NCBI GenBank assembly: GCA_949292795.1
Contig: CASFBR010000132.1
Location: 21,875 to 85,874 of the forward strand
DNA: 64,000 nucleotides
Reading direction: 5' to 3'
Source of the DNA: an uncultured Eubacteriales bacterium
Lineage (GTDB): Bacteria > Bacillota > Clostridia > Lachnospirales > Lachnospiraceae
In this document: positions 1 to 64,000 of the stretch, in pieces
Position numbering within the stretch: the stretch's first letter is position 1
Layout of the letters: each line of letters starts with the position of its first letter
Notes under the pieces: generated by a model
What the model saw: only the letters and a program-made list of their open reading frames with translations
What the model was told of the DNA's origin: nothing
The model's database searches: none
Made by a program: the position numbers and the translations under genes

Positions 1-9
1 TGGCTGCCA

Positions 10-306
10 TCAGGGAAGGATGATTTTCTTTTTGTTATCCTTTCCTTCTCTGTAAAGAACGATCTTTTTGCCGATGACCTGCACAACCTCTGAATGGGTT
101 CGCTCGGCCAGATAGGCGGCAATTTCACGGGGATCGTCGGTACAGTTTTGAAGGACAGATATTTTAATCAGCTCGCGCGCGCAAAGCGCTTCCTCAACAG
201 CTTTTGTAAGCTCCGGGGTCAAAGACGCTTTTCCGACCTGAAAAATAGGGTCGATTTTCATTGCGAGACTTTTTAAATAAGCGCGCTGCTTTGATGTTTT
301 TATCAT
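10..306 (-). CDS. yhbY: Ribosome assembly RNA-binding protein YhbY (CRM domain)
   Basis: 98 aa with QRAYLKSLA, IFQVGK and ELIKISVLQN motifs; directly downstream of obgE. Confidence 0.92.
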   Translation of the reverse strand: MIKTSKQRAYLKSLAMKIDPIFQVGKASLTPELTKAVEEALCARELIKISVLQNCTDDPREIAAYLAERTHSEVVQVIGKKIVLYREGKDNKKKIILP

Positions 307-333
307 TTTGCGACTCTCCTTTTATTCTGCCGG

Positions 334-1617
334 TTATTTATAATAATCAAACTGCAGGTTGTACATGCGTACGGTATCGCCCTCCTGAATACCGAGGGCT
401 TCCAGCTCATCTAAAATGCCGTTTTCTTTAAGGAATTTCTGGAAGAAATCAAACCCTTTTTCCGATTCAAGATTTGTGTAGCCAAGCATCCGGTCAATAC
501 GCGGGCCTTCTACAACAAAAACGCCGTCCTCATCCTTTTCTACCGTATAAGGCTCCTCAAAGCGGACATTTTCCGGGAAAAATTCTCTCTCAAAAACGGT
601 CGGTTCTTCGTTGATCTCATCAAGCAGTCCGCGCACATGATACAAAAGAGGCTTTAGTCCCTGACCGCTGACGGCAGAGATCGGGAATACTTTAATGCCC
701 TGAGGTTCAAACTCCTCCTTAAGCAGCGTGATGGCATCATCATGCTCACCGTCATAAAGTGCATCGATCTTGTTGGCCGCAATGACCTGCGGACGTGATA
801 AAAGCTGCGCGTTATAGGCTTTCAGCTCATTATTGATCGCATAAATATCCGCGATGGGATCACGCCCCTCCACGCCGGCGGCATCGACAATATGAATGAT
901 TACCTTTGTCCGTTCGATATGGCGCAAAAAATCATGGCCAAGGCCGACACCTTCGGAAGCGCCTTCGATGATTCCGGGAATATCCGCAATGACAAACCCC
1001 TTTCCGCCGTCAAGGTCTACAACGCCGAGATTGGGATTTAAGGTTGTGAAATGATAATTGGCAATTTTAGGCCGGGCATTGGTTACCCGGGATAAAAATG
1101 TGGATTTTCCCACATTCGGGAACCCAACAAGGCCGACATCGGCGATCACTTTTAATTCCAGCGTTACATTCAGCTCAAGCGATTTTTGTCCGGGCTGAGC
1201 GTATTTTGGAGCCTGCATGGTCGCTGTGGCGTAGTTCATATTGCCTTTGCCGCCGCGGCCGCCTTTTAAGATCACCTCGCGCTGATGCTCACCGGACATA
1301 TCGGCAATGACAAGACCGCTGTCAGCATCGCGGATGACAGTGCCCTCCGGGACTTTGATAATAAGGTCTGCGCCGTCTTTGCCATGGCAGCGGCGCTTTC
1401 CGCCGGGCTCGCCGTCACCGGCGCAGAATTTGCGGGTGTGGCGGAAATCCATGAGTGTATTCAGGCCGCGGTCAACTTCAAAAATTACATCGCCGCCCTT
1501 GCCGCCGTCACCGCCGTCCGGACCGCCGGCAGGCACATATAATTCTCTCCGGAAGCTGACATGACCGTCGCCGCCCTTGCCGGAACGTATATAAATTGTC
1601 GCTTTATCAACAAACAT
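334..1617 (-). CDS. obgE: GTPase ObgE/CgtA
   Basis: Gly-rich Obg fold, GFPNVGKST P-loop, NYHFTT, DIPG, NKID, C-terminal OCT domain. Confidence 0.98.
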   Translation of the reverse strand: MFVDKATIYIRSGKGGDGHVSFRRELYVPAGGPDGGDGGKGGDVIFEVDRGLNTLMDFRHTRKFCAGDGEPGGKRRCHGKDGADLIIKVPEGTVIRDADSGLVIADMSGEHQREVILKGGRGGKGNMNYATATMQAPKYAQPGQKSLELNVTLELKVIADVGLVGFPNVGKSTFLSRVTNARPKIANYHFTTLNPNLGVVDLDGGKGFVIADIPGIIEGASEGVGLGHDFLRHIERTKVIIHIVDAAGVEGRDPIADIYAINNELKAYNAQLLSRPQVIAANKIDALYDGEHDDAITLLKEEFEPQGIKVFPISAVSGQGLKPLLYHVRGLLDEINEEPTVFEREFFPENVRFEEPYTVEKDEDGVFVVEGPRIDRMLGYTNLESEKGFDFFQKFLKENGILDELEALGIQEGDTVRMYNLQFDYYK

Positions 1618-1647
1618 ATATTCACCTCCTGTATTTAAAATTATTTA

Positions 1648-1791
1648 GCTTCACTTCGTTTGCGCTCGCTAAGGCTCTTGCGGGAAAACATCGCTATGCT
1701 AAATTCAGCCGTCGCTGCCGCTTGGCTTCATTAAGCGCCGCGATGTGCGTTCGCACTAAACTCGCGCTTCACTTCGTTCGCGCTCGCTAAG
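1648..1791. repeat. GC-rich intergenic element bounded by a 26-bp direct repeat (REP-like)
   Basis: GCTTCACTTCGTT(T/C)GCGCTCGCTAAG at 1648-1673 and 1766-1791, one mismatch; small internal hairpins. Confidence 0.8.
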
Positions 1792-1800
1792 TGCTCACAG

Positions 1801-1840
1801 CAAAAACGACTTCAAATTTCCGAGAAAATCTGAAGCCGTT
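1801..1840 (-). terminator. Rho-independent terminator after rpmA
   Basis: Inverted repeat AACGACTTCA...TGAAGCCGTT (G-U pair on minus strand) followed by a T-run on minus. Confidence 0.7.
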
Positions 1841-1849
1841 TGGGTATTA

Positions 1850-2140
1850 TTATTCGTTCATAGCTACTGGATAGACAGAAGCCTGTTTTTTGTCTCTGCC
1901 TTTTCTTTCAAATCTTACAACGCCATCCACCAGTGCAAATAATGTATCGTCGCCGCCGCGTCCAACATTGTTACCTGGATGAATCTTAGTACCACGCTGT
2001 CTGTAAAGAATATTACCAGCTTTTACAAACTGTCCGTCCGCTCTCTTAGCTCCAAGTCTTTTAGATTCAGAGTCTCTGCCGTTCTTTGTGGAACCAACAC
2101 CTTTTTTATGAGCGAAAACCTGAAGGTTCATTTTTAACAT
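1850..2140 (-). CDS. rpmA: 50S ribosomal protein L27 with Prp-cleaved N-terminal extension
   Basis: [34 protein letters not shown]. Confidence 0.98.
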
Positions 2141-2143
2141 CGT

Positions 2144-2464
2144 CTACACCTCCTTGAATATAAGTCGAATATATTCATTTCCGTAATCTTTTTCGATTCC
2201 CTGTAAACCAAGAATCATGGATTTCATCAGCAATACAGAGCTGTCGGAAAGCGTATGATCAAAACGGCACTGGATGTATCCGTCTTTTTGTTTCACATGA
2301 AACGTGTCGGATGTGAACGATTCGATGGCATTGATCGTCGTGATTGTCAGCGCGGAAACGGCTGCACAGATTATATCAAAACCTTCGTCGGCATATCCGG
2401 CATGTCCCTTCGTCGTAAAGCCTGTAAAGCCTTTGTCATCCTTAAAAACTGTGACTGTTATCAT
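2144..2464 (-). CDS. prp: Ribosomal-processing cysteine protease Prp
   Basis: GHAGY (His) and DIICAAVS (Cys) catalytic motifs; between rplU and rpmA. Confidence 0.93.
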   Translation of the reverse strand: MITVTVFKDDKGFTGFTTKGHAGYADEGFDIICAAVSALTITTINAIESFTSDTFHVKQKDGYIQCRFDHTLSDSSVLLMKSMILGLQGIEKDYGNEYIRLIFKEV

Positions 2465-2484
2465 CTCCGTCTCAGACAGCCGGA

Positions 2485-2793
2485 TTAAGCGTTGATCTTA
2501 TCGATCTTAACTTCAGTATAAGCCTGTCTGTGACCGTTTTTCTTGTGATAACCAGTTTTTCTCTTGTACTTGTAAACAATGACTTTTTTGCCTTTAATAT
2601 CGCCGACAACAGTTGCAGCGACACTGGCACCTTCGACAGTTGGGTTGCCAACCTTGACATCGTCACCACTGACAACAAGAACCTGATCAAATACAACGGA
2701 TTCTCCGGCTGCTGCGCCGAGCTTTTCAACACGGATCACATCGCCTTCTGCTACTTTGTACTGTTTACCACCTGTTGCAATAATTGCGTACAT
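2485..2793 (-). CDS. rplU: 50S ribosomal protein L21
   Basis: [14 protein letters not shown]...KNGHRQAYT. Confidence 0.98.
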
Positions 2794-2811
2794 ATGGCAC
2801 CTCCTATGATC

Positions 2812-2878
2812 ATTACTCGCTAGTTACGGCGGCTGTCCGCAGACAGCACTTGAAAACCTCACTATGCGGCACACTCTT
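2812..2878 (-). ncRNA. Probable L21 leader (ribosomal protein autoregulatory leader)
   Basis: Structured 5' UTR between promoter and rplU RBS containing CCGCA, a hairpin CTGTC-TGCG-GACAG and GCGAGT; boundaries approximate. Confidence 0.55.
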
Positions 2879-2880
2879 GC

Positions 2881-2909
2881 ATGATACCATCAAAAGCTTC
2901 AAATGTCAA
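2881..2909 (-). promoter_or_regulatory. Sigma70-type promoter of the rplU operon
   Basis: TTGACA (2904-2909), 17 bp spacer, TG-n-TATCAT (2881-2886) on minus strand. Confidence 0.8.
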
Positions 2910-2962
2910 TAGCTGCGGCATAAATAATTTTGTAATTCTCCTGCTGCACCTCCATATCTGCT

Positions 2963-4582
2963 TTACTTGTCCGCAGCAGCCTCAAGAACCATCAGCCGGT
3001 CTTTTCTCTTGCCAAAATGTGAAACCGGCGTACAATCAATGACACCATTCTGAGGATATAGAAGCTTTGGTTCGCTGATCCTCTTTCCGTTTTCCGGGTC
3101 CATCCACCACATTTTATAGGCTGTGGCTGTCAGCCCACGGACATAAAACCCTGGAAATGATGTTTCGGAAAAATATCCCACGATTGTCGTCATCTGTGCA
3201 TCTGCGGTAAAGAAAATTTGTGTCCGGTTTGTTGCTTCCATAAACAGCGGTTTGGCGCCGGCCTGTTCAAAAGACAATGGTTTTAAACGATGCCATCCGA
3301 CAGACTCATAAAAATCTCTGAAAATCGTCAGCTGATTGGCCCCTGGTAGTTTAAGACCGTCCCACCAGGCCATGTCTCCCCATCCGATGCCTCCGACGCC
3401 GGCTTCCCACTGAAGCTCCCATACGCCGTTGCAGCCGTAAGTATAACCGCAGCCGCCGCTTTGCATGATAAGATAGGCTAACCGCCGCATCATTGCCGCC
3501 GGAATGATTCTGGAAGTATATTCGCCGGATGTGGCGCCTTCATAAGCGCCCTCACTTTCCAGGATTGGATAGCCCCTGTAAGTGTCCCGAAACCGGGCAT
3601 ACATGGACTGCCCCATGTCATAATCCCCATGTCCGGCCTGGCTCATGGCAAAGTCAAACCAGGATTCATTTCGGTAAATATCCGGGAAAGGACGGTCACA
3701 TGCCAGATGGACGGATTGAAGATTATTATAAGCATTCCACTTTTCACACTCTCTGGCTACAATCCCCCAGTCCCTTACATTCTCTTCTTTGCCGTCCCCA
3801 TATCCAGGAAGTTCTCCGGCCAGTGTCCAGGCAACCGGATAAGCGCCGTAACGCGCCGCAGTATATTTGGCCAGGCTTTTATAACGCCGGACACTGTTTT
3901 TGGCCATATCATAGCCCCAGGCATAGCCTACGGCAATTAAAAGCCCGCAATCAGCCAGATATTTCATTTTGGGGTCCACATTATTTTTAAATTCTTCAAG
4001 ATTGGGAACAAAGCCCTCCGGTGTGTCCTGCATCAGATCGATGCTCCGTCCAAAGCCACCGGTGCCGATCCCATCCCGGAAATTGCACTGATATACTGTA
4101 AACTTCTGCGCCACACGGTGGTCTACACACGCTTTAAACTGGCTTTCATATTCCGGACAGTTGGACGCATCAAATTTTTCTTCGGTTACAAACGTCCAAT
4201 GGGTATCACCAAGCCAGAAAAACGGCGTTTGATCTGCGTGTTCCAGATAATCCTTCGTATCACTGACTTTTAAAAAGCCATGTTTGTACATCGCAAGATT
4301 CCCTGAATATGGAATACATTCCACGGTGCCCTCCTGAATAAAATCCGGATTATTGTCCGTAGCTGCTGTTTTGTATTTCCATGTTCCGGTCATTGTCGGT
4401 GCAAAACGCACGACCCATGTTCCGTCGCCGTCCCAAAAGGCCAGAAGCTTTTTTTCTTGGCCGTCAGGGGCAGTAAAAAAGCCGAATACATCCACATCTT
4501 CAAATGGAGATTTGTAGTTTTTTGAGGTTTTCAGGTAAATGTCAACCGTGCGCCACTGCTCGGCTGTATATTTTGTATGCAT
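2963..4582 (-). CDS. DUF5060/DUF4038 apiosidase-like glycoside hydrolase (GH140-like), no signal peptide
   Basis: N-terminal FWDGDGTWVVRFAPT..GTWKY (DUF5060-like), PFFWLGDTHW, VAWTLAGE and ESEGAYEG motifs, C-terminal WWMDPENG beta domain. Confidence 0.75.
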   Translation of the reverse strand: MHTKYTAEQWRTVDIYLKTSKNYKSPFEDVDVFGFFTAPDGQEKKLLAFWDGDGTWVVRFAPTMTGTWKYKTAATDNNPDFIQEGTVECIPYSGNLAMYKHGFLKVSDTKDYLEHADQTPFFWLGDTHWTFVTEEKFDASNCPEYESQFKACVDHRVAQKFTVYQCNFRDGIGTGGFGRSIDLMQDTPEGFVPNLEEFKNNVDPKMKYLADCGLLIAVGYAWGYDMAKNSVRRYKSLAKYTAARYGAYPVAWTLAGELPGYGDGKEENVRDWGIVARECEKWNAYNNLQSVHLACDRPFPDIYRNESWFDFAMSQAGHGDYDMGQSMYARFRDTYRGYPILESEGAYEGATSGEYTSRIIPAAMMRRLAYLIMQSGGCGYTYGCNGVWELQWEAGVGGIGWGDMAWWDGLKLPGANQLTIFRDFYESVGWHRLKPLSFEQAGAKPLFMEATNRTQIFFTADAQMTTIVGYFSETSFPGFYVRGLTATAYKMWWMDPENGKRISEPKLLYPQNGVIDCTPVSHFGKRKDRLMVLEAAADK

Positions 4583-4634
4583 AAATTTATCCTTTTCCTT
4601 TCATTAATTTCGGATGGGCTTTTTATTTGTTTCT

Positions 4635-6113
4635 TTATGTCAGGATTCTTTCGACTGCCGCTTTCCACCCGCGGTATTTTTTCTCCCGCACAGCCTGTGC
4701 CATTACCGGCCGGTATGTTTTTTTCTCAAGCGTTTCAAATATTTGTTCATCATAAAGCCCAAGCCCGAGCCCTGCGGCATAAGCCGCACCGGTTCCCGAA
4801 AGCGTCTCACATTCCGGAACGAGGACATTTCCTCCTAAAAGATCGCTCTGAAACTGCATTAAATAACTGTTTTTTGTGGGGCCGCCGTCGGCCCGCAGCT
4901 CCTTTACTTCAATTTTGCAATCCTGGCTCATTGCACGGATGACATCGGTAATCTGATAGGCAATGCACTCAATACACGCCCGTATAATCTCCCCTTTGCC
5001 GGTAGTCCGTGTAATTCCAAGAAGAGCCCCTGTGGCCGCAGTGTCCCAGTAGGGCGCTCCAAGCCCGGTAAAGGAGGGAATAAAGTAAAGCGCATCGTCC
5101 TTTAAAGCGTCATGGCACCACCGGTTTGTTTCATCCGGGCTGTTAATAAGCCCCACTTCATCTTTAAGCCATGAAATCACCGCTCCTGTGTAATTAATAT
5201 TTCCTTCCAGAACATAATCAATTTTTCCGTGAAGCCCCCATGCCAGGGATGTGACAACACCGTGAGAAGACAGCATCGGCTTTTCCCCGATATTCATCAT
5301 AATGGATGAGCCTGTGCCATAGGTTGTCTTGATCATCCCCGGCTTTTGGCAGCCCTGCCCTAAAAGAGCGCCGTGGGAATCCCCCAAAACGCCGTGGATG
5401 GGAATGGGATGGTCAAGAAAGCCCTGAAAATCTGTGTTTCCAAAAGAGCTGTCCGAATCACAGACCTGGGGGAGATCCCCGGCGTCTATGCCAAAAGCCC
5501 GGCAGATTTCATCGTCCCAGCAAAGCTTAAAAATATTAAAAAGCTGCGTCCGGGAAGCGTTGGAATAGTCGGTCTTATATACCGCTCCACCAGTGAGCTG
5601 CCAGATCAGCCATGTGTCCACCGTTCCATAGCAAAGTCCATGGACCTTGGACAGCGCCTTCGCCCCGGGGATGTTCTCCAGAAGCCACGCCCATTTTGCC
5701 GCCGGAAAATAAGGTGATAATTTTAATCCCGTTTTCTCATAAATCTGGCCGGACATACCCTCTTTTTCCACACGGCGGCAGATCGTCTCCCCTCTTGAGC
5801 ACTGCCATACGACAGCCAGTCCCAGCGGCTTTCCGGTGGATTTTTCCCAGATCATCGACGTTTCCCGCTGATTACTGATCCCCGCTCCTGCAATATCGGC
5901 CATACGGATGCCGGACGCTTTGACAGCCATGCGGACAGCCTTAACTGTATTTTCACAGATTTCAGACGGGTCGTGGGAGACCCAGCCTTTTTCGTTAATG
6001 ATCTGGCGGTGAGAAATATCCCGGCGGCAGATCATCTTCCCCTTTCGGTCAAAGATCATCGCCTTTGTCCCCTGGGTACTCTGGTCAATAGAAATGATAT
6101 ATTTTTCACTCAT
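4635..6113 (-). CDS. FGGY-family carbohydrate kinase (GlpK-like; candidate apulose kinase)
   Basis: SIDQSTQGT, ISNQRETS, TDYSNASRT, GDSH, TYGTG, DGG motifs; start at 6113 overlaps upstream stop (ATGA). Confidence 0.88.
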   Translation of the reverse strand: MSEKYIISIDQSTQGTKAMIFDRKGKMICRRDISHRQIINEKGWVSHDPSEICENTVKAVRMAVKASGIRMADIAGAGISNQRETSMIWEKSTGKPLGLAVVWQCSRGETICRRVEKEGMSGQIYEKTGLKLSPYFPAAKWAWLLENIPGAKALSKVHGLCYGTVDTWLIWQLTGGAVYKTDYSNASRTQLFNIFKLCWDDEICRAFGIDAGDLPQVCDSDSSFGNTDFQGFLDHPIPIHGVLGDSHGALLGQGCQKPGMIKTTYGTGSSIMMNIGEKPMLSSHGVVTSLAWGLHGKIDYVLEGNINYTGAVISWLKDEVGLINSPDETNRWCHDALKDDALYFIPSFTGLGAPYWDTAATGALLGITRTTGKGEIIRACIECIAYQITDVIRAMSQDCKIEVKELRADGGPTKNSYLMQFQSDLLGGNVLVPECETLSGTGAAYAAGLGLGLYDEQIFETLEKKTYRPVMAQAVREKKYRGWKAAVERILT

Positions 6114-7066
6114 AGGTTCTCTCCAAAGCCGCATGTCTTTAGCAGTTCTTTTGCCTTTTTTGCAATCCCTGCGGCATTAAGCCCGTAATAATCAAAAACC
6201 TCCCGGGAAGTTCCCGTGATGACCGGCGCGTCAGGCAGTGCCATGTTCCAGACCATTTTCGGACATTTTGATCCGACCGCCTGAGCAACCATGGAACCGA
6301 GGCCGCCATAAGGGGAATGTTCCTCAACGGTCAGAATTGCCCGGACATTTTTTGCGGCTTTCAGGAGTGTTTCCTCATCCAGAGGCTTGATACAATACAT
6401 ATCGATCACAGTGGCTTCTATGCCATCCGCCTTGAGAATACCGGCCGCATCCATGGCCGGCCGCACCATCTCTCCGCAGGCGATAATAGCGACATCCTTT
6501 CCTTCACACAAAATGTTGGCCTTATCCATCTCAAAGGGCACATTGTCCGCAGCATAGACCGGCTCAACGGCATTGCGGCCCACACGGATATATGCCGGCT
6601 TATCGTCCTTTAAAAGTGCCTTTGTAAGTTTCTCTGTCTGGTAATGGTCACTGGGAATATACACCCGTATATTTGGGATTGCGCTCATGGCAGCAATATC
6701 CTGGGCGCTGTGATGGCTCATGCCAAGGGCACCGTAGCTGATACCCCCGCTGATACCAATAAGCTTGACATTCGTATCCGAATATGCCACATCGATTTTG
6801 CATTGTTCATAGCTGCGTGTGGATAAAAAGCACGCCGGTGATAGGGCATAGGCTTTTTTTCCACATTTGGCAAGTCCGGCGGCGATACTTACAAGATTTT
6901 GTTCCGCAATGCCAGTCTCTACAAACTGTCCCGGAAATGCATCCGCAAATGGCGTAAAGGAAGCGCTGCCCCTGGAGTCGCTGCACAAAGCAACAATATT
7001 TTTATCGGTACCCGCCTGATCCATTAAAACCTGGCAGATTGCCTGTTTATTGGCAATATTACGCAT
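6110..7066 (-). CDS. Transketolase-like C-terminal subunit (candidate AptB)
   Basis: GIAEQN, HHSAQD, YIRVGR and EEHSPYGGLG motifs. Confidence 0.9.
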   Translation of the reverse strand: MRNIANKQAICQVLMDQAGTDKNIVALCSDSRGSASFTPFADAFPGQFVETGIAEQNLVSIAAGLAKCGKKAYALSPACFLSTRSYEQCKIDVAYSDTNVKLIGISGGISYGALGMSHHSAQDIAAMSAIPNIRVYIPSDHYQTEKLTKALLKDDKPAYIRVGRNAVEPVYAADNVPFEMDKANILCEGKDVAIIACGEMVRPAMDAAGILKADGIEATVIDMYCIKPLDEETLLKAAKNVRAILTVEEHSPYGGLGSMVAQAVGSKCPKMVWNMALPDAPVITGTSREVFDYYGLNAAGIAKKAKELLKTCGFGENL

Positions 7067-7889
7067 TTTCCAATCCCTCCTGTGCGCGTTTTAGATCGCT
7101 CATGATCTGTTCGTATTCTTCCTTTGTGGGAACCTTATGGTGCCAGGAAGCCTTATTTTCCATGACCGATGAGCCTTTTCCCTTGACCGTATTGGCAATG
7201 AGAAGGGTCGGTTGGCCTTTTACTGTTTTTGCCTCCTCAAAAGCGCTGTGAAGCTGGTCGATGTCATTGCCGTCGGCCACATCGATCACATGCCAGCCAA
7301 AGCTTTTAAAGCGCTGGCAAAGATCATCCTGCCCCATAATATCTTCCGTATTTCCTGAAATCTGGAGATGGTTGCGGTCCACTACGGCACAGAGGTTATC
7401 GAGCTTATACTGGTGAGCCGCCATCGCCCCTTCCCACACAGAGCCTTCCGCCAGCTCGCCGTCACCCATGACCACATAAACTCTTCGGTCATTTTCATCC
7501 ATCTTAGAGGCCAGAGCCATTCCGACGCTCACCGGAAGTCCGTGGCCCAAAGAACCGGAGTTCATCTCGATTCCCGGGAGCTTATTATTCGGATGTCCAA
7601 TATATGGAGAGCCAAATTTGCCAAACCGTTTTAAAAGGTCCTCTTTATCCAGAAAGCCCTTTTGCGCCAGCACCGCGTAGTAGGCTTCCATGGAATGTCC
7701 CTTGCTCAGAATGAAAAGATCACGTTTTTCATCTTCCGCCATTTGGGGCGATACATTCATCTGATCAAAATACAGCTCTGTCAAAATTTCCATGACGCTC
7801 ATATCTCCGCCGATATGGCCGCCGTTTCCGGCACATATAAGCTCCACAGCGTCCTGTCTGAGCTTATAAGCCAATGCTTTTAAATTCAT
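7059..7889 (-). CDS. Transketolase-like N-terminal subunit (candidate AptA)
   Basis: GHIGG, LSKGH, GSLGHG and ThDP motif GDGELAEGSVWE...N. Confidence 0.9.
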   Translation of the reverse strand: MNLKALAYKLRQDAVELICAGNGGHIGGDMSVMEILTELYFDQMNVSPQMAEDEKRDLFILSKGHSMEAYYAVLAQKGFLDKEDLLKRFGKFGSPYIGHPNNKLPGIEMNSGSLGHGLPVSVGMALASKMDENDRRVYVVMGDGELAEGSVWEGAMAAHQYKLDNLCAVVDRNHLQISGNTEDIMGQDDLCQRFKSFGWHVIDVADGNDIDQLHSAFEEAKTVKGQPTLLIANTVKGKGSSVMENKASWHHKVPTKEEYEQIMSDLKRAQEGLENA

Positions 7890-7904
7890 TTTTCTTTGCC
7901 TCCT

Positions 7905-9305
7905 TTATTCGCCGCGAAGATAAGCCCTGACATCTTCTTCAACAGGATCATAAAAGTCCGGCTTAATTCCCATATATTTGCATGCTTCATAAAGGACGGG
8001 CACTATATCCTTATGAATACCGACGCAGTGATGGATATAAGGCCCTTCCACGATTTTTGCTTCAAGGCGCTTAATATTTTCCACCTCGACCCAAAGGTAT
8101 GTCCCCATGCCTTTAGGGCCGTCCACACCTCTGGCTTTGCCAAGAAGCAGGGAATACTGGCCGTTATCCCCGTCAAAGCGGCATAAGGTTACTTCCCCGT
8201 GTCTGGCCTCCGCGGTCAGGCTTCCCGGATGGTCAAAGGCCAGAGGGTAGGTAAGAACCGGCTTTTCCCCGGCCACAGAAGGCGGCCATGGACCGCAGTG
8301 CTGTAACAGCTCGCCGTTTTCAATATCCGGATGACGGATCGTCCAGTCTGCAAAAAAGCTCCGTTTTTCTCCCATGGCGGCAGCTTCCGCTAAAAGAGCA
8401 GTAATGGCGCCGTGGATGTCGGTCTCACAGACGACCGGGATTCCCTTTTCGTTTAATATGGCGTTGGCTGCGCAGGGCATAATGCCGATTTCTGTCTGAA
8501 GGGCATTCCAGCACTGGATTGCTGCCGCCTGACAGCCGTACTTGTGAATCAAATCTTCCATAGCCAAAGCCAGCGCCGCGACCATGCGGGTGTTTGCCTC
8601 TTTGATCTGAACGGTCATTGTTTCGCGGATGTAGGCAAGCATGTTGTTCATACGCGTTTCATCGGCCCGGGCCGACTTGATCGCCTCGGTCAGCTCTGTC
8701 ATGGGAACCGGGGATAACTGAATATTAAATTTTTCCAGCAGCTCCCCCTCGTTGCACATTGTTGACCAGAAATCAAACGGTCTCGTGGAAATCTGAAGAA
8801 TACGGATATTTTTAAAGGTTTTCACCACATTGCAAACGGCCAGAAAATCTTTCACCCCCCGTTCAAACACCGGATCATTCAGACGGCAGTTGGTCAGATA
8901 GGTAAAAGGCACCTGGAAGCGGCGCAAAACCTTTCCCGTGGCAAAAAGTCCGCACTGGGTATCCCTAAGGCGAACGCCGTTCTCATCGGGCCGCTCGTCA
9001 AGCGGCCCCCATAAAAGCACCGGAAGGCCCAGTTTTTTTGCCAGCCTGGCGCAGACATATTCTGTGCCGAAATTACAGTGGGCAAGGAGCAGCCCGTCCA
9101 CGCCCTCGCTTTGAAATTTCCGGGCAATCTTATCCACATCCCTGTCGTCGTAGAGCAGCCCCTCCTCATTAATATCTGTAATATCCGCAAAATCCACGCC
9201 AAGCTCTTCAAGGCGCCGGGCTGTCAATTTGCGAAATTTTAAGGCGTCCGGCGCGCTGAAAATACTCCGGCGTGTGGGCGCATATCCCAATTTTATTTTG
9301 TTCAT
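7905..9305 (-). CDS. L-fucose/L-arabinose isomerase-fold sugar isomerase
   Basis: CNFGTE, AIQCW, VCETDIHG and HHCVG motifs typical of FucI-like proteins. Confidence 0.82.
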   Translation of the reverse strand: MNKIKLGYAPTRRSIFSAPDALKFRKLTARRLEELGVDFADITDINEEGLLYDDRDVDKIARKFQSEGVDGLLLAHCNFGTEYVCARLAKKLGLPVLLWGPLDERPDENGVRLRDTQCGLFATGKVLRRFQVPFTYLTNCRLNDPVFERGVKDFLAVCNVVKTFKNIRILQISTRPFDFWSTMCNEGELLEKFNIQLSPVPMTELTEAIKSARADETRMNNMLAYIRETMTVQIKEANTRMVAALALAMEDLIHKYGCQAAAIQCWNALQTEIGIMPCAANAILNEKGIPVVCETDIHGAITALLAEAAAMGEKRSFFADWTIRHPDIENGELLQHCGPWPPSVAGEKPVLTYPLAFDHPGSLTAEARHGEVTLCRFDGDNGQYSLLLGKARGVDGPKGMGTYLWVEVENIKRLEAKIVEGPYIHHCVGIHKDIVPVLYEACKYMGIKPDFYDPVEEDVRAYLRGE

Positions 9306-9353
9306 AGCATCTCCTCCATTTTCGGCTTATTTTTAATGCAGCAATCGCGGAAA

Positions 9354-9408
9354 ATGTCGCTTATGCGACCCGCCGCAGCATAGAATCCTGCACAGCAGGA
9401 TTTTTTAT
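9354..9408 (-). repeat. Copy of a dispersed palindromic repeat also present near 26602-26655
   Basis: Exact 25-mer CTGCGGCGGGTCGCATAAGCGACAT (minus 9354-9378, plus 26627-26651) with similar flanks. Confidence 0.85.
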
Positions 9409-9489
9409 GTTCTGGAATCAGTATAGCCAGGCTTTAACTTAATTTCATTAATTTATTAAGGGAATTTTACTTAATTTTCAACTTAATTA

Positions 9490-9518
9490 TTGAAAAAATA
9501 AGCCGGATCATTCATAAT
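9490..9518 (+). promoter_or_regulatory. Promoter of the LacI gene
   Basis: TTGAAA, 17 bp spacer, CATAAT. Confidence 0.55.
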
Positions 9519-9541
9519 AAGATCAATACGATAAAGGGGAA

Positions 9542-10567
9542 ATGACGATGAGCATTACTGCAAAAGAACTGGCAAAGAAGCTAAATATCTCTCCCGCTGC
9601 CGTCTCCATGGCGTTAAATCATAAACCCGGGGTCAGCACAGCCACCCGTCAAAAAATTCTGGACGCTGCCCAGAGATACGGCTATGATTTTACCCGGATT
9701 TCTCAGAAAATGACGGCTTCAGGAGCAGTTTATCTGATTATATATAAGAAGCATGGCGCCGTTGTGGCGGACACGCCCTTTTTTTCTCAGCTCTCTGAAG
9801 GAATCACGCTTGGATGCAAAAAAGAAAATTTTAACCTGAAGGTGAGTTACATCTATGAAAATGAAGAAAATGTAGAAAGACAGATTGAAGATTTGAGGAC
9901 GTCGGACTGCTGCGGTATCATCCTTCTTGGGACTGAGATGACCGCAGCCGACATCCGTCCTTTTTTAAAACTGGATATTCCGGTCGTCCTGCTGGATACC
10001 TACTTTGAGGAGCTGGCCTGTGACAGTATTCTGATTAACAATATTCAGGGCGCCTATATTGCCGCCAGCTATCTCATAAAAAAATGTCCCGGCCAGCCCG
10101 GCTACCTCCACTCCTCTTACCCGATCCAGAATTTTTCCCAGCGGGGGGATGGCTTTTACAATGCGATCAGGGCCGCGGGACTTCCGGTGTCAAAGTCTGT
10201 GGTTCATCGCCTGACCCCATCGGTGGAGGGCGCTTACGCGGATATGTGCGAAATTTTAAAAAGAGGGGAACGCCTGGCCTCATCCTACTTTGCCGACAAT
10301 GATCTGATTGCCGCCGGGGCAATAAAAGCTTTTAAAGCGTTTCATTACCGCATTCCCGAGGACATCTCCGTGACCGGCTTTGACGATCTTCCTATATCCG
10401 GCGTCATTGAACCGAACCTGACAACGATTAATGTGCCGAAAAAATATATGGGGGAAATGGCCGCCCAAAGGATCATCGCGCTCATTAAAAATCCTCATCA
10501 GCCTCCGGTCAAGACAGAAATTTCCACAACACTGATCAGACGTCGGAGCGTACGGACAAGAGCATAA
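9542..10567 (+). CDS. LacI-family transcriptional regulator, divergent from the sugar operon
   Basis: HTH ITAKELAKKLNISPAAVSMALN...GVS; FADNDLIAAG, PEDISVTGFDD, LTTI. Confidence 0.95.
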   Translation: MTMSITAKELAKKLNISPAAVSMALNHKPGVSTATRQKILDAAQRYGYDFTRISQKMTASGAVYLIIYKKHGAVVADTPFFSQLSEGITLGCKKENFNLKVSYIYENEENVERQIEDLRTSDCCGIILLGTEMTAADIRPFLKLDIPVVLLDTYFEELACDSILINNIQGAYIAASYLIKKCPGQPGYLHSSYPIQNFSQRGDGFYNAIRAAGLPVSKSVVHRLTPSVEGAYADMCEILKRGERLASSYFADNDLIAAGAIKAFKAFHYRIPEDISVTGFDDLPISGVIEPNLTTINVPKKYMGEMAAQRIIALIKNPHQPPVKTEISTTLIRRRSVRTRA

Positions 10568-10585
10568 CACACGATTACCGGCATT

Positions 10586-11029
10586 TTATTTCTGGATTTT
10601 CTTCACAAAGCAGACCGTCTCCTCTTTTTCAGAAAAGCCATTTTTCCTGTAAAAATGGAAGGCGGGCATACGGCGGTCTGTGAGTAAGAGGACATAGGAA
10701 ACACCCTGATCAGCCAGCCTTTGCGTGATTGCCTCCATAAATTCGGAACCGATTCCTTTTTGCTGAACCTGTGGATGGAGTCCAAATTCATCAATCCAGT
10801 ATTCCGTACCTTCATACCAGTGGATGATCCGTCCCAGCGCTATCCCTACAAGGCGTTCATCCTGAAAAAGTCCAAAAGCCAGCGCATCCGGGTGCCCGAT
10901 CAGCTGAGCCACATAAGCGTGAAGCTGTTCATCGGTCCAATGATCATTCCATGGTTCTCCGGAAAAAATGTCAACCATGAGTTTTTTTATCGCTTCTATT
11001 TGATCAATATGTAACATGCATATTTCCAT
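10586..11029 (-). CDS. GNAT-family N-acetyltransferase
   Basis: Motif A FGLHPQVQQKGIG; AFHFYRKNGF. Confidence 0.88.
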   Translation of the reverse strand: MEICMLHIDQIEAIKKLMVDIFSGEPWNDHWTDEQLHAYVAQLIGHPDALAFGLFQDERLVGIALGRIIHWYEGTEYWIDEFGLHPQVQQKGIGSEFMEAITQRLADQGVSYVLLLTDRRMPAFHFYRKNGFSEKEETVCFVKKIQK

Positions 11030-11198
11030 ACGTTATATCCTTCCTCTTATTTATAAAAATTATTTCTGCGGGCAAGGACCCCAAAGCGGACACGCCGGCA
11101 TGTCCATTTGGAGGCTGCCGCGAGGGCCTAATCCCCCCCCGATGCTTGCATCGCTGCTGGTTTTGATGTCCCGTATGCTTGCATCGGGGGCTTTGACT

Positions 11199-11741
11199 TT
11201 ATAAAGCGCTGCCTTTTTCCGGAATAAAAAAAGCGGTCATATCGACGTTTTCCAGCGTCAGCAGACGGACTTTTTTTTCAATCCCGCCGGCATATCCGGT
11301 CAGACTTCCATGAGCTCCCACAACGCGGTGGCAGGGAACGATGATCGATACAGGATTATGCCCCACAGCCTGCCCGACTGCCTGGGCCGACATATGGGAC
11401 AGGCCTCTGTTTTTTGCAAGCTGCGCCGCAATGGCACCATAGGTTGTCGTATGTCCATATGGAATTGTGCAGAGCATTTGCCATACTTCCTTTTGAAAAT
11501 CCGTCCCTATAAAGTGAAGGGGGATCGGGCAATGGGGGGCTTTTCCGGAAAAATAGATGTCCAGCCATTGCTTCGCCTTTTTTAAAACAGGAGTTTCTTT
11601 TTCTGCATGTTCTTCATGCCTGTCATTCATGTGGGATGCAAAATATTTCTGCCCCTCAAACCACAGACCCGTCAGTCCAATATCATCTGCGGCCAGAAAA
11701 ATCTGTCCTAAAGGTGAATAGTAACAGGTTGTATATTGCAT
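11199..11741 (-). CDS. ogt: Methylated-DNA-protein-cysteine methyltransferase (Ogt)
   Basis: GTDFQKEVW, AVGQA, PCHRV active site; GGAGG RBS upstream of ATG 11741. Confidence 0.93.
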   Translation of the reverse strand: MQYTTCYYSPLGQIFLAADDIGLTGLWFEGQKYFASHMNDRHEEHAEKETPVLKKAKQWLDIYFSGKAPHCPIPLHFIGTDFQKEVWQMLCTIPYGHTTTYGAIAAQLAKNRGLSHMSAQAVGQAVGHNPVSIIVPCHRVVGAHGSLTGYAGGIEKKVRLLTLENVDMTAFFIPEKGSAL

Positions 11742-11943
11742 ATAATCCCTCCAATTATTATCTATATTTATTTTGCTGTATTTGTTTTTCGCTTTGTGCA
11801 ATAATATATCTTTGTACAGCAAATATATCTTTCGTAATTAAACTATCTTTCACAATCGACATATTTGTAGACAATGCACATCTGCCGTTTATTACTATTG
11901 CCATTTTCTTTATAGATTTGAGGAACGGCTTCGTAATTTGCTG

Positions 11944-12023
11944 TCTATATTTTAGTATCTATATTTAGTATTTATATTTAGTGTTTATATTTAGTATTTA
12001 TATTTACTATCTATATTTGGCTA
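11944..12023. repeat. AT-rich tandem repeat, about 6 copies of a 13-bp unit
   Basis: Consensus T(C/T)TATATTTAGTA repeated head to tail with 1-3 differences per copy. Confidence 0.85.
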
Positions 12024-12220
12024 TTCATAGCTGCTATCTGTTTTATGCAATGAATGTCCGCAAACCGGTCTTTCAGAAAGCTGGCAAAAGCAGACAAAAA
12101 ACAGCAAAAAAAACAGTCGGAAAAACAGCCGGAAAAAACCGGCGCAGTCTACGCTGCGCCGGTCTCTGAACAATTTACCTGTCATCCGATACCTTCAAGC
12201 CGTTCTGGCCTTCGGATGTT

Positions 12221-12844
12221 CTACTCCGCCTGGGGCGCCGTAAAATCCGGCCATTTTCTGTGGACAATATCTACGATCAGGTCAACGGTACCGTCCACAC
12301 CAAAAAAGCTGCTGTCGATAGCCATTGTCTTACCATCGACTCCGCCCCACTTGCGGTCTGTATAGTACTGATAGTATGAGCGGCGGATTTTGTCCGTGCG
12401 GGCGATTTCTTTGCGGGCCGCTGCATCCGTTTCGATCAGATAACGCTCTTTGATGCGTTCGATGCGCTTCGGCAGCGGGGCAAAAATGTGTAGATGGAGA
12501 CAATTATCAAAATCTTCCAATACATAATCCGAGCATCTTCCGACAATGACGCACGATTCTTTTGACGCCAGGTCTTTGATGATTGCAGACTGGGTCCAGA
12601 ACAGACGGTCATTGACGGTACCGTAATCGGTTCCGGTCGGCAGGTACGCGCTGAAAAATGGATTGGATGCCTTTTCATCAGCCTGATAAAGTAAATCCGA
12701 ATTGATTCCGCTTTTCTGAGCGGCTATATCGATTAAATTTTTATCATAGAAGCTGATCCCCAATGCTTTGGCAATTTTCTGACCGATTTCCCGTCCGCCG
12801 CTGCCAAATTCACGGCTGATGGTAATAACGATATTTTTACTCAT
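12221..12844 (-). CDS. Cytidylate kinase-like family protein
   Basis: ITISREFGSGG, CVIVGRCSDY, ERIKER motifs. Confidence 0.85.
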   Translation of the reverse strand: MSKNIVITISREFGSGGREIGQKIAKALGISFYDKNLIDIAAQKSGINSDLLYQADEKASNPFFSAYLPTGTDYGTVNDRLFWTQSAIIKDLASKESCVIVGRCSDYVLEDFDNCLHLHIFAPLPKRIERIKERYLIETDAAARKEIARTDKIRRSYYQYYTDRKWGGVDGKTMAIDSSFFGVDGTVDLIVDIVHRKWPDFTAPQAE

Positions 12845-12917
12845 AAGAAAACCCCCTTTACAGTTATGATCTTACTATTATTATAGCACGATAGCTTTTA
12901 AAATGAAAGGGATATTA

Positions 12918-13424
12918 TCAGAAAATTATTAAATAAAAGCCGATAAGTCCAACAATTATACCAAACAGCAGTCCGCCGATCACATCCGATGGATAATGCA
13001 TTCCGGCACATACTCTCGATACGGCGACAATCACCGCCAGAAAAAGCATAATAGCGCCAGTCCACGGCCAATAGGCTAAAAATGCCATTGCGATCAGTGC
13101 AGCGCTGGCTGTATGGCGGCTCGGAAAGCTCTTTCCGGACTTGAGCTTTTTCTTAAAGCTGACCGGATAAAAATCAAGGGCTTCATACGGACGTTTTCTG
13201 GGAATCAGCGCCCGCAGCGCAGTGACCAGCACAAACCCGGCCAGAGGAACGCCGATGAAGCCCACAAGCATTTTGGGAGCTGTAAGCAGGAGCAGTACAC
13301 AAAATACAAGATAGACATTGGCCATAAGTGCCGGAAGAAACTGGCCTATAAAAAAAAGCAGCATAAAACGCCATCTGGTTTTTCTGAAAAATTCTGTGAT
13401 TTTTATATAAGTTTCTCGTTTCAT
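12918..13424 (-). CDS. PAP2-family membrane phosphatase
   Basis: RKRP, SFPSRH and SRVCAGMHYPSDV motifs; hydrophobic helices. Confidence 0.9.
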   Translation of the reverse strand: MKRETYIKITEFFRKTRWRFMLLFFIGQFLPALMANVYLVFCVLLLLTAPKMLVGFIGVPLAGFVLVTALRALIPRKRPYEALDFYPVSFKKKLKSGKSFPSRHTASAALIAMAFLAYWPWTGAIMLFLAVIVAVSRVCAGMHYPSDVIGGLLFGIIVGLIGFYLIIF

Positions 13425-14671
13425 CCGTTTTCAAAAATCCTCCCCTGACCATGGCATTGGGGGCACACCCTGCCAAGAAGCTCATACAGCGGCCGGCGCT
13501 CTTTTTTCCGGGTCAGCTCCACAAGGCCAAGCTTTGTGGAATCGACCAGCGTCGTCGGCACAGAATCTCTTGCCAGAAGCTGACGAAGCTCTTCCAGAAG
13601 CTGTCTGCGCATAGCCTTCTCCTGCATATCAATAAAATCAATGATGATGATTCCGGAAAGATTGCGCAGCCGAAGCTGACGGGCAATCTCGCGGGCGGCT
13701 TCCATATTGATCTTAAAATAAGTCTCCTGCGCCTGTTTTTTTCCGGTATAACGGCTGGTATTTACATCAATGACAACCATTGCTTCCGTCGGCTGGATAA
13801 TAAGCGAACCGCCGGATTTAAGCCAGACCCTGGGATTTAAGGCCCGCTCGATATGTGTTTCCAGGCTTTTAAGCTTGGAAAGGGGCCAGGCTTCATCCTG
13901 GTAATAAACGAAAGGAATACAAAGACCATGTGCCTCAAGCGCGCTGGCAAGCATGTCATAAGCCTCCGGGACATCGGTGGTGATTTTTTTTATGTCCGGA
14001 TGGCTTTGGATATATTTAAAATACGACGGCATTGCAGATTTAAGCTTTGTAAAGCATGTGGCATGGGAAGCCCGTTTCAGCAGAGCTTCATAAGCCCGGG
14101 CAAGCTTTTGCGCTTCACCGGCAATACACGCACTCTCCTGCCCCGCCGCCTGAGTGCGCACGATAAAACCATAATCCGTTGTAACCAGCGGCTCCACAAT
14201 CGCCTGAAGGCGCTGCCGTTCGGCTGTATCGGTAATCTTTGCGGAAATACCAACGGTACATTTTCGGGCGGTCAGTATCAGATACGCCCCCGGGAGTGTG
14301 AACCTTCCGGTAAGCATGGCCGGCTTTGTCTTAGACGGGTCTTTGATCACCTGAACTAAAAGCTCGTCGCCGGGAACAAGTGCAGGACTTTTTTTAGGAT
14401 TTAAAAAATAATGGCCTGTATTTTCAGTGAGCGAATAATAGCCGCACGGCTGCTGCCCGGGAGCAAAATCAATAAAAGCGGCATTAATATTTTTGACGAT
14501 ATTTTTAACCTTTCCCACATAAATATTCCCGAGAATCTGAGTATCTGGCTGGTCAAAAAAAAGCTCTGTCAGAATGTCATTTTCATAAACGGCCGTTAAA
14601 AGGCCCTTCCCCCGGCGTACGATCACAAGCTCCCGTAAGATGTCGCAGTCTTCCTGTGGTTTCATAGGCAT
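13421..14671 (-). CDS. rng: Ribonuclease E/G family protein
   Basis: S1 domain GNIYVGKVKN, VIDVN, QLRLRNLSGIIIIDFIDM, CxxC Zn link. Confidence 0.92.
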   Translation of the reverse strand: MPMKPQEDCDILRELVIVRRGKGLLTAVYENDILTELFFDQPDTQILGNIYVGKVKNIVKNINAAFIDFAPGQQPCGYYSLTENTGHYFLNPKKSPALVPGDELLVQVIKDPSKTKPAMLTGRFTLPGAYLILTARKCTVGISAKITDTAERQRLQAIVEPLVTTDYGFIVRTQAAGQESACIAGEAQKLARAYEALLKRASHATCFTKLKSAMPSYFKYIQSHPDIKKITTDVPEAYDMLASALEAHGLCIPFVYYQDEAWPLSKLKSLETHIERALNPRVWLKSGGSLIIQPTEAMVVIDVNTSRYTGKKQAQETYFKINMEAAREIARQLRLRNLSGIIIIDFIDMQEKAMRRQLLEELRQLLARDSVPTTLVDSTKLGLVELTRKKERRPLYELLGRVCPQCHGQGRIFENG

Positions 14672-15441
14672 CAGCCCTCTGCCCGGGCGGATGAAAGCTC
14701 CGGCGCTTCAGCAGAAAGTTCTTTTGCTCCGGCAGTACCGGAAAAAATCTCACGGCCCAGGTCATCCAGAGAAACAAGGGAGCCGTCAGCGGCTCTGGCA
14801 TACATTTCCAGGCGGCAGATATTAAGGGACATCAGATCAGGCTCATAGCCGGAAGCCCTCATAAACGTCTCCATCACCACCTCCGGCTTAAGATTATTAA
14901 CGCTGCCGGCACAAAGCTTTAAAAAGACTGCCGGACCGTCACATTTTGCCTCATAGATCAGCGGGCGGATGTCCACGGTTTTTATGCTCTTTTTCGTCTT
15001 TTTTTCCACAAGGATCTGTTCCATTTCCATAAACCCGGATAAACGCTCTGCCATGAGCGCATCGGGCAATGCAGGCGTTTTAAACGTAACGGCGTAATCT
15101 GCGGCCGCCAGAATCGACATGGCATTGGAATTTTTTGTCTCATCTTCAATAAGATGCCAGCTAATGATCTGAACGCCTTCTACCATCTCGCGGTTTAAAC
15201 GTTCGATCATGGCTTTGGAATCCCCGGTCGAATGAACGATAATGTCCATATATTCACCGGTGCTGGTCAGTCCCAGGCCGAGCGGCGAGGCAAAGGATAT
15301 GAGCTGATGCGGGGAAAAGCCCTGGGAATAGGCAATATCAATGCCGCTCCGGCGGAAGGCTTTTTGAAAATAGCGCATCATGTCCAGGTGGCCGATGAAT
15401 TTCATATGGCCTTCCTTTGTAAACTTAATCCTGATTTTCAT
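14671..15441 (-). CDS. Radical SAM-associated protein (TIGR03936/DUF2344)
   Basis: FIGHLD...FRR, YSQGFSPH, FASPLGLG, VDIRP; follows the radical SAM gene. Confidence 0.88.
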   Translation of the reverse strand: MKIRIKFTKEGHMKFIGHLDMMRYFQKAFRRSGIDIAYSQGFSPHQLISFASPLGLGLTSTGEYMDIIVHSTGDSKAMIERLNREMVEGVQIISWHLIEDETKNSNAMSILAAADYAVTFKTPALPDALMAERLSGFMEMEQILVEKKTKKSIKTVDIRPLIYEAKCDGPAVFLKLCAGSVNNLKPEVVMETFMRASGYEPDLMSLNICRLEMYARAADGSLVSLDDLGREIFSGTAGAKELSAEAPELSSARAEG

Positions 15442-17296
15442 AGCATACCCCTCCTTTGTAGATTTTGGAACCACATCCGCTGCAGTGCTGGCGGCAGTTC
15501 GGTGTCACCACCGCCTTTTGTGCCTGCTGCCACTCACGCCAGAGAAAATCCTTTGTAACACCGGCATCGATAAAATCCCATGGCAGAAGCTCATCGCATG
15601 AACGGACGCGCAGGTTATAAAAATCCGGATCGATCGCATTTGCCTTAAAGGCCTCCATCCACCAGTCATAGTGGAAGCTTTCCGACCAGGAATCGTACAG
15701 GCAGCCGCGGCGGTACGCGTCCAGCAGTACTGCGCCAAGACGGCGGTCACCGCGGGCAAGGATTCCCTCAAGCTGACTCGTCTGGGCGTCATGCCAGTTG
15801 TAGCGGATGCTCTTATGATTGATCTGCTCGCGGATTTTACCGTTTAAATACCGCTGCTTTTCAAGAAACTGTTCGTTTGTATTTTGCGCTGCCCACTGAA
15901 ACGGTGTAAAAGGCTTTGGCACAAAGAAAGATGTGCTTGTAATCACATCCACCCGCTTGCCTCCGGGCCGCTCCTCCTTCGGAATTGTATAGTAAAGCTT
16001 TGCAATTTCGTTGGACAAAACGGCGATGCCTTCAATATCTTCCGGCGTTTCTTCCGGCAGGCCAAGCATAAAATACAGCTTCACCCGGTTCCATCCACCC
16101 CGGAAAGCGTCCATGGCTCCGCCTAAAATATCTTCCTCAGTCAGCCCTTTATTGATCACGTTGCGCATCCGCTGCGTACCGGCTTCCGGAGCAAAGGTCA
16201 GGCTGCTTTTTTTGACATCCTGTACCTTGCTCATTACATCTAAGGAAAACGCGTCAATGCGCAGGGAGGGCAGGGAAATGTTGACCTTTTTCTGATCGCA
16301 CTTTTCAATCAGAAAAGTCACCAGCTCCTCCAGCCTGGAATAATCGCTGGAGCTTAAGGAGCTTAGGGTAATCTCTTCATGCCCGGTGGACGCAAGCATT
16401 TCCATGGCATATGTTTTCAGAAAATCCAGATCACGCTCCCGGTTCGGCCGATAAACCATGCCCGCCTGACAGAAACGGCAGCCCCGGATGCAGCCCCTCT
16501 GGATTTCTAAGACAACGCGGTCCTGAGTGACTTTAATAAAAGGAACGACCGGCTTTTTCGGATAATAGGTATGGCTTAAGTCTGTGACAACCTGTTTTTT
16601 AATCTGCTTTGCCGCGTTTGGATTATTGGGCGTAAAAGCAGCCAGCGTCTGGTCATCATTGTAGCGGACATCATAAAAGGCAGGGATATACAGCCCGGGA
16701 ATACGGGCAGCCTGCTCTAAAAATTCGCGGCGGCTTTTATGTTCACGGCGGCATGACTTGTAAGTGTCTAAAAGCTCATTGTAGACCGTCTCGCCCTCGC
16801 CGATATAAAAAATATCGAAAAAATCAGCCAGCGGCTCAGGATTATATGTGCACGGCCCGCCGCCGATAACGATGGGATCATCCCATGTGCGGTCACATGC
16901 CTTAAGGGGAATCTGAGCCAGATCGATCAGCTGTAAAATATTTGTGTAGCACATCTCGTACTGGATCGTGATCCCGAGAAAATCAAAATCTTTTATGGGG
17001 TCCTGGGATTCCAGGGCAAACAGCGGGATATGCTCCCGGCGCATGACCGCGTCTAAGTCCGTCCACGGGGAATAGACACGCTCGCACCATGTATCCTCGC
17101 GGAGATTGAGCATATCATAAATAATCTGGATGCCGAGATGGGACATGCCAATTTCATACACATCCGGAAATGCCATGGCAAAACGGATTTCAATCTCCGA
17201 GGCGTCCTTCATGACAGAGTTTACCTCGCCTCCAATATAGCGCGCAGGTTTATCCACCTTCAGTAAAATTTCATCGCTTAATGCAAGTTTTCTCAT
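15425..17296 (-). CDS. B12-binding-domain radical SAM protein (TIGR03960 type)
   Basis: KPARYIGGE, FPDVYEIGMSHLG, RGCIRGCRFC (CxxxCxxC), C-terminal CxxxCxxC. Confidence 0.9.
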   Translation of the reverse strand: MRKLALSDEILLKVDKPARYIGGEVNSVMKDASEIEIRFAMAFPDVYEIGMSHLGIQIIYDMLNLREDTWCERVYSPWTDLDAVMRREHIPLFALESQDPIKDFDFLGITIQYEMCYTNILQLIDLAQIPLKACDRTWDDPIVIGGGPCTYNPEPLADFFDIFYIGEGETVYNELLDTYKSCRREHKSRREFLEQAARIPGLYIPAFYDVRYNDDQTLAAFTPNNPNAAKQIKKQVVTDLSHTYYPKKPVVPFIKVTQDRVVLEIQRGCIRGCRFCQAGMVYRPNRERDLDFLKTYAMEMLASTGHEEITLSSLSSSDYSRLEELVTFLIEKCDQKKVNISLPSLRIDAFSLDVMSKVQDVKKSSLTFAPEAGTQRMRNVINKGLTEEDILGGAMDAFRGGWNRVKLYFMLGLPEETPEDIEGIAVLSNEIAKLYYTIPKEERPGGKRVDVITSTSFFVPKPFTPFQWAAQNTNEQFLEKQRYLNGKIREQINHKSIRYNWHDAQTSQLEGILARGDRRLGAVLLDAYRRGCLYDSWSESFHYDWWMEAFKANAIDPDFYNLRVRSCDELLPWDFIDAGVTKDFLWREWQQAQKAVVTPNCRQHCSGCGSKIYKGGVCYENQD

Positions 17297-17584
17297 TTTT
17301 TAACACCTTTATTTGCTTTAATACCAACAGAGTAACGGTATGGCCGTATATCGGGCCATAATCACATAAATTTTACTATATGCCCTTTGATATGTCAAAA
17401 CATTCTTTTCCTGTCAAAAACCGGTGTCTGACGGTGCTGCCGATGGGTATTATAGTTAATTCCTATACATGCAGCAAAAAATATTGGAATTTTTTATATT
17501 TTTTTTACACAAAAATATGTTATTTTTGCAAAATAAATTGTATAATATAGTCAACAGCATCAAAATGAAAGTGAGGGCTTATCT

Positions 17585-18724
17585 ATGAAGCAAAACAATA
17601 TGTTAGCAATGATTTTAGCTGGCGGCCGGGGCTCACGTCTCCATGAACTGACTAAAAAGGTTGCAAAGCCAGCCGTATATTATGGCGGCAAATACCGTAT
17701 CATTGATTTTCCGCTGAGTAACTGCGCTAACAGTGGTATCGATATTGTAGGAATCCTGACACAGTATGAATCTGTTTTGTTAAACAGCTATGCAGCAGCG
17801 GGAGGACGCTGGGGGCTGGATACAAGAGACAGTGGTGTGTTTGTACTTCCGCCCCGCGAGAAGGCAGAGGAGAACTTAAACGTATACCGCGGAACAGCTG
17901 ATGCTATTTCACAGAACATTGATTTTATTGATACTTATTCTCCGGAATATGTTCTTGTCCTCTCCGGCGACCATATTTATAAAATGAACTATGCAAAGAT
18001 GCTTGCGTTTCATAAGGAGCTGAAAGCGGATGCGACCATCGCCGTAATCGATGTACCAAAGAAGGAAGCCAGCCGCTTTGGCATTATGAATACCGATGAG
18101 GACGGACGTATCGTAGAGTTTGAAGAGAAACCGGAGCATCCAAAGAGCACGCTCGCTTCCATGGGTATTTACCTGTTTGACTGGAAGCTTCTGCGCCGGA
18201 TGCTTGTCGCTGATATGAAGGACGACAGCTCGAACCATGATTTTGGTAAGGATATTATTCCTAAGATGCTGGCCGATGGAAGAAAGCTTGTCGCCTACAA
18301 CTTCAAGGGTTATTGGAAAGATGTGGGAACGATCGATTCCCTGTGGGAAGCAAATATGGATCTTCTTGACAAAAATAATGAGCTTGATCTTGACGATCCT
18401 TCATGGAAAATCTATACAGAGGATTCCAATTCTCTGCCCCACTACATAGGACCAAACGCAAATATTAAAAATGCCTTTATTACTCAGGGCTGCATTATTG
18501 CCGGCGAGGTTAAAAACTCCGTTCTGTTTACCGATGTCAAGGTTGGCGAAGGCGCTAAGATCATTGACAGCGTTCTTATGCCGGGTGTTGAGGTTGAAGA
18601 AGGCGCAGTTGTCACAAGAGCGCTTGTGGCCGACGGCGTTAAGATCGGAAAGCAGGCCGTTGTGGGCAGTGCGGACAGCGAGCATATTGAGCTCGTTGCG
18701 AAACGTGTGAAGGGGGCAGAATGA
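17585..18724 (+). CDS. glgC: Glucose-1-phosphate adenylyltransferase
   Basis: [35 protein letters not shown]. Confidence 0.97.
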
Positions 18725-18725
18725 T

Positions 18726-19850
18726 ATGAGCAAAGCATTTGGTATTGTTAATTTTTCAAATACACATATTTGGGTAAAGGGACTTCAGGCCTACCGTCCC
18801 ATCGGTGCATTTTCCTTCCTTGGAAGATACCGCATTATCGATTTTCCGATTTCCAACATGAGCAACAGCGATATTGACCACATTCAGGTCTATATCCGCA
18901 GAAAGCCGCGTTCGCTCACAGAACATATCGGTACCGGCCGTCATTATAATATCAACTCCAAACGCGGTAAGCTCCGTATCCTTTATGCCGAGGATGGTAT
19001 TGACAATGAAAATATTTACAATACAGACATCGGAGCCTTCCGTGAGAATATGGAATGTATTGAACGGGCGCCCTATCCCTATGTTGTCATTGCGCCAAGC
19101 TACATGATCTACAAGGTTGATTTTGGTGCCCTGCTGCAAAGCCACATCAATTCCGAAGCAGATATTACACTGCTCTACCATGCCGTTGATAATGCCAATG
19201 AAAGCTTTTTCAACTGCAATACATTAAATCTGAACCGCCAGAAGGGTGTTCTTTCTATTGAACCAAACCGCGGTACAGCAAAGAGCAGAAATATTTTCAT
19301 GGATACTTATGTGATGAAAAAAGAGCTGTTTATCGAACTGATTGAAAAAGCACACAAAATGTCCTCCATGTATACACTGGCGGATATTGTCAACGTGGCA
19401 TGTACGACCGAGGACTATGATGTGCGCGCCATCTCCCACCGCGGATATTTTGCGGCGATCACCGATTTTAAGAGCTATTATGATGCCAATATCGATCTGA
19501 TCGACTACAAGACCGCCCTCAATCTTTTTGATGATGAATGGCCGATCTATACCCGTACCAATGACTCCTGCCCGACACAGTATTTTGATACCGCGGAGGT
19601 TAAAAACTCCATTGTGTCCAATGGCTGTCATATTGAAGGCGTGATCGAAAATTCGGTTATCGGGCGCGGCTGTGTGATCAAGGAAGGTGCGGTTGTGAAA
19701 AACAGCGTCCTGCTTCCAGGCACAGTGATCGGCGAAAATGTCCATGTCGACAGCTTTGTTATCGATAAAGGCGCGCGTCTGATCCATGCCAATGAGTTGA
19801 CCGCAGAGCCTTCCAATCCCGGCTATGTCAAGCGCCAGGATACACTGTAA
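18726..19850 (+). CDS. glgD: ADP-glucose pyrophosphorylase regulatory subunit
   Basis: FLGRYRIIDFPISNMSNS paralog lacking catalytic motifs; adjacent to glgC. Confidence 0.95.
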   Translation: MSKAFGIVNFSNTHIWVKGLQAYRPIGAFSFLGRYRIIDFPISNMSNSDIDHIQVYIRRKPRSLTEHIGTGRHYNINSKRGKLRILYAEDGIDNENIYNTDIGAFRENMECIERAPYPYVVIAPSYMIYKVDFGALLQSHINSEADITLLYHAVDNANESFFNCNTLNLNRQKGVLSIEPNRGTAKSRNIFMDTYVMKKELFIELIEKAHKMSSMYTLADIVNVACTTEDYDVRAISHRGYFAAITDFKSYYDANIDLIDYKTALNLFDDEWPIYTRTNDSCPTQYFDTAEVKNSIVSNGCHIEGVIENSVIGRGCVIKEGAVVKNSVLLPGTVIGENVHVDSFVIDKGARLIHANELTAEPSNPGYVKRQDTL

Positions 19851-19876
19851 AATATAAAGCTGCATTATAAAGCCAA

Positions 19877-19920
19877 ACCATAAAAAATCATCGGGCGCAT
19901 ACCCGATGATTTTTTATGGT
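19877..19920. terminator. Bidirectional terminator between glgD and the HAD gene
   Basis: Perfect 19-bp inverted repeat ACCATAAAAAATCATCGGG / CCCGATGATTTTTTATGGT. Confidence 0.9.
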
Positions 19921-19927
19921 TTAAATG

Positions 19928-20578
19928 CTAAAGCCCGGCCAGAAATTGTCCGTCAATCTCAGAGAAATTATGGATAATGCGGGTCGCGGGGGACAAATCC
20001 TGAGGGCCTGAGCTTAGATTGACGTAGGCAATCACCTTCATTGACGCGCGGCGTGCGGCAAGTACGCCGTTTCCGGAATCTTCGATAACAACGCACTGTG
20101 CCGGCGTACTTTCAAGCGCATTCGCAGCTGCCAGAAAAATGTCCGGCGCCGGTTTGCCGTTTTTCATGTCCTCTCCGCTGACAATTCTGTCAAAATAATT
20201 TTCAAGATGAAGCTGCTGAAGCACTGCCCCGATCAAATCATAGGATGAGGATGAGGCTACGGCTGTTTTTAATCCGCAGTCTTTAACACTTTTTAAGAGC
20301 CGGGGTATACCGGCAATAGGGGAAAGCTCTGCCTGACGGATCAGAGCCATAATGCATTGTTCCCGAAAAGCAACCATCTCTTCCACGCTGGCTGTCATTT
20401 TATAATCCCGCAAAAACCGGCGGTAGCGGTCCATGTTGGTCGTGCCTGCATATTTTTCCACATCCCGGGCGGTCACGGTGACGCCGAAATGTCCGAGGGT
20501 GCGCACATCGGCCTCGTAATGCAGCGGCTGACTGTCAATAAGGACGCCGTCCATATCAAATAATATACTTGTAATCAT
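19928..20578 (-). CDS. HAD-family phosphatase (beta-PGM-like)
   Basis: FDMDGVLID, ASSS, GKPAPDIF, IEDS. Confidence 0.9.
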   Translation of the reverse strand: MITSILFDMDGVLIDSQPLHYEADVRTLGHFGVTVTARDVEKYAGTTNMDRYRRFLRDYKMTASVEEMVAFREQCIMALIRQAELSPIAGIPRLLKSVKDCGLKTAVASSSSYDLIGAVLQQLHLENYFDRIVSGEDMKNGKPAPDIFLAAANALESTPAQCVVIEDSGNGVLAARRASMKVIAYVNLSSGPQDLSPATRIIHNFSEIDGQFLAGL

Positions 20579-20588
20579 TACGATGACA

Positions 20589-22043
20589 TTATGACCGGAG
20601 CTGCCGGAGCATTTCGCAAATATAGTCAAATGTGCGCTTCGTTGAAGAAATGCTTAAGCGTTCCTGCGGCGTATGAATATCCAAAATATCCGGCCCGATG
20701 GAAATCATATCCACATCCGGCATTTTTTCAGAGAAAAGCCCACATTCCAGCCCGGCATGGATCGTGCTGACAACCGGCGCTTTTTTGAACATACGCTGGT
20801 AAGTATCAGCTGCCAGTGTGCGCAGCGGTGAATCCTGCCGGTACGCCCATTCAGGATAATCGCCCCGCCAGTCATAGTCGCCGCCAAGCATCTGTGTCAT
20901 ATATTGAAGCTGGTCATTGATCAGCCATTTGCGTGAACGGACGCTGCTGCGCACTGCCCATGTAAGTGTAATATGATCCGCTTCGGTGCGCACAACCCCG
21001 AGATTCAGAGAGCTTTCCACAAGCCCTGGAAGCTGCGGGCTCATGCTCTGCACACCATAAGGACTGTTAAACAAAAGAAAAATAACGCGCTCTGCCGATG
21101 CGTATGTCAAAGCCTCGCCGCAGAAGCTTCCGCTCTCCTTGGCCAAAATTTCCAGATGGCTGTCCGTGACCTGATATTCGTCCTTAATGGCCGCGGCACA
21201 GTCTTCTATGATCTTTCGTGCTGTTGAAACCTGCTTTGGATCAATGACGACCACAGCCGAGGCTTCCCTGGCAATGGCATTGTCCTTGGCGCCGCCGTCA
21301 ACGCAAACAAGCCCGAACTCCAGCTCTTTGCGAAGCGCAAACAAAAGACGGCCCATGAGCTTGTTGGCATTAGCCCGCCCGGCATGGATTTCTGTGCCGG
21401 AATGTCCGCCTGAAAGGCCGCTGATCTGAAGTGTGACCGCAGTTCCTTCAAACGGCATCTTCGGGGCCGGGAGCTTGGCCTGGCTTTTAAGCCCGCCGGC
21501 ACATCCTGCGGTAATCACGCCCTCCTCCTCGGAATCGATATTAATCAGATATTTTGCATGCAGAATGGAACAGTCCAGATGATCGGCGCCATCCATCCCC
21601 GTCTCCTCTTCTGTTGTAAATACAACCTCCAGCGCCGGATGTACGCATTGATCATCATCCAGGATCGCCAGTGCCATAGCTACGGCAATCCCGTCATCAC
21701 CGCCGAGCGTTGTTCCCTGAGCGTGGATATAATCGCCGTCCACAGCCAGACGCAGGCCGTCCTTTTCAAAATCAAAGGCTACATCAGCGTTTTTTTCGCA
21801 GACCATATCCAGATGGCCCTGCAGAATCACTGCCGGCGCATCCTCCATACCGGGGCTGGCCGGCTTTTTGATAATAATGTTGTTGAGCTCATCCTGCACA
21901 ACGGCAAGCCCGCGTTCCCGGGCAAAAGCCGCACAGTAATCGCTCAACGCTTTTGTATTCCCTGAACCGTGCGGAATCTGACAGATTTCTTCAAAAAAAT
22001 GAAAGACACGGAAAGGTTCAAGCTCTTTTAATACTTCAGACAT
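20589..22043 (-). CDS. pepD: Aminoacyl-histidine dipeptidase (M20)
   Basis: QGHLDMV, TTLGGDDG, EEETG, GGHSG, HAGLECG. Confidence 0.95.
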   Translation of the reverse strand: MSEVLKELEPFRVFHFFEEICQIPHGSGNTKALSDYCAAFARERGLAVVQDELNNIIIKKPASPGMEDAPAVILQGHLDMVCEKNADVAFDFEKDGLRLAVDGDYIHAQGTTLGGDDGIAVAMALAILDDDQCVHPALEVVFTTEEETGMDGADHLDCSILHAKYLINIDSEEEGVITAGCAGGLKSQAKLPAPKMPFEGTAVTLQISGLSGGHSGTEIHAGRANANKLMGRLLFALRKELEFGLVCVDGGAKDNAIAREASAVVVIDPKQVSTARKIIEDCAAAIKDEYQVTDSHLEILAKESGSFCGEALTYASAERVIFLLFNSPYGVQSMSPQLPGLVESSLNLGVVRTEADHITLTWAVRSSVRSRKWLINDQLQYMTQMLGGDYDWRGDYPEWAYRQDSPLRTLAADTYQRMFKKAPVVSTIHAGLECGLFSEKMPDVDMISIGPDILDIHTPQERLSISSTKRTFDYICEMLRQLRS

Positions 22044-22105
22044 AGGTTACCTCCGCTGCGGCCGGCTCTGCTCCGGCCGCTTCTGTATATATAATGTGTA
22101 CCGGC

Positions 22106-23470
22106 TTAATTTTTAAAGCTGTGGATCGGCGCGGGGATACGTCCGCTTCTGCCAATAAATGCGTCACATGAAAACGGGTTGACCGGCATGATTGGCGCAT
22201 AGCCTAAAAGACCGCCAAACTCGGCCACCTCACCGACACCCTTGCCCTGAACCGGGATCAGGCGCACTGCGGTCGTTTTCTGATTGATCATACCAATGGC
22301 CATCTCGTCGGCAATAATACCGGAGATCGTCGTGGCCTTCGTATCTCCGGGAATGGCAATCATATCCAGCCCGACGGAGCAGACGCATGTCATAGCCTCC
22401 AGCTTTTCCAATGTCAGAGCACCGGCATTCACAGCGTCGATCATGCCCTGATCTTCTGAGACCGGGATGAACGCACCGGAAAGGCCGCCGACATAGGATG
22501 ATGCCATGACGCCGCCTTTTTTTACCTGGTCATTTAACAGTGCCAGTGCCGCTGTTGTTCCCGGGGCGCCGACCCGCTCAAGGCCGATCTCCTCAAGAAT
22601 TTCGGCCACGCTGTCGCCGATGGCCGGTGTCGGGGCCAGCGAAAGGTCTACAATACCAAACGGAACATTCAGCCGTTTAGCGGCAGCGGTAGCCACAAGC
22701 TGTCCGACACGGGTCACCTTAAAAGCAGTCTTTTTGATCGTTTCGCACAATGTCTCAAAATCCCTGCCGCGGACCTCTTCTAAAGCGCGCTTAACAACGC
22801 CGGGGCCGCTGACGCCGACATTGATGATCGTATCGCCTTCGGTAACACCGTGAAATGCCCCGGCCATAAACGGATTGTCGTCGGGCGCATTGCAGAATAC
22901 AACAAGCTTGGCACAGCCGCCGGAATCTATATCGGCAGTCAGCCGGGCTGTCTCAAGAATCTTTTCACCAAGAAGCGCGACCGCATCCATATCAATACCG
23001 GTTTTTGTAGACCCAACATTTACAGAGCTGCACACGCGCTCCGTTGTCGCCAGCGTCTTTGGGATCGCTTCGATGAGCAGGCGGTCTGCCGGCGTCATAC
23101 CTTTGGAGACAAGCGCGGAAAAACCGCCAAGGAAGTTGACGCCGACGGTTTTTGCAGCGGCATCCAGCGTCTGGCCGATCTTTACGAAATCATCGGCGCT
23201 TTTGCAGCAGGAAGCCCCTACCAGGGCGATGGGGGTTACGGAAATACGCTTGTTTACGATCGGTATACCGTATTCCAATGAGATTTCCTCGCCGGTTTTA
23301 ACAAGGTCTTTTGCTGCTGTGGTAATCTTTTGATAAATCTTTTCACAAAGACGGTCAACATCGCTGTCGCAGCAGTCCAAAAGACTGATCCCCAACGTGA
23401 TCGTGCGCACATCCAGATTGGATTCCTCGATCATCTTATTGGTTTCCTGTACTTCTAATAAATTAATCAT
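22106..23470 (-). CDS. DUF711/UPF0210 (PFL-like) family protein
   Basis: [40 protein letters not shown]. Confidence 0.92.
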
Positions 23471-23524
23471 AGTATTCTCTCCTGTTTGATCGTCACTGCC
23501 TGTCGGAAATACAGTGCAGCGGCA

Positions 23525-23797
23525 TCAGATACGATGCATACTGTTGAAAATATCTTCATGCTGCATTTTCACAGATACGCCGATGTCCTCTCCGAGACGG
23601 GTCAGCTCTGTTGATAAAACCTCAAATGGCTTTGAGGCATTGTTGGCGTCAACGATCATCATCATATTAAAGAACCCCTGAACGATTGTCTGAGATATAT
23701 CCAGCACATTGACCTGATTTTCGGCAAGGTAGGTACATACCTTTGCGATAATGCCTACGGTATCTTTTCCGATCACCGTAATAATTGTTTTTTTCAT
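23525..23797 (-). CDS. ACT-domain protein (UPF0237)
   Basis: ITVIGKDTVGII, LDISQTI, QHEDIFNSMHRI; usual partner of DUF711. Confidence 0.92.
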   Translation of the reverse strand: MKKTIITVIGKDTVGIIAKVCTYLAENQVNVLDISQTIVQGFFNMMMIVDANNASKPFEVLSTELTRLGEDIGVSVKMQHEDIFNSMHRI

Positions 23798-23891
23798 AAT
23801 GAATCCCCTTTCTAAAGCGGTTTTATCAGGACAGCTTTGCCGTATAAAAGCTGTCCCTGCGCCATATTGCCGCTAAAATACGGCATATCCG

Positions 23892-24683
23892 TCACAAAGA
23901 GACAAGTGCCGAGGCGCTGTCTCTTGGAGCTACGAACACATCCGGGCAATCCTGGCGGCTATGACCGCCAAAAGCCTCAAGAAGCACTGTTTCCAGAGCG
24001 AGGTCCGGATAATTGTTTTCCTTGCTCAAATGCCCGAGGATGACATGTTTTAAATGGTCACTATGTAAAAGCGCTATGAGCTTTCCGGTCATTTCATTGC
24101 ACAGATGTCCGCGGCTGCCGAGAATACGCTGTTTAAGCGGGTACGGATATGGCCCGGCCTGAAGCATGCGTATATCATGATTTGCTTCGATATAAAGAAG
24201 GTCCGAATCTCTCAGACAGCTCACGATCGTATCGTCATAGCAGCCGAGATCGGTAACGGTTCCGATCTTTGAACCATGGCTTTCAAATGTATAGCTGACC
24301 GGATCCGCTGCGTCATGAGGGATCGAAAAGGCTTCCGCTTTTATATCGCCGACCAGAAAAGGACGGTCCGGTTCAATGACATAAAAATCACTTTTTGACA
24401 GATCCCCGAGAGATTTTACGTTTTGAAGTGCGCGAAGCGTCTGACAGGTTGCATAAACAGGAATATGAAACTTCCTGGACAGGACACCGATACCGGAAAT
24501 GTGGTCGCTGTGCTCATGGGTCACAAGAATCGCCTGTATATCTTTGCCGTCTACGCCAAAGGACTTAAGCCCTTCAAGAATCTTCTTGCAGCTTACCCCG
24601 GCATCAACGAGTAAATGCGTTGTCTCCGTTCCCACATAAAGGCAGTTGCCGCTGCTCCCGCTGGCGATCGTTCCAAAATACAT
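23892..24683 (-). CDS. Metallo-beta-lactamase fold hydrolase (YycJ/WalJ-like)
   Basis: ASGSSGN, THEHSDH, PHDA, TDLG, EANHD, GHLSKENN. Confidence 0.9.
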   Translation of the reverse strand: MYFGTIASGSSGNCLYVGTETTHLLVDAGVSCKKILEGLKSFGVDGKDIQAILVTHEHSDHISGIGVLSRKFHIPVYATCQTLRALQNVKSLGDLSKSDFYVIEPDRPFLVGDIKAEAFSIPHDAADPVSYTFESHGSKIGTVTDLGCYDDTIVSCLRDSDLLYIEANHDIRMLQAGPYPYPLKQRILGSRGHLCNEMTGKLIALLHSDHLKHVILGHLSKENNYPDLALETVLLEAFGGHSRQDCPDVFVAPRDSASALVSL

Positions 24684-24816
24684 GAAACAGCCACCCTTTC
24701 TAATAATGAATTTTAATCCTCGTTCATTATAATACAAAAAGACCGTTCCCACAAGAAAAAAAGGCAAAAAAGAAACCGGATACATATGCGATCCGGTTTC
24801 TTTTAACTGACGGGTA

Positions 24817-26286
24817 TTAATAATTGTATGTATAAAATACAATATCGCCGATTGTCACGGTCGTGCTGGCATCAGACGGCGCATAATTGTTAAAGAACAA
24901 CAGATCGCCGATGTTATTATTGCCTGCCAGGGCGTCATTGGCCGCCTGGACACATGACGAGGACGGGCCGTTTGCCAGTGCATTGGCTAACATTCCGCTG
25001 TAAACAGGGCCAAACTGATTGGTCTGGTAAATGACCTCGCTGATTGTATTGGGGAAGAGCGGGCTCTTCACACGGTTTAATACAATATTTGCAACGGCAA
25101 GCTGGCCTTCATAGGACTGGTTGCCAGCCTCGCAGTACACAAGACAGGCCAGCAGATAAGCGTCATCTGAAGTGGAACCTGTTGAGGGCGCCTGCGTTTC
25201 AGGAGCCTGTGTCTGCGGTGCCTGTGTTTCAGGAGCCTGCGTCTGTGGAGCCTGTGTTTCGGGAGCGTCTGTCTCCTGAGTCTGAGGAGCCTGCGTCTGC
25301 GGCTGTTTGGACTCTGTCTGCTGTGTCTGAGACGCTGTGCTCTGTGTTTCATCCGTCTCTGTCTGGAGACTGTCTGTCACATCCTGAGACATATCTGCGG
25401 CATCTTTATCTTTCTGAGCCTTTTCCTCCTCAGGGGTCACCGCCTCGTCCAGCTGGTTTTCAACATCAACGCAGTCTGCGTAAACGTATCCATAGTAAAT
25501 ATCGTCCAGGTGGATACGATACCACTGCCCGCCTTCGGCATCAGCAATAGGCGTTGTGATTTCTTCGTAGGAAGGCTTTTCCTCATCTTCCTGCTGTGTA
25601 TCCTGACCGGTGGCGGCGGTATCCGTGTCGCTATCGACGGTATCTGTGTCGCTGGTGGCTTCCGTGTCGCTGCCGGTGGTTTCTTCAGTCAGCTCCCCCT
25701 CCGAAATCCGGCGTATTTCGCCGGTGGTCTCATCATATTCACTTCCCTCAGGAACAATCCGATAGGTTTCGTCTTTTTTTCCGGATGAGACAACTTCTGA
25801 ATAAAAATCAGGGCCGCTTCGGATGTTCAGATTGTCCACGGTAACCTTGACAACCTGCTTGCCAATGTCCTGAGCCAGCGCCCGGGCTTCTTCACCGAAA
25901 GCCACATCCGCGGTCAGAACATAACCGGTAACCTCGCCGGACGTGATTTTTGTCCACTGGTCACCCTTCTCGACAACCTCTCCGTAAGAGCCGGGGTATA
26001 GCTTCCCGACAACCTCACTGGCTGCGTCGCTGTCCTGATAGACCGCGAGATACGGCGCATAGTCGCTGACAACAAGACGCTCATCAGACGCTGTCTTCAG
26101 CGCTTCCTGGGCCGAATCCATAACCAGAGACAGCACATCGGTATTGTAATCAAACAATGCAGACGATGCTGTATCTGCAGGCTGCGCAGCAAAGCCGGTA
26201 CCAACAATACACCCTGCGCACAGCGCGGCGGTGATCACTGAGGCGACAGCTTTAGCGATTGCCTTTTTAAAAGTTTTGCCTACCAT
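24817..26286 (-). CDS. Secreted cell wall hydrolase (SH3 domains plus SleB/Hydrolase_2 domain)
   Basis: Signal-like N terminus, SH3b-like segments, QAPET linker repeats, C-terminal LACLVYCEAG...VANIVLNRV...VIYQTNQF. Confidence 0.88.
   Translation of the reverse strand: MVGKTFKKAIAKAVASVITAALCAGCIVGTGFAAQPADTASSALFDYNTDVLSLVMDSAQEALKTASDERLVVSDYAPYLAVYQDSDAASEVVGKLYPGSYGEVVEKGDQWTKITSGEVTGYVLTADVAFGEEARALAQDIGKQVVKVTVDNLNIRSGPDFYSEVVSSGKKDETYRIVPEGSEYDETTGEIRRISEGELTEETTGSDTEATSDTDTVDSDTDTAATGQDTQQEDEEKPSYEEITTPIADAEGGQWYRIHLDDIYYGYVYADCVDVENQLDEAVTPEEEKAQKDKDAADMSQDVTDSLQTETDETQSTASQTQQTESKQPQTQAPQTQETDAPETQAPQTQAPETQAPQTQAPETQAPSTGSTSDDAYLLACLVYCEAGNQSYEGQLAVANIVLNRVKSPLFPNTISEVIYQTNQFGPVYSGMLANALANGPSSSCVQAANDALAGNNNIGDLLFFNNYAPSDASTTVTIGDIVFYTYNY
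25190..25302 (-). repeat. 15-bp coding repeat (TQAPE/TQAPQ linker)
   Basis: About 6-7 imperfect GCCTG(T/C)GT.T..GG(A/T) units within the hydrolase gene. Confidence 0.8.
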
Positions 26287-26601
26287 AATTTCACCTCTTT
26301 TATTGATTTACATAATTTGTATATAATAATTAATTAAATATTACTAATTATTACATACATATTACGATTACATATTGTATCAAAAACCCCGCCGATTGTC
26401 AAATAGTTTATTAGAAAGCGCTGTTTTTAGCTTTCTGAAGGGATTTACATAACTAATAAACATTGATTTTACGCAAAATTTTGGGAAAATCCCCCACCAA
26501 TTCATATTTTTGTAATAAATAAAACTCAAAATTCGGTGCCTTAAAACAAAATTAGACAATATTGACATCAGGCTGCCAAGAAAATATTACGCAGTTATTA
26601 C

Positions 26602-26800
26602 AAAATCCGCGCGCAGGATTCTTTGCCTGCGGCGGGTCGCATAAGCGACATCTTCGCCTTCGCCGCAGTGCGATCCTAAGCGTAGCTTTTTTTATTTGCG
26701 CAGGAACGCAGCTTCCTGTGCAAATAACACCGTTTCCTGTGCAAATAAAAAATACTCCCGCCAAGGCAGGAGCGTTTTAATCACCCGGCGGGAGTATTTT
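26602..26800. repeat. Composite palindromic intergenic element and coaE terminator
   Basis: Nested hairpin CTGCGGCG/CGCCGCAG with GTCGC-ATAA-GCGAC; duplicated TTCCTGTGCAAATAA; 14-bp stem AAAATACTCCCGCC/GGCGGGAGTATTTT. Confidence 0.75.
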
Positions 26801-26854
26801 ATCATAGTGTGTATTTTATCACCGTGCGTATTTTATCGCACGTTATTGGACTTG

Positions 26855-27457
26855 TTATTCAGGCTGTGCGTACAGATGGTGCATTGCAGCGGCGATTTCT
26901 TTTTCCAGTGCTTCGACGGTACTGTTATTTTCAATAACCCTGTCGCTGTTTTTAATAAATTCTTCGTCGCTGAGCTGATTTTTCATAAGGGCATCAATTT
27001 TTTCGTCGCTGTAATTGCGGGTTTGCTTCAAACGCTCACGGCGCACCCGGGCACTGGTGCGGACAAACCAGAACTCATCGCAAAGCCCGCGGTAACCGCA
27101 TTCCACGAGCAGGGCCGCCTCCAGAACAACTACCGGGCAGCGGCTTTGAAGAATCAGCTGTTCGATCCTGCGGCGCACTGCCGGATGCACAATATCGTTT
27201 AGCTTTTTAAGCTGCTGTGTATCGTTAAAAACAATGGATGCCAGCGCCTGCCGGTTAATCGTTTGATCCGGGCATAAAATACCGGAGCCAAAGACGTTTA
27301 CGATCTGCTCGTAGGGCGCTTGGCCAGGCTGCTGAAGCGCGCGGGCGACCTCATCGGCCATGATGATCTGAGCGTTATAGCTTTTCTCCATAATTTTCAG
27401 TACTTCGGATTTACCGCTGCCGGCGCCTCCGATCACACCGATCACTTTTTTTGACAT
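26855..27457 (-). CDS. coaE: Dephospho-CoA kinase
   Basis: GGAGSGKS P-loop, LNDIVHPAV, EAALL. Confidence 0.95.
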   Translation of the reverse strand: MSKKVIGVIGGAGSGKSEVLKIMEKSYNAQIIMADEVARALQQPGQAPYEQIVNVFGSGILCPDQTINRQALASIVFNDTQQLKKLNDIVHPAVRRRIEQLILQSRCPVVVLEAALLVECGYRGLCDEFWFVRTSARVRRERLKQTRNYSDEKIDALMKNQLSDEEFIKNSDRVIENNSTVEALEKEIAAAMHHLYAQPE

Positions 27458-27471
27458 CGCAACCTCCCATA

Positions 27472-30090
27472 CTACTTGGCTTCATACCAGCTGTTTCCTG
27501 TGTGAATATCCACCTCAAGAGGAACCGCAAGGTGCGCCGCATTTTCCATTTCTTCCTTTAAAATAGTGCAGACCTGTGAAACCTCATCCTTATGTGCTTC
27601 AATGAGCAGCTCATCGTGTACCTGCAAAATCAGCCGGGACTTCATGCCGAGCTGTTCAAGCCGTTCCTTGACACGGATCATGGCGATTTTGATAATATCC
27701 GCCGCTGTGCCCTGTATCGGGGAGTTCATGGCAATCCGTTCTCCGAAGGAACGCTGCATAAAATTGCTGGATTTTAATTCCGGCATCGGGCGGCGGCGGC
27801 CGAACAGTGTCAGGGAATAGCCCTTTTCACGGGCTTCACTGACCATACGGTCAAGAAATGCTTTGACCTGGGGATAAGTATGAAAATATTTCTCAATGTA
27901 CTCTCCTGCTTCCTTGCGGGTGATACTTAAATCCTGGCTCAGACCGAACGAACTGATCCCGTAAACAATCCCAAAGTTGACGGCCTTGGCATTGCGCCGC
28001 TGCAATGGCGTCACTTCATTTAGCGGCGTATGAAATACCTGGGAGGCGGTGATCCTGTGAATATCCTGATCCTCCCGGTATGCCTGGATCAGCTGCGCGT
28101 CGCCGGACATATGGGCAAGCACACGAAGCTCGATCTGAGAATAGTCGGCATCGACAAAAACATAATCCTCCTCCGGCACAAATACCTTGCGGATCAGACG
28201 GCCAAGCTCCATGCGGATGGGGATATTTTGCAGATTGGGCTCAGTACTGCTGATCCGTCCGGTCGCAGTGATCGTCTGATTAAACCTTCCGTGGATACGC
28301 TGATCCGCCTGAATGTAATTTTCCAGCCCGTCGGCATAGGTGGATTTGAGCTTTGTCAGCTGCCGGTATTCAAGAATAAAATCAATGATCGGGTCTTCGG
28401 TGCGCAGCTTTTCCAGCACCTCCGCCGAGGTGGAATACCCGGTTTTTGTTTTCTTTCCAAAAGGAAGGCGCAGCTTTTCAAACAAAATAACGCCCAGCTG
28501 CTTTGGTGAATTGATGTTAAAGGTTTCCCCCGCCAGATCATAAATGTTTTTTTCAAGCTCTGAAATTTTTGAAACGAGCGCATCACCGTAGGCCCGAAGC
28601 TCATCCTTCTCTGCGCGGATGCCATAGTCCTCCATGGAACGAAGCACATAAGACAATGGCAGTTCAATCTGCTCATAAAGGCTTGTCATCTGTGTTTCTT
28701 CAAGCGCCGCACATAACGGAGCACAGGCGAGCCGGGGAACGGCGGCATTCCATCCGAGGAATTTTAAAAAAGTCCGGACATCCTGCGCATAAAGCTCCGC
28801 ATGCGTATGCCTGCCAAATATATCTTTTTCGGACGGCAGGGTCATCGCCAGATAATCTCTTGCAATATCATCATAGGTATAGGAATCCTTTAAGGGATTT
28901 AAAAGATACGCGGCAATGGAAACGTCAAAAACCGATGCCCTTGGCAGCTTCAAAAAGCTTAACGTATCCTTGACATTGCACAGGCACAGACGGTAGCCCT
29001 GTTCGATGAGCTTTTGGATCAGCGCCTGTGTGTCAAAAGCTTCCTGCAATGCAAAATAGACATGATCCCCAAGGCTGATGCACAATCCCTTTGGCTCCTG
29101 TGCATGAAAATAAATGCCGGCATTTGGCGCCATACTGCCGGATGCTTCCGGTCGTGCCTGCTCAAGCACTTCGATACCGGGCAAAAGCTCCGCTGACGCC
29201 AGCTGCGTCTCCTGCGGCAACGTATCCGCGTTGAAACGTGCCATCATATTTTTAAATTCCAGACGTTTAAACAGGACAAATGCTTCCGGCGTATACATAT
29301 CGCCCACAGCCATCGCCTCCGGCGTCACCTCAACCGGACAGTCGGTGTCGATTTTTGCCAGAGCTTTACTGAGCTTTGCCTGCTCCCAGTAATCGACCAG
29401 ATTCTGCGATGCCTTTTTAGGCTTGATCTGATTTGCATTGGCGTAGGCATTTTCGATATTTTTATAGGTTGAAATGATTTTGATTCCCGTTTTTTCGCCA
29501 ATTCCCGGCACACCGGGGATATTGTCCGACGCATCGCCCATAAGCGCCTTTAAATCGACAAATTCCTCCGGTGTGACCTGATACCTTTCAAATACATCCT
29601 GTGCGTAATAGTCCTCGATTTCCGTGCCGGTCATCTTTGTCTTTGGGATGCGGATTTTGATCGTATCGGTGGCGAGCTGGAGCAGGTCGCGGTCGCCGGA
29701 AATAATGGAAACATCCATACCGGCCGCAGCACACTTCCGGCTGAGTGTTCCGAGAAGATCATCGGCCTCATAGCCTTCCTTTTCGATGATAAAAATGCCC
29801 ATTGTCCGCAAAACCTCTTTGATTACAGGAATCTGCTGGCGCAGCTCGCCGGGCATGGCCTTGCGGGTGCCTTTATAGTCCGCAAACATTCTGTGACGAA
29901 ATGTGGGCGCGCTGACATCAAAGGCAACGGCCAGATAATCCGGTGTCTCCTCATCAAGAATTTTAAACATAATATTTAAAAATCCGTAAACCGCATTAGT
30001 GTGGAGTCCCTCGGAGTTGGTCAGGTCCGGAACCCCGTAAAAGGCACGGTTTAATATACTTAATCCATCAATCAATACTGCTTTACTCAT
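27472..30090 (-). CDS. polA: DNA polymerase I
   Basis: 5'-3' exonuclease (EADD, GDRD, GDASDNIPGV), DYSQIELR, KAVNFGIVYG, QVHDEL. Confidence 0.98.
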   Translation of the reverse strand: MSKAVLIDGLSILNRAFYGVPDLTNSEGLHTNAVYGFLNIMFKILDEETPDYLAVAFDVSAPTFRHRMFADYKGTRKAMPGELRQQIPVIKEVLRTMGIFIIEKEGYEADDLLGTLSRKCAAAGMDVSIISGDRDLLQLATDTIKIRIPKTKMTGTEIEDYYAQDVFERYQVTPEEFVDLKALMGDASDNIPGVPGIGEKTGIKIISTYKNIENAYANANQIKPKKASQNLVDYWEQAKLSKALAKIDTDCPVEVTPEAMAVGDMYTPEAFVLFKRLEFKNMMARFNADTLPQETQLASAELLPGIEVLEQARPEASGSMAPNAGIYFHAQEPKGLCISLGDHVYFALQEAFDTQALIQKLIEQGYRLCLCNVKDTLSFLKLPRASVFDVSIAAYLLNPLKDSYTYDDIARDYLAMTLPSEKDIFGRHTHAELYAQDVRTFLKFLGWNAAVPRLACAPLCAALEETQMTSLYEQIELPLSYVLRSMEDYGIRAEKDELRAYGDALVSKISELEKNIYDLAGETFNINSPKQLGVILFEKLRLPFGKKTKTGYSTSAEVLEKLRTEDPIIDFILEYRQLTKLKSTYADGLENYIQADQRIHGRFNQTITATGRISSTEPNLQNIPIRMELGRLIRKVFVPEEDYVFVDADYSQIELRVLAHMSGDAQLIQAYREDQDIHRITASQVFHTPLNEVTPLQRRNAKAVNFGIVYGISSFGLSQDLSITRKEAGEYIEKYFHTYPQVKAFLDRMVSEAREKGYSLTLFGRRRPMPELKSSNFMQRSFGERIAMNSPIQGTAADIIKIAMIRVKERLEQLGMKSRLILQVHDELLIEAHKDEVSQVCTILKEEMENAAHLAVPLEVDIHTGNSWYEAK

Positions 30091-30617
30091 TTATCTGCCC
30101 CTTCTTCTGAATTTTGTGCCTGAATACGCCTCAGAGGCATATCAAATGCATTATTTACAAAGTAATCATCCGCCTTCCGCGTAATAAGCGTGTGCTTCTC
30201 TCCTGCCGGTACATGAATGTCCAGATGGATGGCCTGACTGGCCTGCCGGATATACCGGGCAGCAAGGTCCGGGTGGGTATAAATATTGTAATAGGCAAAG
30301 CCGCCCGTGAAAAGCAGCAGCAAAAAGGCAACGGCACAGCCAAACCTAAGCCGCGCGCTGCGGGAATGTTTTTTAGCGAGCTGCTCCTTCTTAAAAGCGA
30401 TATATTTTTTCAGATCGCCGTTAAAATCGACAAGCATATGTTCTTCTTCATCAAGCTGTTTAACGCCGACCATGACGATATAGTAAACCTCCAGCTCGTC
30501 ATAGCAATCTCCGCAGCGCTCGATATGCTCAATAAATTTTTCATTTTGTTCGTCGCTTAAGGTGCCCTCGATAAAAGGTACGATCAGCGACTGGGCTTCT
30601 CTGCAATCCATGCTCAT
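30087..30617 (-). CDS. zf-HC2 zinc-finger anti-sigma-like membrane protein
   Basis: MDCREAQ...HIERCGDC (HxxxCxxC) plus one TM helix; stop overlaps polA start. Confidence 0.8.
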   Translation of the reverse strand: MSMDCREAQSLIVPFIEGTLSDEQNEKFIEHIERCGDCYDELEVYYIVMVGVKQLDEEEHMLVDFNGDLKKYIAFKKEQLAKKHSRSARLRFGCAVAFLLLLFTGGFAYYNIYTHPDLAARYIRQASQAIHLDIHVPAGEKHTLITRKADDYFVNNAFDMPLRRIQAQNSEEGADK

Positions 30618-30626
30618 ATCTCCTGA

Positions 30627-30658
30627 ATAAAAATGTAGCCTGATAAAAATGTAGCCTG
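30627..30658. repeat. Perfect 16-bp tandem duplication
   Basis: ATAAAAATGTAGCCTG x2 immediately upstream of the zf-HC2 RBS. Confidence 0.85.
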
Positions 30659-30883
30659 GCGCTTTGGGTGAGGCTTCTAACGATGCCGTTTTTCCGCCGG
30701 GCAGGCTCCCGCGCAGCTTTGCGCGCGGTCACGGGCCTTCGCCCAATCTATTATAGCACGTTTTAACCAGGTTATAAACTCTTTTTGTTCGGCGGCATGG
30801 GGTTATTATTTACAGGAGAACCGGTTTATATTAAAATGAAAAGTGAATGAAGGCTTTATAAACTAAAAAATGGAGGTGGCTTT

Positions 30884-32311
30884 ATGGCCGGACTGGAAAC
30901 AGTATTGCTGTATAATTTTAATGATGATAAAAAGCTTCGCAGTCTGAAGATGATTTTTTTGAGAATGGGCGTACGCATGAGGGTGATCACACCGGATATG
31001 TATCTGGAGCCCATTGGTGCGCTGGCGCATATTAAAGGCTTTACACAGACAGGGACGCGCTATGAAGGCCCGGGATTTTCAGATGAAATGCTCGTTATGA
31101 ATGGTTTTTCCAATGCCCGTCTGGATGAGCTGCTGCACAGCTTAAGAAAAAATCATGTAGAAAGAATCCACTTAAAGGCGGTGGTGACTGCGCATAATGC
31201 TTCATGGAACTCGCTTGAGCTTCACGGCGAGCTGACAAAGGAACATCAGATGATGACCAAAGCGCCGATGATGGATGCTGTTGTCTATCAAAAGGAAGGT
31301 GTGTTTGCTCTGGAAAAACGCCGGATTCCAAAGCTTATCGACCCGACCGATGCCATTGTAAAGGTGACGCTGGCCTCAATTTGTACCAGTGATCTGCATA
31401 TTAAGCACGGAAGCGTCCCCAAAGCGGTCCCGGGCATCGTCGTCGGACATGAAATGGTCGGCGAGATCGTCAGTCTTGGTTCCGATGTACATGGATTTAA
31501 GCCCGGAGACCGTGTGGCCGTGAATGTAGAAACATTTTGCGGAACATGCTTTTTCTGCCAGAGAGGCTTTGTCAACAACTGTACAGACCCCAACGGCGGC
31601 TGGGCGCTTGGCTGCCGTATCGATGGCGGTCAGGCAGAGTATGTGCGTGTTCCCTATGCACAAAACGGTCTGACGAAAATTCCGGATCAGGTGACGGATG
31701 AACAGGCAATTTTTACGGGGGATATTTTGTCAACCGGGTACTGGGGTGCCAAAATCAGTGAGATAAAAAAAGAGGACGTTGTCGTTGTTCTTGGAGCAGG
31801 CCCTACGGGCATCTGTGCCATGATGTGCGCAGCGCTTTATGAGCCGGCTCAGATTATTGCTGTGGATATTGATGCGTACCGTCTTGATCTTGTAAAAGAA
31901 CATCATATCGCGGACATTGCCATAAACAGTGCCAAATCGCCGCTGGAGCAGATGATCATGGAAATCACCGACGGACGGGGAGCGGATGTTGTCATTGAGG
32001 CGGCCGGCGGAAAAGACACCTTTACAACCGCATGGAAAATTGCCCGCCCCAATGGTATTGTTACGGTCGTTGCGCTTTATGAGGAAGATCAGGTGCTCCC
32101 GCTGCCGCAGATGTATGGAAAAAATCTGACATTTAAGACCGGCGGCGTGGATGCCTGCGACTGCGGCGACATCCTGCGCCTGATTTCAGAAGGAAAGCTT
32201 GATACAACCTGCCTGATCTCCCACCGCTTCGCGCTGAAGGATGCAATGAAAGCCTATGAGCTGTTTGAAAATCGCGAAGATCATGTGATCAAGGTTGTGC
32301 TCAAACCATAA
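30884..32311 (+). CDS. DUF3783-like domain fused to a zinc-dependent alcohol dehydrogenase (MDR)
   Basis: N-terminal about 125 aa with EMLVMNGF, LKAVVTAHN and ELTKEH; then ICTSDLH, GHE, CGTCFFC-x7-C and GAGPTG in one open frame. Confidence 0.85.
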   Translation: MAGLETVLLYNFNDDKKLRSLKMIFLRMGVRMRVITPDMYLEPIGALAHIKGFTQTGTRYEGPGFSDEMLVMNGFSNARLDELLHSLRKNHVERIHLKAVVTAHNASWNSLELHGELTKEHQMMTKAPMMDAVVYQKEGVFALEKRRIPKLIDPTDAIVKVTLASICTSDLHIKHGSVPKAVPGIVVGHEMVGEIVSLGSDVHGFKPGDRVAVNVETFCGTCFFCQRGFVNNCTDPNGGWALGCRIDGGQAEYVRVPYAQNGLTKIPDQVTDEQAIFTGDILSTGYWGAKISEIKKEDVVVVLGAGPTGICAMMCAALYEPAQIIAVDIDAYRLDLVKEHHIADIAINSAKSPLEQMIMEITDGRGADVVIEAAGGKDTFTTAWKIARPNGIVTVVALYEEDQVLPLPQMYGKNLTFKTGGVDACDCGDILRLISEGKLDTTCLISHRFALKDAMKAYELFENREDHVIKVVLKP

Positions 32312-32364
32312 TATACTCAAACTATAATATACTCAAAAATATATTCAAACTATAATATACTCAA
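32301..32364. repeat. 16-bp tandem repeat at the ADH 3' end
   Basis: TCAAAC(C/T)ATAATATAC x3 plus a 12-bp partial copy; first copy contains the stop codon. Confidence 0.8.
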
Positions 32365-32497
32365 GGTCGTGCGCACACCATATATGGCAAAACCATAGCA
32401 TGAGGCTGATTCGCGGCAGATCAGAAAAAAGGTTCGTTTACATCAGGAAAAGCTGTGAGTTTACATAATATTATTATGTAAACTCACAGGCATAAAT

Positions 32498-32540
32498 AAA
32501 AAGGCGAGCAAACCATTCATCAGGTCTGCTCGCCTTTTTA
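32498..32540 (-). terminator. Terminator after tRNA-Leu
   Basis: AAAAAGGCGAGCA...TGCTCGCCTTTTT inverted repeat. Confidence 0.8.
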
Positions 32541-32543
32541 TTA

Positions 32544-32626
32544 TGCCGGCGGCGGGACTTGAACCCGCACGTAGTTGCCCACAACAGATTTTGAGTCTGC
32601 CTCGTCTGCCATTCCGACACGCCGGC
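32544..32626 (-). tRNA. tRNA-Leu(CAA)
   Basis: Cloverleaf GCCGGCG...GGAATGGCAGAC, anticodon loop CTCAAAA, long variable arm, GGTTCAAGTCC; CCA not encoded. Confidence 0.95.
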
Positions 32627-32742
32627 GTTGTCCGCTGCGACAATTATATTACCATTTTTGAGAATAAATGTCAAGACATTTTTGGACACTGGCACTGTGA
32701 AAAAGAACGATCCGGACAGGCAGCAGTTATTGCAGGCAGCGG

Positions 32743-33576
32743 CTATTTTTTCAGCCATTCTTTATATTCGGCCGCGTCCAGCTGCCCGCTCCGGGCCAGC
32801 GCCAGTTTTTTCTTCGCTTCCTGATACCATTGCTCGAAATCTGCTCTGGAAAGGTTGCCGGCGTGCTTTCTTGGCTTGGTCATCCGGGCATAATGCGCTT
32901 TATAGGCTCTTGTATAAGCCAGCAGCAGATCGTCGCTTTTGACTGAGCGTGCAAACGTCTGCGTATAACCAACATCCTGGCATGTTTTCTGATCCTTTGT
33001 AACAATACGGGAGCAATAATCGATATTACTCTTCTTTGGCAAAAAGAGGCGGCGGCAGTTTTTGCATATCTTGACCAGCGTCTGTGCGCGTATCATTTCC
33101 CAGAACTCAAGATAAAGGCAGTCTTGAAAGCCAAGCAGGTAATAATCCACCGCCGGCTGACCATCAAGCCATGTAAAATGGGACTGGGTATACAGACGAA
33201 ATGTACCGGCCGTATCTGCAAGCCCCGGAGAAAAGCCTTCCTGCACATATTGTAACAGCCATGCTTTATATGTTTTTTGCAGCTGTAAAAGCCCCTGAAC
33301 GCTGTCACTGCCCTCATAGGACGGGTCTGTGCTGTTATATACAAATCTTTTGAGTGCATGTTCCGAAAGATGGCGGAAATATGGATGAAGCGCTTTAAGA
33401 CGTCCGGTGCAGTCCGCATCGCTGTCATCGGGGAGGGCTTCGGATAAGTCCTGATATATAAAATCAATAAGATTTTCCCCGACACCTGCCGTCTCCGCCG
33501 GAGCCTGATAAAAAATCGTCCCGGGATGAACGGTCGTATAAACATGTATGTATAAATTTCCACGGTCTGACATCAT
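32743..33576 (-). CDS. Uncharacterised protein, DUF6076-like, with C-terminal Cys cluster
   Basis: CKNCRRLF...YCSR...TCQDVG and AYTRAYKAHYARM; GGAGGT RBS upstream of ATG 33576. Confidence 0.7.
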   Translation of the reverse strand: MMSDRGNLYIHVYTTVHPGTIFYQAPAETAGVGENLIDFIYQDLSEALPDDSDADCTGRLKALHPYFRHLSEHALKRFVYNSTDPSYEGSDSVQGLLQLQKTYKAWLLQYVQEGFSPGLADTAGTFRLYTQSHFTWLDGQPAVDYYLLGFQDCLYLEFWEMIRAQTLVKICKNCRRLFLPKKSNIDYCSRIVTKDQKTCQDVGYTQTFARSVKSDDLLLAYTRAYKAHYARMTKPRKHAGNLSRADFEQWYQEAKKKLALARSGQLDAAEYKEWLKK

Positions 33577-33804
33577 CGTCTGCACCTCCATGAATGACTA
33601 TAACTTGAAGCATTTATATCGTATCACAAAGAAGGGAAAGAAGCAAGCTTGTCCGCCAGAGCCGGACGGCTTTATAAAAATCGTTTTATGTGAATTTTAA
33701 TATCACAGGAGCTTTTATTTCCTGTGACAAAATATTTCACCCAAAACGCCGTTTCCTGTAAAGCAAAAAAACTCTGAAAGCAACTGCTTCCAGAGTTTTT
33801 GTTG

Positions 33805-33876
33805 TAGCCCGTAGGGGAATCGAACCCCTGTTTCCGCCGTGAGAGGGCGGCGTCTTGACCGCTTGACCAACGAGCC
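33805..33876 (-). tRNA. tRNA-Glu(CTC)
   Basis: GGCTCGTTGGTCAAGCGG..., anticodon stem CCGCC-CTCTCAC-GGCGG, GGTTCGATTCC; own promoter TTGATT-17-TATACT. Confidence 0.95.
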
Positions 33877-33982
33877 ATCTGACTATCTTAGTATAACCGA
33901 TGTCCCGAAAAAAATCAAGTACTTTTTTTAAAATTTTTCAAAAAATTTTAAAAATCGAAATTTTTCGTACATCTGGTTATGA

Positions 33983-34334
33983 TGGAGCTGCGGGGAGTCG
34001 AACCCCGGTCCGAAGGCACATCCATCAAAGCATCTCCCATCACAGTCGCTGTACATTCATTCCCTCAAGGATACGCCCGGCGACAGGCTTACCCTCTTAG
34101 TAGCTTCATTAATCTTCCACCGCTGCAAAGCTTAGGCGGTGGAGGGCCTCACATCATCGATGCCAGTTCCGGTGACTGTGAGCAATCACCGGCTGACAAG
34201 CTGCAATTAAGCAGCAGCTAATGCGTAATTGTCATTTTCTGCATTTATATTTAGGTTCCAGGTTTTAACGCAGTCCCGGAAACTGCGGATGGCTTCTTCA
34301 ATTTCCACACCCCCGTCGAAACCAGTACAACCCC
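33983..34334 (-). ncRNA. ssrA: tmRNA
   Basis: 5' GGGGTTGTACTGGTTTCGAC, 3' GGTTCGACTCCCCGCAGCTCCA, tag frame AENDNYALAAA-stop at 34207-34242; follows smpB. Confidence 0.97.
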
Positions 34335-34377
34335 GTAATTTGCGGGCCCTGGCATCCATCTGACAAGGTCAGAGATT

Positions 34378-34407
34378 ATTATAGCCTATGACCCGCCGTC
34401 TCGTCAA
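34378..34407 (-). promoter_or_regulatory. ssrA promoter
   Basis: TTGACG, 18 bp spacer, TATAAT. Confidence 0.7.
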
Positions 34408-34411
34408 GAGG

Positions 34412-34885
34412 TTAATAAAGATTTTTTACTTTAAATTCCTTTTCGGCTTCGCGGCGCTGATCTTTTTTGGCAATATCCGCCCGCTTGTCATAGAGCTTTT
34501 TGCCCCGGGCCAGGCCGACCTCTACTTTCACAAGACTTCCCTTAAGATAGACCTTTAAGGGGACAAGGGTATAGCCCTTTTGTGCAGCCTGGCCGAGAAT
34601 TTTGTGAATCTCGCTTTTATGAAGTAAAAGCTTGCGCGTTCTTAAAGGGTCTTTGTTAAAAATATTTCCCTTCTCATATGGGCTGATATGCATCTGATAA
34701 ATAAAAAGCTCGCCGTGATCCGGACGGATAAAGGCTTCCTTGATACTGCAGTGCCCCATGCGCAGGGATTTAACTTCGGTGCCGTGAAGGACAATCCCTG
34801 CTTCATAAGTATCTTCAATAAAATAATCAAAATAGGCTTTTTTGTTATTGGCAATAAGTTTTGTTCCACTCGTGTTTTTCGCCAT
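34412..34885 (-). CDS. smpB: SsrA-binding protein SmpB
   Basis: [34 protein letters not shown]. Confidence 0.98.
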
Positions 34886-34901
34886 ACCTTTCATCTCCCA
34901 T

Positions 34902-37037
34902 CTAGTCTGCCAGCACAAAACGGAGCGTTCTTGACATCTTGTCCGCTTCGGCGGCGCATACACGTACACTCTGGCCGAGCGTATAGCTGACGCCGGACAT
35001 TTCACCGATAATGGCAAAGGCATCCTCATCATAATAATAAAAATCGTCATCCATATCCTGCAAACGTATGATCCCCTCACATGTATTTTCAAGCTCCACA
35101 TACATTCCAAAGCCCGCCAGCCCGGAAACCACACCCGTATAAATCTCTCCGATATGGCTGGACATATATTCCACTTTTTTTAATCTTTCCACTTCCCGCT
35201 CCGCTTCATCCGCCCGGCGCTCGGTCATGCTGGACTGACCGGCGACCTCCGGAAGGATTTTGCGATAGTGTGCCTGGCGCACTTCATTGAGCGTCCCGTG
35301 AAGATTCTCCTTGATGATCCGGTGAATCTGAAGGTCCGGATAACGGCGGATAGGCGATGTAAAATGGCAATAATACTTGACAGCAAGGCCGAAATGCCCG
35401 GTATTTTCTGTCGTATAGCGCGCCTGCTTCATGGAGCGCAGGGCAAGCCGGGAAATCAGCGCTTCCTCAGGGGTATCCTGGATACGGCCGAGAAGCTTTT
35501 GAAATTCTTTTGGATGGATTTCCCGCCGGTTGGTTTTCATAGAGTAGCCAAAGGCAGCGATCATATCCATGAGCCTGCGGATTTTTTCTGTATCCGGCGT
35601 TTCATGGGTACGGTATAAAAATGGAAGCTCCTGCCAGAAAAAATCCTCCGCGATCGTTTCATTGGCAATGAGCATGAAATCTTCAATGATTTTCGTCGCC
35701 GCATTGCGCTCATAGGGACGGACATCCACCGGAAATCCGTCTGCATCAAGGCAGATTTTTGCTTCAGGAAAATCAAAATCAATGCCGCCCCGCTCCTGTC
35801 TTTTCCTGCGCAGCACATCCGCAGCCTGCTTCATCAGCTCAAACATTGGAACAAGCTCCTCATATTGCCGGCATACCCCGGGATCATGGGCGGTAACAAT
35901 AGCGTCCACTGCGGTATAGGTCATACGGCGGTCCACACGGATGATCGTTTCTGCGATCTCATGGCCGATCACACGGCCCTGTGCGTCAATATCCATCAGG
36001 CAGCTTAACGCCAGACGGTCACAGCCCTCGTTCAGGGAGCATATACCATTGGAAAGCTCATGGGGAAGCATCGGCACAACACGGTCCACGAGGTAAACAC
36101 TTGTGCCCCTTCGGAGCGCTTCCCGGTCCAGCGGCGTATGCTCCTGTACATAATAGCTGACATCGGCAATATGAACGCCAAGGTGATAGATGCCATTTTC
36201 CATGGATATTGTTATAGCGTCGTCAAGGTCTTTGGCATCCTCCCCGTCGATGGTCACCGTGAGAAGGCCGCGCAAATCTCTGCGCCCGTCCATCTCCCCG
36301 GCGGTCACGCTGCTTTTTAGACCTTTAAGCTGCCTGACGACATCTTCAGGAAATTCCACCGGGATATTTTCTGCCTTTAACACGGAAAGGACATCGGTTT
36401 TGGGATCATCGATATGTCCGAGTATTTCTATAATGCGTCCCTCAGGATTTTTCCCGGCATTTCCATAGCTTTCCAGCTGTACAACAACCTTATGTCCGGT
36501 TACGGCCCCCATGGAGTCCTCGCTGCGCACAAAAATATCTTTGGAAATTTTGGCATTGTCAGGAATGACAAAGCCAAATTTTTTGCTTTTATCATAAGTG
36601 CCGACAATCTTGTCATTGGCCCGGCGGATAATCTTTAAAACCTGGCCTTCCCCGCGTTTGGTCCGGGTCGCCTGGCGAAGGAGCCTTACAAGTACTATAT
36701 CGCCGTGGAGCGCGCCGGCCGTATCCTTTTCGGAAATAAAAATATCGTCATCCGCTCCTTCAGCTCTCACAAAGCCGAAGCCGCGGGCAGTTCCCATAAA
36801 TACTCCGGTTACCTGATCGTGACCGGGCTTTGTGTAACGCCCGTCGCCGGTCATGGAAACCCAGCCGTCGGCAATCATCTGATCGAGCAGCTCTTTCAGC
36901 GCCTCCCGCTCATCCTTTGGCACCTGGAGGAGCATACACAATTCCTTCAGCTTCATCGGATGATAGTTTTCGTCAGAAAATAAATCTTTCAACATATTTT
37001 TGCGAAGTTCACAGGTCATTTCATCCACTACATTCAC
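34902..37037 (-). CDS. rnr: Ribonuclease R
   Basis: CSD domains, [26 protein letters not shown]1 domain. Confidence 0.97.
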
Positions 37038-37148
37038 CTCCCGTTTGTTTCATCACAAAATTCTCTCCTGCATGGCCCCTGATACATTTTGTACACGCAT
37101 CGGTTACATGCGCAGTCATCCCCGTTTTTTAAAGGTTTCCTGCGGAAC

Positions 37149-37187
37149 TTAAAAACACTCTTATGTCTGTCCATAAGAGTGTTTTTC
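37149..37187 (-). terminator. Terminator after secG
   Basis: AAAAACACTCTTATG/CATAAGAGTGTTTTT inverted repeat. Confidence 0.8.
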
Positions 37188-37218
37188 ATTGGCAATCCTT
37201 TATACCGGTAATCTACGA

Positions 37219-37458
37219 TTACCAGTTCATATTTAATGCAAGGGCAATGATAAAAAACAATGCCGCAAAAACCTTGGTCGCTTTTACAAGCTTGCCTTCC
37301 ATCGAACGGCCTTTATTCTTGCCCCAGTAAGTATCTGCTACGCCATTAATCGCGCCGCTTAAACCGGATGTTTTGCTCTCCTGCATCAAAATGACAACCA
37401 CTAATACTATACTAATAAGAACAAAAAGTACCATTACGATTGTTCTTAAAATATCCAT
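37219..37458 (-). CDS. secG: Preprotein translocase subunit SecG
   Basis: Two TM helices, ILMQESK..GLSGAI; located between gpmI and rnr. Confidence 0.93.
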   Translation of the reverse strand: MDILRTIVMVLFVLISIVLVVVILMQESKTSGLSGAINGVADTYWGKNKGRSMEGKLVKATKVFAALFFIIALALNMNW

Positions 37459-37519
37459 CACGTCCACCTCCTAGACTCAACACAGCTTATTCTATCATAA
37501 GATGGCTCAATACGCAAGC

Positions 37520-39061
37520 TTATTTGTGTATAAGAAGTGATTTTCCGGTCATTTCAGCAGGCTTTTCCATTCCCATCATCTCGATCATGGTCGGAACAAG
37601 ATCGGCCAGGCATCCGCCCTCAGCCAGCGTATAATCCGGATCGTAGTTGACAAGGATAAATGGTACCGGGTTTGTTGTGTGGGCTGTAAACGGCTCACCG
37701 CTTTCATAATCCACAAGCTGCTCGGCATTTCCGTGGTCTGCGCAGATGATCATCTGTCCGTCTACGGAAAGCAGAGCATCCACAGCACGTCCGACGCACT
37801 CGTCCACGACCTCGATGGCTTTGATCGCTGCCGGCTCGACACCGGTATGGCCGACCATGTCCGGATTGGCAAAATTAACGATAATCACATCATAGGCGCC
37901 GCCCTTGATGGCATCCACAAGCTTGTCGCATACCTGGTAGGCACTCATCTCCGGCTGAAGGTCATAGGTGGCCACTTTCGGTGATTTTACGAGAATACGG
38001 GTCTCACCCTCATTGGGCTCCTCAACGCCGCCATTAAAGAAAAAGGTCACATGGGCATACTTTTCAGTCTCGGCGATTCTCGCCTGAGTCATATGATGTG
38101 CGGCTAAAAATTCTCCAAATGTATTGGTAATCTCTACCTTATGGAAGGCGACATCTTTATTGGGGATCGTTTCATCATATTCGGTAAAGCATACATAGGT
38201 CAGGTCAAGACGGCGGCCTCTGTCAAATCCGTCAAAATCGTCGCTGCAAAATGCGCGGGTGATCTCACGGGCACGGTCCGGGCGGAAATTGTAGAAAATA
38301 ATCGAATCATGGTCTTTTACAGTTGCCACCGGAGCGCCGTTTTCCACAATCACAACAGGCACAACAAATTCATCGGTTTTTTCATCAGCGTAGGATGCTT
38401 CCACTGCTTCCACAGGGTCTGCGGCCGTGTTCCCCTCACCGTAAACCATGGCGCGGTAAGCCTTTTCCACGCGGTCCCAGCGGTTATCACGGTCCATGGC
38501 ATAATAACGGCCCATCACGGAAGCGACCTTGCCGACACCGATCTCTTTCATCTTTTCCACAAGCTGGGCGACATAATCCCGGCCGGATGAAGGCGGTGTG
38601 TCACGGCCGTCTAAAAAGCAGTGAACATAGACGTTTTGTACACCGTTTCTTTTAGCCATTTCAAGCAGGGCATATAAATGAGTATTATGGCTGTGTACGC
38701 CGCCGTCAGACAGAAGGCCGTACAGGTGCAGGGCGCTTTGATGCTCGTTTACGTTGGCCATGGCGTGAAGAAGCGCTTCATTATTAAAGAAATCGCCTTC
38801 CTGGATTTCCTTGGTAATCCGTGTCAGCTCCTGGTATACGATGCGGCCGGCGCCCATGTTCATGTGTCCTACCTCGGAATTGCCCATCTGGCCTTCCGGC
38901 AGGCCCACGGCAAGACCGCTGGCATTTCCTTTAACAAACGGGTATTCCTTCATCAGCCGGTCCATAACCGGTGTCTTTGCCTCATAGACGGAGTTTCCTT
39001 CGTGCTTATCGTTGAGTCCATAACCATCCAAAATCATTAATACGGTAGGTCTTTTGCTCAT
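37520..39061 (-). CDS. gpmI: 2,3-bisphosphoglycerate-independent phosphoglycerate mutase
   Basis: LMILDGYG, GNSEVGH, AETEKYAHVTFFFNGG, NPDMVGHTG, ADHGN. Confidence 0.98.
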   Translation of the reverse strand: MSKRPTVLMILDGYGLNDKHEGNSVYEAKTPVMDRLMKEYPFVKGNASGLAVGLPEGQMGNSEVGHMNMGAGRIVYQELTRITKEIQEGDFFNNEALLHAMANVNEHQSALHLYGLLSDGGVHSHNTHLYALLEMAKRNGVQNVYVHCFLDGRDTPPSSGRDYVAQLVEKMKEIGVGKVASVMGRYYAMDRDNRWDRVEKAYRAMVYGEGNTAADPVEAVEASYADEKTDEFVVPVVIVENGAPVATVKDHDSIIFYNFRPDRAREITRAFCSDDFDGFDRGRRLDLTYVCFTEYDETIPNKDVAFHKVEITNTFGEFLAAHHMTQARIAETEKYAHVTFFFNGGVEEPNEGETRILVKSPKVATYDLQPEMSAYQVCDKLVDAIKGGAYDVIIVNFANPDMVGHTGVEPAAIKAIEVVDECVGRAVDALLSVDGQMIICADHGNAEQLVDYESGEPFTAHTTNPVPFILVNYDPDYTLAEGGCLADLVPTMIEMMGMEKPAEMTGKSLLIHK

Positions 39062-39345
39062 TCTAACTATCTCCTTATCTTTTTTCATATTGCCCGGCAC
39101 AAAACGGCCGCGCGTTACGATATATGACTGTGACAGCAGCCGGCATCCGCTGCCGGCCGGCACACAAATTATATGCATTATTATTTTACCAGAAATCATC
39201 AAATTTACAATAGTTTTTATGATGTAAAAATCCGTTGAACAAATTCTTGTGGACCAAGCCGGATGCGCGGTATAATAATCCTGTGAGAAACAGGAAAGTC
39301 AGCCTGCAAATCAAAAGTCAGGCAGAAATGAAGGAGAGATTTTTT

Positions 39346-41679
39346 ATGATGCCGATCTATGGGACTGCCCCATTTCAGATATGGTTTGAAAACGCCATGC
39401 CGGAGAGCGCCTTTACGCCGGAGGACTATCTGCTTTTTTATGTGCTTAAGGGGCAGTTCTGTGTCCGGGTTTCCGGCCGGGACTATGCTTTTGGCGTTGG
39501 GGAGGTATTTATTATTCATATGGGAGAGACATATATGCCCCTTAAAAGCCAGGACTATCTTTTGTGCGCTGTGCGCATGAATTTCGGATTCCTTCTGCGC
39601 TGCTGCGATTATGAGCGGCCTTCATTTTATACGGAAAGCAGCGGGCATCGTCTTGTAAGCCATAAAGGGGATTCGGCGGGACGGCAGCTCGCACACAAGA
39701 TCGCCGGTCTTGCCCATGCCTGCTTTGATACGCCGCAGCTCTCTCCATCCCGGCAGACGTATCTTTTTTATGATTTTGTCTATTTTCTGATCGAGTATTA
39801 CAAAGTACTGGATAGCCATGACGATCCGGTGCACCGGCGCATTTACCAGGTGCGCGATCTGCTCGAGACAAGCTTTCAGCTTCCTCTGACACTAAACGCG
39901 CTGGCCGATACGCTTAAAGTGACCCCGCAATACTTATCCGCCTTTATTAAGAAGCACCTGGGAGTGACCTTCGGCGACTATTTGAATCAGGTGCGTTTAA
40001 ATCACGCGGCTTATGATCTGACCTACACAAAGGACACTGTGACATCAATCATGTATAAAAATGGTTTTCCCAATGCCTCAGGCTTTAACCAAAGCTTCAA
40101 AAAATGCTATCACATGACGCCTCTGGCCTACCGGCGCCTGACCCGGATGCAAAATATATCGTCCGGAAAAAACGCCCCGGACGAGGATTTCACAAAAAAA
40201 GCCCAAAAGCTTTATGATGCCTTTATCGCCTCCGGCGAAGACTGGGGGACGCAAAACGGCAGCTGCTGCCGGCAGACCATCGATGCCCGTTCAGGCGTTT
40301 ACATGCCTCATCCGTGGGGCATCCTGCTAAACGCCGGAAAGGCTTCCAATATATTAAATATCGATTTTTATGCGCAGCTCCATACGATCCAGGGGCATTT
40401 TCCGTTTAAATACGCCCGGCTCACGCACTTTCTGACACCGGATAGCGGTAATTTTGCCGGCACGGACTCCGTTATCGATGCATTAAAGCGTGAAGGACTG
40501 CTGCCATGGATCGTTATTACCGATGCGGACTGTCCGGATGGCACCGGCACAGCAGAATGTATCAAACGGCTGCTGGAGCATGTCTTGCACCGGTACGGCC
40601 CGTTTGCGGTCAGTGAATGGGTGATTGAATATGCCCTGGAGGAACAGCGTGCCTTCCAGCCGGACCGCGCAGATTTAAAATCGTATATGCGTACATGGGA
40701 ACATATTCGCCGCGCAGTCCGGCAGGCGGCGTCAGGACCGCTGCTTGCCGGGCCATCCTGCGGTGTCCAGACCGCATTTTCATGGCTTGAGGCACTGCTT
40801 AGACAGTTTCACGAAAACGCGTGCATGCCGGATTATATTTCACTGCGCTCCTGGCCTTATATGGAAAATGATGCCGGGTCAGTGACCGGAAGCCCTTCAC
40901 GCGGAAGGATTCTTCATATCCGGCGCCTGATCTATAATGCCCGGCCGCCGGTACCGAAGCCTCAGACAATGCTTCCTAAAATTGCGGTTGTGGATTCCGG
41001 ATTTGTAAAAACCGGACCGACAGGGCTTAATGATGCGCTGTTTATGGGAAATTATCTGCTTCAAAGCAGCCTTGATGCCAGGGATGCCGCGGATTTGATT
41101 GCCAGCCCGCTTCTGTCCGATCTTCCCTGTGCACACGTTTACAGCCACGGCCGGCTATTGACCGGCGGACAGGGGATGATGACCGGCGACAGCATATTTA
41201 AACCGCCGTTTTTTGCGCTCAAATATCTGACAATGCTCGGGCAAAGCTGCTTAAGCTGCGGCAACGGCTACATTGTCACTCAGATTGAAGGCGGCGTGAT
41301 CGCTGTTCTTTTATATGACTATATGTATCCGGAAGCGCGCGATGTCATCCGGCTCCTGAAAAATTCCAAAACACCGTCTCAGGCTTCAGAGCTGTTTCAG
41401 GAACAGCCCCGCAGGGACTATCAGTTTACGATTACAAACCTAACGCATCCGGCCTACCAGATGACAAGATTTCGGTTAAATAAAGCTTTTGGAAGCATCT
41501 TAGATGCATGGGTGTCGTTCGGGTGCGCCCAAAATATCGACCAGCATCTGCTTGAGTATCTCCGTGAAACGCTCTGGCCTAAAATGCAGATGACAATCAT
41601 CCAAAATAATAACGGGCTGCACATTAAGGCCACGCTTGAGCCGCAGGAAATCAATCTGCTGCTGATCCAGCCGGCATAA
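39346..41679 (+). CDS. AraC-family regulator with C-terminal GH39-like domain
   Basis: Cupin-like N terminus, AraC double HTH (YLSAFIKKHLG...GFPNASGFNQSFKK), then a TIM-barrel region resembling GH39 (FPFKYARL, LAGP, DYISLRSW, KPPFFA); AAGGAG RBS. Confidence 0.85.
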   Translation: MMPIYGTAPFQIWFENAMPESAFTPEDYLLFYVLKGQFCVRVSGRDYAFGVGEVFIIHMGETYMPLKSQDYLLCAVRMNFGFLLRCCDYERPSFYTESSGHRLVSHKGDSAGRQLAHKIAGLAHACFDTPQLSPSRQTYLFYDFVYFLIEYYKVLDSHDDPVHRRIYQVRDLLETSFQLPLTLNALADTLKVTPQYLSAFIKKHLGVTFGDYLNQVRLNHAAYDLTYTKDTVTSIMYKNGFPNASGFNQSFKKCYHMTPLAYRRLTRMQNISSGKNAPDEDFTKKAQKLYDAFIASGEDWGTQNGSCCRQTIDARSGVYMPHPWGILLNAGKASNILNIDFYAQLHTIQGHFPFKYARLTHFLTPDSGNFAGTDSVIDALKREGLLPWIVITDADCPDGTGTAECIKRLLEHVLHRYGPFAVSEWVIEYALEEQRAFQPDRADLKSYMRTWEHIRRAVRQAASGPLLAGPSCGVQTAFSWLEALLRQFHENACMPDYISLRSWPYMENDAGSVTGSPSRGRILHIRRLIYNARPPVPKPQTMLPKIAVVDSGFVKTGPTGLNDALFMGNYLLQSSLDARDAADLIASPLLSDLPCAHVYSHGRLLTGGQGMMTGDSIFKPPFFALKYLTMLGQSCLSCGNGYIVTQIEGGVIAVLLYDYMYPEARDVIRLLKNSKTPSQASELFQEQPRRDYQFTITNLTHPAYQMTRFRLNKAFGSILDAWVSFGCAQNIDQHLLEYLRETLWPKMQMTIIQNNNGLHIKATLEPQEINLLLIQPA

Positions 41680-41699
41680 GGTTTCCTTTGCAATGAAAA

Positions 41700-41731
41700 A
41701 GGGTATACAAAAACGCTGCTTTGTATACCCT
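41700..41731. terminator. Terminator between convergent tpiA and AraC genes
   Basis: AGGGTATACAAA/TTTGTATACCCT inverted repeat. Confidence 0.75.
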
Positions 41732-41748
41732 CCAAATCCTATGGATAA

Positions 41749-42495
41749 TTATTTATAGTTGACAATCTTTCCAAAGTCCGCTTTAAGGCTGGCGCCGCCT
41801 ACAAGGCCGCCATCGATGTCGTCCATGGCAAAAAGCTCTGCCGCATTTCCGGCATTGACCGAACCGCCGTACTGGATGCGGATAGCTTCTGCGGTATCGG
41901 TATCATAAATTTCTGCGATGCAGTCACGGATACCTTTGCAGACCTCTTCTGCCTGAGCGCTGGTCGCAGTTTTTCCGGTTCCGATCGCCCAGATCGGCTC
42001 GTAAGCAATAACTGCGGTTTTGGCCTGATCGGCAGTGACATTAAGAAACGCGATCTTGATCTGCTGACGAATCCAGTCCATTGTAATTCCCTGCTCGCGC
42101 TGTGTTAAAGACTCGCCGCAGCAGATGATCGGAGTGATCCCGTGCTCAAATGCCTTAAGCACTTTTTTGTTTACCGTTTCATCTGTCTCAGCAAAGTATT
42201 CTCTGCGCTCGGAATGGCCGATGATGACATATTTAACGCCGACATCGGTAAGCATATTGGGCGCGATCTCGCCGGTATAGGCACCGGACTCTTCATAATA
42301 CATATTCTCAGCGCCAATGGAGATATTTGTTCCTTTTGCTGCTTCGATACATGGGATAATATCGATTGCCGGTACACAGAAAACAACGTCAACCTCATCG
42401 TTGGCAACGAGCGGTTTTAATTCATTGACTAAAGCAACAGCCTCACTGGGAGTCTTATTCATCTTCCAGTTTCCTGCAATAATTTTTTTACGCAT
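41749..42495 (-). CDS. tpiA: Triosephosphate isomerase
   Basis: [36 protein letters not shown]. Confidence 0.98.
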
Positions 42496-42509
42496 TGAAA
42501 AAACTCCTT

Positions 42510-43703
42510 TTATTTATCATTTGCTGCAACAACGCCAGGAAGGTCTTTACCCTCAAGAAATTCCAGAGATGCGCCGCCGCCGGTGGAAATATGGGTCATC
42601 TTATCGCCAAAGCCCAGGGTATTGACAGCAGCTGCGGAATCGCCGCCGCCGATAATGGTCGTAGCATCCTTAAGGTCTGCCAGTGCTTTTGCAATCGCGA
42701 TCGTACCGGAAGCAAAATTCGGCATCTCAAAGCAGCCCATCGGTCCGTTCCATACAACGGTCTTGGCATCTGTCAGAGCGTCTGCGAATAATTTCTCTGT
42801 CTTAGGTCCAATATCCAGACCCATCTCATCCGCTTCAAGATTTCCTTCAACAACACGGCGCTTGGCGTCGTTGGAAAATTCCTTGGCAGCCACATAATCC
42901 ACCGGAAGCAGGAGCTTTACGCCCTTTTCCTTGGCTTTGGCAACCATCTCATTTGCGTATTCCAGATAATCGTCCTCGCAGAGGGATTTTCCGATTTCAA
43001 TGCCGGCAGCCTTTGCGAAGGTAAAGCACATACCGCCGCCGATGATCAGTGTATCGACCTTATCAAGCAGGTTATTGATAACAGAAATCTTGGAAGAAAC
43101 CTTGGAACCGCCAAGAATTGCCACAAAAGGTCTTACCGGATTATTCACAGCGTTGCCGAGAAAATCAATTTCCTTCTGCATCAGATAGCCGACAACCGCT
43201 GTATCTACAAACTGAGTCACACCGACATTGGAGCAATGCGCTCTGTGTGCAGTGCCGAATGCATCATTGACAAAAACATCACAAAGGCTTGCGAGCTCTT
43301 TGCTGAAGGCTTCGCCGTTCTTTGTCTCTTCTGCTCTGTAACGGGTGTTTTCCAGAAGGATTACATCGCCGTCTTTCATGGCAGCCACAGCAGCCTTTGC
43401 GTTGGGGCCGACAACCTCAGGGTCTGCGGCAAACTTTACTTCCTGTCCGAGAAGCTCAGACAGTCTCCTGGCAACAGGCGCAAGAGACAGCTCCGGCTTC
43501 GGCTCGCCCTTCGGCTTGCCAAGATGGGAACAAAGAATCACTTTTCCGCCGTCGGCAATCAGCTTCTTGATCGTCGGCAGAGCAGCTACAAGACGGTTTT
43601 CGTCCGTGATCACACCGTCCTTTAAGGGCACGTTAAAATCGCAGCGCACAAGCACTCTCTGGCCTTTAACATTAATATCATCAACAGATTTTTTGTTAAG
43701 CAT
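42510..43703 (-). CDS. pgk: Phosphoglycerate kinase
   Basis: [38 protein letters not shown]. Confidence 0.98.
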
Positions 43704-43837
43704 ATCTTTTCCTCCAAATAATAGTTGAACTCCCGGCCATGCGTCTGCTTGCACATACAAAAGGCGGATGCATGGCGAAATATTGCCGCAAGCCGCCGCG
43801 GCGGCGTCCGGACATATCCGCGGACACGATGCCCGCT

Positions 43838-43886
43838 GTAAAAAGGGGCCCGGTCCGTAGTCTGACCTACAAGACCGGACCCCTTT
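43838..43886 (-). terminator. Terminator-like hairpin between gap and pgk
   Basis: AAGGGG(C)CCGGTC...GACCGGACCCCTT with a T-run on the minus strand. Confidence 0.7.
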
Positions 43887-43938
43887 AAGGATCATTTATA
43901 AATGGATAACTTATCTTATACTCTTATGCGACCCTAAA

Positions 43939-44952
43939 TTAAGCTAATTCAGCAAAATATTTGATCGTTCTTACCATCTGGCTTGTATAGGAGTTCTCGT
44001 TGTCATACCAGGCTACAACCTGAACCTCATATAAGTCGTCAGCAACCTTGGAAACCATGGTCTGTGTTGCGTCAAAGAGAGAACCGTATGTGATGCCGAC
44101 AATATCGGAAGATACGATCTGGTCTTCGTTATAGCCGTAAGAATCAGAAGCTGCGGCCTTCATAGCAGCGTTGATGCCGTCTACGGTAATATCGGTACCC
44201 TTAACAACAGCGGTAAGGATCGTTGTGGAGCCTGTCGGAACAGGAACACGCTGAGCAGCACCGATGAGCTTGCCGTTTAATTCAGGAATAACAAGGCCGA
44301 TTGCCTTTGCAGCACCTGTGGAGTTTGGAACGATGTTCACAGCGGCGGCTCTTGCACGGCGAAGATCGCCCTTTCTGTGAGGACCATCCAGTGTCATCTG
44401 GTCGCCGGTATAAGCATGGATTGTGCACATGATACCGCTCTGAATCGGAGCATAGTCATTCAGTGCTTTTGCCATAGGAGCTAAGCAGTTTGTTGTACAG
44501 GAAGCTGCGGAAATGATCTGATCATCAGCAGTAAGTGTATTTTCGTTAACGCTGTAAACGATTGTCTTAAGATCGTTGCCAGCAGGAGCGGAAATAACAA
44601 CCTTCTTAGCGCCGGCATCGATATGAGCCTGAGCTTTTGCCTTGGAGGTGTAGAAGCCTGTGCACTCAAGAACAACGTCTACGCCAAGTTCTCCCCATGG
44701 AAGTTCTGCAGCATTAGCCATTTTATAGATTTCGATCTCTTTTCCGTCAACAACGATGGAAGATTCCTTTGCTTCTACGGTATGGCCGGCATATCTTCCC
44801 TGAGAAGAGTCATATTTTAACAGGTGAGCCAGCATGGAAGGGTCTGTTAAGTCGTTGATCGCAACGATTTCATATCCTTCTGCTCCAAACATCTGTCTGA
44901 AAGCAAGACGACCAATACGTCCGAAACCATTAATTGCTACTTTTACTGCCAT
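43939..44952 (-). CDS. gap: Glyceraldehyde-3-phosphate dehydrogenase type I
   Basis: [22 protein letters not shown]. Confidence 0.98.
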
Positions 44953-45148
44953 AATAGTAATTCCTCCTAAAGAATAAATTTTACTTAAAGCTGCTTTACA
45001 ACTTTATCAGGTAGGTAATGGATGCACTCACAGCATCACTACTACTTTGTCTATTTTACCTAATATCTCCAAAAAATTCAAGACTATTTATTGTATAAAA
45101 TATTTTTTTAACAATCTTGACAGATTGGATTCTATTTTATGTGGATTT

Positions 45149-45553
45149 TTATTTATTTTTAAGCGTGCAGTAATATTGGATAATGTCTTTTCGGGTGATG
45201 ATTCCGATAAAGACGTTATGATCATCGATCACCGGCACAAAATTCTGATTCAATGCCTTGGAGATCAAATCCTCCATGTTGGAATCCACATGGACCGGCA
45301 GGTTATCCATCCGGCGGGGAATCGACATCACCGCCACATCCTCCGCATCCTTCAGCGACAGATCCTCCTCATTTTTTATGTACCACAGCAGGTCACCCTC
45401 GGTGATCGTTCCCACATAGCAGCCCTTGCGGTCAATGATCGGAATCGCGGAGTACTTATGATACTCCATCTTTTCAAGCGCCTGCCTCAGGGAATAATCA
45501 TTGTAGATATACGCCACATCACTTTTGGGTGTCAGAAAAAACATAATATTCAT
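45149..45553 (-). CDS. CBS-domain protein (YkuL-like)
   Basis: Tandem CBS pair: YSAIPIID...GTITEGD; FVPVID...IGIITRKD. Confidence 0.88.
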   Translation of the reverse strand: MNIMFFLTPKSDVAYIYNDYSLRQALEKMEYHKYSAIPIIDRKGCYVGTITEGDLLWYIKNEEDLSLKDAEDVAVMSIPRRMDNLPVHVDSNMEDLISKALNQNFVPVIDDHNVFIGIITRKDIIQYYCTLKNK

Positions 45554-45555
45554 AC

Positions 45556-46674
45556 TTAAACCCTCTCCCATGTACTGTTGCTGTCATGAACAGCTTTTTC
45601 AATTGTTCCTCCGCCGGCCACAAAATCGCCGTCATAAAAAACGACAGCCTGTCCCGGAGTAATGGCGCGCACAGGCTCATCAAACAGGCAAAGCGCCCGG
45701 CCGCCCTCAAGCATTTTAAGCGTCCCCGGCGCGCCTTTGTGCGCATAGCGGACCTTGGCAAAAACGCGCAGTGTCTCACCGGGGGCAGGCGGACAGACGG
45801 ACATAAAATTCAAATCCGAAGCGATCAGCCCCGGCGAAAACACGTCTGAATTTTCACCGATCACGACCTCCCCGGTTTCGGGACGGATCTGCGTGACAAA
45901 AACCGGGTGTCCCATGGACAGTCCAAGACCTTTGCGCTGTCCGACCGTATAGTGGGTGATGCCTTTATGACGGCCGAGGATATGCCCGTCTTTATCGACA
46001 AAGTTTCCTTCCGGTATCTTCTGCCCTGTATAGCGCTCAAGGAACCGTGCATAATCACCATCCGGAACAAAGCAAATATCCTGGCTGTCCGGCTTGGCGG
46101 CCACCTTAAGGCCGATTTTGGCCGCCATAGCCCGGATTTCAGCTTTTGTGTAGCTTCCCACGGGCATTAAAGTTTTTGAAAGCTGTTCCTGTGTCAGATT
46201 ATACAGTGCGTATGTCTGATCCTTGCTGCTTTGGGCTGCCTTTAAAGTATAGCGGCCATTGTCCAGGCGGACAATCTGGGCATAATGGCCGGTGGCAATA
46301 TAGTCTGCTCCCAGAGCCAGACATTTATTTAACATCGCTTCCCACTTGACATACCGGTTACAGCGGATACATGGATTTGGCGTGCGCCCCATAAAATATT
46401 CCCGGGCAAAATCATCCATGACCCAGGCTTTAAATTCTTTTTTAAAGTTCATGACATAATAAGGAATGTCAAGAGCCCGGGCAACCGCCCGGGCATCCTC
46501 GACCGCACTCTGGCCGCAGCATCCGCCATTTTCTTCGATGGTGCACATATCCTCATCCTGCCATATCTGCATCGTCACACCCATGACATCATAGCCCTGC
46601 TCCTTAAGCAGCCATGCCGCCACAGATGAATCTACTCCGCCGGACATGCCGACAATGACTTTTTTTGTGCTCAT
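45556..46674 (-). CDS. mnmA: tRNA 2-thiouridine synthase MnmA
   Basis: SGGVDS, TPNPCIRCN, ATGHYA, KDQTY, DSQDICF, GQRKG, TPGQ. Confidence 0.98.
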   Translation of the reverse strand: MSTKKVIVGMSGGVDSSVAAWLLKEQGYDVMGVTMQIWQDEDMCTIEENGGCCGQSAVEDARAVARALDIPYYVMNFKKEFKAWVMDDFAREYFMGRTPNPCIRCNRYVKWEAMLNKCLALGADYIATGHYAQIVRLDNGRYTLKAAQSSKDQTYALYNLTQEQLSKTLMPVGSYTKAEIRAMAAKIGLKVAAKPDSQDICFVPDGDYARFLERYTGQKIPEGNFVDKDGHILGRHKGITHYTVGQRKGLGLSMGHPVFVTQIRPETGEVVIGENSDVFSPGLIASDLNFMSVCPPAPGETLRVFAKVRYAHKGAPGTLKMLEGGRALCLFDEPVRAITPGQAVVFYDGDFVAGGGTIEKAVHDSNSTWERV

Positions 46675-46679
46675 GCCGA

Positions 46680-47117
46680 TTAATAATCTTCCTCTTCTTC
46701 CTCTTCGCTAATATCAGACTTTGGTTTGCTCAGCCCTTCGATTTTAATGCCCTGCTTTTCACAGTAATCCCACAAAGCTGCGTGGATCGCCTCTTCGGCC
46801 AGCAGCGAGCAGTGAACCTTTACCGGCGGCAGCCCGTCTAATGCTTCCATGACAGCTTTGTTTGTCACCTCAAGCGCCTCATAGATCGTCTTGCCTTTGA
46901 CAAGCTCGGTCGCCATGCTGCTTGTTGCCACGGCAGCGCCGCAGCCAAAGGTTTTAAATTTTACATCACGAATAACCTGATTTTCATCAATATCAAAATA
47001 AATACGCATAATATCGCCGCATTTCGCGTTGCCGACGGTTCCGACGCCGCTGGCATTTTCAATTTCGCCCACATTTCTCGGGTTCTGGAAATGATCCATA
47101 ACTTTTTCACTGTACAT
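46680..47117 (-). CDS. iscU: Fe-S cluster scaffold IscU/NifU
   Basis: GNAKCGDIM, FGCGAA, LPPVKVHCS. Confidence 0.96.
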   Translation of the reverse strand: MYSEKVMDHFQNPRNVGEIENASGVGTVGNAKCGDIMRIYFDIDENQVIRDVKFKTFGCGAAVATSSMATELVKGKTIYEALEVTNKAVMEALDGLPPVKVHCSLLAEEAIHAALWDYCEKQGIKIEGLSKPKSDISEEEEEEDY

Positions 47118-47170
47118 TATCTGTTCCTCCATTTCAATCCCCAGGCCGCACAAACACCGGACCAGGGGCG

Positions 47171-48361
47171 TTATTCTAAAGCGCTGCTTTTCTTTACAAA
47201 ATCCTCATACAAAGGCGACATTGCCCGGAGCCGTCCGACAATCTCTTTGATCTTATCCACAACATAATTAATCTCTTCTTCGGTATTCTCCTCGCCGATG
47301 GTCAGTCTCAGTGAACCGTGGGCAATCTCATGGGGCAGTCCGATGGCCAGGAGCACATGGGACGGGTCCAGAGAACCGGAGGTGCAGGCTGAGCCGCTGG
47401 AGCCGCAGATTCCGGCCATATCCAGCATAATCAGCAGGGACTCGCCTTCAATAAACTGAAAGCTGAAATTAACGTTGTTTGGAAGACGGCGCTGATGATC
47501 GCCGTTTAAACGCACATAGGGAACTTCCTTATAAATTCTTGAAATTAAAAGCTCTCTTAAGGCAAGCTCATGGGCACTGCGGCTTTCCATCGTTGCCATG
47601 GCAATCTCCACAGCCTTTGCAAAGCCGACGATTCCCGGAACGTTTTCCGTGCCGGCCCGGCGCTTGCGCTCCTGAGCACCCCCATGGATAAAGGACCGTA
47701 TTTTAACGCCCTTGCGGATGTATAAAAATCCAATGCCTTTTGGGCCATTAAGCTTATGCGCGCTGGCACTGAGCATATCAATTCCGTATTCGTCCACATT
47801 AATGGGAATCTGACAATATGCCTGAACCGCATCTGTATGAAATAAAATACCATGCTCTTTGGCAATGGCGCCGATTTCCTTCACAGGCTGAATCGTGCCG
47901 ATCTCATTATTGGCAAACATAACGGAGATCAAAATCGTTGTGGGCCGGATGGCCGCTTTTAGCTGATCCAGCTTGATAATCCCGTTTTCATCCACATCCA
48001 CATAAGTGACCTCAAAGCCTCTTTTTTCAAGATACTGGCATGTATGCAAAACGGCATGATGCTCGATCTTTGATGTAATGATATGATTGCCTTTGGCGGC
48101 ATAAGCCTCAGCGGTGGCAATGAGCGCCCAGTTGTCGCTTTCCGTACCTCCGGCTGTAAAATAAATATTTTCCGGCGCGCAGGCGAGGGAAGCTGCAATC
48201 GTTTCTCTTGCCTGAGTGATCACACCCTTGTTTTGGGCGCCGAGATCGTAAATGCTTGAAGGGTTTCCGTACTTTTCTGTAAAATAGGGAAGCATCGCTT
48301 CCACAACCTCCGGGCGGGTTGCTGTTGTGGCAGCGTGATCCAGATAGATCGTCTTATTCAT
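47171..48361 (-). CDS. iscS: Cysteine desulfurase IscS/NifS
   Basis: YLDHAATT, HTDAVQ, SAHKLNGPKG, SSGSACTS. Confidence 0.97.
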   Translation of the reverse strand: MNKTIYLDHAATTATRPEVVEAMLPYFTEKYGNPSSIYDLGAQNKGVITQARETIAASLACAPENIYFTAGGTESDNWALIATAEAYAAKGNHIITSKIEHHAVLHTCQYLEKRGFEVTYVDVDENGIIKLDQLKAAIRPTTILISVMFANNEIGTIQPVKEIGAIAKEHGILFHTDAVQAYCQIPINVDEYGIDMLSASAHKLNGPKGIGFLYIRKGVKIRSFIHGGAQERKRRAGTENVPGIVGFAKAVEIAMATMESRSAHELALRELLISRIYKEVPYVRLNGDHQRRLPNNVNFSFQFIEGESLLIMLDMAGICGSSGSACTSGSLDPSHVLLAIGLPHEIAHGSLRLTIGEENTEEEINYVVDKIKEIVGRLRAMSPLYEDFVKKSSALE

Positions 48362-48363
48362 TT

Positions 48364-48870
48364 CTAACACTCCATTCTCCTCCTGGTACTGTCGCCGTCA
48401 TTATGATCAGGCTGATTAAAACGTCCGTCCCCGTCATCCAGGCCGGTCTTGCCGGCGGCTTTGGTGGAACAGCCGTTTTTTATGACTTCTTCCAGGGTCA
48501 TTGTATTTACTACATTATTTATACTGTCATTGATACGCTTCCATACATATTTTGTCACGCAGGAATCGTAACGGTCACATGCCTGGCTGTCCGGACATTC
48601 CACAACGCACAGCTTTCCTTCAAGCGCCCGCAAAATGTCGCCGACAAAAATGTGATCTGCTGCCTTTGCGAGGCGGTAGCCGCCGTTTGTTCCGCGCATA
48701 CTTGTGACGATCCCGGCCTTTTTCAGGCGGGAAATGAGCTGCTCCAGATAACTTTCTGAAAGGCCCTGCCGCCGGGCAATGCTGCTGATGGAAACGGCTC
48801 CGTCTGTGGCGTGGACGGCCAGGTCAACAACGGCCCGAAGGCCATATCTTCCTTTGGTCGATAAACGCAT
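48364..48870 (-). CDS. Rrf2-family regulator (IscR-like)
   Basis: LSTKGRYGLR, SYLEQL, RGTNGGYRL, Cys cluster CxxxC-x5-C-x5-C. Confidence 0.93.
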   Translation of the reverse strand: MRLSTKGRYGLRAVVDLAVHATDGAVSISSIARRQGLSESYLEQLISRLKKAGIVTSMRGTNGGYRLAKAADHIFVGDILRALEGKLCVVECPDSQACDRYDSCVTKYVWKRINDSINNVVNTMTLEEVIKNGCSTKAAGKTGLDDGDGRFNQPDHNDGDSTRRRMEC

Positions 48871-48886
48871 CAAAAGACCTCCATCT

Positions 48887-48947
48887 AATTCCTACTAATT
48901 TACTATGATTTCAATAACAATATATCATGGCGTGTCTAAAATGTCAA
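48887..48947 (-). promoter_or_regulatory. Rrf2-isc operon promoter and candidate operator
   Basis: TTGACA-17-TATATT with TG extension; imperfect palindrome AATCATAGTAAATTAGTAGGAATT just downstream. Confidence 0.6.
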
Positions 48948-48950
48948 CAT

Positions 48951-50909
48951 TTATTCTTCAAGAAGCGCCAGAAATTCGTCTTCTGTCAGTATGGGGATGT
49001 TAAGCTCATGCGCTTTTTTATTTTTCGATGAAGCGGAACGATTGTCATTATTGATCAGGTAATCTGTCTTTGATGAAACAGAGCCGGATACTTTACCGCC
49101 CTTTTCCTCGATCAGTGCTTTAAGCGCGCTGCGGTTATCAAAATGTATCAGGCTACCGGTAATGACAAATGTTTTCCCGGCTATATTTTCCACGCGTTCT
49201 CCCTGCTGCTCGCCGATAAGCGTTACCTCTTTAAGCAGCCGGTCGACCATCTCCTGATTGCTCTGTCTGGCAAAAAAATCAACAACGCTTTGAGCGATGA
49301 CCTGCCCGATACCGGGAATGGCGGTCAGCTGCGCCTCATCCGCTTTGCGGATGGCATCAAAATCCTGGTCAAACGCCGCGCATATAAGCCGGGCATTGGA
49401 AAGCCCTACGCCCGGGATGCCAAGGCTATATATAAACTTTGGCAGAAGGATCTGCCGGGCTTTTTCGATGGATTCCAGCAGATTTTCGTAAGATTTTTCG
49501 CCGAAGCCGTCCAGGGCAATGATCGCAGCTTTGTGGCCGGACAGCCGGAAAATATCGGCAAATTCATGGATAAAGCCTTCCTGAACAAATTTTTCCAGTG
49601 TCGCCTCGGAAAGTCCTTCAATATTGAATGCATCCCGGCTGACAAACAGTGAATAGGCTTTGATCTTTTTTGCCGGGCAATCCGTGTTCGTACAGTAAAG
49701 TGATTTTGTATCGTTCATCTGGACGATTTTTGTTTCCCCGCCGCATACCGGACAATGCTTCGGAATCTGAAGCCTGCCGGATTTTGTGAGATTGGATGCA
49801 ATCTGCGGGATGATCATATTCGCTTTATAAACTTCGATCGTATCGCCGATGCCAAGCTTCAGACTTTCGATAATGCTTAAATTATGGACGCTGGCCCGTG
49901 ACACCGTTGTGCCTTCTAACTCCACTGGTTCAAAAACAGCGACCGGATTGATTAGTCCGGTTCGGGAAGCGCTCCATTCAATTTCAAGCAGCTGTGTCCG
50001 GGCTGTCTCATCCGCCCATTTAAAGGCCATGGAGTCCCTCGGAAACTTTGCGGTGGTGCCAAGCGACCGGCTGTACTCAATATCATCATAGGTCAGTACA
50101 AGCCCGTCGGAGGGAATATCGTTTTGGGCAATGCGGGCGGCAAAAGACTCAACCGCAGCCTCGAGCGTATCTGCGGTGACCCGGCAGTACTCCACAATGT
50201 CAAAGCCAAGCTGTTTTAGCCATTCCATCTGCTGAATACGGGAATTGGCAAAATCCACGCCGTCTGCCCGCACGAGCGTGAATGCGTAAAAATAGACGCT
50301 GCGCGCCGCGGTCACCGCATTGTTGAGCTGACGCACAGAGCCGCTGCACAGATTGCGCGGATTTTTATAACGGGCATCCACATCTTCGATCTGTTCGTTG
50401 ATCCTTTTAAAATCCGAATACTTAATGACTGCCTCCCCCCGCAGGACAAGCTCACCGTCATAGGCGATTTTATGAGGGAGATTTTTAAAAACGCGTGCAT
50501 TGTTGGTGATTACCTCACCGATTTCGCCGTTTCCCCGGGTGACAGCCTTTTCAAGGACACCGTGACGATAGGTCAGCACGATCGTCAGGCCGTCCATTTT
50601 CCAGGACAGCGATGCTGCGTTTGAGCCAAGCCATGACTTTAGCGCCTGGACATCTTTTGTTTTATCAAGGGACAGCATCGGCGATTCATGGCGCTCCTTT
50701 GGGAGCTCGCTGACGGCTTCATATCCAACATGAACGGTCGGGCTGTTGGAAAGGACGGTCCCTGTTTCCTTTTCCAGCGCCGCAAGTTCGTCATATAAGG
50801 CATCATATTCATAATTGCTCATCAGCTCACGGTCCTGCTGATAGTAGGCGCGGCCGGCTTCATTAAGCTGTGAGACGAGCGCTTTCATCCGTGTTATTTT
50901 TTCTTCCAT
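48951..50909 (-). CDS. ligA: NAD-dependent DNA ligase
   Basis: KMDG, TRGNG, DGLV, AFKWA, Zn finger, HhH and BRCT domains. Confidence 0.98.
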   Translation of the reverse strand: MEEKITRMKALVSQLNEAGRAYYQQDRELMSNYEYDALYDELAALEKETGTVLSNSPTVHVGYEAVSELPKERHESPMLSLDKTKDVQALKSWLGSNAASLSWKMDGLTIVLTYRHGVLEKAVTRGNGEIGEVITNNARVFKNLPHKIAYDGELVLRGEAVIKYSDFKRINEQIEDVDARYKNPRNLCSGSVRQLNNAVTAARSVYFYAFTLVRADGVDFANSRIQQMEWLKQLGFDIVEYCRVTADTLEAAVESFAARIAQNDIPSDGLVLTYDDIEYSRSLGTTAKFPRDSMAFKWADETARTQLLEIEWSASRTGLINPVAVFEPVELEGTTVSRASVHNLSIIESLKLGIGDTIEVYKANMIIPQIASNLTKSGRLQIPKHCPVCGGETKIVQMNDTKSLYCTNTDCPAKKIKAYSLFVSRDAFNIEGLSEATLEKFVQEGFIHEFADIFRLSGHKAAIIALDGFGEKSYENLLESIEKARQILLPKFIYSLGIPGVGLSNARLICAAFDQDFDAIRKADEAQLTAIPGIGQVIAQSVVDFFARQSNQEMVDRLLKEVTLIGEQQGERVENIAGKTFVITGSLIHFDNRSALKALIEEKGGKVSGSVSSKTDYLINNDNRSASSKNKKAHELNIPILTEDEFLALLEE

Positions 50910-50936
50910 AGGCCTGTTCTCCTCTTCAATCGATCT

Positions 50937-51671
50937 TTAATGCAATGAAATATCCGGGCTTCCTAAAAGCTTATAAAGCTCAGACAGCTCCTGCTGTGTC
51001 AGATAGCGCCACTGTCCATAGCCGAGACTGCCAAGTCGGATGTTCATAATGCGTATGCGTTTCAGCGTAACGACGCGGTAACCAAGTGCCTGGCACATCC
51101 GGCGGATCTGCCGGTTTAACCCCTGGGTCAGAATGATCGAAAAGGTCTGCTTTCCGGTGGCCCATATCCGGCACGGCCGGGTCGTTACCTGAAGCTCTTT
51201 AAGATAAACGCCCGCGCCCATTTTCTGAATAAACGTCTCTGTCAGCGGACGGTTGACACAGACCGTATATTCCTTTTCATGGGCCTGTGACGCACGCATC
51301 ATCGGATTGACAAGCGCGCCGTCACTGGTCAGCAAAAGCAGCCCTTCCGAGTCCTTATCAAGACGTCCTACCGGAAATACCCGGCGGTCGAGGTTTAAAT
51401 AATCGATTACATTGTCTTTATCATTTTTTGTTGTGCAGACGATCCCGCGCGGTTTATTAAGAGCAATATAGACCGGCTCTTTTTTATTTTGCCGCACCGG
51501 ACGGCCCTTAAAACAGATTGTTTCCTTCCCTGTCACCTTCTCGCCCATATGGGCTGTCTGTCCATTGATGGTCACCAAGCCCTGCGCGATGCACGCGTCC
51601 GCTTCTCTGCGTGAACAGACGCCGTGTTCACTTAAATACTTGTTCAGCCGGATGTATGTTTCTTCTGGCAA
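50937..51671 (-). CDS. RNA pseudouridine synthase (RsuA/RluF family)
   Basis: S4 domain RLNKYL..CSRREAD, LNKPRG, GRLDKDSEGLLLLT, GLNRQIRRM; TTG start with GAGGAG RBS inferred. Confidence 0.93.
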   Translation of the reverse strand: MPEETYIRLNKYLSEHGVCSRREADACIAQGLVTINGQTAHMGEKVTGKETICFKGRPVRQNKKEPVYIALNKPRGIVCTTKNDKDNVIDYLNLDRRVFPVGRLDKDSEGLLLLTSDGALVNPMMRASQAHEKEYTVCVNRPLTETFIQKMGAGVYLKELQVTTRPCRIWATGKQTFSIILTQGLNRQIRRMCQALGYRVVTLKRIRIMNIRLGSLGYGQWRYLTQQELSELYKLLGSPDISLH

Positions 51672-51690
51672 AATAATGCTCCTCTCAAAA

Positions 51691-51862
51691 AAGAGTTCCC
51701 CTGTGGGAACTCTTGATTTTATGCGATACGCCCGGAGGGTTGCCCGCCGTGCTTGCACGGGCGGGCAACCGGCGGGCAGCGGTCATCGCGTGGCAATGCC
51801 ACGCGATGAGCGAGGTATCGCGATGATCGGGTATGGGAAGGAAAATTCCCCTATCCGATTAT
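51691..51862 (-). other. Multi-hairpin GC-rich intergenic structure ending in a terminator-like hairpin
   Basis: Stems at 51691-51714, 51738-51770, 51783-51809 and 51826-51859. Confidence 0.7.
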
Positions 51863-51868
51863 TGTATT

Positions 51869-52771
51869 TTACGCGCTTTCGCCGTCGGCCGGGGCATCTG
51901 TGCTGTTTGCACAGCTATCTCCCGCTGCGCTGTCTGCACCGGCAACTCCGGCTGCGCTGCTATCCCCGGAGGAAGTGGGTTCCGCGAAAGAGTCAGCTTC
52001 GGACGAAGCGTCCTTGGATGCGGGGCTTTGTGTTTCAGATGTATCCGACGACGCCGTTTCTGACTCCCCGGCGCTTTGCGTCAGCTCATCCACAAAAGCT
52101 TTCACCTGGGGGTCCTCCTCGATTACTGCGGCCATCCGGTCATTGACGTCCGAATAAAGCGCGCGAATATCTTCGTCCTTGATCAGCTCGGAAATGTATT
52201 TTTGTATATCGCTTCCGTATACATAATCAGCCGAAGCCGGATCATACTCTCCCGGATAAATGTAATAGCTCCCGTCATCCTTCTGCCGTACATAAACGTA
52301 GGAAATATTTGGAAGCAGGGTATCGATGCCGTCGATCTTAAGATCATCATAGATGAATACAACCTTTGATGTGTCATCCATCCCGTCTTTAATATAGCAG
52401 GCCGTATTCTCATAGCCTGTAATGATCTGCGCAGTCGCCGTAATAACATCGCTGTTCATAACCTCATCGGTATTATAAATCGTTTTCAGGGCGTCTATAT
52501 CTGCACTGGCAAAGGCAGTGCGGTAATCATCGATCAGGGCGTCAATCTGCGTCTGCATATCCGGTGACGCTCCATCGGCATCACTTTCTGAAGCGCTTTG
52601 CGTCTCTGTGCCGGTCTGGTCCGGCACCTTTTGATCTGCCGTTTCACGATTTCCTCCGGTGAGATTGAAAATCAAGGCAACTATTATAGCAGCAAGGGCG
52701 ATCGTTACTAAAATGATCAAAATGATCTTTTTGCGTTCGTCTGGTGCGTGATTTGGCACTGTACTTTTCAT
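51869..52771 (-). CDS. Hypothetical single-TM membrane-anchored protein (NTF2-like extracellular region, acidic Ser-rich tail)
   Basis: Long ORF with RBS, one hydrophobic helix near the N terminus, low-complexity ends. Confidence 0.75.
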   Translation of the reverse strand: MKSTVPNHAPDERKKIILIILVTIALAAIIVALIFNLTGGNRETADQKVPDQTGTETQSASESDADGASPDMQTQIDALIDDYRTAFASADIDALKTIYNTDEVMNSDVITATAQIITGYENTACYIKDGMDDTSKVVFIYDDLKIDGIDTLLPNISYVYVRQKDDGSYYIYPGEYDPASADYVYGSDIQKYISELIKDEDIRALYSDVNDRMAAVIEEDPQVKAFVDELTQSAGESETASSDTSETQSPASKDASSEADSFAEPTSSGDSSAAGVAGADSAAGDSCANSTDAPADGESA

Positions 52772-53034
52772 AATCTTTCTCCTTTGAAAATTGTTATTTT
52801 TATGCCTACATTGTAGCAAAAAACCACTTAAAAAGCAATATGCATAAATTTGACGCACTTCGACACCACTTCAACCCCTAAAAAGCCCCACTTTTGGTAT
52901 TCTGACTGTCATTTGCAACGATTCAGCCAGGCATCTCGCGTTTGCGCTGCCGGCGCATGGCTGAATAGCTGCGCCATTTAAATTTTTTTAAAATAAGGAT
53001 TGCATTTTAAAAGAAAATGCGTTATACTACTTGG

Positions 53035-53106
53035 GTACCTGTAGCTCAGTGGATAGAGCACTGGCCTCCGGAGCCAGGTGCGAGGGTTCGATTCCCTTCA
53101 GGTACA
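53035..53106 (+). tRNA. tRNA-Arg(CCG)
   Basis: GTACCTGTAGCTCAGTGGATAGAGC, anticodon stem CTGGC-CTCCGGA-GCCAG, GGTTCGATTCC; promoter TTGCAT-17-TATACT. Confidence 0.95.
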
Positions 53107-53132
53107 TTGACCGGCAGATTTCATATCTGCCG

Positions 53133-53175
53133 TTTTTTATTGCACAGGAAACGGTGTCCCTGTGCAATAAAAAAG
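53133..53175. terminator. Bidirectional terminator between tRNA-Arg and ppk2
   Basis: TTTTTATTGCACAGG/CCTGTGCAATAAAAA inverted repeat. Confidence 0.85.
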
Positions 53176-53182
53176 CTCCGCC

Positions 53183-54679
53183 TTATTTCAGCCGCTGCTC
53201 AAGCGCATCCACAACGGTTTTCAGCACTTTTACGCGGGCGTAGTATTTGGAATTTCCTTCCACGATGACCCAGGGTGCGTAGGTTGTCGACGTGCGCACG
53301 ATCATCTCATTTACCGCATCCTCATACTGCTCCCATTTCTCCCGGTTACGCCAGTCCTCATCGGTGATCTTCCACTGCTTTTCAGGATTCGACATGCGCT
53401 CATTAAATCGCCGTTCCTGCTCATCCTTATCAATGTGCATCCAGAATTTAATGACAACAGCGCCTGCGTTGTGCAAATGCTCTTCCATCTGGTTGATCTC
53501 CTTATACGCTCTTTGCCACTCCTCTTCCGTACAAAAGCCTTCAATGCGCTCCACCATCACACGCCCGTACCAGGTGCGGTCAAAGATCGCAATATGACCT
53601 GCCTTTGGCATATTATTCCAGAAACGCCACAGATAGTGGTGGGCTTTTTCAATGTCATTTGGGGAGGCTGTGGGCACAACCTCGTAGCCTCTCGGGTCCA
53701 GGTTCGCTGTCAGCCGTTTGATTGCTCCGCCCTTTCCGCCGGCATCCCAGCCTTCAAAAGCGAGAACAACCGGTACCCTGCGCCGGTAAAGCTCGCTGTG
53801 AAGCGTGCCGAGCTTTGTCTGAAGCTCCTTCAAGCGCTTTTTATAAACATCCTTGGAGAGGCTTTTTGAAAGGTCGGCCCCGTCAAGAACAGATGTTTTA
53901 AAGGCGTGCTCCGCCGGCAAAGCAGCCGGAGCCGGCGCCCCCGGACTCTGAGCGTTTTGAGCCTGACGGACATCGTCGAGCTTATTTTTCAATATATGGA
54001 CAACTGTGGAGAGGATTTTCGCAGAAGCATATTCTCTGTCCGTAGCTTCCACGATCGTCCACGGAGCAAAGGCTGTATCGGTCTTTTCAAGCATATCCTC
54101 GTATACGCCGACATATTCGTCATACTGTTTATTATGCTTCCAGTCCTCATCAGTGACACGCCAGCTCGTCTGTTCATTGGAGGCCAGCTTTTCAAATCGC
54201 TTTTTCTGCTCTTTTCTGGAAATGTGAAGGAAAAATTTAATGATCAGCGTACCATCCACAGAGAGCTGTTCCTCAAAAGAGACAATCTCACTGTAAGCAT
54301 TCATTAGCTGTTCTTTGGAAACATGCCCGTCCACACGGTCTTTGACAACACGGTTGTACCAGCTGCGGTCAAAAACATGTATCCGGCCTTTAGCCGGCGT
54401 CTTTGTCCAAAAGCGCCACAAAAAGGGACGCATCGCCTCCTCCTCATTCTCCTTTTGAATCGTAAATACTTTAAATCCTCTCGGGTCCATCGGCTGAATC
54501 AGACGGTTGATCAAGGTTCCTTTTCCTGAAGCCCCCCAGCCTTCAAAAATGATCATGACAGGAATCTGATATTGCTTGGCTTCCCGCTGAAGCAGGGCCA
54601 GCTCGCGGTCCATCTCATCCATCAGCGCTTTGGTTTCTTTCTTTTTAAGAGTTTTTGTCAGATCAATACACTCCAGCAT
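53183..54679 (-). CDS. ppk2: Two-domain PPK2 (polyphosphate:AMP phosphotransferase)
   Basis: Duplicated FEGWGASGKG / FEGWDAGGKGG and FDRSWY / FDRTWY motifs. Confidence 0.95.
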   Translation of the reverse strand: MLECIDLTKTLKKKETKALMDEMDRELALLQREAKQYQIPVMIIFEGWGASGKGTLINRLIQPMDPRGFKVFTIQKENEEEAMRPFLWRFWTKTPAKGRIHVFDRSWYNRVVKDRVDGHVSKEQLMNAYSEIVSFEEQLSVDGTLIIKFFLHISRKEQKKRFEKLASNEQTSWRVTDEDWKHNKQYDEYVGVYEDMLEKTDTAFAPWTIVEATDREYASAKILSTVVHILKNKLDDVRQAQNAQSPGAPAPAALPAEHAFKTSVLDGADLSKSLSKDVYKKRLKELQTKLGTLHSELYRRRVPVVLAFEGWDAGGKGGAIKRLTANLDPRGYEVVPTASPNDIEKAHHYLWRFWNNMPKAGHIAIFDRTWYGRVMVERIEGFCTEEEWQRAYKEINQMEEHLHNAGAVVIKFWMHIDKDEQERRFNERMSNPEKQWKITDEDWRNREKWEQYEDAVNEMIVRTSTTYAPWVIVEGNSKYYARVKVLKTVVDALEQRLK

Positions 54680-54910
54680 AAAATACGCCTCCTTATATCC
54701 AGGCACCCTGCCTGCAGCCATTTTTTACAGTTCCCCGGGCCCCCGGGCCTGTGTACCTCAAGGTGTTCAGGCTGCCGGCAGACGCGGCTTGTTAATTGCT
54801 ACTATCATAACATATTTTTATAAGCAAGGGTATAGTTTATACCAAAAAAAATCCTATATATTGCATATTTTTTATGCAATATATAGGATTTATTACGTTC
54901 ATTTTCTAAA

Positions 54911-56464
54911 TCACTTGGCGTAATCAACGACCCGCGATTCGCGGATAACATTGACCTTTACCTGCCCCGGATATTCCATCTCCGATTCAATCTTTTTGGA
55001 AATATCTCTGGCCAACAGAACCATATCGTCATCGCTGACCTGCTCAGGTACGACCATGATCCGAATCTCTCTCCCCGCTTGTATAGCAAAAGATTTATCT
55101 ACGCCTTTAAAATCATTGGCAATATCTTCTAATTGTTTTAATCTGTTTGTATAAGTTTCCAAAGTTTCCCTGCGTGCGCCAGGGCGTGCCGCTGAAATCG
55201 TATCGGCGGCCTGCACGATACATGCGATCAGTGATGCCGGCTCAACATCACCGTGATGTGCTTCCACAGCATTGATAACGACCGGCGATTCTTTATATTT
55301 GCGGCAAAGATCTACGCCGATCTGAATATGGGAGCCTTCCATCTCATGATCGACCGACTTGCCAATATCGTGGAGCAGTCCCGCACGTTTGGCCATGCGG
55401 ACATCCACACCGATCTCACCGGCTAAAAGACCGGAAAGCTGAGCGACTTCGATGGAATGCTTTAAGGCATTTTGTCCATAGCTTGTCCGAAACTTCATCT
55501 TGCCGAGCAGCCGTACAAGCTCCGGATGGATTCCATGCACGCCTACCTCAAGGGTGGCCGCTTCGCCTTCTTCCCGGATCATCGTTTCGACTTCCTTCTG
55601 TGCCTTTTCCACCATCTCCTCGATCCTTGCCGGATGGATACGGCCGTCAACGATGAGCTTTTCCAGTGCGATCCTTGCAACCTCTCTGCGGATCGGATCA
55701 AAGCTGGACAGGATAACCGCTTCCGGAGTATCATCGATAATCAGATCAATCCCGGTCATCGTCTCCAGTGTACGGATATTGCGCCCTTCACGTCCGATAA
55801 TACGGCCTTTCATTTCGTCATTCGGCAGAGGCACAACAGAGATCGTCGTTTCAGCAACATGGTCAGCAGCACATTTCTGAATCGCTGTAACGACATAATC
55901 CTTCGCTTTCTTTGAAGCCTCTTCCTTTGCCTTGTTTTCAAGGTCCTTGACGAGCATCGCTGTTTCATGTTTTACTTCGTCTTCAACAGTTTTTAAAAGA
56001 TATTCTTTTGCTTGTTCGGAGGTTAAACCTGAGATTCTCTCTAATTCCTGTACCCTTTGCTCATTAAGCTTTTCGACTTCCAGCTTAAGCTTGTTGAGCC
56101 GGTCCTCTCTGGACGCCAGCTGATTTTCCTTCTTTTCAAGGGCATCCGCCTTTCTGTCCAGTGACTCTTCCTTGCCAAGTACCCGCTTTTCGTACTTCTG
56201 TAATTCCGCCCTGCGTTCTCTGCTTTCGCGTTCCAGCTCGTTTTTATTTTTCAGAGCTTCTTCCTTAACCTCCAGCAGGCCTTCGCGCTTTTTGGTTTCC
56301 GCTGTTTTCATGGCTTCGTCAATAATCTCACGAGCCTTTTCCTCAGCGCTGCCAATCTTGCTTTCAACAACTTTCTTTCTATAAGAAATTGCCACATTCC
56401 AGGCAACAAGCGCAGCAATAATTACAGCAACGACGATCACCGGTATTGCTATAAATAACGGCAC
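54911..56464 (-). CDS. rny: Ribonuclease Y
   Basis: N-terminal TM and coiled coil, KH domain ([12 protein letters not shown]), HD domain (LLHDIGK). Confidence 0.98.
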
Positions 56465-56513
56465 AAGAGCACCTCCTTATTTAGTTTTCATTGTACAAAC
56501 ATACAACACATAA

Positions 56514-56542
56514 ATTTTATACTTTTTTTAGTGTTATGTCAA
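56514..56542 (-). promoter_or_regulatory. rny promoter
   Basis: TTGACA-17-TAAAAT. Confidence 0.75.
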
Positions 56543-56596
56543 GTAGCATATCAATTATTTTTAGACATAGTAACTAAAAACAGCGGTTAATATATA

Positions 56597-57202
56597 TTAA
56601 ATACTGTCAAATTCTTTGATTACACTGGCAATATCACCATATTTATAGCCTTTTCGCAGGAAATAGTTGAATATCTTCTGCTTTTTTTCGGGAGAGGTCT
56701 CATGAATATCACCAAATTTTCGACGGCAAATCTGTCGAATATTTTCAACGTCATCCACCGGACACGCTTCCATACAGGAACGGATCGTCTCCGAGTCCAC
56801 TCCCTTGGACAGCAGCGTCTGGTAGATCATGCGGCGGCTTTTCCCCTGAGCCTTATAGGATAGATAGCTCTCTGTGTAGTGTGTATCATCAATATAATGA
56901 TAAGAATCTACATAATCCAGCGCCTCCGACACCGCCTTTTCAGGAAATCCCCGGCGTGCCAGCGCCTCTTTAAGCTCCCGGCGCGTATAATCCCGGCGCT
57001 CCAGAAGGGCCAGCGCTTTAAGCTTGGCCGGACGCCGCACATATTCATCATAAAGGCTGTCAAACGCTGCATCTGAAAGGCTGCCGCCAACACACAGATG
57101 AAGCGTCTGAACGACCGAAGACGGAAGGGTCAGACGGATCGTATCATCGATGACAACCTGTGTTTTTAAACGGCTGAGCGCTTCTACTTCTGTAATCACC
57201 AT
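56597..57202 (-). CDS. recX: Regulatory protein RecX
   Basis: RRDYTRREL, YIDDTHY, YFLRKGY; directly after recA. Confidence 0.93.
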   Translation of the reverse strand: MVITEVEALSRLKTQVVIDDTIRLTLPSSVVQTLHLCVGGSLSDAAFDSLYDEYVRRPAKLKALALLERRDYTRRELKEALARRGFPEKAVSEALDYVDSYHYIDDTHYTESYLSYKAQGKSRRMIYQTLLSKGVDSETIRSCMEACPVDDVENIRQICRRKFGDIHETSPEKKQKIFNYFLRKGYKYGDIASVIKEFDSI

Positions 57203-57207
57203 TGCTT

Positions 57208-58338
57208 TTACGGCTCATCCTTGTCAAGCAGGGAAAAGATCGTGGCATCCTCCCCTTCCTTTGGCAGCGCTTCGCCGGCAGCGGCAGGCTCGTGAGACGG
57301 TGCCAGGCCAAACTTTTCACGGACTTTATTTTCGATCTCATCAAGGACATCCGGATGCTCGTTCAGATACTGCTTCGTATTCTCACGGCCCTGGCCGATC
57401 TTTGCGTCATTGTAGGAATACCATGCGCCGCTCTTGATGACAATGCCTGTATTGGCAGCCAGATCAAGGACATCGCCTTCCCGGGAGATACCCTTTCCGA
57501 ACATAATGTCAAACTCGGCCTCCTTAAACGGCGGAGCAATTTTGTTTTTCACGACCTTGACGCGCACACGGTTACCCACGATCTCACCGCCCATTTTCAG
57601 TGACTCGATACGGCGGATGTCCAGACGGATCGATGAATAAAACTTCAGCGCGCGGCCGCCGGTCGTCGTCTCGGGATTTCCGAACATGACGCCCACCTTT
57701 TCACGCAGCTGGTTAATAAAGACAACAATACAGTTGGAACGGCTGATAACAGCTGTGAGCTTACGGAGTGCCTGGGACATGAGACGGGCCTGAAGTCCCA
57801 CATGGCTGTCACCCATATCGCCGTCGATTTCGGCTTTTGGCACAAGTGCGGCAACCGAGTCCACAACAACAATGTCCACTGCACCGGAGCGCACCATCGT
57901 TTCGGTAATCTCCAGCGCCTGCTCGCCGTTATCCGGCTGAGATATGTACAGATTATCAATATCGACACCGATATTGCGCGCATAAGCCGGGTCAAGGGCA
58001 TGCTCCGCATCAATAAAGCCGGCAATACCGCCTCTTTTCTGAACCTCGGCAACCATATGAAGGGTTACCGTCGTCTTACCAGACGACTCAGGCCCGTAAA
58101 TTTCAATGATTCTTCCCTTTGGAATACCGCCGAGGCCAAGAGCGAGGTCCAGGCTTAGTGCGCCTGTGGGGACGGTCTCTACATCCATTGATGAGCCTTT
58201 ATCACCGAGCTTCATAACAGAGCCCTTGCCAAACTGCTTCTCGATATGTGCCAGCGCAGCATCCAGCGCCTTAAGCTTTTCGTTCTGATCGGTCGGGTCA
58301 GCCAGCGGCTTGAAGATTTTTTCGTTTTTTTCTGCCAT
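57208..58338 (-). CDS. recA: Recombinase A
   Basis: [39 protein letters not shown]. Confidence 0.99.
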
Positions 58339-58381
58339 TATAAACTTCCTTTTCTCAAAATAATATTACACCTTGATAAAA

Positions 58382-58434
58382 CGAACACTTGTTCTTACGA
58401 AAGCTATTTTAATCGATAATCAAGTGCTTGTCAA
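58382..58434 (-). promoter_or_regulatory. recA promoter with LexA (Cheo) box
   Basis: TTGACA-17-TAAAAT (58406-58434); CGAAC-ACTT-GTTCT at 58382-58395 fits the Firmicutes GAAC-N4-GTTC box. Confidence 0.85.
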
Positions 58435-58588
58435 TATATTTTCATTATACCGTCCGCGTAAATTTCTGTAAACTTTTTTTGCCCGTCATCTTTTGACAAA
58501 GATAGCAAAAAAACAGCGGCAATCTCCGGCCAAAAACATAATGCCCGTCGATAAGTCACAATATGTCGATAAAATCTTACATTATCTA

Positions 58589-59398
58589 TTACGATTCATA
58601 CATTTTGGCGTAAGCCTTTTCAATAATATAGTTCATATGTTCCTCATGAATATCCGGTACCTTTTCCAGAATCATTTGTTTCATCATATCCTGGCAGGCA
58701 AAATACGCCTCTTCCTCCGACGTTTCCGACTGGCGGCATCCATCTAAACGCTGCTTTTGCGCGTCCTGCATAAGCCATTCCATCAGGCTTCGTTCCCGGG
58801 CATATTCCTCGGAAATCCGGCTTTTATATTCTCCGGATTTTTTTAAGGCATTGATGCCCATAATTAAAAAAACGCCGAAAAAGACGATGAGGACGCCATA
58901 AAACACATACTGCATAACCGGATCAAGCGACAGCGGGATCACGCCTGCTGCGATTAAAGCAAGACCAATCAGCCCGGCAGCGCCGATGATTGTGAGCATA
59001 TAGCCGCTGGACTTTGTATCCTGATATTTTTCTTCCGGCCGGACATAGGTTGCCGTGTGCCTTGAAAGCTGACGGCCAAGCTCTTCCGGTGTCAGCACAT
59101 CTTCATCTTCAGGATCATCTTCTCCATTATGATCCTCAGCTTCATTGACATCTGCAGCTTTACCGCCATCTTCATTTTCTTCCTTTTCATTTCTATCGGC
59201 ATCATTTCCATTTCTACCGGCATCTTTGCCCTCATCCGCATTGCCGTCCCGGGTATGGCACATGCCGGCGTCTGCTTCATCCGCACTGTATGTGCCGGCA
59301 GGCGCATCCTCCAAAGAAGCGACCAGCGGAGTATGGCAATCCGCACATTTTTCAATTCCTTCAATATATTCCGTCTTACATTTTGGACACCAGGGCAT
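58589..59398 (-). CDS. Hypothetical membrane protein with N-terminal zinc ribbon
   Basis: MPWCPKC...CADC, acidic linker, two TM helices. Confidence 0.8.
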   Translation of the reverse strand: MPWCPKCKTEYIEGIEKCADCHTPLVASLEDAPAGTYSADEADAGMCHTRDGNADEGKDAGRNGNDADRNEKEENEDGGKAADVNEAEDHNGEDDPEDEDVLTPEELGRQLSRHTATYVRPEEKYQDTKSSGYMLTIIGAAGLIGLALIAAGVIPLSLDPVMQYVFYGVLIVFFGVFLIMGINALKKSGEYKSRISEEYARERSLMEWLMQDAQKQRLDGCRQSETSEEEAYFACQDMMKQMILEKVPDIHEEHMNYIIEKAYAKMYES

Positions 59399-59400
59399 CG

Positions 59401-60417
59401 TTATTCCTCCTTGCTTTCATCATGTTCGTTTGGGCGGGGGTAGTAATCATCCACGGTATACTTACGGGGCAAAACGTCATTGTCCGGCTTCGGGGACGTC
59501 CCGCGCGGCGGCGGATAGATACCGTCTGAAGCATCGGAACTATTTTGGGATGAACCCGAAAACAGATCGATATATCTGGGATTTGGGATCACACCAATAT
59601 GTATCTTTTTCTGGATATGATGGAGTACAAGATACAGCAATCCAAGACAGGCAGCGGCAATGAGCAGCGCAGTTATATAGGAGTCCAGCCGGATATTGCA
59701 AAGCTGCAATATAAGCGTGACAAGATTCGCTCCGATATGGCAGATCACCGGCGCGGCCAGTGTCTGATATTTTTCATAGACAAAGACCATTAAAATTCCC
59801 ATGACAAAACCGTAAACCCCCTGGATCAGATTGCCGTGATAAATGCCAAACAGCGCAGCCGATAAAACAAGCGCCAGATTCGCTTTCATATAATCTTTCA
59901 TGCGGTTATAAATGAGGCCGCGGAACATCACTTCTTCCACCACGGGCATCACAAAACCAACAGCAATAAACTGAAGGATCACCGGCTGGGAAAATACCGA
60001 TTCTGTGGCCTGCGAATAGCCTTCCGATACCTGCGAGACCGACGAGAGCGTGACAAGAATACTCGCCGAAAGGCAGCTTAAAATACCGGCAAGTGCACAG
60101 TAGATCAGCGTTCCTTTTTTCAGGGCGGCTCTGTCGGCGGTATACCTGCGCATTGTCATGTCACGGCGCAGCATCCGCCACAGCAACGGCAGTGCAGCCA
60201 GCCCGCTGATAAGATAAATTGGCACCGATGCTTCCAACGAAGCGGTCATCAGCTCGGTGATAAAGCTTTGTGTATCGGTGGTGGCCGGCATATGATCCAT
60301 TAACTGCCATGTAATGATCATGGAACCAATGAATGAGATAAGCATCACCACACAATAATAAACGATGATCGGCGACAAATAGCGCCAGACCTTTTTTCCT
60401 GGACGATCGTACTGCAA
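59401..60417 (-). CDS. CPBP/Abi (CAAX protease-like) intramembrane metalloprotease
   Basis: PVVEEVMFRG, FGIYH, HIGAN motifs; TTG start. Confidence 0.9.
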   Translation of the reverse strand: MQYDRPGKKVWRYLSPIIVYYCVVMLISFIGSMIITWQLMDHMPATTDTQSFITELMTASLEASVPIYLISGLAALPLLWRMLRRDMTMRRYTADRAALKKGTLIYCALAGILSCLSASILVTLSSVSQVSEGYSQATESVFSQPVILQFIAVGFVMPVVEEVMFRGLIYNRMKDYMKANLALVLSAALFGIYHGNLIQGVYGFVMGILMVFVYEKYQTLAAPVICHIGANLVTLILQLCNIRLDSYITALLIAAACLGLLYLVLHHIQKKIHIGVIPNPRYIDLFSGSSQNSSDASDGIYPPPRGTSPKPDNDVLPRKYTVDDYYPRPNEHDESKEE

Positions 60418-60615
60418 AATATTACTCCTTTACATTAAACTTGAAACTGCGTTGATTGCAGAAAACAATATTTCCGCAGATATAGCAGTATCTGTCTTAT
60501 TATAACCTCTCTTTTGTGTTTTTTCTATGTCTTTTCGGTATAAATTTAGAAAAAAGCACCGTAAAGCATCGACCGTCTTATATCGTCGGCCAAAGCTTTA
60601 CGGTGCCGGAAATGA

Positions 60616-61479
60616 TCAGCGCTTCCGCGGCTTTAGTGCGCCGCATGCACGCCAGAGTAATAACAGCATCAGCAGAAGCTGGAGCAGGATGCTGATGGCG
60701 ATCCAATGCTCGCTTAAAAACTGCGGTACGCCCAAAAATTCATGGAATACGATGCCCGCATCTGATGGATCAGCGAGCTGCTCCACGAGGATGGCCACTG
60801 TTGTCATGCCGGGATTAAAAAGCAGGATCAGCCCCAGGATACCGACAATGTCATGCGCGGAAAAGGTCGTTGAAACAGACCCCAAAAGCGCGCCGAGAAT
60901 GACGATGAGCACAGTGCCTGCGCAAATACCGAGGACACCGCCGTAGGCAACAACAGTGGATGACGTTGTTTTTTTGAGCCGCGCGGAGCTGGCGATACCG
61001 ATCATGCCAAAAAACACAGCGGCAAAAATCAGGTAAAGCATGATCTTAAAAACATCCGTCAGGGAAATTCCGCCGAAAATAAATACAATGGAAATGACCG
61101 GAATACTGGAGATAATCAGCAGCGCGATCATGCTTACAGCCGATAAAAGCTTTCCGGATACAATGCCAAACGGTGTCATTCGTGTTGTGAGCAATATGTC
61201 CAGTGTCTGCCGCTCTCTTTCCCCGGAAATCGTACTTGCCGTCAGCGCAGGCACGATAAATGCCAGCAGCACGCCTTCGATGGCAACCATCACGATATAA
61301 AGCATAATAACAGACGTATAATCCATGACGCCGGACCACCGCGCGCCTTCGAGAATGGTATAAAATACAAGCAGGCTGATAAAGGCGAGCACGCTGTTAT
61401 AGATCAGCATCACAATCGGCAGGCGGGCGCTGCGCACGCCAAGCTTTAATTCTTTTCGAAATACCGGATTAACCTGCAT
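60616..61479 (-). CDS. ABC-2 type transporter permease
   Basis: NPVFRKEL, TISGERERQTLDILLTT, GKL; multiple TM helices. Confidence 0.88.
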   Translation of the reverse strand: MQVNPVFRKELKLGVRSARLPIVMLIYNSVLAFISLLVFYTILEGARWSGVMDYTSVIMLYIVMVAIEGVLLAFIVPALTASTISGERERQTLDILLTTRMTPFGIVSGKLLSAVSMIALLIISSIPVISIVFIFGGISLTDVFKIMLYLIFAAVFFGMIGIASSARLKKTTSSTVVAYGGVLGICAGTVLIVILGALLGSVSTTFSAHDIVGILGLILLFNPGMTTVAILVEQLADPSDAGIVFHEFLGVPQFLSEHWIAISILLQLLLMLLLLWRACGALKPRKR

Positions 61480-62413
61480 AGAAAGTCCCCCCCCCATTGC
61501 TTTGCGTAATCTGCATGAACAGGGATTCCAAAGACCCCTGCTCACGGCCAAAGGCATATACCGGCAATCCGGCCAAGACCATATGTGCCAGCAGAGCCGC
61601 CTCGTCGTCACTGTTTCCCTTAAAATCCACACGGATCGTATGCTCTTTATAGGACAGCGTTTCCACAAGCGGCTGGGCCTTTAAAAAGGCGATGGCCTGC
61701 TCTGCCTGCCCGGTCATGGTAATGACAAGCGGATTTGATGTGGACATCACCGCCAGAATTTCATCTACTGCACCGGACAGCACAAGCTTTCCGGACTGAA
61801 TGACACCGATACTTGTACACATCTGCGCCAGCTCCGGCAAAATGTGGGAGCTGATGATGATTGTCTTTCCCATACCGGTCAGATTTTTTAAAATCTCTTT
61901 CATCTCGAACCTGGCACGGGGATCCAGTCCCGATGCCGGTTCATCCAGAATCAGCAGTGCCGGATCATGGATCAGGCAGCGGGCCAGACAGAGCCGCTGT
62001 TTCATTCCCCGGGAAAGATCATCCACATAAAGCTCCTGCTTATCCGACAGATTGACAAGCTCCAGAAGCTCCTGGCAAAGACTTCGGGCACGTTTGCCTG
62101 TAATCTTATAAGCCGACGCATAAAATTCCATATATTCCATCACCTTAAAGTGGTCATAGACACCGAAAAAATCCGGCATATATCCGATCTTTTCTTTTAA
62201 ATGGCGGATGTCATTAAGCGCGTCAATTCCGTCAATATGGACACTGCCCCGGTCGGCAGAAAGCAGGCCGGAAATAATGCGCATGGTCGTAGTCTTTCCG
62301 GCGCCGTTCGGGCCGACAAATCCGAATAGCTCTCCTTTTTTTATCGTCAGATTTAAACCGTCGAGGGCTGCAACGCTGCCATAATACTTATATAAATTTT
62401 CAATCTCAAGCAT
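61469..62413 (-). CDS. ABC transporter ATP-binding protein
   Basis: GPNGAGKTT, LSRGMKQRL, LILDEPASGLDP, SSH. Confidence 0.95.
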   Translation of the reverse strand: MLEIENLYKYYGSVAALDGLNLTIKKGELFGFVGPNGAGKTTTMRIISGLLSADRGSVHIDGIDALNDIRHLKEKIGYMPDFFGVYDHFKVMEYMEFYASAYKITGKRARSLCQELLELVNLSDKQELYVDDLSRGMKQRLCLARCLIHDPALLILDEPASGLDPRARFEMKEILKNLTGMGKTIIISSHILPELAQMCTSIGVIQSGKLVLSGAVDEILAVMSTSNPLVITMTGQAEQAIAFLKAQPLVETLSYKEHTIRVDFKGNSDDEAALLAHMVLAGLPVYAFGREQGSLESLFMQITQSNGGGTFYAG

Positions 62414-64000
62414 TAGTTTTCCCTCCCGGTGATACAAATGACAGGCAGTGCGGCAGATGAATAGGTTTCCTTATAAACCTTTTCAAGCTTTACATATATC
62501 CGCTCGTCTTGGACATACGGTTCTAATGCCGCGGCATTAAGTGTCATATTTCCATCTGTAAATACTTCATCGTATTCCCTTGTGTCCCAGTTATAAAAAT
62601 AGTAAAGCATCTGTTCGCCGCCTGGATATGCCATTGTCATTTCCACAGCTTCATCTGTCCGGACGGGCAGATGACAGTTTAAGACAAGCTCATCGCTGTA
62701 AAAACAGGCCTCTGTTCCGTTTAAATCACCGGATACAAGTGTGCTGTTATAAAACAGGTTCGGCAAAGAATAGCTTTCGCCTGTGACATAATCCACATCA
62801 ATGTCATCCCAGTACAGCGTATTGCCCGACGCCCTGAGGCCGCAGTTTTTAGCCAGTGAAACCGTATAATCGGGGACAAAAGCGCCAAAGGCATAGTAAG
62901 GCATGAGTGTGAAGGATGAATACCGCGCATTGACCAGATTATAAATATAACCGCTAAGCAGCCGCTGCTTTGCCGGAGCTTCACTAAAAAGACGGTCCGG
63001 AATCTCAGAGGCAGCGGACATCATAACCGGAGAGGCTTCCGAAATCGTATAGCTCTCCCCGTCATCTAAATGACCAATATAAAGGATGCATTGGTCAAGT
63101 ATCAAAAAAGCATCCTCCAGTGCATAGCCGGTATGGTTGGCGACGGTGCCTTCATAATGGCCATCCACATAGCTTATATCCGTTTCAACCTTTCCAAGCC
63201 CGCTGCTTTTGCGCATCGCTGAAAAATACCGGCTGCCAAAGGCGTTGATATTGCAGATGTCGATGCGTGTCTGATCGTCTTCAAGGATCAGGTTCATGCC
63301 ATAGCTGCTGCTGACTTTCGCCGGATCAGGGTTTATACTGTAAGAAGAATAATAATTCAGTGCCGGATGAACGCTGTATTCGCTGCCAACCGTAAAGTCA
63401 AAGCCCTTATTCTGCGGGGAAGTTACACTAAAATATGTCTGTTCGCGGCCGTCTATACCGTCCGAATGAATGACTGTACTATAATTTAAATAGGGGCCAT
63501 TTTGGATCGATGACCTTCCGAGCAGGAAAAGGATGAGTGTAAACAGGCAGGCCAGCACAGGTACTGTGAACCACAGCCATTGCCGCCGGTCCTTTTTCTT
63601 TAAGATCAGATAAGCGGCCGGGGACACAAGGATAATATATACGACAATAATACCGATAAACAAACCAATTTTGGGAAGCTGTCCCTCAATATAGTTTGTG
63701 AGCATATCCGCCACATAATAGTTTTTTGTGTAGGTGGCATTCATCTGTCCCTGAAGCGACACATCGGTCAGTGTTGTAAAAATATTCTGGACAGCCTGCA
63801 TCGGATAATCCCAGCTAAGAAACGACGGGTCTGCCAGATCAAATGATAAAACGATGACTCTCCCGCGGCCCCTTAAAAGCTCCTGGCTAAGAAACTGCGG
63901 ATAGGCTGTGCCGTCATTAAAATCCAGGGAAACAGTCTGAAGCCTGACGGCCCCGACATCGGAAAGCACCTCGGATATAAAGGAAACCTCCTCATAATCC
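62413..64000 (-). CDS. Large membrane/extracellular ABC accessory protein, 5'-truncated by the window edge
   Basis: Frame open to the window end; central TM pair VYIILVSPAAYLILKKKDRRQWLWFTVP; stop overlaps the ATPase start. Confidence 0.75.
   Translation of the reverse strand, partial: DYEEVSFISEVLSDVGAVRLQTVSLDFNDGTAYPQFLSQELLRGRGRVIVLSFDLADPSFLSWDYPMQAVQNIFTTLTDVSLQGQMNATYTKNYYVADMLTNYIEGQLPKIGLFIGIIVVYIILVSPAAYLILKKKDRRQWLWFTVPVLACLFTLILFLLGRSSIQNGPYLNYSTVIHSDGIDGREQTYFSVTSPQNKGFDFTVGSEYSVHPALNYYSSYSINPDPAKVSSSYGMNLILEDDQTRIDICNINAFGSRYFSAMRKSSGLGKVETDISYVDGHYEGTVANHTGYALEDAFLILDQCILYIGHLDDGESYTISEASPVMMSAASEIPDRLFSEAPAKQRLLSGYIYNLVNARYSSFTLMPYYAFGAFVPDYTVSLAKNCGLRASGNTLYWDDIDVDYVTGESYSLPNLFYNSTLVSGDLNGTEACFYSDELVLNCHLPVRTDEAVEMTMAYPGGEQMLYYFYNWDTREYDEVFTDGNMTLNAAALEPYVQDERIYVKLEKVYKETYSSAALPVICITGREN

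What the first reader, a model, noticed from the sequence alone, without database searches (positions are those of the whole stretch)
2963..10567. Candidate branched-sugar (D-apiose) catabolic operon with a FucI-fold isomerase and its own apiosidase-like enzyme
Seen: a tightly coupled minus-strand operon (isomerase, TK-N, TK-C, FGGY kinase, DUF4038 hydrolase, with overlapping stop/start codons) divergent from a LacI gene. Known: the D-apiose transketolase route (Carter et al. 2018, Nat Chem Biol) is isomerase, then apulose kinase (FGGY), then split apulose-4-P transketolase AptA/B. DUF4038 is the apiosidase-like (GH140-related) domain acting on rhamnogalacturonan-II. Inference: a complete release-and-catabolise module for apiose or a related branched or rare sugar in a gut clostridium, with a FucI-fold enzyme doing the isomerisation. 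Automated annotation would read it as glycerol kinase plus transketolase. I cannot confirm whether this exact gene combination has already been characterised.
Basis: partly seen in the sequence, partly recalled or inferred. Interest (0 to 1): 0.78.

Follow-up and report, generated by a model that had tools for sequence, protein, structure and literature searches.

The report
Gut Lachnospiraceae D-apiose utilisation operon variant
This is a real six-gene unit that most likely lets a chicken-gut Lachnospiraceae bacterium cut the plant sugar D-apiose off glycosides and feed it into central metabolism by the already known transketolase route, using divergent versions of the known enzymes.

Summary
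A minus-strand operon (isomerase, split transketolase N and C, FGGY kinase, DUF5060+PF13204 hydrolase) lies divergent from a LacI gene and is inserted between housekeeping genes.

The apiose reading is well supported by comparative genomics:
- The four-gene core is syntenic in 70 of 80 species genomes from several phyla.
- In 18 of them it sits beside an ABC transporter whose binding protein is about 57% identical to that of an enterobacterial D-apiose cluster.
- The transketolase shares with AptB the loss of canonical active-site His and Asp.
- The kinase shares with AplK the loss of two glycerol-pocket residues.
- A hybrid operon (L095) combines an enterobacterial-type isomerase with window-type transketolase, kinase and hydrolase.

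Two corrections apply. A FucI-like isomerase is not new, because a Rahnella apiose cluster also carries one; the window's enzyme belongs to a separate clade (25% identity). The kinase branches nearer GlpK than enterobacterial AplK.

The hydrolase has the GH140 fold but is divergent, so its apiosidase activity is inferred. No transporter is present. No activity was tested.

Verdict: a new variant of a known pathway, of moderate interest.

The parts
2963..4582 (-). Cytoplasmic GH140-like glycoside hydrolase (DUF5060 N-terminal beta-sandwich, PF13204 barrel, C-terminal beta-sandwich). Proposed beta-D-apiofuranosidase.
   Evidence: Pfam PF13204 183 bits and PF16586 67 bits. PDB sequence hits 8t9w 'Apiosidase' 4e-17 and BT1012 2e-16. 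AF2 pLDDT 91. Foldseek 4n0r, 5msy and 8t9w, target-normalised TM 0.75-0.80. No signal peptide is visible in the N-terminus.
4635..6113 (-). GlpK-like FGGY kinase, proposed apulose kinase. The likely start is Met8 at 6113; the longest ORF begins at 6134.
6110..7066 (-). Split transketolase C-terminal subunit (AptB-like), with Ser/Tyr/Leu in place of canonical His461/Leu466/Asp469.
7059..7889 (-). Split transketolase N-terminal (ThDP-binding) subunit, AptA-like.
7905..9305 (-). Short FucI/AraA-fold aldose-ketose isomerase, proposed D-apiose isomerase. It belongs to a clade distinct from the enterobacterial-type isomerase.
9420..9448 (-). Promoter-like site for the operon (ATGAAA-17-TATACT).
   Evidence: This is a consensus match only.
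9471..9486 (-). Candidate LacI operator TTAAGTTGAAAATTAA.
   Evidence: Motif TTAA[GT]T-N4-A[AT]TTAA occurs in 10 of 23 LacI-isomerase intergenic regions, gives only 10 hits in 1.3 Mb of loci, and is unique in the window.
9382..9404 (.). Ten-pair hairpin in the operon's 5' leader (terminator-like when read on the + strand). Role unknown.
   Evidence: No Rfam family matched.
9542..10567 (+). LacI-family regulator, divergently transcribed.
   Evidence: A LacI homolog lies within 9 kb of the isomerase in 58 of 80 loci.

Best explanation
The locus is a LacI-controlled operon for using D-apiose by the non-oxidative transketolase route.

Proposed steps, all inferred from sequence and context:
1. An apioside enters through a transporter encoded elsewhere.
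2. The cytoplasmic GH140-like hydrolase releases D-apiose.
3. The FucI/AraA-fold isomerase converts D-apiose to apulose.
4. The GlpK-derived kinase phosphorylates one hydroxymethyl arm of apulose to give apulose-4-phosphate. Its glycerol pocket is opened by Q246S and F270S.
5. The split transketolase moves the C1-C2 glycolaldehyde unit onto glyceraldehyde-3-phosphate, giving xylulose-5-phosphate and dihydroxyacetone phosphate. It has lost the His and Asp that read an ordinary sugar phosphate.
6. The LacI repressor probably binds TTAAGTTGAAAATTAA between the divergent promoters.

Shown here: gene content, synteny, folds, and the shared active-site substitutions. Inferred here: every substrate and every reaction.
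For: Reference cluster. The E. coli SE15 apiose cluster, with aplK, aptA and aptB, is named in PMC13001218, and strains carrying this cluster grow on D-apiose. The window proteins are 36%, 47% and 37% identical to AplK, AptA and AptB.

Kinase.
- AplK is itself GlpK-like (495 bits against TIGR01311), as is the window kinase (566 bits, below the 590 cut-off).
- Only 9 positions are conserved and identical in 57 window-type kinases and 18 AplKs yet differ from GlpK. Two of them are the glycerol-pocket residues Q246S and F270S.

Transketolase. All 45 window-type TK-C subunits and 3 AptB have Tyr and Leu where generic transketolases have Leu466 and Asp469, and have lost His461. This includes comparison with the C. 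hydrogenoformans split enzyme and human TK.

Synteny. The four-gene core is kept in 70 of 80 genomes.

Transporter. In 18 genomes the core adjoins SBP-DUF2291-ATPase-permease genes. The binding protein is a median 57% identical to the Rahnella apiose-cluster binding protein against 28% to RbsB. The permease is 53% identical against 37% to RbsC.

Isomerase. The Rahnella cluster carries a PF02952 isomerase. Hybrid operon L095 has that isomerase type (44% identical) together with window-type TK, kinase, LacI and hydrolase. The two isomerase clades are therefore interchangeable.

Hydrolase. PF13204 enzymes of three subfamilies recur at the operon. The Mediterraneibacter one matches the GH140 apiosidase 8t9w at 1e-80.

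Folds. Isomerase TM 0.85 to L-arabinose isomerase. Hydrolase target-normalised TM 0.78-0.80 to BT1012 and 8t9w.
Against: - No enzyme activity or growth was tested here.
- In NJ trees the kinase clade is sister to GlpK in 52-56 of 60 and 93 of 100 bootstraps, not to AplK. It passes NCBIfam's GlpK subfamily cut-off.
- Overall, the transketolase subunits are as close to a generic split transketolase (254 and 213 bits) as to AptA and AptB.
- The isomerase is only 25% identical to the enterobacterial-type isomerase. Relatives below 50% identity are not linked to a transketolase.
- Close homologs of the window's hydrolase also sit next to GH43 genes without the transketolase module.
- No importer lies nearby.
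- That Rahnella's PF02952 protein equals the characterised ApsI is inferred from synteny. Carter et al. 2018 could not be read.
- Metatranscriptome support is negligible.
Confidence: 0.72

Rival explanations
1. The core module works by the same logic (isomerase, kinase, transketolase cleavage) but on a different rare sugar, not D-apiose. The hydrolase would release that sugar.
For: - The kinase and the isomerase are not orthologs of enterobacterial AplK and the enterobacterial-type isomerase.
- The transketolase keeps Arg520, which AptB has lost.
- In Selenomonadaceae loci the transporter is followed by RbsD-like and PfkB ribokinase-like genes.
Against: - Binding proteins are 57% identical to the Rahnella apiose-cluster protein and only 28% to RbsB.
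- Hybrid operon L095 mixes the enterobacterial-type isomerase with window-type partners.
- The Tyr/Leu signature of AptB and the Q246S/F270S signature of AplK are shared.
- PF13204 enzymes recur, and the only activity met for that family here is apiosidase.
Confidence: 0.13
2. The genes are ordinary housekeeping-type paralogs, as automatic annotation says: a glycerol kinase, a general pentose-phosphate transketolase and an arabinose/fucose-type isomerase. They would handle common pentoses or glycerol released from plant glycosides.
For: - NF000756 GlpK subfamily cut-off is passed, 569 against 498 bits.
- The kinase is 43% identical to E. coli GlpK and sister to GlpK in trees.
- No other transketolase or glpK lies in the 64-kb window.
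Against: - The GlpK equivalog cut-off is missed, 566 against 590 bits.
- Pocket residues F270 and Q246 are replaced in all 57 members.
- Transketolase His461 and Asp469, invariant in generic enzymes, are replaced in all 45 members.
- There is no L-ribulose-5-P epimerase for an arabinose route.
- The isomerase is only 14-16% identical to AraA and FucI structures.
Confidence: 0.05
3. The core is an apiose module, but the window's hydrolase is not an apiosidase. It would be another furanosidase or side-chain hydrolase of plant glycans that merely landed at the operon's end.
For: - It is only 26-27% identical to the GH140-like enzymes of the Mediterraneibacter and C. scindens operons.
- E is 4e-17 to proven or named apiosidases.
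- Homologs at 56-70% identity sit beside GH43 genes with no transketolase module.
- A 52-nt gap separates it from the kinase gene.
Against: - It has the same strand and no intervening promoter or terminator match of note.
- A 52%-identical homolog lies inside hybrid apiose operon L095.
- Three PF13204 subfamilies independently occupy this operon position.
- It has the GH140 fold.
Confidence: 0.3
4. The locus is a sulfoquinovose transketolase or transaldolase-type pathway, because the isomerase's only NCBIfam hit is the sulfoquinovose isomerase SftI.
For: NF048012 SftI hit at E 3e-29. The isomerase is adjacent to a split transketolase.
Against: - The score is 102 against a cut-off of 700. The Rahnella apiose-cluster isomerase scores the same model equally (116 bits).
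- The operon includes a kinase, which a sulfo-transketolase route does not need (own knowledge of that pathway).
- No GH31 sulfoquinovosidase, sulfoacetaldehyde reductase or exporter is present in the locus.
Confidence: 0.02

Closest known systems
D-apiose transketolase pathway of Enterobacterales (ApsI/AplK/AptAB; Carter et al. 2018, MetaCyc PWY-8089; E. coli SE15 ECSF_RS02670-02715 and Rahnella cluster L089)
   Same: - Same enzyme classes: short FucI-like isomerase, GlpK-like FGGY kinase, split transketolase.
- Shared AptB-type Tyr/Leu active-site motif.
- Shared AplK-type Q246S/F270S pocket.
- In relatives, the same SBP-DUF2291-ATPase-permease transporter type.
   Different: - The isomerase is a separate clade (25% identity).
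- The kinase clade branches with GlpK rather than AplK.
- Gene order is isomerase first.
- The regulator is LacI, not SorC or DeoR.
- The transketolase keeps Arg520.
- In the window there is a cytoplasmic GH140-like hydrolase and no transporter.
GH140 beta-D-apiosidases (BT1012 of Bacteroides thetaiotaomicron, PDB 5msy; mangrove-metagenome GH140, PDB 8t9w)
   Same: PF13204 barrel plus C-terminal beta-sandwich. Target-normalised TM 0.78-0.80. Glu/Asp-bearing motifs conserved within the family alignments.
   Different: - 19-22% identity.
- Extra N-terminal DUF5060 domain, as in the uncharacterised BVU_0362 (4n0r).
- No signal peptide, whereas BT1012 is periplasmic and cleaves Apif-beta1,2-GalA of RG-II.
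Glycerol kinase GlpK
   Same: 43% identity. Sister clade in trees. Catalytic Asp245 and the Arg83/Glu84/Trp103 motif are kept.
   Different: Q246S and F270S in every member. Below the TIGR01311 equivalog cut-off. Always encoded with an isomerase and a split transketolase.
Sulfoquinovose isomerase SftI (NCBIfam NF048012)
   Same: Same short FucI-like family acting on a free aldose.
   Different: 102 bits against a cut-off of 700. Different pathway partners.

Membership tests
D-apiose transketolase pathway (ApsI-AplK-AptAB) | Split transketolase with the AptB-type active site | tested here: met
   All 45 window-type TK-C and 3 AptB have Tyr/Leu at TktA 466/469 and lack His461. The generic split TK (6yaj) and human TK have the H...GEDG motif. 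Overall identity to AptA and AptB is 47% and 37%.
D-apiose transketolase pathway (ApsI-AplK-AptAB) | Kinase orthologous to AplK | tested here: not met
   In the NJ tree with XylB as outgroup, window-type plus GlpK are monophyletic in 93 of 100 and 52-56 of 60 bootstraps. Window-type plus AplK are monophyletic in 5 or fewer. The tree has only 2 GlpKs and 1 outgroup.
D-apiose transketolase pathway (ApsI-AplK-AptAB) | Kinase pocket adapted like AplK (works like AplK) | tested here: met
   Q246S and F270S (GDSH and GTGSS motifs) are shared by 57 window-type kinases and 18 AplKs against GDQQ and GTGCF/GTGSF in GlpK.
D-apiose transketolase pathway (ApsI-AplK-AptAB) | Isomerase of the enterobacterial apiose-cluster type | tested here: not met
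   25% identity to the Rahnella cluster isomerase, and a separate clade among family representatives. Functional interchangeability is supported by hybrid operon L095.
D-apiose transketolase pathway (ApsI-AplK-AptAB) | Co-location with a D-apiose-type ABC transporter | tested here: inconclusive
   Absent from the window. Present beside the same core in 18 of 80 genomes, with the binding protein 57% identical to Rahnella's.
D-apiose transketolase pathway (ApsI-AplK-AptAB) | Enzyme activities and growth on D-apiose | not testable with these tools
   Requires wet-lab assays.
CAZy GH140 (apiosidase) | PF13204 catalytic domain above the Pfam gathering score | tested here: met
   183 bits against 26.5.
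CAZy GH140 (apiosidase) | Fold shared with BT1012 and 8t9w | tested here: met
   Foldseek E 1e-25, target-normalised TM 0.78-0.80.
CAZy GH140 (apiosidase) | Beta-D-apiofuranosidase activity | not testable with these tools
   Only 19-22% identity to proven or named enzymes. No dbCAN on hand.
Glycerol kinase GlpK (TIGR01311 equivalog) | Score at or above the equivalog cut-off, with an intact glycerol pocket | tested here: not met
   566 bits against 590. F270 and Q246 are replaced.
Canonical transketolase | Conserved His461 and Asp469 (E. coli TktA numbering) | tested here: not met
   Ser and Leu at these positions in all 45 members.
FucI/AraA-fold sugar isomerases | Three-domain AraA/FucI fold with conserved acidic and His residues | tested here: met
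   AF2 pLDDT 96. TM 0.85 to AraA and 0.78 to FucI. Nearly invariant E294, D296, H336, H425 and H426.
Sulfoquinovose isomerase SftI | NF048012 equivalog cut-off | tested here: not met
   102 bits against 700.

The most novel reading that the evidence does not exclude
Gut anaerobes (Lachnospiraceae, Blautia, Collinsella, Selenomonadaceae, Sphaerochaeta and others) share a horizontally spread apiose module assembled independently of the enterobacterial one. It would draw on a GlpK-lineage kinase and a separate FucI-like isomerase clade, with convergent pocket changes. The module is plugged into cytoplasmic GH140-like hydrolases, and possibly nucleoside-hydrolase-fold hydrolases, together with beta-glucoside uptake cassettes. 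It would then be a so-far unrecognised route by which gut bacteria de-apiosylate dietary apiosyl-glucosides such as apiin.
Probability: 0.35. Interest if true: 0.62.

Novelty: new variant of a known kind. Interest (0 to 1): 0.45.

Why it matters
Apiose occurs in pectin (RG-II) and in more than a thousand plant glycosides. Which gut bacteria consume it, and which remove it from dietary flavonoid apiosides, is poorly mapped.

This work gives three things:
- A sequence signature for finding the pathway in Firmicutes, Actinobacteria and Spirochaetes, where annotation now says 'glycerol kinase' and 'transketolase'. The signature is the window-type isomerase, a kinase with GDSH and GTGSS motifs, and a TK-C with the ISYG-x-L-x3-HH motif.
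- Cultured strains to test, including Catenibacillus scindens, Mediterraneibacter, Blautia, Faecalicatena and Collinsella.
- Candidate intracellular apiosidases.

It does not change the known chemistry of the pathway.

Tried and rejected
- Carter et al. 2018 could not be opened by DOI, PMC id or PubMed id. The identity of the characterised ApsI therefore had to be inferred from the Rahnella cluster and from the remark in PMC13001218 that E. coli lacks apsI.
- Literature searches for apulose, apiosidase/GH140, 8T9W, the gene names, and apiose with gut found nothing on this operon type.
- The PDB sequence search with the isomerase found nothing; only the fold search did.
- The 34-sequence isomerase alignment was too diverse for the locus search, so a 9-sequence alignment was used.
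- Rfam found no RNA family in 1-12000.
- A palindrome search of the intergenic region gave only a weak AT-rich pair. The operator candidate came from comparing orthologous regions.
- Chicken-gut metatranscriptome contigs gave only depth 2-3 fragments on the operon, which is not usable as expression evidence.
- The neighbour of a 45%-identical isomerase relative (L099) matched none of the reference proteins.
- Rejected readings: true glycerol kinase, generic transketolase, and the sulfoquinovose pathway. See the rivals.

Full report
**1. What is there**

Window 2963-10567 holds five co-directional minus-strand genes and one divergent regulator. Pfam and NCBIfam give:
- a 466-aa protein with only a sub-threshold Fucose_iso_C hit and a weak match to sulfoquinovose isomerase SftI (102 bits, cut-off 700);
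- a split transketolase (Transketolase_N, 276 aa; Transket_pyr + Transketolase_C, 318 aa);
- an FGGY kinase that passes the GlpK subfamily model (569 against 498 bits) but misses the GlpK equivalog model (566 against 590);
- a 539-aa DUF5060 + PF13204 'apiosidase-like' protein;
- a LacI-family regulator.

TK-N and TK-C overlap by 8 nt. TK-C and the kinase overlap as ATGA if the kinase starts at Met8, which has a GGAGAG ribosome-binding site and matches the C. scindens ortholog's start. The other two junctions are gaps of 15 and 52 nt.

The unit lies between housekeeping genes (rplU-prp-rpmA-obg on one side; GNAT, ogt, PAP2 and RNase G on the other). It has no transporter.

The closest named relative is Catenibacillus scindens (isomerase 92%, TK-N 93%, LacI 90%). 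Near-identical DNA occurs in chicken-gut metagenomes.

**2. The reference pathway**

Carter et al. 2018 could not be read. PMC13001218 gives the E. coli SE15 apiose cluster with aplK, aptA and aptB by locus tag. It shows that E. coli and E. fergusonii strains carrying this cluster grow on D-apiose. It also states that the E. coli cluster lacks apsI and has two oxidoreductases instead.

I fetched that cluster (L005). Through AplK homologs I also fetched a Serratia cluster with the same oxidoreductase pair (L088) and a Rahnella cluster (L089). The Rahnella cluster reads SBP-DUF2291-ATPase-permease, SorC regulator, TK-N, TK-C, a 472-aa PF02952 Fucose_iso_C protein, then AplK.

So an enterobacterial apiose cluster already uses a FucI-like isomerase. 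A FucI-fold isomerase is not a novelty of the window.

**3. Protein-by-protein comparison**

*Isomerase*
- The AlphaFold model has pLDDT 96. Its best PDB matches are L-arabinose isomerases (TM 0.85), then L-fucose isomerases (TM 0.78), at 12-16% identity.
- It is 25% identical over its full length to the Rahnella isomerase (E 2e-40). Both score alike on the SftI model (102 and 116 bits).
- The family is small: 255 representative clusters at E < 1e-30. The enterobacterial type is a different clade.
- A 68%-identical relative is linked to a transketolase. A 47%-identical one is not.

*Kinase*
- It is 36-37% identical to AplK and 43% to E. coli GlpK.
- AplK is itself GlpK-like.
- In NJ trees rooted with XylB, the window-type clade, including the L095 kinase, is sister to GlpK in 93 of 100 and 52-56 of 60 bootstraps under three distance corrections. 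It is almost never sister to AplK.
- Only nine positions are conserved and identical in 57 window-type kinases and 18 AplKs yet differ from GlpK. Two of these are Q246S and F270S. From the GlpK structural literature (own knowledge), these positions line the glycerol site.
- Apulose is in effect a glycerol bearing a glycoloyl group on C2. Opening that wall is therefore what an apulose kinase would need. This step is inference.

*Transketolase*
- Overall similarity to AptA and AptB (236 and 190 bits) is about the same as to the generic split enzyme of Carboxydothermus (254 and 213 bits).
- The active-site stretch is different. It reads H-x4-L-G-E-D-G-x2-H-Q in E. coli TktA, and has the same His and G-E-D-G core in the Carboxydothermus split enzyme and human TK. 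It reads S-G-G-I-S-Y-G-A-L-G-M-S-H-H in the window, with S...Y...L in all 45 window-type sequences, and N-A-G-A-S-Y-G-P-L-A-S-T-H-H in AptB.
- Loss of His461 and Asp469 fits a donor whose C3 is quaternary. This is inference.
- Arg520 is kept in the window type and lost in AptB.

*Hydrolase*
- PDB sequence hits are weak: 8t9w 4e-17 and BT1012 2e-16.
- The model (pLDDT 91) superposes on BT1012 and on the mangrove GH140 apiosidase 8t9w at target-normalised TM 0.78-0.80. It superposes with its N-terminal domain on the uncharacterised BVU_0362.
- BT1012 is the periplasmic beta-D-apiosidase of RG-II breakdown.
- The window protein shows no signal peptide.

**4. Comparative genomics**

A scan of one genome per species found 80 loci with an isomerase 75-87% identical. 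They come from Lachnospiraceae, Oscillospiraceae, Faecalibacterium, Monoglobus, Selenomonadaceae, Pectinatus, Anaerovibrio, Collinsella, Sphaerochaeta and a Paludibacteraceae bin. Seventy have TK-N, TK-C and the kinase alongside. Seven of the rest are truncated contigs.

The isomerase (median 77% identity) is far better conserved than TK-N (65%), TK-C (70%) or the kinase (56%). Together with the spread across phyla, this suggests horizontal transfer.

Accessory genes vary:
1. Eighteen loci have an SBP-DUF2291-ATPase-permease transporter. Its binding protein is a median 57% identical to Rahnella's, 43% to E. coli SE15's and 28% to RbsB. The permease is 53% identical against 37% to RbsC.
2. Ten loci, plus the window, Mediterraneibacter and C. 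scindens, have PF13204 enzymes of three subfamilies that are mutually 25-27% identical. The Mediterraneibacter enzyme matches 8t9w at 1e-80.
3. Blautia and Schaedlerella loci continue with AraC, an MFS transporter, a nucleoside-hydrolase-like gene, ROK and GH1.
4. Collinsella and a Eubacteriaceae bin add PTS EIIBC and GH1.

The theme is free apiose in some genomes and small apiosyl-glucosides in others.

Homologs of the window's own hydrolase are rare (620 proteins). At 56-70% identity they sit beside GH43 genes without the module.

At 52% identity, one lies inside L095. That operon reads LacI, TK-N, TK-C, kinase, isomerase of the enterobacterial type (44% to Rahnella, 26% to the window), window-type hydrolase, and a second DUF5060-PF13204-DUF5605 hydrolase. 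This hybrid is the strongest single argument that the two isomerase clades do the same job, and that the window-type hydrolase belongs to apiose metabolism.

**5. Regulation**

The motif TTAA[GT]T-N4-A[AT]TTAA occurs once in the window, at 9471-9486 between promoter-like sites for the two divergent units. It occurs in 10 of 23 orthologous LacI-isomerase spacers, including every one whose LacI is at least 62% identical. It gives only 10 hits in 1.3 Mb of fetched loci. It is a good operator candidate.

A ten-pair hairpin in the leader (9382-9404) is unexplained. Rfam found nothing.

**6. Verdict**

The apiose interpretation is the best-supported reading of the core (about 0.7), and the apiosidase assignment is plausible (about 0.5).

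The pathway chemistry is known. What is new here:
- a distinct isomerase clade;
- a kinase clade that is not orthologous to enterobacterial AplK but carries the same pocket changes;
- LacI control;
- fusion of the module to cytoplasmic GH140-like enzymes in gut anaerobes.

I could not establish whether Carter et al. already treated the Firmicutes version. PMC13001218 cites them for apiose degradation by gut Bacteroides and Clostridia. That lowers the novelty I can claim.

Noticed in passing
L004:16392-17327; also L008, L013, L016, L018, L030, L037, L041: A nucleoside-hydrolase-like gene (PF01156 IU_nuc_hydro, N-terminal HTDCKNEADD motif) recurs next to the apiose module in 8 loci. In Blautia and Schaedlerella it is part of an AraC / MFS transporter / NH / ROK / GH1 cassette with no PF13204 gene. 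It could be a furanosidase for apiosides built on a nucleoside-hydrolase fold.
   Followed up: partly
L095:2916-12203: Hybrid operon on a 3.2-Mb contig: an enterobacterial-type isomerase with window-type transketolase, kinase and LacI, plus two different DUF5060-PF13204 hydrolases in tandem.
   Followed up: yes
L025, L034, L039, L042, L045, L051, L066 (downstream of the ABC transporter): In Selenomonadaceae, Pectinatus and some Lachnospiraceae, the apiose-type transporter is followed by an RbsD/FucU-like gene (42% to E. coli RbsD), a LacI gene and a PfkB kinase (38% to RbsK). Their role beside an apiose module is unclear.
   Followed up: partly
L008-L087: Across phyla the isomerase stays 75-87% identical, while TK-N, TK-C and the kinase drop to 43-50%. 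This points to unusually strong constraint on the isomerase, and to horizontal spread of the module among anaerobes of animal guts and the rumen.
   Followed up: partly
window 9382-9404: Ten-pair GC-containing hairpin followed by a T-run on the + strand. It lies inside the operon's 5' leader and upstream of the lacI promoter-like site. It matches no Rfam family, and its function is unknown.
   Followed up: no
window 2881-2909 (-): Near-consensus extended -10 promoter (TTGACA-17-TG-TATCAT) just after the hydrolase stop codon, in front of rplU-prp-rpmA-obg. No terminator-like site separates the operon from it.
   Followed up: no
L004:14753-16366: In C. scindens a 99-aa ORF and an EstA_Ig_like/alpha-beta-hydrolase esterase are inserted between the kinase and the hydrolases. 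An EstA_Ig_like gene also lies near a homolog of the window's hydrolase in L094.
   Followed up: no
L070; L072-L078: In Collinsella and a Eubacteriaceae bin the module is flanked by PTS EIIBC and GH1 genes. This suggests phosphotransferase uptake of apiosyl-beta-glucosides.
   Followed up: partly
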